Source of the DNA: Eledone cirrhosa | Taxonomy: Eukaryota | Direction: 5' to 3' | Length of the DNA stretch: 64,000 nucleotides | Assembly (NCBI GenBank): GCA_964016885.1 | Contig: OZ024752.1 | Span: 6,758,001 to 6,822,000 of the forward strand | Shown here: positions 1-64,000 of the stretch, piece by piece | Layout: each line of letters starts with the position of its first letter | Numbering within the stretch: position 1 is the stretch's first letter | Translations under genes and position numbers: made by a program | The notes under the pieces: model-generated | The model's input: only the letters and a program-made list of their open reading frames with translations | Databases searched by the model: none | Told to the model about the DNA's origin: nothing

Positions 1-147
1 TCAGTAAGTTACACTTACAACATAGGTAGTGCAATACACCTTATATTTTTAATTGAGTTTTTATAGGCCCATGCTGGGTTTTCACATTTTGTGGAAAAAC
101 ATGCGTCTTATGTATGTGGACGGAGGGATATATATATATATATATAT

Positions 148-244
148 GATAAGCGACATCACACACTTACACCTCTCCAAGACAATGTCACTGGACCGAG
201 ACCTTTGGCGGTACTCAGTAACAGAGAAGACTCGCCTTACCTAA
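148..244 (+). mobile_element. Short 3' relic of RTE-clade LINE
   Basis: Translates ...MSLDRDLWRYSVTEKTRLT*, similar to the RTE C-terminus at 8030-8100 (MTKDRD..KWRDAVLNRTRPT). Confidence 0.5.
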
Positions 245-359
245 ATATATAGTAAAACCTACTCCAGCCAGTAGGCATCTCTAACAAAATACACCCCGTC
301 CCACCACCACCACCCCCACCCGATCCACACCACCCCCACCCGATCCACACCACCCCGTT

Positions 360-663
360 CTATGTAAAGTTATGTTGGTGCCGCGCCATCGAGGCCGAAA
401 CAAATGAGATCGTGTAGGTGTCACGACAAAAAAACACACAGTCCACGCTGTAATGTGGCCGTGTAGGCAACACGGTAAAAACCTCCCAGACCCACACTGT
501 AAATGTGGTTGGTGTTAGGAAGGGCATCCAACTGTAGAAAACCTGCCAGACAGTCCTATGCGAGCAAGACAATCACTCTTGCCTCAAGTGGGACTACCCC
601 CGTCCAAACCCATGCAAGCGTGGAACACGGACGTTAAACGTTGATGATGATGATGATGATGAT
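360..663 (+). mobile_element. RTE-tailed SINE (family A) with (GAT)n tail
   Basis: Core CACACTGTAAATGTGGTTGGTGTTAGGAAGGGCATCCA, then 3' end ACCCATGCAAGCGTGGAACACGGACGTTAAAC and (GAT)n. Near-identical antisense copy at 11004-11530. Confidence 0.8.
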
Positions 664-689
664 ATATATTATCATTATTTCATCATTCA

Positions 690-1013
690 TTTCATTTGAC
701 GTCCGCCTCTCCCTGCTTGCAAGGATGGGACGGGAACTGATTCTGGCTTGATTTCTACAGCTGGATGCCCTTCCTAACACCAACCTCATTTACAGTGAGT
801 GCTGGGTGCTTTTTTGCCGTGGCACCTCCACGACCACTTTACAGTGGAATGATAGGGACCCCAGTCCCTATCATCTCATTTCTATAGCTGAGTAAACTGG
901 AGCAATGTGAAATAAAGCGTCTTGCTCAAGGAAACAACACATCACCCGGTCTGAGGATTGAACTCACAACCTTTCGATTGCAAGCCCAATGCTCTAACCA
1001 CTAAGCCATGTGC

Positions 1014-1014
<1 letters not shown>
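690..1014 (-). mobile_element. Full-length tRNA-derived SINE with CORE-like domain and RTE-type tail
   Basis: Minus strand: A box TGGCTTAGTGG, B box GAGTTCAATCC, CORE-like CCTTGAGCAAGACGCTTTATTTCAC, then the family-A tail. Very similar to 50261-50595. Confidence 0.85.

Positions 1015-1019
<5 letters not shown>

Positions 1020-1093
<74 letters not shown>
1020..1093. repeat. (TA)n microsatellite
   Basis: Direct reading. Confidence 0.95.
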
Positions 1094-1099
<6 letters not shown>

Positions 1100-1315
1100 G
1101 TCAATGGCTCTGGCTAAGTCTTGACTGGGTCTCTCATGACTAGGTCCCTCAAGACTGTGTCTGTCAAGACTGGGTCTCTTACTACCTATCCAACCCTCGC
1201 TAGCAGAGAAAGTAGATAATATACGATGACGAATTACCGATTGTTAACAACAGACTAAAATATTGCAACACATTTTTGAAACCTCCATTATACATGGTTA
1301 TTTCACCTATATATG

Positions 1316-1348
<33 letters not shown>

Positions 1349-2000
1349 TATATATTATATAATAGCTTGGCATGGTATGCATCACTGATCACCAGAAGTT
1401 CAAATCAATATGTACAAGAGCAATTTATTAATGAACAATATACAATCAATATTGGATAAGATTTTGCTTTGTTATTTTTTTAAATAAATAAATAATTTTT
1501 AATAAGATAAGTACTAATAATCCAATAAGTTTTAATTTCAAGCTAAGAAAATTGATATTAATTTTTTATAATGCCAAGTTGTTGATAACAATGAATGGAA
1601 AGTTGTTTGCTTTATGAAAATTGCACACGATACATAACATATCTTCATTATAAAATCTAAATAAATATACTATATTGAATTGTTTTAACATATTACAGTT
1701 CACATTTTAAAAAACTTTAAATGTCAGATAATTCATTTGTTTTATAATGTTACATATTTTAGGAATTCACTTTTAACATTGTTTTTCGTGAAACTCATCA
1801 TAAAATTCACTTTGTAATATTAAAGCAATTATTTAGTTTGTTTTACTCTAAATCTAGCTAAAACACTTTTTTCCTTCCAATGTAAATTGCAAATATTACA
1901 TTTCCCAATATTTGTATATTGGCAACAAAGGTTTCTTTCTACGAAGAAAAGGCTGGCTTTATGATGCCTGAGTGTAATGTGCAGTGAACATTATTTCAAA

Positions 2001-2181
2001 TTGGCAGTATCAGTAGAGGGTCGGACGCCATGCTTCCCAGCATAGTTACGTCCCTTTACGGTCTGAGTTCAAATCCCGCCAAGGTGAACTTTGCCTTTCA
2101 TCCTTACGGGGTAGATAAAAAAAAGTATCAGTAATGCACTGGATAATTGCTGGCCTTGTGCCAAAAGTAGAAACAATTATT
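2001..2181 (+). mobile_element. tRNA-derived SINE family B (Meta-domain-like centre)
   Basis: TGGCAGTATCAGTAGAG...GAGTTCAAATCCC (B box)...AACTTTGCCTTTCATCCTTACGGGGT.GATAAA...GGCCTTGTGCCAAAAGTAGAAACAATTATT. Ten or more copies in the window. Domain name assigned from memory. Confidence 0.8.
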
Positions 2182-2265
2182 TCAAATATTAAAGTTCTAT
2201 GTTCTAATCATGTCAGGTTCATCAATTTATGTAGTGGCTATCATCATCATTTCAATAGGAGTTCA

Positions 2266-3596
2266 TCTTTAGCATTTAAACCAGCCGTATCCGGCTAGAA
2301 TTCTCTCACCTCTTTCTGTTCAAACTGGCCATAACTGGCTGCTCATACTGATGTTAAGGTATTGTTCTCAAAATAAATAATATCAAAATCTCATAGATTT
2401 GATATTATGTGAGATAAAGCCTTTATCACGAAGATACAATAGTAAATATAGAGTAATGTAAATGTTATGTGAGATATTATGTGAGGTAAAGCCTTTACTG
2501 TGAAAATACAATAGTAAATATAGAGTAATGTAAATGTTATGAGATATTATGTGAGATAAAGCCTTTATCACGAAGATACAATAGTAAATATAGAGTAATG
2601 TAAATGTTATGAGATATTATGTGAGATAAAGCCTTTATCACGAAGATACAATAGTAAATATAGAGTAATGTAAATGTTATGAGATATTATGTGAGATAAA
2701 GCCTTTATCACGAAGATACAATAGTAAATATAGAGTAATGTAAATGTTATGTGAGATATTATGTGAGGTAAAGCCTTTACTGTGAAAATACAATAGTAAA
2801 TATAGAGTAATGTAAATGTTATGAGATATTATGTGAGATAAAGCCTTTATCACGAAGATACAATAGTAAATATAGAGTAATGTAAATGTTATGAGATATT
2901 ATGTGAGATAAAGCCTTTATCACGAAGATACAATAGTAAATATAGAGTAATGTAAATGTTATGAGATATTATGTGAGATAAAGCCTTTATCACGAAGATA
3001 CAATAGTAAATATAGAGTAATGTAAATGTTATGAGATATTATGTGAGATAAAGCCTTTATCACGAAGATACAATAGTAAATATAGAGTAATGTAAATGAT
3101 ATGAGATATTATGTGAGATAAAGCCTTTATCACGAAGATACAATAGTAAATATAGAGTAATGTAAATGTTATGAGATATTATGTGAGATAAAGCCTTTAT
3201 CACGAAGATACAATAGTAAATATAGAGTAATGTAAATGTTATGAGATATTATGTGAGATAAAGCCTTTATCACGAAGATACAATAGTAAATATAGAGTAA
3301 TGTAAATGATATGAGATATTATGTGAGATAAAGCCTTTATCACGAAGATACAATAGTAAATATAGAGTAATGTAAATGATATGAGATATTATGTGAGATA
3401 AAGCCTTTATCACGAAGATACAATAGTAAATATAGAGTAATGTAAATGATATGAGATATTATGTGAGATAAAGCCTTTATCACGAAGATACAATAGTAAA
3501 TATAGAGTAATGTAAATGTTATGAGATATTATGTGAGATAAAGCCTTTATCACGAAGATACAATAGTAAATATAGAGTAATGTAAATGATAAAGGG
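2266..3596 (+). mobile_element. TTAA (piggyBac-type) MITE family M1 carrying about 17 tandem 70-72-bp units
   Basis: Left end TCTTTAGCATTTAAA, right end TAAATGATAAAGGG followed by TTAA (3597-3600). Body matches the unexpanded copy at 5883-6090. Confidence 0.85.
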
Positions 3597-3884
3597 TTAA
3601 ATGTTAACTCTAGATGACAGCTGTAAAAGCCAAAAATAAGTGTAAAAATACACACACATGTACACCAGGTCTGAACACAGAGGAACCAAACTTGCACTGT
3701 CATCACCTCCGTCTCTTGCTATTGAGGTCCCACACGCTGGCCACCCCACGGCCCCGGTGGTTGTGTTGATAAAAATACTTAATTTCATGTTGTTTTAATC
3801 TATTCAGCTAAACATTAGTACCAACTGTAGCAGGGAGTTAACCCTGCAATGGACTGGCATCAAACAAAACTTTATGTAGGAATA

Positions 3885-4320
3885 TTTATTACGTTCCAAA
3901 CATCAGCTTACATTGACAAAACTGCCTGAAACTGTCCGTAGTTCTACAATTCTAAAAAAGAAACTGTTTTAAAGTGTTTAGATTTATTGAAAACCCCTTT
4001 TCATAATTTTATATAAGAACTTGCTCCAAACACCAGCTTAATAATGTGAAAGTGGGTTATTTTACTAAATTCTTCCAAATTCTTGATTATTTTCAAATTT
4101 ATTTGAAAAACATAGGCAATGTTTTTCAAACAAAATATGCTAAAAAAAAAGGCTAAAATGTTTTATATTTATCTAAAAGCCTTCCATCATAAATTTTTGT
4201 CAGAACCTTTGTTAAATTACATTTCAAACACCAGCATAATAATGAAAATGTTAATTATTTTACTAAATTCTTTATTATTTCCAAAATTATTTGAAAATCA
4301 TAAGCAGTGTTTTCATTAGG
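3885..4320 (+). mobile_element. Tandem degenerate fragments of a second MITE-like family (M2)
   Basis: Repeated motif CCAAACACCAGCTTAATAATG...TTACTAAATTC, also seen at 4945-5170. Confidence 0.55.
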
Positions 4321-4502
4321 TGGTATGGTAGGGTCCCAGAACTCCTGATGGAGTTGGAGGGGCACTGTAGTGGCATACAGAATTTCTTGGGTATTTTAAG
4401 GATGGCAGAGCCCATCTCTCTCCAGGTCTGAATACAGCAAATTTCTTCCAGAGAAGGACAGAAAATGAGAGAGAAGAAGCGAGAAAGAGATATAGAGGAA
4501 GA

Positions 4503-4652
4503 ATCAACCCCAGTACTAGACTGGTATTTTTTTATCGACCTCGAAAGGATGAAAGACAAAGTTAACCTCGGCAGGATTTAAACTCAGAGAACCGGAAAGA
4601 ATGTTGCAAAGCATTCTATCTGATGTTCTAACAACTCTACCAATTTGCCACC
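4503..4652 (-). mobile_element. SINE family B, long variant, degenerate
   Basis: ATCGACCTCGAAAGGATGAAAGACAAAGTTAACCTCGGCAGGATTTAAACTCAG is the reverse complement of the family-B centre. Confidence 0.65.
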
Positions 4653-4945
4653 TTTTGTTTTCATTAGAAATATGGCAATGAATGTGTTAAAGGACATTTA
4701 TAAAAATATTCCATTGTAAATGATGAGAGACCAGTGAATAAAATTTATAACTGAATAACTTTCTATAATTGGTGTCAGTTTGTTTTTCACAAGGCTAGAC
4801 ACTAAATCAATCTTGTGCAATTTATCCAACAGTGAAATAGGATAAGGAAAAGAAAGAATATCCCATTGGTAAAGTGCCAAAGAAACTTTAAGACAGTTTG
4901 AAGTAGTGAGACAAATTATTTCCAATAACAGTTAGTAATTATTAC

Positions 4946-5170
4946 TTAAAACTTTTGATACCAAACTGCTTGAAACCACCCCTGCTTCTATGACACAAAG
5001 CTGTTTATTTTAAAGTCTATATACATTTAAAAACCTTACATCATAATTTTATATAAGAACCTTTGTTAAGTTATATTCCAAACACCAGCTTAATAATGAG
5101 AAAGTTAGTTATATTACTAAATTTCACTAAAATTCTTGATTATTTTCAAAATGATTTGAAAGTCATAGGA
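4946..5170 (+). mobile_element. MITE family M2 copy
   Basis: TTAAAACTTTTGATACCAAACTGCTTGAAACC... shares its body with 3885-4320, 5610-5805 (antisense) and the terminus at 31455-31480. Confidence 0.55.
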
Positions 5171-5502
5171 AAGTGGACATCAAAATGATGGTGATGATGA
5201 TGGTGATGGTTACAAACTGTAAACAAGCACCTTAGGAATCTGGGTGTTTCTTTGTTTATACATTTTAATCATAGTAACTATAATGTCTGCTGTATATTTT
5301 TTATGCCCAAGGGGGACATTTACATATATATATATATGTGTCTTTTTTTTTTCCTGTAGCCAAATAATTTGGTGGAATGTGTGAATATGTTAATTTACTG
5401 GAGGGCAGAAGACTGTACTTAGCAACAGCACAACTGCTTCCTCCTGCACTGGAGTCAAAACAAATTTAGAAATGTGGATTTACAAAACATTTGTAAGTAT
5501 GG

Positions 5503-5595
5503 ACAAATGGTTAAGAAGTTTGCTTTGCAATCACAAGGTCTTGGGTTTGATCTCACAAAATGGCATCTTGAGCAAGTGACTCACTATAGCCATGA
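5503..5595 (+). mobile_element. Degenerate tRNA-SINE head
   Basis: TGGTTAAGAAGTTTGCTTTGCAATCAC...GGGTTTGATCTCAC...CTTGAGCAAGTG. Confidence 0.55.
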
Positions 5596-5609
5596 AATAC
5601 ACTCTATTT

Positions 5610-5805
5610 TAATTAATTAATGAAGAATTTTGAGGGATTTACTAAAATGATTAGTTATTTCATTACTAAGATAGTAACTTAATGTAAGGTTCTTATATAA
5701 AGTTATGTTGGAAGATTTTAATTTAAATTGTAAACCTTTAAAATGGGTGATTTTTATTTCATAGAACCAGAACTGGTTTGGGCCGGGTTGGTAACTAAAT
5801 GGTGA
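5610..5805 (-). mobile_element. MITE family M2 copy (antisense)
   Basis: Reverse complement resembles 4946-5170 (TTATATAAGAACCTT, GTTACCAACCC.GCC). Confidence 0.5.
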
Positions 5806-5882
5806 TTCTTTTGTGAAATAGTATAGTTTTATTTTTTATGAGAAAATATGTATGTATATATTCTTTCTATTATCAAATTTAA

Positions 5883-6090
5883 CCTTTTAGCGTTTAAACT
5901 GGACACATCCGACCAGAATTCTCTCACCTCATTCTGTTCAAACTGGCTGTAATTGGCTGCTCATACTTGTGTTAAGGTATTGTTCTCAAATTAAATAATA
6001 TCAAAATTTCATAGATTTGATATTATGTGAGATAAAGTGTTTACCATGAAAATATAATAGTAAATATAGAATAATATAAATACTAAAGGT
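5883..6090 (+). mobile_element. MITE M1, single-unit (unexpanded) 208-bp copy with TTAA TSD
   Basis: TTAA|CCTTTTAGCGTTTA...TAAATACTAAAGGT|TTAA. Confidence 0.85.
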
Positions 6091-6292
6091 TTAAGTTTTC
6101 TTTATAAGTCTAAATAATATTTGTGATTTACATCATGGAAAAATATTTTTTCTGAAGAATGAAGGTTTTAACAAGGCTCCACCAATTAATTGGCTGATAA
6201 TCAGCAGGTATAAGCTGGTTTTGTCAATTAATTGGTTTTCATAATTGGCCATTATTGTTTTTTTTAATATAATTATTGATAGATATGTAAGA

Positions 6293-6560
6293 TTTAGTGG
6301 TAAGAGTGTTGGACTTATGATCATAATGTTGTGAGTTCGATTCCTGGGCTGTGTTGTAATCTTGTGCAAAACACTTTATTTCATGTTGCTCCAGTATACT
6401 CAGCTGAAAATGAGTACCAGCAATATCTGGGGAATTTAACCCTGCGATAGACTGCTATCCTATCCAGGAGGGGAGTGATGTACTCTCAGCTGCTTAACAC
6501 CACAGAAACTGGAATAAGGCCCAGCCTGATGAGGCTCCAGGCTTGAGTCAGACTTTAGAT
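6293..6560 (+). mobile_element. tRNA-derived SINE family C
   Basis: TTAGTGGTAAGAGTG, GAGTTCGATTCC, CACTTTATTTCATGTTGCTCCAG, AACCCTGCGATAGACTG. Similar to 13385-13600 and 61652-61820. Confidence 0.75.
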
Positions 6561-7228
6561 GTATGTTAGGGCAAGAAAACCATGGGTGACAGAGAAATTC
6601 AGAAAAACATGTTGGATTCAACATGTAGAAATACATAGGAAACATGTTATTTTCTAGGCCAAACATTTCAAGCCTCCCAGTGTAATATAACCCTACCTTT
6701 ACTGCTTCAATGCATGGATCTACACAACTGGAAATTACTTGAGGCTACTCAGGGGGCATTAACTCCCTGTAGGCGAAAGAGTGACAAAGTGGAAGAGAGA
6801 CCCTACAACCCAACAGAGACGATATGTGTTTAATTGACGTTTTAAAAATGAATTAATTATGATTAATTATGAAATATCTTTATAGAAAAACACAAGTGTC
6901 ATATATCAACCACTTTGTGCAAACTTTGACAGGTAAATAGTAATTTCATATCTTCCTCCCTACCTCTCTCTTTCTCTCATACAATGTTGACAAAATGTTC
7001 AGTAGTCCAGCAGCAGTTACCTATAGCTACTTACCTCTGTATCTTCAGAAAATAAATACATCTATCTATCTAATTTATCTATCTATCTACCTTCCTGTCT
7101 GTCTATCTACCTCCTTACTTCTCTATCTGTTTACCTATCTGTCAATCTATAGTTATCTATTTATGTATTTTTTTATCTATCTTCGGACAAGAGCAATAAT
7201 AACAACAACAAAGCCCAAAGCAATATGA

Positions 7229-7259
<31 letters not shown>

Positions 7260-7340
7260 TCAAAGTCTCTGTAATTTAGTGAATATATATGTGATAATGT
7301 TTAAAGAAAATATGGAAGAATATTACTGTAATTGATTTAA

Positions 7341-7446
7341 CCTTCAGCACGCTGAACTTTTTAATGTATTGCTTCCCTTAACACTGTATTATGTATTAAG
7401 GGGAGACTACTATTGGTGACATAATGTGTCTAGAGTGCCCAGAAGG
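7341..7446. mobile_element. Small TTAA-flanked MITE candidate
   Basis: TTAA|CCTTCAGCAC...GTGCCCAGAAGG|TTAA with an internal inverted repeat CCCTTAA...TTAAGGG. Confidence 0.5.
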
Positions 7447-7589
7447 TTAAATGAATGTAAAAATTAAAAATAGCAATGACTGGCGTGACAAGAGAGAAAA
7501 GGTCAAGGACTATATTGAAGATTCAAACATTGTTATATTGAATATTGTAAGGAATTATTAAATTAAATATTTAAAAACTATAAAACCCG

Positions 7590-8145
7590 AGGCTATAATT
7601 TCCAGAATAAGGACGGGTTGGAAGAAGTTTAGGGAGCTGCTTCCTCTGTTGACAAAGAAGGGTTTCTCCCTATGAACGAAAGGCTGGTTATATGATGCCT
7701 GTGTGAGATGCGCGATGCTTCATAGTGGTGAGACATGGGCAGCAATTGTAGAGGATATGCGATGGCTGGAGAGAAATGAAGCAAGCATGCTCCGTAGGAT
7801 GTGCAATGTTAATGTGCGTGAGAGAGAAACTGGATATAAGAGGGATAAGTTGTGGTGTGCATGAAAGAAGACTGCGTTGGTACGAACATGTGATGCGCAT
7901 GGAGGATGACCTCTGGGTGAAGAAGTGCCAGGTAATCCCAGTGGAAGGAAGACACAGTAGAGGAAGACCATGAAAAACATGGGCGGAGGTGGTGAGAGCT
8001 GATCTCAGATTGCTGAAACTCACTGAGGAGATGACAAAGGACCGTGACAACCGTGACAAGTGGAGAGATGCTGTGCTGAATAGGACCCGCCCCACCCTTG
8101 CAAGCAGGAAAAAGCAGACGTAAAATGATGATGATGATGATGATG
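7590..8145 (+). pseudogene. 5'-truncated RTE-clade LINE (post-RT C-terminal region and (GAT)n tail)
   Basis: Disrupted translation RIRTGWKKFRELLPLL..LYDACVRCAMLHSGETWA..LERNEASMLRRMC..RRLRWYEHVMRM..RGRP*KTWAEVV..DRDKWR, typical of RTE ORF C-termini. Contains stops and frameshifts. Confidence 0.9.
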
Positions 8146-8544
8146 AGGAGGAAAACCCATCATTTTTTATGGGTACAATGCTAGTTATAATAATAATAAT
8201 TAAAATTAATTATAATACCGTTTCATCATAATAGATAATTATATTATAAATAATTATATTATAGATAATAATAATTAGATGATTTATTAGTTTTGGCTGT
8301 TAAGGCAAGGCTGATTTAAGAGTTGTCAGTGCCACCCCAGTTACAATCCCTTCATTACAGGTGTTGATGAACTTATTATCTACCGACCACCTGGGCCATA
8401 TTAATTCATGGCTGGGACCCCCAGGATTTCAGAAATGTCGAGCTCCACCCCTGACACTTCAATCTATCACCCCACTACAGTAAAACTATAGATGATCCCC
8501 TAGTTCCTATGGTACCCCTAGACTTCAGCCTAGTCAGCCTTACG

Positions 8545-8726
8545 AATAATTGTTTCTATTTCGGCACAAGGCCGGCAATTACCCCAGTGTATTACTGGTA
8601 CACTATTTTATCGACCCTGTAAGGATGAAAGACAAAGCTAACCGCGGCAGGATTTGAACTCAGAATGTAAAGGGCCATAACTCTATGCTGCAAAGCATGG
8701 CATCTGATGCTCTACCGATACTGCTA
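8545..8726 (-). mobile_element. SINE family B
   Basis: Reverse complement of the 2001-2181 consensus. Confidence 0.8.
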
Positions 8727-8790
8727 AATGGCCTTGCCACCCCAAACACTTGACAGCCATGTGTGTATGCATGTCATTATCATCTGGTGG

Positions 8791-8973
8791 TTTGGCAGTA
8801 TCAGTAGAGGGTGGGACAACATGCTTTGTAGCACAGAGTTACGGCCCTTTACGCCCCGAGTTCAAATCCTGCTGAGGTTAACTTTACCTTTCATCCTTAC
8901 GGGGGTCGATAAAATAAAGTACCAGTAATGCACTGGGGTAATTGCTGGCCTTGTGCCCAAAGTAGAAACAATT
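8791..8973 (+). mobile_element. SINE family B
   Basis: Matches 2001-2181. Head-to-head with 8545-8726. Confidence 0.8.
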
Positions 8974-9135
8974 ATCATCATCATCGTTTAACGTCCATCT
9001 TCCATGCTAGCATGGGTTAGACAGGTTGTCCCATTTGAGGTAAGTTGAGTCAGGTGACCATGTTTTATACATACAGGACTGTTTCTGGGTGGGTTTCTAC
9101 AGCTGGATGCCCTTCCTAGAGCCAACCACCTTTAC
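8974..9135 (-). mobile_element. SINE family A 3' fragment
   Basis: (CAT)n-CGTTTAACGTCCATCTTCCATGCTAGCATGGGTT...CTACAGCTGGATGCCCTTCCT. Confidence 0.8.
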
Positions 9136-9249
9136 ATGTCAGTATATATATGTAAATGTGAGGGGGGGGGTATGTTTGGTTGTGCGGGTGTCAATGTGAG
9201 TGTGCATGAATGTGCAAGTGTGAATATCTATGTGCATATGTGAATACAG

Positions 9250-9665
9250 ATGTGTGTGTGTGTGTGTGTATGAGTGTGTGTGTGTATGCATGTGTTTGTG
9301 TGCATGTGTGTGTGTGTATCAATGTATGTGCGAATGCTATGTGGTAGGTTTCATATAGGTGTGTGTGTGTGTATATGTAGTTTCATTATACATATAAGTA
9401 TGTATGTGTGTGTATGTATGTGTGACTGTGTGTATGTTTGTAGTTTGATTATAAATATAGGTAGAAACAATTATAAATATAGGTGTGTGCGTGTCTGTGT
9501 GTGTGTATATATATATGTGTATATATGTAGGTTCACTATACATATAGGTGTGTGTATATATATATATATATGTGTGTATATATGTAGGTTCACTATACAT
9601 ATAGGTGTGTGTATATATATATATATATATATATGTGTATATATGTAGGTTCACTATACATACAG

Positions 9666-9717
<52 letters not shown>

Positions 9718-9744
9718 ATATATGTAGGTTCACTATACATATAG

Positions 9745-9797
<53 letters not shown>

Positions 9798-10223
9798 TCT
9801 ATATATATCTCTCTATATATATATATCTCTATATATATCTCTCTCTCTATATATATCTCTCTCTATATACATATCTCTCTCTCTATATATATATCTCTCT
9901 CTCTATATATATATCTCTCTCTCTATATATATATCTCTCTATATATATCTATCTCTCTCTCTATATATCTCTCTATATATATACCTGTCTCTCTCTCTCT
10001 ATATATATATCTATCTCTATATATATATATCTCTCTCTATATATATATATCTCTATATATATATATCTCTCTATATATATCTCTCTCTATATATCTCTCT
10101 CTATATATCTCTCTATATATATATATATCTCTCTCTATATATATATATATACCTGTCTCTCTCTCTCTATATATATATCTATCTCTATATATATATCTCT
10201 CTCTCTCTATATATATATATCTA

Positions 10224-10256
<33 letters not shown>

Positions 10257-11003
10257 CTTTCCAACCTTACAGTGTCTACTAACAGTACCGGAAATGGTAC
10301 TGCTACCAGTTAGTCTACTAAAGAATTGATAAACTGTTTAAATAACACCCGACTACCTACACTGCTTTACTAAACACTTGGGAACATATTAAACACATCA
10401 ACACGCACACATACACACATACACACATCAACACACACACACACAATCAACACACACATACAACACACATGCATCAACACACTCATACACACATCAACGC
10501 ACACGCACACACACACACACACACACATCAACACACACATATACACATCAACACACACACACCACACACACATCAACACACACACACAACACACACACAC
10601 TTTATTACAAGTGAAGTATCAGCTTGGATTTATGTTGGGTTAATAATACAAGATCTTACAATATATTAACTGCCTTTCATACACACGTGGAATATAGATA
10701 TAGGTGTGTGTGTGTGTAAATATACACACACGTATATAGATATAGGTGTGTGTGTGTGTAAATATACACACATATATAGATATAGGTGTGTGTGTGTGTA
10801 AATATACCCACACATATATAGATATAGGTGTGTGTGTGTGTAAATATACACACACATATATAGATATAGGTGTGTGTGTGTGTAAATATACACACACATA
10901 TATAGATATAGGTGTGTGTGTGTGTGTAAATATACACACACATATATAGATATAGGTGCGTGTGTGTGTAAATATACACATACATATATAGATATAGGTG
11001 TGT
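9250..11003. repeat. Compound (TG)/(TA)/(TC)/(CA) microsatellites and derived minisatellites
   Basis: Units such as GTAGGTTCACTATACATATAGGTGTG and AGATATAGGTGTGTGTGTGTAAATATACACACAC. Confidence 0.9.
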
Positions 11004-11530
11004 CATCATCATCATCATCGTTTAACGTCCATGTTCCATGCTTGCATGGGTTTGGACGGGAGTTTTCCCACTTGAGGCAAGAGTGGTTGTCTTGCTCGCA
11101 TAGGACTGTCTGGCGGGTTTTCTACAGCTGGATGCCCTTCCTAACACCAACCACATTTACAGTGTGGGGCTGGGAGGTTTTTACCATGTTGCCTACACGG
11201 CCACATTACAGCGTGGACTGTCTGGCAGGTTTTCTACAGCTGGATGCCCTTCTTAACACCAACCACATTTACAGTGTGGGGCTGGGAGGTTTTTACCGTG
11301 TTGCCTACACGGCCACATTACAGCGTGGACTGTCTGGCGGGTTTTCTACAGCTGGATGCCCTTCCTAACACCAACCACATTTACAGTGTGGGGCTGGGAG
11401 GTTTTTACCGTGTTGCCTACACGGCCACATTTACAGCGTGGACTGTGTGTTTTTTTTTTGTCGTGACACCTACACGATCTCATTTGTTTCGGCCTGGATG
11501 TTGTGGCACCGACATAACTTTACATTGAAA
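11004..11530 (-). mobile_element. SINE family A with an internal ~115-bp segment triplicated
   Basis: Three tandem copies of GGACTGTCTGGC.GGTTTTCTACAGCTGGATGCCC...CATTACAGCGT. Confidence 0.85.
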
Positions 11531-11786
11531 GGGGCGGTGTGGATCATCATCATTGTTTTACGTCTGTTCTTTCACGCTAGCATGGGTTAGACGGGTTGTT
11601 CTGTTGTGGGCAGTGTCCAGTTGGCTGACCTTGTCCTGCTCATACAGGATATATATATATATATATATATAGTAATAATAATAAATTTGAAGACTAGAAT
11701 CCAAAGAGGGCTAGATAAGGATAAATATATATCAGATATATAAGAACCGTAGAGCAAATATATATTATTTTAATAAATATATATAT

Positions 11787-11821
<35 letters not shown>

Positions 11822-12241
11822 CGGGTGCAGTGTCAACACTGGATGTCGGTGAGCATGTCCAGCTAACCTCAGTCTCCTCTGTGTCACTTTTCAGCTGACT
11901 TTTGGGAGGCTCCCATACAGCTCTGAGTTTTTCACCCTCAGTGTATACTGATTAATGTTCAGAGCCATCCTCAGCATTTTCGTGTAGCACCCATCCACCA
12001 TCTGAGTGAGTTTCTTGGTCAGTGTCCAAGTCTCAGACGCGTACAGCAGCACAAACTGGGAGCCCCTACATGGACACACTGGAAGAGAAAGACCAAGGTT
12101 AACGTATGTTGATGCCCTAAGGACAGACACTGGTCTGTTGGAGACGCAGGATATGGCAGCGATAATGAGAGACAGTGACCGCTGAAGAGAACACGTCCAT
12201 GGATCTCAGGAAATTTTACCCGCCCTAGAATAGAATAGAAT
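11822..12241 (+). pseudogene. RTE-like LINE 3' relic with inverted 5' part
   Basis: 11822-12052 on minus encodes VLLYASETWTLTKKLTQMVDGCYTKMLRMALNI..ELYGSLPKVS*KVTQRRLRLAGHAHRHP. 12055-12225 on plus continues WEPLHGHTGRERPRLTYVDALRTDTGL, followed by a (TAGAA)n tail. Confidence 0.85.
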
Positions 12242-23586: not shown

Positions 23587-24652
23587 CACACACACACATA
23601 TATATATATACACACACACACACATATATATATACATACATTTATATATCTGCACACGTGTAAATACATACATGTGCATATATGATGATATATATATATA
23701 TATATAACATCATCACCATTTTATATATATATATATACATACAAACATATACATATATATATGCACATGTATATATTTACACACATGTACAGATGTGGAC
23801 ACACAGACACGTGCACATGTATATATTTACACACATGAACAGACATGGACACAGACAAACACACACAGCAACCAGCTGTTAAAGGAACATGTAGAGAGAC
23901 ACACATGTAGAGACATGTAGAGACGCGGATACATGGACACACACAGACACACACATGTACACAGACACACACATGTAGAGAGTCCAACACAGACACACCC
24001 ACATGTAGAGACATGGACACATGGACACACAGACACACACACAGACACACACATGTAGATAGTCCAACACAGACACACCCACATGTGGACACATGGACAC
24101 ACAGACACACACACAGACACACACATGTAGAGAGTCCAACACAGACACACCCACATGTAGAGACATGGACACATGGACACACAGACACACACACAGACAC
24201 ACACATGTAGATAGTCCAACACAGACACACCCACATGTGGACACATGGACACACAGACACAGACACACACACATGGACACACACACATATGTACACAGAC
24301 ACACACACATGGACACACACACACACACACATGTACACAGACACACACACATGGACACAGACACACACACATGGACACACAGACACACACATGTAGATAG
24401 TCCAAGACAGACACACCCACATGTAGAGACATGGACACATGGACACACAGACACCACACACATGGACACACACAGACACACACATGTAGATAGTCCAACA
24501 CAGACACACCCACATGTAGATAGTCCAACACAGACACATGTAGAGACATGGACACAGAGACACACACATGGACACACACACACACACATATGTACACACA
24601 CACACACACATGTACACAGACACACACATGTAGATAGTCCAACACAGACACA
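23130..24652. repeat. TA/CA microsatellites and a CA-rich minisatellite (ACATGTAGATAGTCCAACACAGAC motif)
   Basis: Direct reading. Confidence 0.9.
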
Positions 24653-24774
24653 GCAATCAGCTGTTAAATGTTGATCAAGTCTCCCCCCCAGAAATATTCC
24701 AGTTTCACTAAGCTTACCTTTCAGTATTTTCTTTCTAAAACATGACACTAATACTTTTTTCCTGAAAGAAAACA

Positions 24775-25336
24775 TGGTGGTAATATATCTCCTATGGTAC
24801 CTGGTCAGGTAATATATCTCCTATGGTACCTGGTCTGGTGGTAATATATCTCCTATGGTACCTGGTCTGGTGGTAATATATCTCCTATGGTACCTGGTCT
24901 GGTGGTAATATATCTCCTATGGTACCTGGTCAGGTAATATATCTCCTATGGTACCTGGTCTGGTGGTAATATATCTCCTATGGTACCTGGTCTGGTGGTA
25001 ATATATCTCCTATGGTACCTGGTCTGGTGGTAATATATCTCCTATGGTACCTGGTCAGGTGGTAATATATCTCCTATGGTACCTGGTCTGGTGGTAATAT
25101 ATCTCCTATGGTACCTGGTCAGGTAAATATATCTCCTATGGTACCTGGTCAGGTAAATATATCTCCTATGGTACCTGGTCTGGTGGTAATATATCTCCTA
25201 TGGTACCTGGTCAGGTGGTAATATATCTCCTATGGTACCTGGTCTGGTGGTAATATATCTCCTATGCTACCTGGTCTGGTGGTAATATATCTCCTATGGT
25301 ACCTGGTCAGGTAAATATATCTCCTATGCTACCTGG
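24775..25336. repeat. 29-32-bp minisatellite GGTGGTAATATATCTCCTATGGTACCTGGTCT
   Basis: About 18 units. Confidence 0.95.
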
Positions 25337-25707
25337 CTTCCTCTCACACCTTTTTATTGTGTTTTATGGGGAGGATGGCAGCATCACTTGTAATTAACAG
25401 GGGAGGTAATAACAGGGAGAGAAAGGGAGAGGTGAGAGGGAGGTAATAACAGGGAGAGAGAGGGTGGAGAGGGGAGGTAATAACGGAGAGTGAGGGGGTA
25501 ATAACAGGGAGAGAGAGAGTGGGGGGGTAATAACAGGGAGAGAGAGAGGGGGAGGGAGAGAAAGATAGAGAGAGAGAAGATTGGTGGTGTGAATGTGTGG
25601 GGAGGTAATAACACAAACACATGTAGAGAGAGAGTGAGAGAAGGAGTGAGAGAGAGAAGGTGGGCTGGAGAGGGTGCTGTTAATGTGTGTGGAGGATAAT
25701 AATACAG

Positions 25708-25748
<41 letters not shown>

Positions 25749-26287
25749 GAGTGAGAGAGTGTGTATGTGTGAGAGAAAAGGTGGGTACTGTTTATGTGTG
25801 AGAGGGGGGCAGAGGTGATTTAGGGGGTGGGAAGGAGCAAAAAGGGAGAAATATTAAAACTATAAAGAATGGGGGGGGGGGGGGCGGATAAGTAATGAGG
25901 GAGCCCTGACTAGGAGTAGGGGTCTTAATGAGAGGCGGGGTAAGGAAGAACAAGAGAGAGGGTAGTTCTGAGAGAGGGGGAGATGGGACTAGAGAGAGGG
26001 TAGTTCTAATGAGAGAGGGGGAGATAGGAATAGAGAGAAGGTGGGAAAGGAGCAACGAGGGGGAGAGAGAGGGGGGAGAGGGAAGACTAGCATGAAGGAG
26101 GAGGAGGGGAAGGTAGAAATCCCAGGAGAATAGATGAAGGTAATAAAAGAGGAGGAGTATGTGAATGTAAAGTCAATTATGGGTAGAAGCTACCTGAGAG
26201 TACACTAGTGCACAGTGGAAGCTGACACTCTGGGAGGTACTAAAGTACAATAGAAGTACATTAGTAGAACAACAGCAGTATCGGTGG

Positions 26288-26495
26288 ATTGGCAGTTTCG
26301 GTAGAGGGTCGGATGTCATGCTTTGCCACACAGAGTTACGGCCCTTTACGGTCTGAGTTCAATTCCCGCCGAGGTTAACTTTGCCTTTCATCCTTAAAAT
26401 AAAGTATCACCTATGGTACCTGGGTCGATAAAATAAAGTACCAGTAATGTACTGGGATAATTGCTGGCCTTGTGCCAAAAGTAGAAACAATTATT
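26288..26495 (+). mobile_element. SINE family B with an internal insertion
   Basis: Consensus match with about 25 bp of extra sequence at 26396-26423. Confidence 0.8.
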
Positions 26496-26805
26496 GGAAC
26501 AACAATTGTAATGAACAGGTTTAACATCAAAACACTGATATAGATCCTTAGCTCCTTTCATACCAAACTAACAGAAATTCTTCTTGGTTTGGTTCTATAA
26601 AGACATCTCTCTTCAGTGTTCATATATAAAGTTAACTCTCAGAATCCATCAATCCAACCCATGGCAGCTTGGAAAGCAGACATAAAATGATGGTCCTTAA
26701 GTAAGCCATTTGCAAAATGACAAAAGTGCTTTGACATCTAGCAAAGAAGAGTTCCACAACAAAGGGAGATAAGGGCGAGCCTGTATGAGTCGTATTCCCC
26801 TAGAC

Positions 26806-27096
26806 CAGTCATGGGCAACCTGCAGCCTGCAAAGCTTTCTGAATGGCTCGCCTAAGTCACCTAACTGAAATCTTTCTGATATTTTTACCCCAACTTTTCA
26901 GTTGTAATTTATCTTTCTATCATTTTTACGATCGAGGAAAACAACGTGTACGAATTCTGAAGAAACAAATCAAAACAACCTGAGTTACCGCCCTTTTTTT
27001 TAATAAGGGCACGAATGTAAATTAGCGCTTGCGGCCCGCCTGATGATGAGCCATATCTCATGTGGTCCGCTTCTAGAAAAAGGTTGCCTATGTCTG
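26806..27096. mobile_element. hAT-Charlie-like MITE
   Basis: TIRs CAGTCATGGGCAACCT / AGGTTGCCTATGTCTG; GCGGCCCG subterminal motif; 8-bp flanks CCCTAGAC / GTCTAGAT fit the NTCTAGAN target. Confidence 0.75.
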
Positions 27097-27424
27097 GTCT
27101 AGATGGTGATTATCTTTTTATAGCAGGAGAGAGAGAGAAAGAAAGAGGACTGTAAAATGCACCCAGTACACTCAGTAAAGAGGTTGGTGAGAGGAAGGGC
27201 AACAAGCCATAAAATTCATGAGAGGAGTCTTCAAACACACAACCACCTTTCTAGTACTGGTTGGTGACACAACAAATACATTCACCCTGTAAGGTGGTTG
27301 GCAATAAGAAAGGTATCCAGCTGTAGATACCACACCAAAGGTTGAGAGGACTGTTCAGTTGTGTGATCTGCACAACCTCTTCAGTACTATGTCGCAATAA
27401 AATGAACCTAGTCATCATCCCCCT

Positions 27425-27690
27425 CATCATCATCGTTTAACGTCCATCTTCCACGCTAGCATGGGTTAGACGGGAATTGTCCCACTTGAAGGTAAGATTG
27501 GTCAGGTGACAGTATTTCGCTCGTATAGGACTGTCTGGCAGGTTTTCTACGACTGGATGCCCTTCCTAACACCAACCACATTTACAGTGTGGACTGGGAA
27601 CTTTTTACCATGTTAGCTACACGACCACATTACAGCGTGGACTGTGTGGATTTTTTTTTTTGTCGTGACACCTAGATGACCTCATTAGTT
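27425..27690 (-). mobile_element. SINE family A
   Basis: Reverse complement of 360-663. Confidence 0.85.
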
Positions 27691-28736
27691 TGGACTGGAT
27701 CTAGTAAAGTGGTTGGCACTATGAAGGCCATCGAGCCATAGAAACCACACCAAATATGGAATGTAACAGCGAGATGTGATGTGTTATTTCTGACATGTAT
27801 GAAACTTAAACCAGTAAATTCAACAATTTTGTTGAGAATATTTGTCCAGACATGATGAAATATGAAATATAAAATATATTTCCTGGTATCATTATTATTC
27901 AAAATAAATTTTTCTTTAGATTTAAAACTTTAATTAAATATTCTATTGAAAATCACTTTTGTTAACAACAACAACAATTAAATTAGACAATTTTTGGTTT
28001 TTAGACAATTTAAGTTCCTTCTGAATATTTATTTGTTTGTTTGTATTTCAAATCAAATTAATTTTGTTTAGAGATCAAATTAATTTAAAATCCCACATTT
28101 AATAGAAAAAAAAAATATTTAAAACTAAACAGTCCTTCACAATATCATGAAAGTCTTCCAAAACGTGAAGAGAAATGATATTAGTCAAAGATTGATATTT
28201 TCTTGTTTAAAAGAAACTGATGATAAAATGTCTGGAAATATTGGAGAAAGACACAACACAGAAGGATGGAATATATTGAAAAGATTTCATCATCATCATC
28301 GTTTAACGTCCATCTTCCATGCTAGCATGGTTTATCATCATTTAACATCCTGGACTGGGTTGGATAGGTTTTCATAGACCAAGTCAGTACTTAGACCAAG
28401 AGCTATGTCTCGCATACATGTGACAATCTTTAAAAAAAAAACACCTAATCCACTCTGTAAAGTGAAAGTGTTGCAGATGATAGTGAGACTAAGATATTGG
28501 AATAGCTAGGTACCCACATGAGCATCACCTGATAGTTTAAAAAGGCAAGCCTCCAAAAATAACAAAAGACCTCATTGCTAGCAGCCCGGCTCCTCTGAAT
28601 GTCTTGAATGTCAGTCTGAAAAATGACATAAACCAATAAACCACAGTAATTCTTGTTTAGTGTATTGCTACTGAATCTAATTGGAGCTCATTTTCCCAAA
28701 TTAATGCCGTGCTGCATCAAAACAAAATTTAATTTC

Positions 28737-29230
28737 CCCTTTAGCATTTAAACCAGCCATATCCAGCCAGAATTCTCACACCTCTTTCTGTTCAAACCGG
28801 CTGTAACTTGCTACTTATACTGACGTTAAGGTACTGTTCTCAAAATAAATAATATCAAAATCTCATAGATTCGATATTATGAGAGATATTATGAGGTAAA
28901 GCCTCAAAAATATAATAGTATATATAGAGTAATGTAAATGTTATGAGATATTATGTGAGGTAAAGCCTTTACTGTGACAATACAATAGTATATATAGAGT
29001 AATGTAAATGTTATGAGATATTATGTGAGGTAAAGCCTTTACTGTGACAATACAATAGTATATATAGAGTAATGTAAATGTTATGAGATATTATGTGAGG
29101 TAAAGCCTTTACTGTGACAATACAATAGTATATATAGAGTAATGTAAATGTTATGTGAGATATTATGTGAGATAAAGCCTTTACCACAAAAATACAGAAG
29201 TAAATATAAAGTAATGTAAATTTTAAAGGG
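28737..29230 (+). mobile_element. MITE M1 with about 5 tandem units
   Basis: CCCTTTAGCATTTAAACC...TAAATTTTAAAGGG. Confidence 0.85.
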
Positions 29231-29407
29231 TTTAAACAGAATAATGTTCTGAAGATCATCATTGTCATTTGAAGTCCGCTTTCTACGCTAGCATTGATTG
29301 GATCGCAAGTGATGAACCAAGACCAGATGGATGGGAACAATATATCTGCCATATAGCTGATGATGATGATGATGGTGATGGTGGTGGTGATGATAATAAT
29401 AATGATT

Positions 29408-29610
29408 TCTAGTATAGGCACAAGGCCAGTAATTTTGGGGAGGGGAAAGTTGATTAAATCAACCCCAGTATGTTACTGGAACTTTATTTTATCAACCCCA
29501 TAAGGGTGAAAGGCAAAGTTAACCTCGGTGGGATTTGAACTCAGATCATAAAGGGCCATAACTCTATGTTGCAAAGCATGTTGTCCGACCCTCTTCCGAT
29601 ACTGCCAATT
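29408..29610 (-). mobile_element. SINE family B, long variant
   Basis: Consensus match on minus. Confidence 0.8.
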
Positions 29611-29955
29611 CACCACACTTATAATAGATAAAGATAGGGCAAATGAGGATGTTGCGTTGTAATATATTGTAGGAACTGATTCAAAGAAATAATAATATTC
29701 TAAAACAAACAATAAACAATAAATAGAGCAGCAAAATAACAGACATGTAATTACAAGAGGTTAGAACAACAGGAATTCTTAACTACTAGAATCATGTATC
29801 TTAAAATAGAAAATTGGTTTACTGGCACCAACATGACATCCCATTTCTTTAACTCTTCTTTTACTATATTACTAATGAAAGACACTGGTTATGGTTTTGA
29901 AAAGAATCGAGAATTTGAAAGGATTTAGTAATATAACAAACTTTCTCATTATTAA

Positions 29956-31441
29956 CTCTTTACCATTTACATTACTCTATATATACTATTGTATTTTCAC
30001 AGTAAAGGCTTTACCTCTCATAATATCTCACATAACATTTACATTACTCTATATATACTATTGTATTTTCACAGTAAAGGCTTTACCTCACATAATATCT
30101 CACATAACATTTACATTACTCTATATATACTATTGTATTTTCACAGTAAAGGTTTTACCCCACATAATATCTCACATACCATTTACATTACTCTATATAT
30201 ACTATTGTATTTTCACAGTAAAGGCTTTACCTCTCATAATATCTCACATAACATTTACATTACTCTATATATACTATTGTATTTTCACAGTAAAGGCTTT
30301 ACCTCTCATAATATCTCACATAACATTTACATTACTCTGTATATACTATTGTATTGTCACAGTAAAGTCTTTACCTCCCATAATATCTCACATAACATTT
30401 ACATTACTCTATATATACTATTGTATTTTCACAGTAAAGGCTTTACCTCACATAACATTTACATTACTCTATATATACTATTGTATTTTCACAGTAAAGG
30501 CTTTACCTCACATAATATCTCGCATAACATTTACATTACTCTATATATACTATTGTATTTTCACAGTAAAGGCTTTACCTCACATAATATCTCACATAAC
30601 ATTTACATTACTCTATATATACTATTGTATTTTCACAGTAAAGGCTTTACCTCACATAATATCTCACATAACATTTACATTACTCTATATATACTATTGT
30701 ATTGTCACAGTAAAGGCTTTACCTCACATAATATACCACATAACATTTACATTACTCTATATATACTATTGTATTTTCACAGTAAAGGCTTTACCTCACA
30801 TAATATCTCGCATAACATTTACATTACTCTATATATACTATTGTATTTTCACAGTAAAGGCTTTACCTCACATAATATCTCACATAACATTTACATTACT
30901 CTATATATACTATTGTATTTTCACAGTAAAGGCTTTACCTCACATAATATCTCACATAACATTTACATTACTCTATATATACTATTATATTTTCACAGTA
31001 AAGGCTTTACCTCACATAATATCTCACATAACATTTACATTACTCTATATATATACTATTGTATTGTCACAGTAAAGGCTTTACCTCACATAATATCTCA
31101 CATAACATTTACATTACTCTATATATACTATTGTATTTTCACAGTAAAGGCTTTACCTCACATAATATCTCACATAACATTTACATTACTCTATATATAC
31201 TATTGTATTGTCACAGTAAAGGCTTTACCTCACATAATATACCACATAACATTTACATTACTCTATATATATACTATTGTATTTTCACAGTAAAGGCTTT
31301 ACCTCACATAATATTAAATCTATGAGATTTGAATATTATTTATTTGGAAACAATACCTTAATGTAGGTATGAGTGGCTAGTTACAGCCGGTTTGAACAGA
31401 AAAAGGTGAGAGAATTCTGGCCAGACACGGCCGGTTTAAAT
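29956..31441 (-). mobile_element. MITE M1 with about 19 tandem 72-bp units, nested in an M2 element
   Basis: TTAA|CTCTTTACCATTTAC...CCGGTTTAAAT; the far terminus is eroded. Flanks 29848-29955 and 31455-31480 resemble M2. Confidence 0.85.
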
Positions 31442-32166
31442 TAGATTAAGTCTTAAGCAGTTTGGTACCAAAAGGGTTCAGTATCAAAACCTTTTGTACT
31501 CAAACCCTATATTCTTCATCTAACTTTACATTCTGGTTCTTTCCTAAGTTCATTTCTATACAAGCCATAACTTGTAGAGACTTTTAGAGGAGACAATCAA
31601 CTCTTATTTGGTCATTATTGGTGAAGAACTGTGAGTTGAACTGACATTAATGTGAAGTTGGAAATAAATTGATGTTGATATCCTTCGTGAAAGCAGTAAC
31701 ATTTCTCAAATCACATAAAATATATTATATACTAGTTGGTGGTGTACTTGTCTGGCAAGAGACTTCACTTGAGACACTGTGGTGAAATTATAGCAATTAC
31801 TGTGTATACTCAAATATAAGTCTACAACCGATTACTTTATATCTGAGAAATAGGCAAAAAACCTAACCCCTTGTATAAGCTGAGTTAGGCAATCAACAGA
31901 TGTTTAGATGGGCAGTTTTGAAATTCTCATGAGTGGGGAATAGATTTATGAAGTTTTAATATTTTGATATTTAAAATGTTTTAAGTGTTGTTTAGGGTAT
32001 AGTTTTTGTTTCACAACTCCTGGAGCAGTTCAGGTTTGGCGGGCCCCTTATATAATGTATGCATGCACTGAAACAGTTCCAGTCCTGTAGAAGCCATTTC
32101 TATATTAAACATTTATACTCTGCTATATATTGAATACCTTACTGTGGTTACCCCCGATTGAACCAA

Positions 32167-32213
<47 letters not shown>

Positions 32214-32254
32214 CGAAACATAAGTCAATTGCATGAACTCATAATCCTTTATTT

Positions 32255-32312
32255 ACTGCTATATATATATTTCGATGATAGCCATTGAATGGCTATGACC
32301 TCATCAGGCAGT
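32255..32312 (-). ncRNA. Type I hammerhead ribozyme motif
   Basis: Minus strand: ACUGC CUGAUGA GGUCAUAGCCA UUCAA UGGCUAUCAUC GAAA UAUAUAUA UA GCAGU. Confidence 0.8.
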
Positions 32313-32560
32313 TAGTCAGTTCTTAGATATGCCAGCTCTGTGTTTATAGTGTTGATGGTATCAGAGCCTTGGGACATATGAGCTTGTTAGGTAGGAATAA
32401 TTTAATGTTGTCAGCAGGAATAGTCTTGATTCTCATTGGTCAGTTTGTAGATGGTAGTAGGGTTGGTATTTGACCTCAAAGAGGCAGGTGGTGTTCAAAC
32501 CATCAGGCAAGATGACAATAGTTCCATATGACTGATTTTCACAAAAGGCATTCCTGGTCA
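32255..32560 (-). mobile_element. Penelope-like element 3' relic
   Basis: Minus-strand translation ..GTIVILPDGLN.. resembles the C-terminal PxGLN motif of PLE GIY-YIG domains. It lies about 180 bp upstream of a hammerhead and a (TA)n flank. Confidence 0.5.
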
Positions 32561-32979
32561 GATATATATTCATATATATATATTTAGTGTGTGTCTGTGT
32601 GTGTGTATATATAGTAAAAGTGAATCAGTGAATTACTGGTGGTGGTACCAATATGAGCACTCGATGCACAGGCAGAGCATATATAATAAGGAGAGAGAGA
32701 GGGGGGGGTCCGGAAGAGAAGGGGGGGGGGTTGATGTGTGAGGCCTGAGGCATAACAATTCTAGCCCTGTATATGACGGACTGTGAGATAAATGGTTAAG
32801 ATTGTTTTGTGAAATCAATCAGAATGTAGGAATTACAGGAGTGAAAAGTAGAGTAAAGTAAGGAAAACAAAATAAACCAGAAATAGAAATATGGTTGAGG
32901 GGTTAAAGGGTTCTGTTGATAACTACGGGTGTTGTGGGTTGACTGTACTAGTGTCAGGGGGATTAATACTTGCAAGATG

Positions 32980-33373
32980 GTGCCTCAGCATGGCCACAGT
33001 CTAATGACTGAAACAAGTAAAAGAAAGTAGTGCCCCAGCATGGCCACAGTCTAATGACTTAAACCAGTAAAAGAAAGTAGTGCCCCAGCATGGCCACAGT
33101 CAAATGACTGAAACAAGTAAAAGAAGGTAGTGCCCCAGCATGGCCACAGTCTAATGGCTGAAACAAGTAAAAGAAGGTAGTGCCCCAGCATGGCCACAGT
33201 CAAATGACTGAAACAAGTAAAAGAGGGTAGTGCCCCAGCATGGCCACAGTCTAATGACTTAAACCGGTAAAAGAAAGTAGTGCCCCAGCATGGCCACAAT
33301 CTAATGACTGAAACAAGTAAAAGAAGGTAGTGCCCCAGCATGGCCACAGTCTAATGACTGAAACAAGTAAAAG
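32980..33373 (+). repeat. 50-bp minisatellite TGCCCCAGCATGGCCACAGTCTAATGACTGAAACAAGTAAAAGAAGGTAG
   Basis: 8 units. Single dispersed relatives at about 34068-34120 (minus) and 36190-36228. Confidence 0.9.
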
Positions 33374-34094
33374 AGTTGATCAATTTTACATCTAATAACA
33401 GAAAGCTGGGCAGACCAGAAACTCCAGGACCTCACAATCTTCTTATAATGAAGTCCATCTTCCTTAAAATCCCTCTTCAATGAAATCCCTCTATCTCTCT
33501 TCCTCCTCTGACTAAATTCCTTATCTTTTTCATCTCTCACTCACTGATTTTAGCAGAACCTAACCACACCAAAAATATCTTGTTGTTTTATTTAGTATGA
33601 TGTAGGGTGAAGAAGTCATCCACAATCTGGAATCCTCATGTAAGCTAAATCACAACTGAACTATTTTTACATTTCCATTTTTGAAAAAAAAAAAAAAAAC
33701 CCTGCAGATAATGTGAATGTGAGGCAATAAAAATATGGAAGATACTTGCAGGGTGCAACTGAGCAAAGAGAAGCTCAACATGATAGATTGAAGGTTTAGT
33801 TTTGAGGGTTCATTAGCACAGTAGGGGCTGAACGTTAATTGAATAACCAGACCGCAATTGCTCATTTTAAAACATATTCCAGTAACAAAAAAATAAAAAC
33901 ATTGATTTTTGTTTTTTTGGTTAGTGTCTTAACATTGTTGTTTTCACCATATTTACATCGTGGAATAAATACAGATGCTGGCATTGAAAATAATTGAATT
34001 TGCTTTAAAAAGACTAAAGATGTGGAAATGTTTCAAAGAACTGTCTGGTTTGGTAACGTTAGTTTAGTCTTTTACTGATTTTCGTCATCAGACT

Positions 34095-34555
34095 GTAACC
34101 ATGCTGGGCACTGCCTTGAAAGAACCTAAGTTGATCATACTGACAGAATCTGGCCTTGCTGGGGCACTGCCTTGAAAGAACCTAAGTTGATCATACTGAC
34201 AGAATCTGGCCATGCTGGGGCACTGCGTTGAAATGATCTAAGTTGATCATATTGACAGAATCTGGCCTTGCTGGGGCACTGCCTTGAAATGATCTAAATA
34301 GATTATATTGTCAGAATGTGGCCATGCTGGGGCACACTGACTTGAAAGGATCTAAGTTGATTATATTGACAGAATTAGTTAACTATTATAGTTATAATGG
34401 TTTGACCAGTCCACCCATATTCTTGTGGGTCACAGAGAAAGTTAAATGACCAGTCCACCCATATTCTTGTGGGCCACAGAGAAAGTTAAATGAGCAGTCC
34501 ACCCATATTCTTGTGGGTCACAGAGAAAGTTAAATGACCAGTCCACCCATATTCA
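34095..34555. repeat. Two small minisatellites (~56 bp x5 and ~44 bp x3.5)
   Basis: GCTGGGGCACTGCCTTGAAA..CTAAGTTGATCATA.TGACAGAATCTGGCC and GACCAGTCCACCCATATTCTTGTGGGTCACAGAGAAAGTTAAAT. Confidence 0.85.
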
Positions 34556-35379
34556 AAAGAAGCCTCTGACTATCATATACCAGAAAATCAATGGTATACT
34601 TGTATTGTGATGTCAGTATAAGAGAGTCAAGCAGGTTTTTGATCTTGTAAAATATTCTTCTATTCCTCGGTTCATTATACCACTCCTGAGCAGAAGTACA
34701 GTTGATATACGTGTGTGGGTCAAAAGTACAATAAAGATATATTAGTTTCCTGCTTAATATAGTAGGAATAGTGATAGCGTTTCAGACACTAGTCCTTCAT
34801 CAGAAAATAGACTGAGAAATTAAAGAAGAAATAGAAAGATTGATGAGAGTGAACAGGGATAGAAACAATTAAAAATGTCTGTTAATTAAAGTATCTAAAT
34901 ATAACTTACCATCATCACTATAGTCTTCTGTTTGGGATTTGTGTAAATGTGTGAGCCTAGGATCAATCCAATCGGTAGTTTCTGTATCATGACTGTTAAC
35001 AAAACAAAGAGAATCATAAGTAAAACATTATAGAACAGCCATGAATATGTTTTGCAAGGTTTTTGGTATGAAATTGTGTGTTGAAACAAATGATAAACAT
35101 TGACAGCCAGCTGAATTATAGAAATATGAAATATATTGAAGTGAAAACCAACCCAAACCAAACAGTGAGTGTGTTTTACTATATATTTTTCTGGCAATAT
35201 AACAATATCACCCTCCCCAAATATAACAATATATAGAACATCTTAGTAAATATAAACTAACAATTCAATGAGATTGTATGGAAAACAAATTTTAATATAA
35301 AGATATGTAAAACAAACATTAAAAATATATTAACATATATAAAATATTTATCTCAAACAAAATATATGAAATAAGTGTA

Positions 35380-36038
35380 AGCTGTAGAGAAGGCAACCCA
35401 TCTTGGAGAGCTGTAACTGTTTAGCTGTAGAGAAGGCAACCCATCTTGGAGAGCTGTAACTGTGTAGCTGTAGAGAAGGCAACCCATCTTGGAGAGCAGT
35501 AACTCTGTGAAGCTGTAGAGAAGGCAACCCATCTTGGAGAGCTGTAACTGTGTAGCTGTAGAGAAGGCAACCCATCTTGGAGAGCTGTAACTGTGTAGCT
35601 GTAGAGAAGGCAACCCATCTTGGAGAGCAGTAACTTTGTGAAGCTGTAGAGAAGGCAACCCATCTTGGAGAGCAGTATCTCTGTAACTATAGAGAAGGCA
35701 ACCCATCGTGGAGAGCTGTAACTCTGTGTAGCTGTAGAGAAGGCAACCCATCTTGGAGAACTGTTACTCTGTGTAGCTGTAGAGAAGGCAACCCATCTTG
35801 GAGAGCACTAACTCTGTGTAGCTGTAGAGAAGGCAACCCATCTTGGAGAGCAGTAACTCTGTAACTATAGAGAAGGCAACCCATCGTGGAGAGCTGTAAC
35901 TCTGTGTAGCTGTAGAGAAGGCAACCCATCTTGGAGAGCTGTAACTCTGTATAGCTATAGAGAAGGCAACCCATCTTGGAGAGCAGTAACTCTGTGTAGC
36001 TGTAGAGAAGGCAACCCATCTTGGAGAGCTGTAACTCT
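35380..36038. repeat. 43-45-bp minisatellite GCTGTAGAGAAGGCAACCCATCTTGGAGAGCTGTAACTGTGTA
   Basis: About 15 units. Confidence 0.95.
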
Positions 36039-36226
36039 TGTGTAAAAACTGATACAGCCTAAAGGAGACTAAAATCTTGACAAACAACATCTCTATTGTT
36101 GGTGGTACAATAAACTGCACCCAGTTCCCTCTGTAAAGTAGATGGTGATGGGAAGAACATCCAGCAGAAAAAAATATGATCCACTAAAGGCAGTGCTCCA
36201 GTATGGCCACAGTCTAATGACTGAAA

Positions 36227-36270
<44 letters not shown>

Positions 36271-36854
36271 CAAACATACATTTCACACATTACATATATA
36301 TATATATAATAAAGAGTTGGGGACCCCATATATATTATCTACATACACTACAAATATATATATATATATATACACATTATATACATGCATACATACACAT
36401 ATGTACATGTGTGTGTGTGTGTACACTACACACACACACACATATATATGGACACAAGCAAGCATACATACATACATCCAGAGTAAGAGAAGGGAGACAG
36501 ATAGATAGAGATAGAGAAGGGCTAGAGGGTTGTCTGGTGGTTTGTAAGAAAAGGAATAAAAAGTGTAAGATTAGAAGGAAGGACAGGTTTCTATCTTCTG
36601 CTATCTCCTCCATTTTGCCATCAACTCTGACAACTGGCTGAATGATAAGATAATATTTATTAACATTGGTCTCTGGGATAACAGGCTTGGAGGGGGGGGG
36701 GGGTAGAGGGAGGGGGAGAGACATTAGTGGAGTAGTGAGATACGGGGGGGGGGGAAGTAGTGAGAGACGGGGGGGGGGGAGTAGTGAGAGAGGGGGAGAG
36801 TAGAGAAGAGGGAGGGAGGGTAGAGAGAGGGATGGAGTAGAGAGAGAGAGAGGC

Positions 36855-37660
36855 TAGAGAGATATCAGTGGTCTAGTGAGAGAGAGAGGGGGGGGAGACA
36901 TCAGTGGTCTAGTGAGAGAGAGGGGGGAGAGAGACATCAGTGGTCTAGTGAGAGAGAGGGGGGAGAGAGACATCAGTGGTCTAGTGAGAGAGAGGGGGGA
37001 GAGAGACATCAGTGGTCTAGTGAGAGAGGGGGGAGAGAGACATCAGTGGTCTAGTGAGAGAGAGGGGGAGAGGGAGGGAGACATTAGTGGTCTAGTGAGA
37101 GAGAGAGAGGGAGGGAGAGAGACATCAGTGGTCTAGTGAGAGAGAGGGGGGAGAGAGACATCAGTGGTCTAGTGAGAGAGAGGGGGGAGAGAGACATCAG
37201 TGGTCTAGTGAGAGAGAGGGGGGAGAGAGACATCAGTGGTCTAGTGAGAGAGAGGGGGGAGAGACATCAGTGGTCTAGTGAGAGAGAGGGGGGAGAGAGA
37301 CATCAGTGGTCTAGTGAGAGAGAGGGGGAGAGAGAGATATCAGTGGTCTAGTAAGAGAGAGGGAGAGGGAGGGGGACATTAGTGGTCTAGTGAGAGAGAG
37401 AGGGAGGGAGAGAGACATCAGTGGTCTAGTGAGAGAGAGAGAGAGACATCAGTGGTCTAGTGAGAGAGAGGGGGGAGAGAGACATCAGTGGTCTAGTGAG
37501 AGAGAGGGGGGAGAGAGACATCAGTGGTCTAGTGAGAGAGAAGAGGGGGGAGAGAGACATCGGTGGTCTAGTGAGAGAGAAGAGGGGGAGAGAGACATCG
37601 GTGGTCTAGTGAGAGAGGTGGGGAGACATCAGTGGTCTAGTGAGAGAGAGGGGGGGGGGA
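36855..37660. repeat. ~36-bp minisatellite GAGAGACATCAGTGGTCTAGTGAGAGAGAGGGGGGA
   Basis: About 22 units with variable GA/G runs. Confidence 0.95.
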
Positions 37661-38134
37661 GGCATCATCAGAAATGAAATGTGGAAAGGAAAGAAGAGAG
37701 AAAATGAGGGGAAAATTTAAAATAAATAAAAGCATAGATAACCCTCTCCCCTCCTCCCACCCAGAACCTATCTACACCACCTCCCAGCAAAACCAAATCT
37801 ATACCCCTCCCCCTTCCCACCCTACACCCAGTCTATTTAGTAATGTACCAAACATACAACCACCATTTATATTCTTGCAGGTGTTTGTTTCAGAAGTGTT
37901 TTTGTTTGTTATTGTTTTAAACCAAAAATAGAGAATTTTAATGTTCTTTCATCTAGAGAGAATGAAAATAATATCCAAGCTTGCTGACCAGACAACAGAG
38001 TCGGCCCTCCTTTGGGAGTTTACTAATTAATAATATCCTATATACATACATATATATATAATTTAATATAGAAATGGTTTCTACCAGACTAAAACTGTTT
38101 CATTCAAAGGAAATCATTAGGTCACGCACACAGC

Positions 38135-38252
38135 AGGCACGTGGCTGAATAGTTAGAGAGTTGGATTCTCAATCGTGAGGTTGTGAGTTTCATTCCCGGA
38201 CCAGGCGATGTGCTATGTCCTTGGGCAAGACACTTATTTCCATGTTGCTCCG
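38135..38252 (+). mobile_element. tRNA-SINE head (3'-truncated)
   Basis: GGCACGTGGCTGAATAGTTAGAG...GTCCTTGGGCAAGACACTTATTTCCATGTTGCTCC. Confidence 0.7.
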
Positions 38253-38346
38253 ACCTGGAGTTGCGACCGATAGATAGTATTAGCAATTAGAAAGACCAAT
38301 GGAAACATTGTTTCCTCGGTCCGATTTGATGAAAGTCAATCGACTG

Positions 38347-38420
<74 letters not shown>

Positions 38421-38912
38421 GCAAGTATTGCATCAAGAAAAATATAGACTTTGGTGAGAAAGGAGAGTAAGAATTTATTCGCTTTAACATATGTTTCTGT
38501 GTTAATTTAATAGTCTACATATGCTGACTACAATATATATTGATCAATCAGATGCAAAATATAGCCGCCGCCGCCGCCGACGAGTTAAACTATTAAATAA
38601 TTGTGATAGAATGTTGTCAAGTTTCTTTTATTTTAAAATTCATTAAATATCTGAAGGCATTGCTTCGGCATGAATTGAAGATGTGGATCTAAGACACCCT
38701 GGGATGAGTTTCAACTTCCTTATATTATTTTACAAGAGGAATACAACTTATTACCAGTCCTGGCTTTCACATCAACATCTGTATCATCTTATCTGGTCAA
38801 TGATGCTGCTCTACGTATGTAAAGTTTGATAATCTTTCAGGTGTGACATTTTTAATGTGTTCTGACTTTTCTGTAATTGCATTGAGTAACATAACCTTGG
38901 ATTAGTTTCTAT

Positions 38913-41900
38913 GACTGTTGACACCAACCTGTACTAGTGTCTATAACAGTACTATCACTGTTGACACCAACCTGTACTAGTGTCTATAACAGTACTATCA
39001 CTGTTGACACCAACCTGTACTAGTGTCTATAACAGTACTATCACTGTTGACACCAACCTGTACTAGTGTCTATAACAGTACTATCACTGTTGACACCAAC
39101 CTGTACTAGTGTCTATAATAGTACTATCACTGTTGACACCAACCTGTACTAGTGTCTATAACAGTACTATCACTGTTGACACCAACCTGTACTAGTGTCT
39201 ATAAAAGTACTATCACTGTTGACACCAACCTGTACTAGTGTCTATAACAGTACTATCACTGTTGACACCAACCTGTACTAGTGTCTATAACAGTACTATC
39301 ACTGTTGACACCAACCTGTACTAGTGTCTATAACAGTACTATCACTGTTGACACCAACCTGTACTAGTGTCTATAACAGTACTATCACTGTTGACACCAA
39401 CCTGTACTAGTGTCTATAACAGTACTATCACTGTTGACACCAACCTGTACTAGTGTCTATAACAGTACTATCACTGTTGACACCAACCTGTACTAGTGTC
39501 TATAACAGTACTATCACTGTTGACACCAACCTGTACTAGTGTCTATAACAGTTCTATCACTGTTGACACCAACCTGTACTAGTGTCTATAACACTTCTAT
39601 CACTGTTGACACCAACCTGTACTAGTGTCTATAACAGTACTATCACTGTTGACACCAACCTGTACTAGTGTCTATAACAGTACTATCACTGTTGACACCA
39701 ACCTGTACTAGTGTCTATAACACTTCTATCACTGTTGACACCAACCTGTACTAGTGTCTATAACAGTACTATCACTGTTGACACCAACCTGTACTAGTGT
39801 CTATAACACTTCTATCACTGTTGACACCAACCTGTACTAGTGTCTATAACAGTACTATCACTGTTGACACCAACCTGTACTAGTGTCTATAACAGTACTA
39901 TCACTGTTGACACCAACCTGTACTAGTGTCTATAACAGTACTATCACTGTTGACACCAACCTGTACTAGTGTCTATAACAGTACTATCACTGTTGACACC
40001 AACCTGTACTAGTGTCTATAACACTTCTATCACTGTTGACACCAACCTGTACTAGTGTCTATAACAGTACTATCACTGTTGACACCAACCTGTACTAGTG
40101 TCTATAACAGTACTATCACTGTTGACACCAACCTGTACTAGTGTCTATAACAGTACTATCACTGTTGACACCAACCTGTACTAGTGTCTATAACAGTACT
40201 ATCACTGTTGACACCAACCTGTACTAGTGTCTATAACAGTACTATCACTGTTGACACCAACCTGTACTAGTGTCTATAACAGTTCTATCACTGTTGACAC
40301 CAACCTGTACTAGTGTCTATAACAGTTCTATCACTGTTGACACCAACCTGTACTAGTGTCTATAACACTTCTATCACTGTTGACACCAACCTGTACTAGT
40401 GTCTATAACAGTACTATCACTGTTGACACCAACCTGTACTAGTGTCTATAACAGTACTATCACTGTTGACACCAACCTGTACTAGTGTCTATAACAGTTC
40501 TATCACTGTTGACACCAACCTGTACTAGTGTCTATAACAGTACTATCACTGTTGACACCAACCTGTACTAGTGTCTATAACAGTACTATCACTGTTGACA
40601 CCAACCTGTACTAGTGTCTATAACAGTACTATCACTGTTGACACCAACCTGTACTAGTGTCTATAACAGTTCTATCACTGTTGACACCAACCTGTACTAG
40701 TGTCTATAACACTTCTATCACTGTTGACACCAACCTGTACTAGTGTCTATAACAGTACTATCACTGTTGACACCAACCTGTACTAGTGTCTATAACAGTA
40801 CTATCACTGTTGACACCAACCTGTACTAGTGTCTATAACAGTACTATCACTGTTGACACAAACCTGTACTAGTGTCTACAACAGTACTATCACTGTTGAC
40901 ACCAACCTGTACTAGTGTCTATAACAGTACTATCACTGTTGACACCAACCTGTACTAGTGTCTATAACAGTACTATCACTGTTGACACCAACCTGTACTA
41001 GTGTCTATAACAGTACTATCACTGTTGACACCAACCTGTACTAGTGTCTATAACAGTACTATCACTGTTGACACCAACCTGTACTAGTGTCTATAACACT
41101 TCTATCACTGTTGACACCAACCTGTACTAGTGTCTATAACAGTACTATCACTGTTGACACCAACCTGTACTAGTGTCTATAACAGTACTATCACTGTTGA
41201 CACCAACCTGTACTAGTGTCTATAACAGTACTATCACTGTTGACACCAACCTGTACTAGTGTCTATAACAGTACTATCACTGTTGACACCAACCTGTACT
41301 AGTGTCTATAACAGTACTATCACTGTTGACACCAACCTGTACTAGTGTCTATAACAGTACTATCACTGTTGACACCAACCTGTACTAGTGTCTATAACAC
41401 TTCTATCACTGTTGACACCAACCTGTACTAGTGTCTATAACAGTACTATCACTGTTGACACCAACCTGTACTAGTGTCTATAACAGTACTATCACTGTTG
41501 ACACCAACCTGTACTAGTGTCTATAACACTTCTATCACTGTTGACACCAACCTGTACTAGTGTCTATAACAGTACTATCACTGTTGACACCAACCTGTAC
41601 TAGTGTCTATAACAGTACTATCACTGTTGACACCAACCTGTACTAGTGTCTATAATAGTACTATCACTGTTGACACCAACCTGTACTAGTGTCTATAATA
41701 GTACTATCACTGTTGACACCAACCTGTACTAGTGTCTATAACAGTACTATCACTGTTGACACCAACCTGTACTAGTGTCTATAACAGTACTATCACTGTT
41801 GACACCAACCTGTACTAGTGTCTATAATAGTACTATCACTGTTGACACCAACCTGTACTAGTGTCTATAATAGTACTATCACTGTTGACACCAACCTGTA

Positions 41901-44900
41901 CTAGTGTCTATAACAGTACTATCACTGTTGACACCAACCTGTACTAGTGTCTATAACAGTACTATCACTGTTGACACCAACCTGTACTAGTGTCTATAAT
42001 AGTACTATCACTGTTGACACCAACCTGTACTAGTGTCTATAACAGTACTATCACTGTTGACACCAACCTGTACTAGTGTCTATAACAGTACTATCACTGT
42101 TGACACCAACCTGTACTAGTGTCTATAACAGTACTATCACTGTTGACACCAACCTGTACTAGTGTCTATAACACTTCTATCACTGTTGACACCAACCTGT
42201 ACTAGTGTCTATAACAGTACTATCACTGTTGACACCAACCTGTACTAGTGTCTATAACAGTACTATCACTGTTGACACCAACCTGTACTAGTGTCTATAA
42301 CAGTTCTATCACTGTTGACACCAACCTGTACTAGTGTCTATAATAGTACTATCACTGTTGACACCAACCTGTACTAGTGTCTATAACAGTACTATCACTG
42401 TTGACACCAACCTGTACTAGTGTCTATAACAGTACTATCACTGTTGACACCAACCTGTACTAGTGTCTATAATAGTACTATCACTGTTGACACCAACCTG
42501 TACTAGTGTCTATAACAGTACTATCACTGTTGACACCAACCTGTACTAGTGTCTATAACAGTACTATCACTGTTGACACCAACCTGTACTAGTGTCTATA
42601 ACAGTACTATCACTGTTGACACCAACCTGTACTAGTGTCTATAACACTTCTATCACTGTTGACACCAACCTGTACTAGTGTCTATAACAGTACTATCACT
42701 GTTGACACCAACCTGTACTAGTGTCTATAACAGTACTATCACTGTTGACACCAACCTGTACTAGTGTCTATAACAGTACTATCACTGTTGACACCAACCT
42801 GTACTAGTGTCTATAACAGTACTATCACTGTTGACACCAACCTGTACTAGTGTCTATAACACTTCTATCACTGTTGACACCAACCTGTACTAGTGTCTAT
42901 AAAAGTACTATCACTGTTGACACCAACCTGTACTAGTGTCTATAACAGTACTATCACTGTTGCCACCAACCTGTACTAGTGTCTATAATAGTACTATCAC
43001 TGTTGACACCAACCTGTACTAGTGTCTATAACAGTACTATCACTGTTGACACCAACCTGTACTAGTGTCTATAACAGTACTATCACTGTTGACACCAACC
43101 TGTACTAGTGTCTATAACAGTACTATCACTGTTGACACCAACCTGTACTAGTGTCTATAACAGTACTATCACTGTTGACACCAACCTGTACTAGTGTCTA
43201 TAACAGTACTATCACTGTTGACACCAACCTGTACTAATGTCTATAACAGTACTATCACTGTTGACACCAACCTGTACTAGTGTCTATAACAGTACTATCA
43301 CTGTTGACACCAACCTGTACTAGTGTCTATAACAGTACTATCACTGTTGACACCAACCTGTACTAGTGTCTATAACAGTACTATCACTGTTGACACCAAC
43401 CTGTACTAGTGTCTATAACAGTTCTATCACTGTTGACACCAACCTGTACTAGTGTCTATAACAGTACTATCACTGTTGACACCAACCTGTACTAGTGTCT
43501 ATAACAGTACTATCACTGTTGACACCAACCTGTACTAGTGTCTATAACAGTACTATCACTGTTGACACCAACCTGTACTAGTGTCTATAATAGTACTATC
43601 ACTGTTGACACCAACCTGTACTAGTGTCTATAACAGTACTATCACTGTTGACACCAACCTGTACTAGTGTCTATAACAGTACTATCACTGTTGACACCAA
43701 CCTGTACTAGTGTCTATAACAGTACTATCACTGTTGCCACCAACCTGTACTAGTGTCTATAATAGTACTATCACTGTTGACACCAACCTGTACTAGTGTC
43801 TATAACAGTACTATCACTGTTGACACCAACCTGTACTAGTGTCTATAACAGTTCTATCACTGTTGACACCAACCTGTACTAGTGTCTATAACAGTACTAT
43901 CACTGTTGACACCAACCTGTACTAGTGTCTATAACAGTACTATCACTGTTGACACCAACCTGTACTAGTGTCTATAACAGTACTATCACTGTTGACACCA
44001 ACCTGTACTAGTGTCTATAACAGTACTATCACTGTTGACACCAACCTGTACTAGTGTCTATAACAGTACTATCACTGTTGACACCAACCTGTACTAGTGT
44101 CTATAACAGTACTATCACTGTTGACACCAACCTGTACTAGTGTCTATAACAGTACTATCACTGTTGACACCAACCTGTACTAGTGTCTATAACAGTTCTA
44201 TCACTGTTGACACCAACCTGTACTAGTGTCTATAACAGTACTATCACTGTTGACACCAACCTGTACTAGTGTCTATAACAGTACTATCACTGTTGACACC
44301 AACCTGTACTAGTGTCTATAACAGTACTATCACTGTTGACACCAACCTGTACTAGTGTCTATAACAGTACTATCACTGTTGACACCAACCTGTACTAGTG
44401 TCTATAATAGTACTATCACTGTTGACACCAACCTGTACTAGTGTCTATAACAGTACTATCACTGTTGACACCAACCTGTACTAGTGTCTATAACAGTACT
44501 ATCACTGTTGACACCAACCTGTACTAGTGTCTATAACAGTACTATCACTGTTGCCACCAACCTGTACTAGTGTCTATAATAGTACTATCACTGTTGACAC
44601 CAACCTGTACTAGTGTCTATAACAGTACTATCACTGTTGACACCAACCTGTACTAGTGTCTATAACAGTTCTATCACTGTTGACACCAACCTGTACTAGT
44701 GTCTATAACAGTACTATCACTGTTGACACCAACCTGTACTAGTGTCTATAACAGTACTATCACTGTTGACACCAACCTGTACTAGTGTCTATAACAGTAC
44801 TATCACTGTTGACACCAACCTGTACTAGTGTCTATAACAGTACTATCACTGTTGACACCAACCTGTACTAGTGTCTATAACAGTACTATCACTGTTGACA

Positions 44901-45650
44901 CCAACCTGTACTAGTGTCTATAACAGTACTATCACTGTTGACACCAACCTGTACTAGTGTCTATAACAGTACTATCACTGTTGACACCAACCTGTACTAG
45001 TGTCTATAACAGTTCTATCACTGTTGACACCAACCTGTACTAGTGTCTATAACAGTACTATCACTGTTGACACCAACCTGTACTAGTGTCTATAACAGTA
45101 CTATCACTGTTGACACCAACCTGTACTAGTGTCTATAACAGTACTATCACTGTTGACACCAACCTGTACTAGTGTCTATAACAGTACTATCACTGTTGAC
45201 ACCAACCTGTACTAGTGTCTATAACAGTACTATCACTGTTGACACCAACCTGTACTAGTGTCTATAACAGTACTATCACTGTTGACACCAACCTGTACTA
45301 GTGTCTATAACAGTACTATCACTGTTGACACCAACCTGTACTAGTGTCTATAACAGTTCTATCACTGTTGACACCAACCTGTACTAGTGTCTATAACAGT
45401 ACTATCACTGTTGACACCAACCTGTACTAGTGTCTATAACAGTACTATCACTGTTGACACCAACCTGTACTAGTGTCTATAACAGTACTATCACTGTTGA
45501 CACCAACCTGTACTAGTGTCTATAACAGTACTATCACTGTTGACACCAACCTGTACTAGTGTCTATAACAGTACTATCACTGTTGACACCAACCTGTACT
45601 AGTGTCTATAACAGTACTATCACTGTTGACACCAACCTGTACTAGTGTCT
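38913..45650. repeat. 43-bp satellite array, about 155 copies (CACTGTTGACACCAACCTGTACTAGTGTCTATAACAGTACTAT)
   Basis: Head-to-tail units with very low divergence and no spacers. Confidence 0.98.
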
Positions 45651-45749
45651 GTGTCTTTACTCAATATTTCTATGGACCTCCTTCCACACAAGACTTCTGC
45701 TGTTAACTTCTGTTATCAGTGAAGCAATCATTAAAGGTTAGTTTGGTGA

Positions 45750-46250
45750 AGGTGAGAGGGAGACAGAGAAATGGTGGAGGTGAGAGAGGGAAGACAGAGA
45801 GAGAGAGATAGTGGAGGTGAGAGAGGGAAGACAGAGAGAGAGAGATAGTGGAGGTGAGAGAGGGAAGACAGAGAGAGAGAGACAGTGGAGGTGAGAGAGA
45901 GAAGACAGAGATAGAGAGATAGTGGAGGTGAGAGAGGGAAGACAGAGAGAGAGAAATGGTGGTGAGAGAGGGAAGACAGAGATAGAGAGATGGTGGAGGT
46001 GAGAGGAGGGGGACATAGATAGAGAGATGGTGGAGGTGAGAGGAGGGGGACAGAGATAGAGAAATGGTGGTGAGAGAGGGAAGACAGAGATAGAGAGATG
46101 GTGGAGGTGAGAGGAGGGGGACAGAGATAGAGAGATGGTGGAGGTGAGAGGAGGGGGACAGAGATAGAGAGATGGTGGAGGTGAGAGGAGGGGGACAGAG
46201 ATAGAGAGATGGTGGAGGTGAGAGGAGGGGGACAGAGATAGAGAGATGGT
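45750..46250. repeat. GA-rich ~37-40-bp minisatellite
   Basis: GATGGTGGAGGTGAGAGGAGGGGGACAGAGATAGAGA units. Confidence 0.9.
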
Positions 46251-46424
46251 AAGAAGACAAGAGATGAGACAAGATTTCTTAGAAGGAGCGGGAGGAGTGA
46301 AGAAGAAAGACTTTGAAGACAGCCTTGTATAAATGGGACAAATCATTAAATAGTCAAGTTTAAAGAGAGAAAGGAGGCCATGTAAACATTGGCATGGGGT
46401 GCTGCATCCAGGAGCATCAGAGAC

Positions 46425-46690
46425 TGTGGGTGGGGACAGGGTGGGGACAGAGGTAGGGACGGGGGGGGGGGCGTGGTGGGGACGGGGGGGCAGAGGTGGG
46501 GACAGAGGTGGGGACAGGGTAGGACAGAGGTGGGGACAGGGTAGGACAGGGGTGGTGACAGGGTGGGGACAGGGGTGGTGACAGGGTGGGGTGGCGGGGT
46601 GGTGACAGGGGGGACAGAGGTGGAGACAGGGTAGGGACAGGGGTGGTGACAGGGTGGGGACAGGGGTGGTGACAGGGGTGGGGACAGGAA
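46425..46690. repeat. G-rich ~12-bp repeat (GGGTGGGGACAG / GGGTGGTGACAG)
   Basis: Dense G3-G4 runs. Confidence 0.85.
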
Positions 46691-46843
46691 TAGTGATGAT
46701 CTTCTGTGTGTGAGAATTACAGTATTGGCATATTTAGCAAAATGGGGCATTGGTGGTGTGTCTGTGTTGAGGACTGTATAAACATGTTTATGTGTAGGTA
46801 TTTGAAGGTTTGTGTGTATATATGTGTGTGTGAGTGAGTTTTA

Positions 46844-46884
<41 letters not shown>

Positions 46885-47049
46885 TATGTATATATATATA
46901 TATATAATATATATATAATTCAAGAAAGAAGAGTGACATGGTTCGCTATACAATAAGGGTTTATTCACATTGCTGACAATTGTTTCTTTGATCTGGTAAG
47001 ACTAGAGTTCGCTATCCGCCTGATTATGCACCTACCCATCTCCAATACT

Positions 47050-47120
47050 TTGTTTATAACCAGTTTATAACCAGTTTATAACCAGTTTATAACCAGTTTA
47101 TAACCAGTTTATAACCAGTT
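47050..47120. repeat. 11-bp tandem repeat TTTATAACCAG
   Basis: 6 copies. Confidence 0.9.
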
Positions 47121-47245
47121 GTTTTCGTCAGAGCAGGTGAACTACACAAACTACTCCAACTGGACTACATCTAAGTGGACTGCCTATAACGATAATCTGT
47201 TACCCCGTGTCAGTCTAAAATCTTTTCCTGAGTCCAACCATTTTC

Positions 47246-47259
47246 GTTGCCATGGCAAT
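47246..47259. promoter_or_regulatory. RFX X-box-like palindrome GTTGCCATGGCAAT
   Basis: 13/14 match to GTTGCCATGGCAAC in a CpG-containing unique stretch. Function unproven. Confidence 0.3.
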
Positions 47260-47469
47260 GCGGCTGGACTGCCGATCGCTATATTTGATTTGCAAAGCTG
47301 TCTTAACATATTGTTATTACTCTGGGGTACTATTCCCTATTGAGTGCTAAAGCTACATACCGAATTTGCATTCGTTAGCTTGGCCGCAACCTAAAGCTTC
47401 GTTAATGTTGTACTAAAATGTGTACAAGCTGAAGCATATAGACAATATGCCCCCACACCACCCACCGCA

Positions 47470-47714
47470 AGGTGGTCGTGGAGGTGCCACGGCAAAAAAG
47501 CACCCAGCCCATTCTGTAAAGTGGGCGTGTAGGCGCCAAGCACTCACTGTAAATGAGGTTGGTGTTAGGAAGGGCATCCAGCTGTAGAAATCAAGCCAAA
47601 TCAGTTCCTGTATGAGCAAGGCATGGTCAGCCGACCAGACACTGCCCACAACAGGACAACCCATCTAACCCATGCTAGCGTGGAAGAACGGACGTAAAAC
47701 GGTGATGATGATGA

Positions 47715-47762
<48 letters not shown>

Positions 47763-47922
47763 GTGGTTGGTTCCACACTGTAAATGTGGTTGGTGTTAGG
47801 AAGGGCATCCAGCTGTAGAAAACCTGCCCGACAGTCCTATACGAGCGAGACACGGTCACCCAACCAATCTTGCCTCAAGTGGGACAACTCCCGTCTAACC
47901 CATGCTAAACGATGATGATGAT
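47470..47922 (+). mobile_element. Two tandem SINE family A 3' portions separated by (TA)n
   Basis: Core and (GAT)n tails at about 47717 and 47922. Confidence 0.8.
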
Positions 47923-48054
47923 ATATATACATACATGCTTTCTATGGCTGGTGCCCTTCCTATCACCAACCACTTTACAGAGTGTACTGGGTGTGTTTCT
48001 CATATAGATTACCAAACACTAGGGAGACACGTCCGTGACACACCTGAAAGATCC

Positions 48055-48954
<900 letters not shown>

Positions 48955-49081
48955 GTGAGGTTTTTTTTACAAAATGAAAAATAACCGAGGTGTCCTACAC
49001 GAGTGAAAGTATAAAGAAAAAGAGATGAAATCGAAAATGCAACTGAAGTCTTATTTTTTTTTAAAATATATTTATTTTGTT

Positions 49082-49119
49082 CCTTTACCGGTTTCGCAGT
49101 TCTTCTGCTTTTCAAAAGG
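49082..49119 (-). ncRNA. Minimal type I hammerhead, U3-A8 core variant
   Basis: Reverse complement of the motif at 49179-49216. Confidence 0.65.
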
Positions 49120-49178
49120 TTAGTTGAGATGGGGCAGCTCACATGTGAGAAAAACCACAGACCCTCCATCTCAACTCA

Positions 49179-49216
49179 CCTTTTGAAAAGCAGAAGAACT
49201 GCGAAACCGGTAAAGG
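49179..49216 (+). ncRNA. Minimal type I hammerhead, U3-A8 core variant
   Basis: CCUU UUGAAAA GCAG AAGAA CUGC GAAA CCGG UA AAGG. Confidence 0.65.
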
Positions 49217-49441
49217 AACCAAATAAATATATATATTTTTTAAAAAAATAAGACTCCAGTTGCATTTTCGATTTCATCTCTTTTTCTTTATATATATACA
49301 TATATATATGTAGAAGTTATATTTAATTTGTTGGGATACAACAAGCAAATATTTTTATAACTGATATAAAGCACTCAACAAATTATTGGAGTAAATATAC
49401 AATATATTAACAAATGGAAACTATATTTATAAAACCATATT

Positions 49442-49506
49442 TATTTCATTATACATATTTCAAGGACACCAAAGCAAATTATGGTACGCTTTCATCAGAT
49501 AAACTA
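49442..49506 (-). ncRNA. Type I hammerhead ribozyme motif (left arm)
   Basis: Minus strand: UAGUUUAU CUGAUGA AAGCGUACCA UAAUUUGCUU UGGUGUCCUU GAAA UAUGUA UA AUGAAAUA. Confidence 0.65.
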
Positions 49507-49839
49507 TAATATAGATCAGTTTTATAAACAAATATTGACATACCCTTAAAGAATGTGACCATGTCGGTTGGAAGCTTCTGGATATTGGGGTTACTAATTT
49601 TATTATTGGTCTATTATGCAAATTAGTGTCAGAGAGGTTTAAATCCCAGTACATTTAAATTTTTTTTCCCTATTCCAACGGCTTAATTTAAATGTACTGG
49701 GATTTAAACCTCTCCGACACTAATTTGCATAATAGACCAATAATAAAATTAGTAACCCCATTATCCGGGAGCTTCCAACCGACATGGTCGCATTCTTTAA
49801 GGGTATGTCAATATTTGTTTATAAAACTGATCTATATTA

Positions 49840-49904
49840 TATTTTATCTGATGAAAGCGCACCATAATTTGCTTTGGTGTCCTTGAAATATGTATAATGA
49901 AATA
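49840..49904 (+). ncRNA. Type I hammerhead ribozyme motif (right arm)
   Basis: UAUUUUAU CUGAUGA AAGCGCACCA UAAUUUGCUU UGGUGUCCUU GAAA UAUGUA UA AUGAAAUA. Confidence 0.75.
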
Positions 49905-50260
49905 AATATGGTTTTATAAATATAGTTTCCATTTGTTAATATATTGTGTATATATATATATATATATATAAATTCATACATACATACATACATACATACA
50001 TACATACATACATACACATATACATATATACATACATACACACATATATACACAATCATACACCCATACACATATACAAACACATATGGAAACACAAATA
50101 CATACATAAACCATATATACATACATACACCATATATACATACATACACACATATATACATACATACATATACACACACATATATACACCATATATACAC
50201 CATACATACATACATACACACATATACACATACATACACCATATATAGATACATACATAT

Positions 50261-64000: not shown

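Follow-up and report, generated by a model that had tools for sequence, protein, structure and literature searches.

Two hammerhead-bearing palindromes in one TA repeat of Eledone cirrhosa as probable abortive Penelope-like element insertions

Introduction

Two palindromes with a hammerhead motif in each arm lie side by side in the genome of Eledone cirrhosa, and their arrangement raises the question of whether they are debris of retrotransposition or mobile palindromic units in their own right. The window analyzed here, that is, the whole stretch of 64,000 nucleotides of contig OZ024752.1, is AT-rich, and simple repeats make up about half of it, with 30,093 of its 64,000 bases masked. The initial annotation offered two readings, extremely truncated insertions of Penelope-like elements (PLEs) or a non-autonomous palindromic ribozyme element. 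The former is supported by one-sided tails, a truncation gradient, variable fold-back points, unmirrored relatives and published precedent; the latter finds no support, as the breakpoints seen in sequencing reads vary between copies. We consider it highly probable that the two palindromes, here P1 and P2, are two independent, dead-on-arrival PLE insertions, 5'-truncated and arranged head-to-head, in the same TA repeat.

The literature on PLEs provides the frame for this reading. Insertions have been described as carrying an inverted 5'-truncated copy and a one-sided tail of 30–40 bp, with (TA)n tracts as targets (PMC8557442), and head-to-head repeats with palindromes at their junction have been reported (PMC3846280), the description of such pLTRs being repeated in PMC8969392.

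Geometry of the Two Units

Both palindromes are real in the sequence, P1 as an inverted repeat at 49010–49292 and P2 as one at 49399–49947, and they are unrelated, as had been proposed: blastn found no match between P1 and P2. In a global alignment of 49010–49134 with 49164–49292, the P1 arms differ by 6 mismatches and one 4-nt indel, and the P2 arms, of 263 nt each, align without gaps and with 7 mismatches. The plan of the two units is the same, namely (TA)n, tail, arm, spacer, inverted arm and (TA)n.

In P1, the arm alignment places the left arm, a tail-bearing 5'-truncated copy, at 49010–49132 on the minus strand and the right arm, a tail-less copy, at 49166–49292 on the plus strand. The 33-nt spacer between them (49133–49165) consists, on the basis of reads and sequence, of filler at 49133–49142 followed by family sequence at 49143–49165 that runs into the right arm, and it contains a perfect 12-bp palindrome (49138–49149), a length reached in 42 of 20,000 shuffles of the spacer. 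In P2, the tail-bearing left arm occupies 49399–49661 on the minus strand (arm alignment and reads), and the tail-less right arm 49685–49947 on the plus strand (arm alignment); according to joints in contigs of sample X1, part of the 23-nt spacer (49662–49684, plus strand), namely 49668–49684, probably belongs to the family and runs on into the right arm. In both units, the 5' end of the tail-less arm overhangs that of the tailed arm, with a difference of 23 nt in P1 and 17–23 nt in P2; although there are just two cases, the overhang could be a trace of how the copies were joined.

In element sense, the left arm of each unit continues beyond the point where the right arm stops and then reaches (TA)n. 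This one-sided 3' extension is 59 nt long in P1 (48951–49009, minus strand, from the sequence) and about 80–87 nt in P2 (49312–49398, minus strand, from read depth), which corrects the initial view that each unit comprises only a mirrored segment. The P2 tail is high-copy family sequence, because the read depth at 49315–49394 is hundreds to thousands; the P1 tail, of which there is no second copy within the 64-kb window, presumably belongs to its family as well. Inspection by eye of the minus strand of P1 downstream of the hammerhead (48975–49090) showed a donor-like site at the predicted cut and, within the tail, a pyrimidine tract along with an acceptor-like site; together they could point to an intron in the 5' UTR of the kind present in Drosophila Penelope.

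Tandem Repeats Finder (TRF) detected (TA)n on both sides of both units, and reads also show loose ends of (TA)n. A (TA)n-rich target tract lies left of P1 (48822–48948), a short tract of about 20 bp runs from P1 to the P2 tail (49289–49309), and (TA)n followed by (TACA)n lies right of P2 (49948–50259; TRF and sequence). The (TA)n noted earlier at the right ends is thus present, and the same repeat, missed at the time, also lies left of each extension. Likewise, the gap of 105 bp seen between the palindromes exists, being made up of the short TA tract and P2's own extension, so that it does not separate the insertions, which nearly abut. Within the flanking (TA)n, a target-site duplication is unreadable for both units.

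Hammerhead Motifs

A minimal type I hammerhead motif, with its sense strand pointing outward from the center, was found by our own descriptor in all four arms, bearing out what had been seen by inspection. In P1, the left motif spans 49082–49119 on the minus strand (core at 49115, predicted cut after 49086) and the right motif 49179–49216 on the plus strand (core at 49183, predicted cut after 49212); both have the U3-A8 core variant and stems I and II of 4 bp each. In P2, the left motif lies at 49445–49503 on the minus strand (core at 49498, predicted cut after 49450) and the right motif at 49840–49904 on the plus strand (core at 49848, predicted cut after 49896), both with the usual C3-G8 core and with a stem I of 8 bp on the right that is shortened to 5 bp on the left. 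The distance from the predicted cut site to the outer end of the arm is 51–80 nt in every case.

The descriptor returned six motifs in the 64-kb window, four of them in the arms of P1 and P2, against an average of 0.1 in 30 block shuffles; dinucleotide shuffles of a single arm gave a motif in 2 of 2000 cases for P1 and in 1 of 2000 for P2. As sequence motifs, the four hammerheads are therefore real and far beyond chance. Rfam reported no family at gathering score in the window, and its 40 weak matches within 48900–50050 included no hammerhead; the ribozyme assignment is based on our descriptor and the published description of minimal hammerheads (min-HHRs). The Rfam matches were mostly to miRNA models, which fit any long hairpin, and were all below gathering score, and a miRNA reading was rejected. 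When two copies were cofolded, the P1 dimer paired via the helix III palindrome and the P2 dimers lacked this pairing in the lowest-energy structure, an outcome not counted as a sign of ribozyme activity.

Predicted Folding of Read-Through and Center-Started RNA

The full P1 transcript is predicted to fold at -181 kcal/mol (z -33) and the full P2 transcript at about -420 kcal/mol. In all four full-length transcripts, the predicted probability of helices I and II is 0.000, and that of helix II stays at this value in prefixes ending 10 nt past the cut site; folded alone, the motifs reach 0.84–0.94 for helix II and 0.27–0.53 for helix I. The ribozyme helices would be blocked in read-through RNA because the antisense arm is transcribed first, whichever strand is read. 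Read-through RNA from either strand is thus predicted to form a hairpin of 125 bp or 263 bp that blocks both ribozymes, and the competition between hairpin and self-cleavage proposed in the initial annotation holds in silico, more strongly than it had been put.

Published minimal hammerheads are reported to cleave weakly and as dimers only (PMC4209133), and the two ribozymes of a unit, being on opposite strands, could not form such a dimer within one transcript. In Anolis, the PLE ribozyme is reported to require the element's protein and to be dispensable for insertion in vitro (PMC11167929).

The folding results also bear on a different view of the locus, in which the whole palindrome would be a non-autonomous unit copied by a PLE enzyme in trans, for example with a central bidirectional promoter and with each half self-cleaving. 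Transcripts starting at the center would permit stem II in P1 (predicted helix II 0.81 and 0.94), with only 0.32 and 0.04 predicted in P2. According to PMC3846280, pLTRs that act in cis can mobilize other sequence in trans, and bidirectional promoter motifs may be present in them. Against such a unit stands the decay of the left ribozyme of P2, and the reads weigh further against it.

Family Copies in Sequencing Reads

The read search covered 49115–49705, which takes in the spacer and right arm of P1 and, from P2, the tail, the left arm and the spacer, together with about 20 nt of the second arm of each unit; the P1 tail lies outside this span, and 49212–49319 was skipped as repeat. Read ends at 49325–49328 were rejected as a terminus of the P2 tail on account of this skipped segment. 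Four of 20 listed runs were used, those with small shares of the sequence being left aside, and no RNA run was among those listed. The samples were X1 (contigs; the best match), X18 and X19 (RAD-seq runs with the same species label) and X5 (contigs from another organism), and the records placed on the span numbered 8,133, 31,363, 34,346 and 63, respectively.

In X18, the depth along P2, with both directions summed, is about 24,700 at 49435–54, 2,100 at 49475–94 and 1,200 at 49535–54, and then 780, 420 (49575–94), 57, 18, 11, 4.7 and 2.7 in successive bins to 49694; the profile of X19 is similar. The depth in both samples falls toward the 5' side of the element and so describes a gradient of 5' truncation in the P2 family, with the reservation that RAD libraries distort depth and that the highest X18 peak is probably inflated by RAD tags. 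The summed contig depth in X1, which gives no copy number, goes from about 3 million to 0.5–0.7 million and 60,000 and is then flat at 4,500–10,100 over 49575–49694.

For the P1 family, the depth in X18 drops from 614 at 49146 to 38 at 49145, and reads with loose ends before 49143 continue there into a different sequence, with which the family goes on upstream of 49143–49146. Because of this drop in depth and of the other sequence before 49143, we regard 49133–49142 as junction filler private to P1.

Many reads exit the element into (TA)n before 49395–49409, which marks a common tail-less 3' end. A tail-less terminus that is common while the tail itself is family sequence is what would be expected from two start sites of reverse transcription, as reported in PMC11167929. 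Among the 15 joints listed out of 29, there were 10 strand switches, 3 skips and 2 cases of going back. Of the 10 listed strand switches, two fall at the 3' end and 7 at various internal positions of the element; 5 of these 7 were present in both RAD samples, and most joints are supported by 1–5 read starts. The strand-switch joint 49641/49698, found in one X1 contig at a depth of 7.9, fits the P2 right arm with its spacer. X1 also contains skips from 49444 to 49668 and from 49520 to 49673, in one contig each, and their landing points suggest that the P2 spacer represents the part of the family that precedes the right arm.

These data make the copying of a whole palindromic unit in trans very unlikely. 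Between the hammerhead region and the P2 spacer, the raw-read depth drops by a factor of about ten thousand, the strand-switch joints vary between copies, the filler at the P1 junction is not common to the family, and unmirrored copies exist. A fixed palindromic unit or MITE would have the same ends and spacer at many loci, in a symmetric arrangement, whereas the ends here are asymmetric and the joints in the reads vary. The flat X1 depth over 49575–49694 does leave room for a subfamily with a common 5' region, and a mobile fold-back subfamily, in which transcription would run outward from the center and each self-cleaved half would be re-inserted by a PLE enzyme as a palindrome, is given equally little credence here. 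If such a subfamily existed, its read-through hairpin would be a built-in off switch and a source of small RNA against the parent family.

The arms of P2 share minority states at 49529, 49563 and 49566, where 84–89% of X18 reads differ, and the arms of P1 share them at 49178 and 49179, where 81–82% of reads differ. Minority variants common to both arms are expected if one template was copied, or from later homogenization. They also fit local duplication, and hence the proposal that P1 and P2 are later inverted duplications of solo PLE fragments, or else MITE-like fold-back DNA transposons, in which the hammerheads would be passengers. Inverted repeats that are short, non-coding and set in a TA context do resemble MITEs. 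We nevertheless consider this proposal very improbable, given the asymmetric ends with their one-sided tail, the single direction of the family truncation gradient, and the repetition of the same geometry, twice here and a third time at 22874–23131.

As to the locus itself, the depth at 49115–49134 is zero in all four runs, which leaves the P1 junction without read support, and no single piece spans 49115–49705. As for reads crossing the palindromes, a point raised with the initial annotation, the P2 junction is touched by only the one contig with joint 49641/49698. What the reads confirm are the families and their insertion habit, not the P1/P2 locus. A fold-back chimera mirroring a single PLE fragment, arising in the assembly or library, would account for both the hole and the lack of a spanning piece; such a hole would also be left by a polymorphic insertion, and the runs are probably from other individuals (the best match contains 0.69 of the sequence words). 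The differences between arms, at 6 positions in P1 and 7 in P2, count against an artefact, as had been argued from the arm mismatches at the outset. Of the 7 differences in P2, 5 are transitions and 3 are at CpG, 6 occur as private changes of the left arm while no site is clearly private to the right one, and the remaining site departs from the family in both arms; the pattern is lopsided toward the left arm, yet the sites are few. Such transitions, CpG changes and one-arm private states are as expected from aging in the genome, and with one-sided tails and spacers that are family sequence, we regard an artefact as very improbable.

Related and Other Elements in the Window

On whether arms occur elsewhere only unmirrored, another point raised at the outset, the window has unmirrored relatives with cores at 17051 (+) and 32307 (-), both adjoining (TA)n, and strand-switched family copies are also present in the reads. 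The hammerhead copy at 17043–17155 (+) is related to the P2 family, with the same core flanks and helix III; its helix II differs from that of P2, and its 3' end, tail-less and at the same point, borders on (TA)n. The copy at 32210–32560 (-) belongs to a third hammerhead family and has (TA)n at both ends. Upstream of its motif is a 43-codon frame that had no Pfam match and that bears some resemblance to the end of a PLE endonuclease.

The unit at 22874–23131 consists of (TA)n, an arm of about 70 nt, a spacer, an inverted arm, an 80-nt one-sided extension and (TA)n, and 23 nt of it recur at 21797–21819. It has no hammerhead core and may come from a PLE family that lacks the ribozyme, for example a Naiad, or may be a stub truncated below the motif.

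The window also contains inverted pairs of SINE-like repeats, 77–95% alike and without a hammerhead motif (8546–8975, 22238–22365 and 448–844), and a short tandem array at 50726–50880 with a 23-bp unit containing a telomere-like G-rich motif. A long minisatellite at 57699–59795, with a period of 20 codons, is open over about 690 codons in two reading frames and is probably non-coding.

Comparison with Published Systems

The arrangement of P1 and P2 is already in print (PMC4209133, PMC8557442 and PMC3846280). P1 and P2 share with the insertion units of endonuclease-bearing (EN+) PLEs the head-to-head truncated copies, the tail at one end, the junction palindrome (in P1), the microsatellite target and the hammerhead near the 3' end; they differ in having no ORF and in arms of only 120–290 nt. 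Their tails, of about 59 and 80–87 nt, compare with the 30–40 bp given for PLEs in PMC8557442. Longer tails and the presence of two families side by side in one tract are small departures from what has been printed.

In 2014, Cervera and De la Pena (PMC4209133) described the U3-A8 core as well as dual min-HHRs that lie on opposite strands at a distance of about 100–700 bp and probably derive from truncated PLEs. The min-HHRs of metazoan PLEs and those of P1 and P2 have in common the type I topology, the tiny palindromic helix III, the U3-A8 variant (in P1) and the opposite-strand pairs at 100–700 bp; the host and sequence families are other ones, and the ribozymes of P1 and P2 are putative.

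Microsatellite preference is a feature of the Neptune clade of PLEs. For the Hydra clade, (TA)n targets and canonical hammerheads have been reported, and the supplement of the same paper includes a (TA)n-targeting Hydra family in Octopus bimaculoides (PMC8557442); three short motifs from the window had 0 matches in that supplement. P1 and P2 resemble these C-terminal EN+ elements in targets and hammerheads, and offer no protein sequence for placement. The Naiad clade is reported to be without canonical hammerhead motifs (PMC8557442), whereas P1 and P2 carry complete minimal ones. In Octopus vulgaris, 31 recently active PLE families have been reported (PMC13282606).

Like non-LTR retrozymes, P1 and P2 are short, non-coding, AT-rich and PLE-related and have a type I hammerhead. 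Retrozymes are described as direct tandem repeats (PMC7229834; bioRxiv 10.64898/2026.07.22.740005) giving circular RNA, whereas P1 and P2 are inverted pairs with one ribozyme per strand; no direct tandem of 150–450 bp with hammerheads was found in 48700–50300, which sets the two units apart from retrozymes. A literature search over titles and the beginnings of abstracts showed no palindromic class of retrozyme among the papers listed.

Proposed Origin and Implications

Membership of P1 and P2 in the PLEs is assigned by architecture, judged from the sequence, and every testable feature of such insertions was found. Both units have the one-sided 3' tail, the head-to-head inverted 5'-truncated copy, the (TA)n target and the near-3' hammerhead motif, and strong, variable 5' truncation appears in the depth gradient of the P2 family and in the P1 family running upstream of the end of P1. 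Of the 90 frames in the window that reach at least 120 aa, none is, judged by eye, an RT or GIY-YIG ORF, and Pfam found 0 families in four short frames, one of them an ATG-initiated frame of 64 codons that overlies the right arm of P2. Pattern scans of metagenome_contigs and viral_contigs for relatives with flanks gave 0 matches.

Following the PLE literature, the GIY-YIG endonuclease of the parent element would nick the TA tract, and reverse transcription would begin downstream of the hammerhead, at one or the other of two sites, so that one arm would end up with a tail and the other without, and would stall after 120–290 nt. A second priming on the same template, at an opposite-strand nick or by fold-back self-priming, would produce the inverted copy, and the copies would be joined with a few nucleotides of filler. 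Two different families would have entered the same tract independently in this way. The Anolis enzyme is reported to cut and extend both strands, starting at two sites that bound the tail (PMC11167929), and these properties fit twin priming. Junction palindromes have led to the proposal of self-priming (PMC3846280), and the 12-bp palindrome at the P1 junction fits this route. The present data are compatible with both routes. The product, having no RT, is likely inert.

As they stand, P1 and P2 are ordinary genomic debris of a known kind. The formation of inverted PLE insertions is still called undefined in PMC8557442, and the two very high-copy families provide material for this question, as their shared minority variants, their long tails and the similar 5' overhang of the tail-less arm could be mined genome-wide to distinguish twin priming from fold-back self-priming. 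If transcribed, the hairpins would serve as natural dsRNA triggers directed at the parent family.
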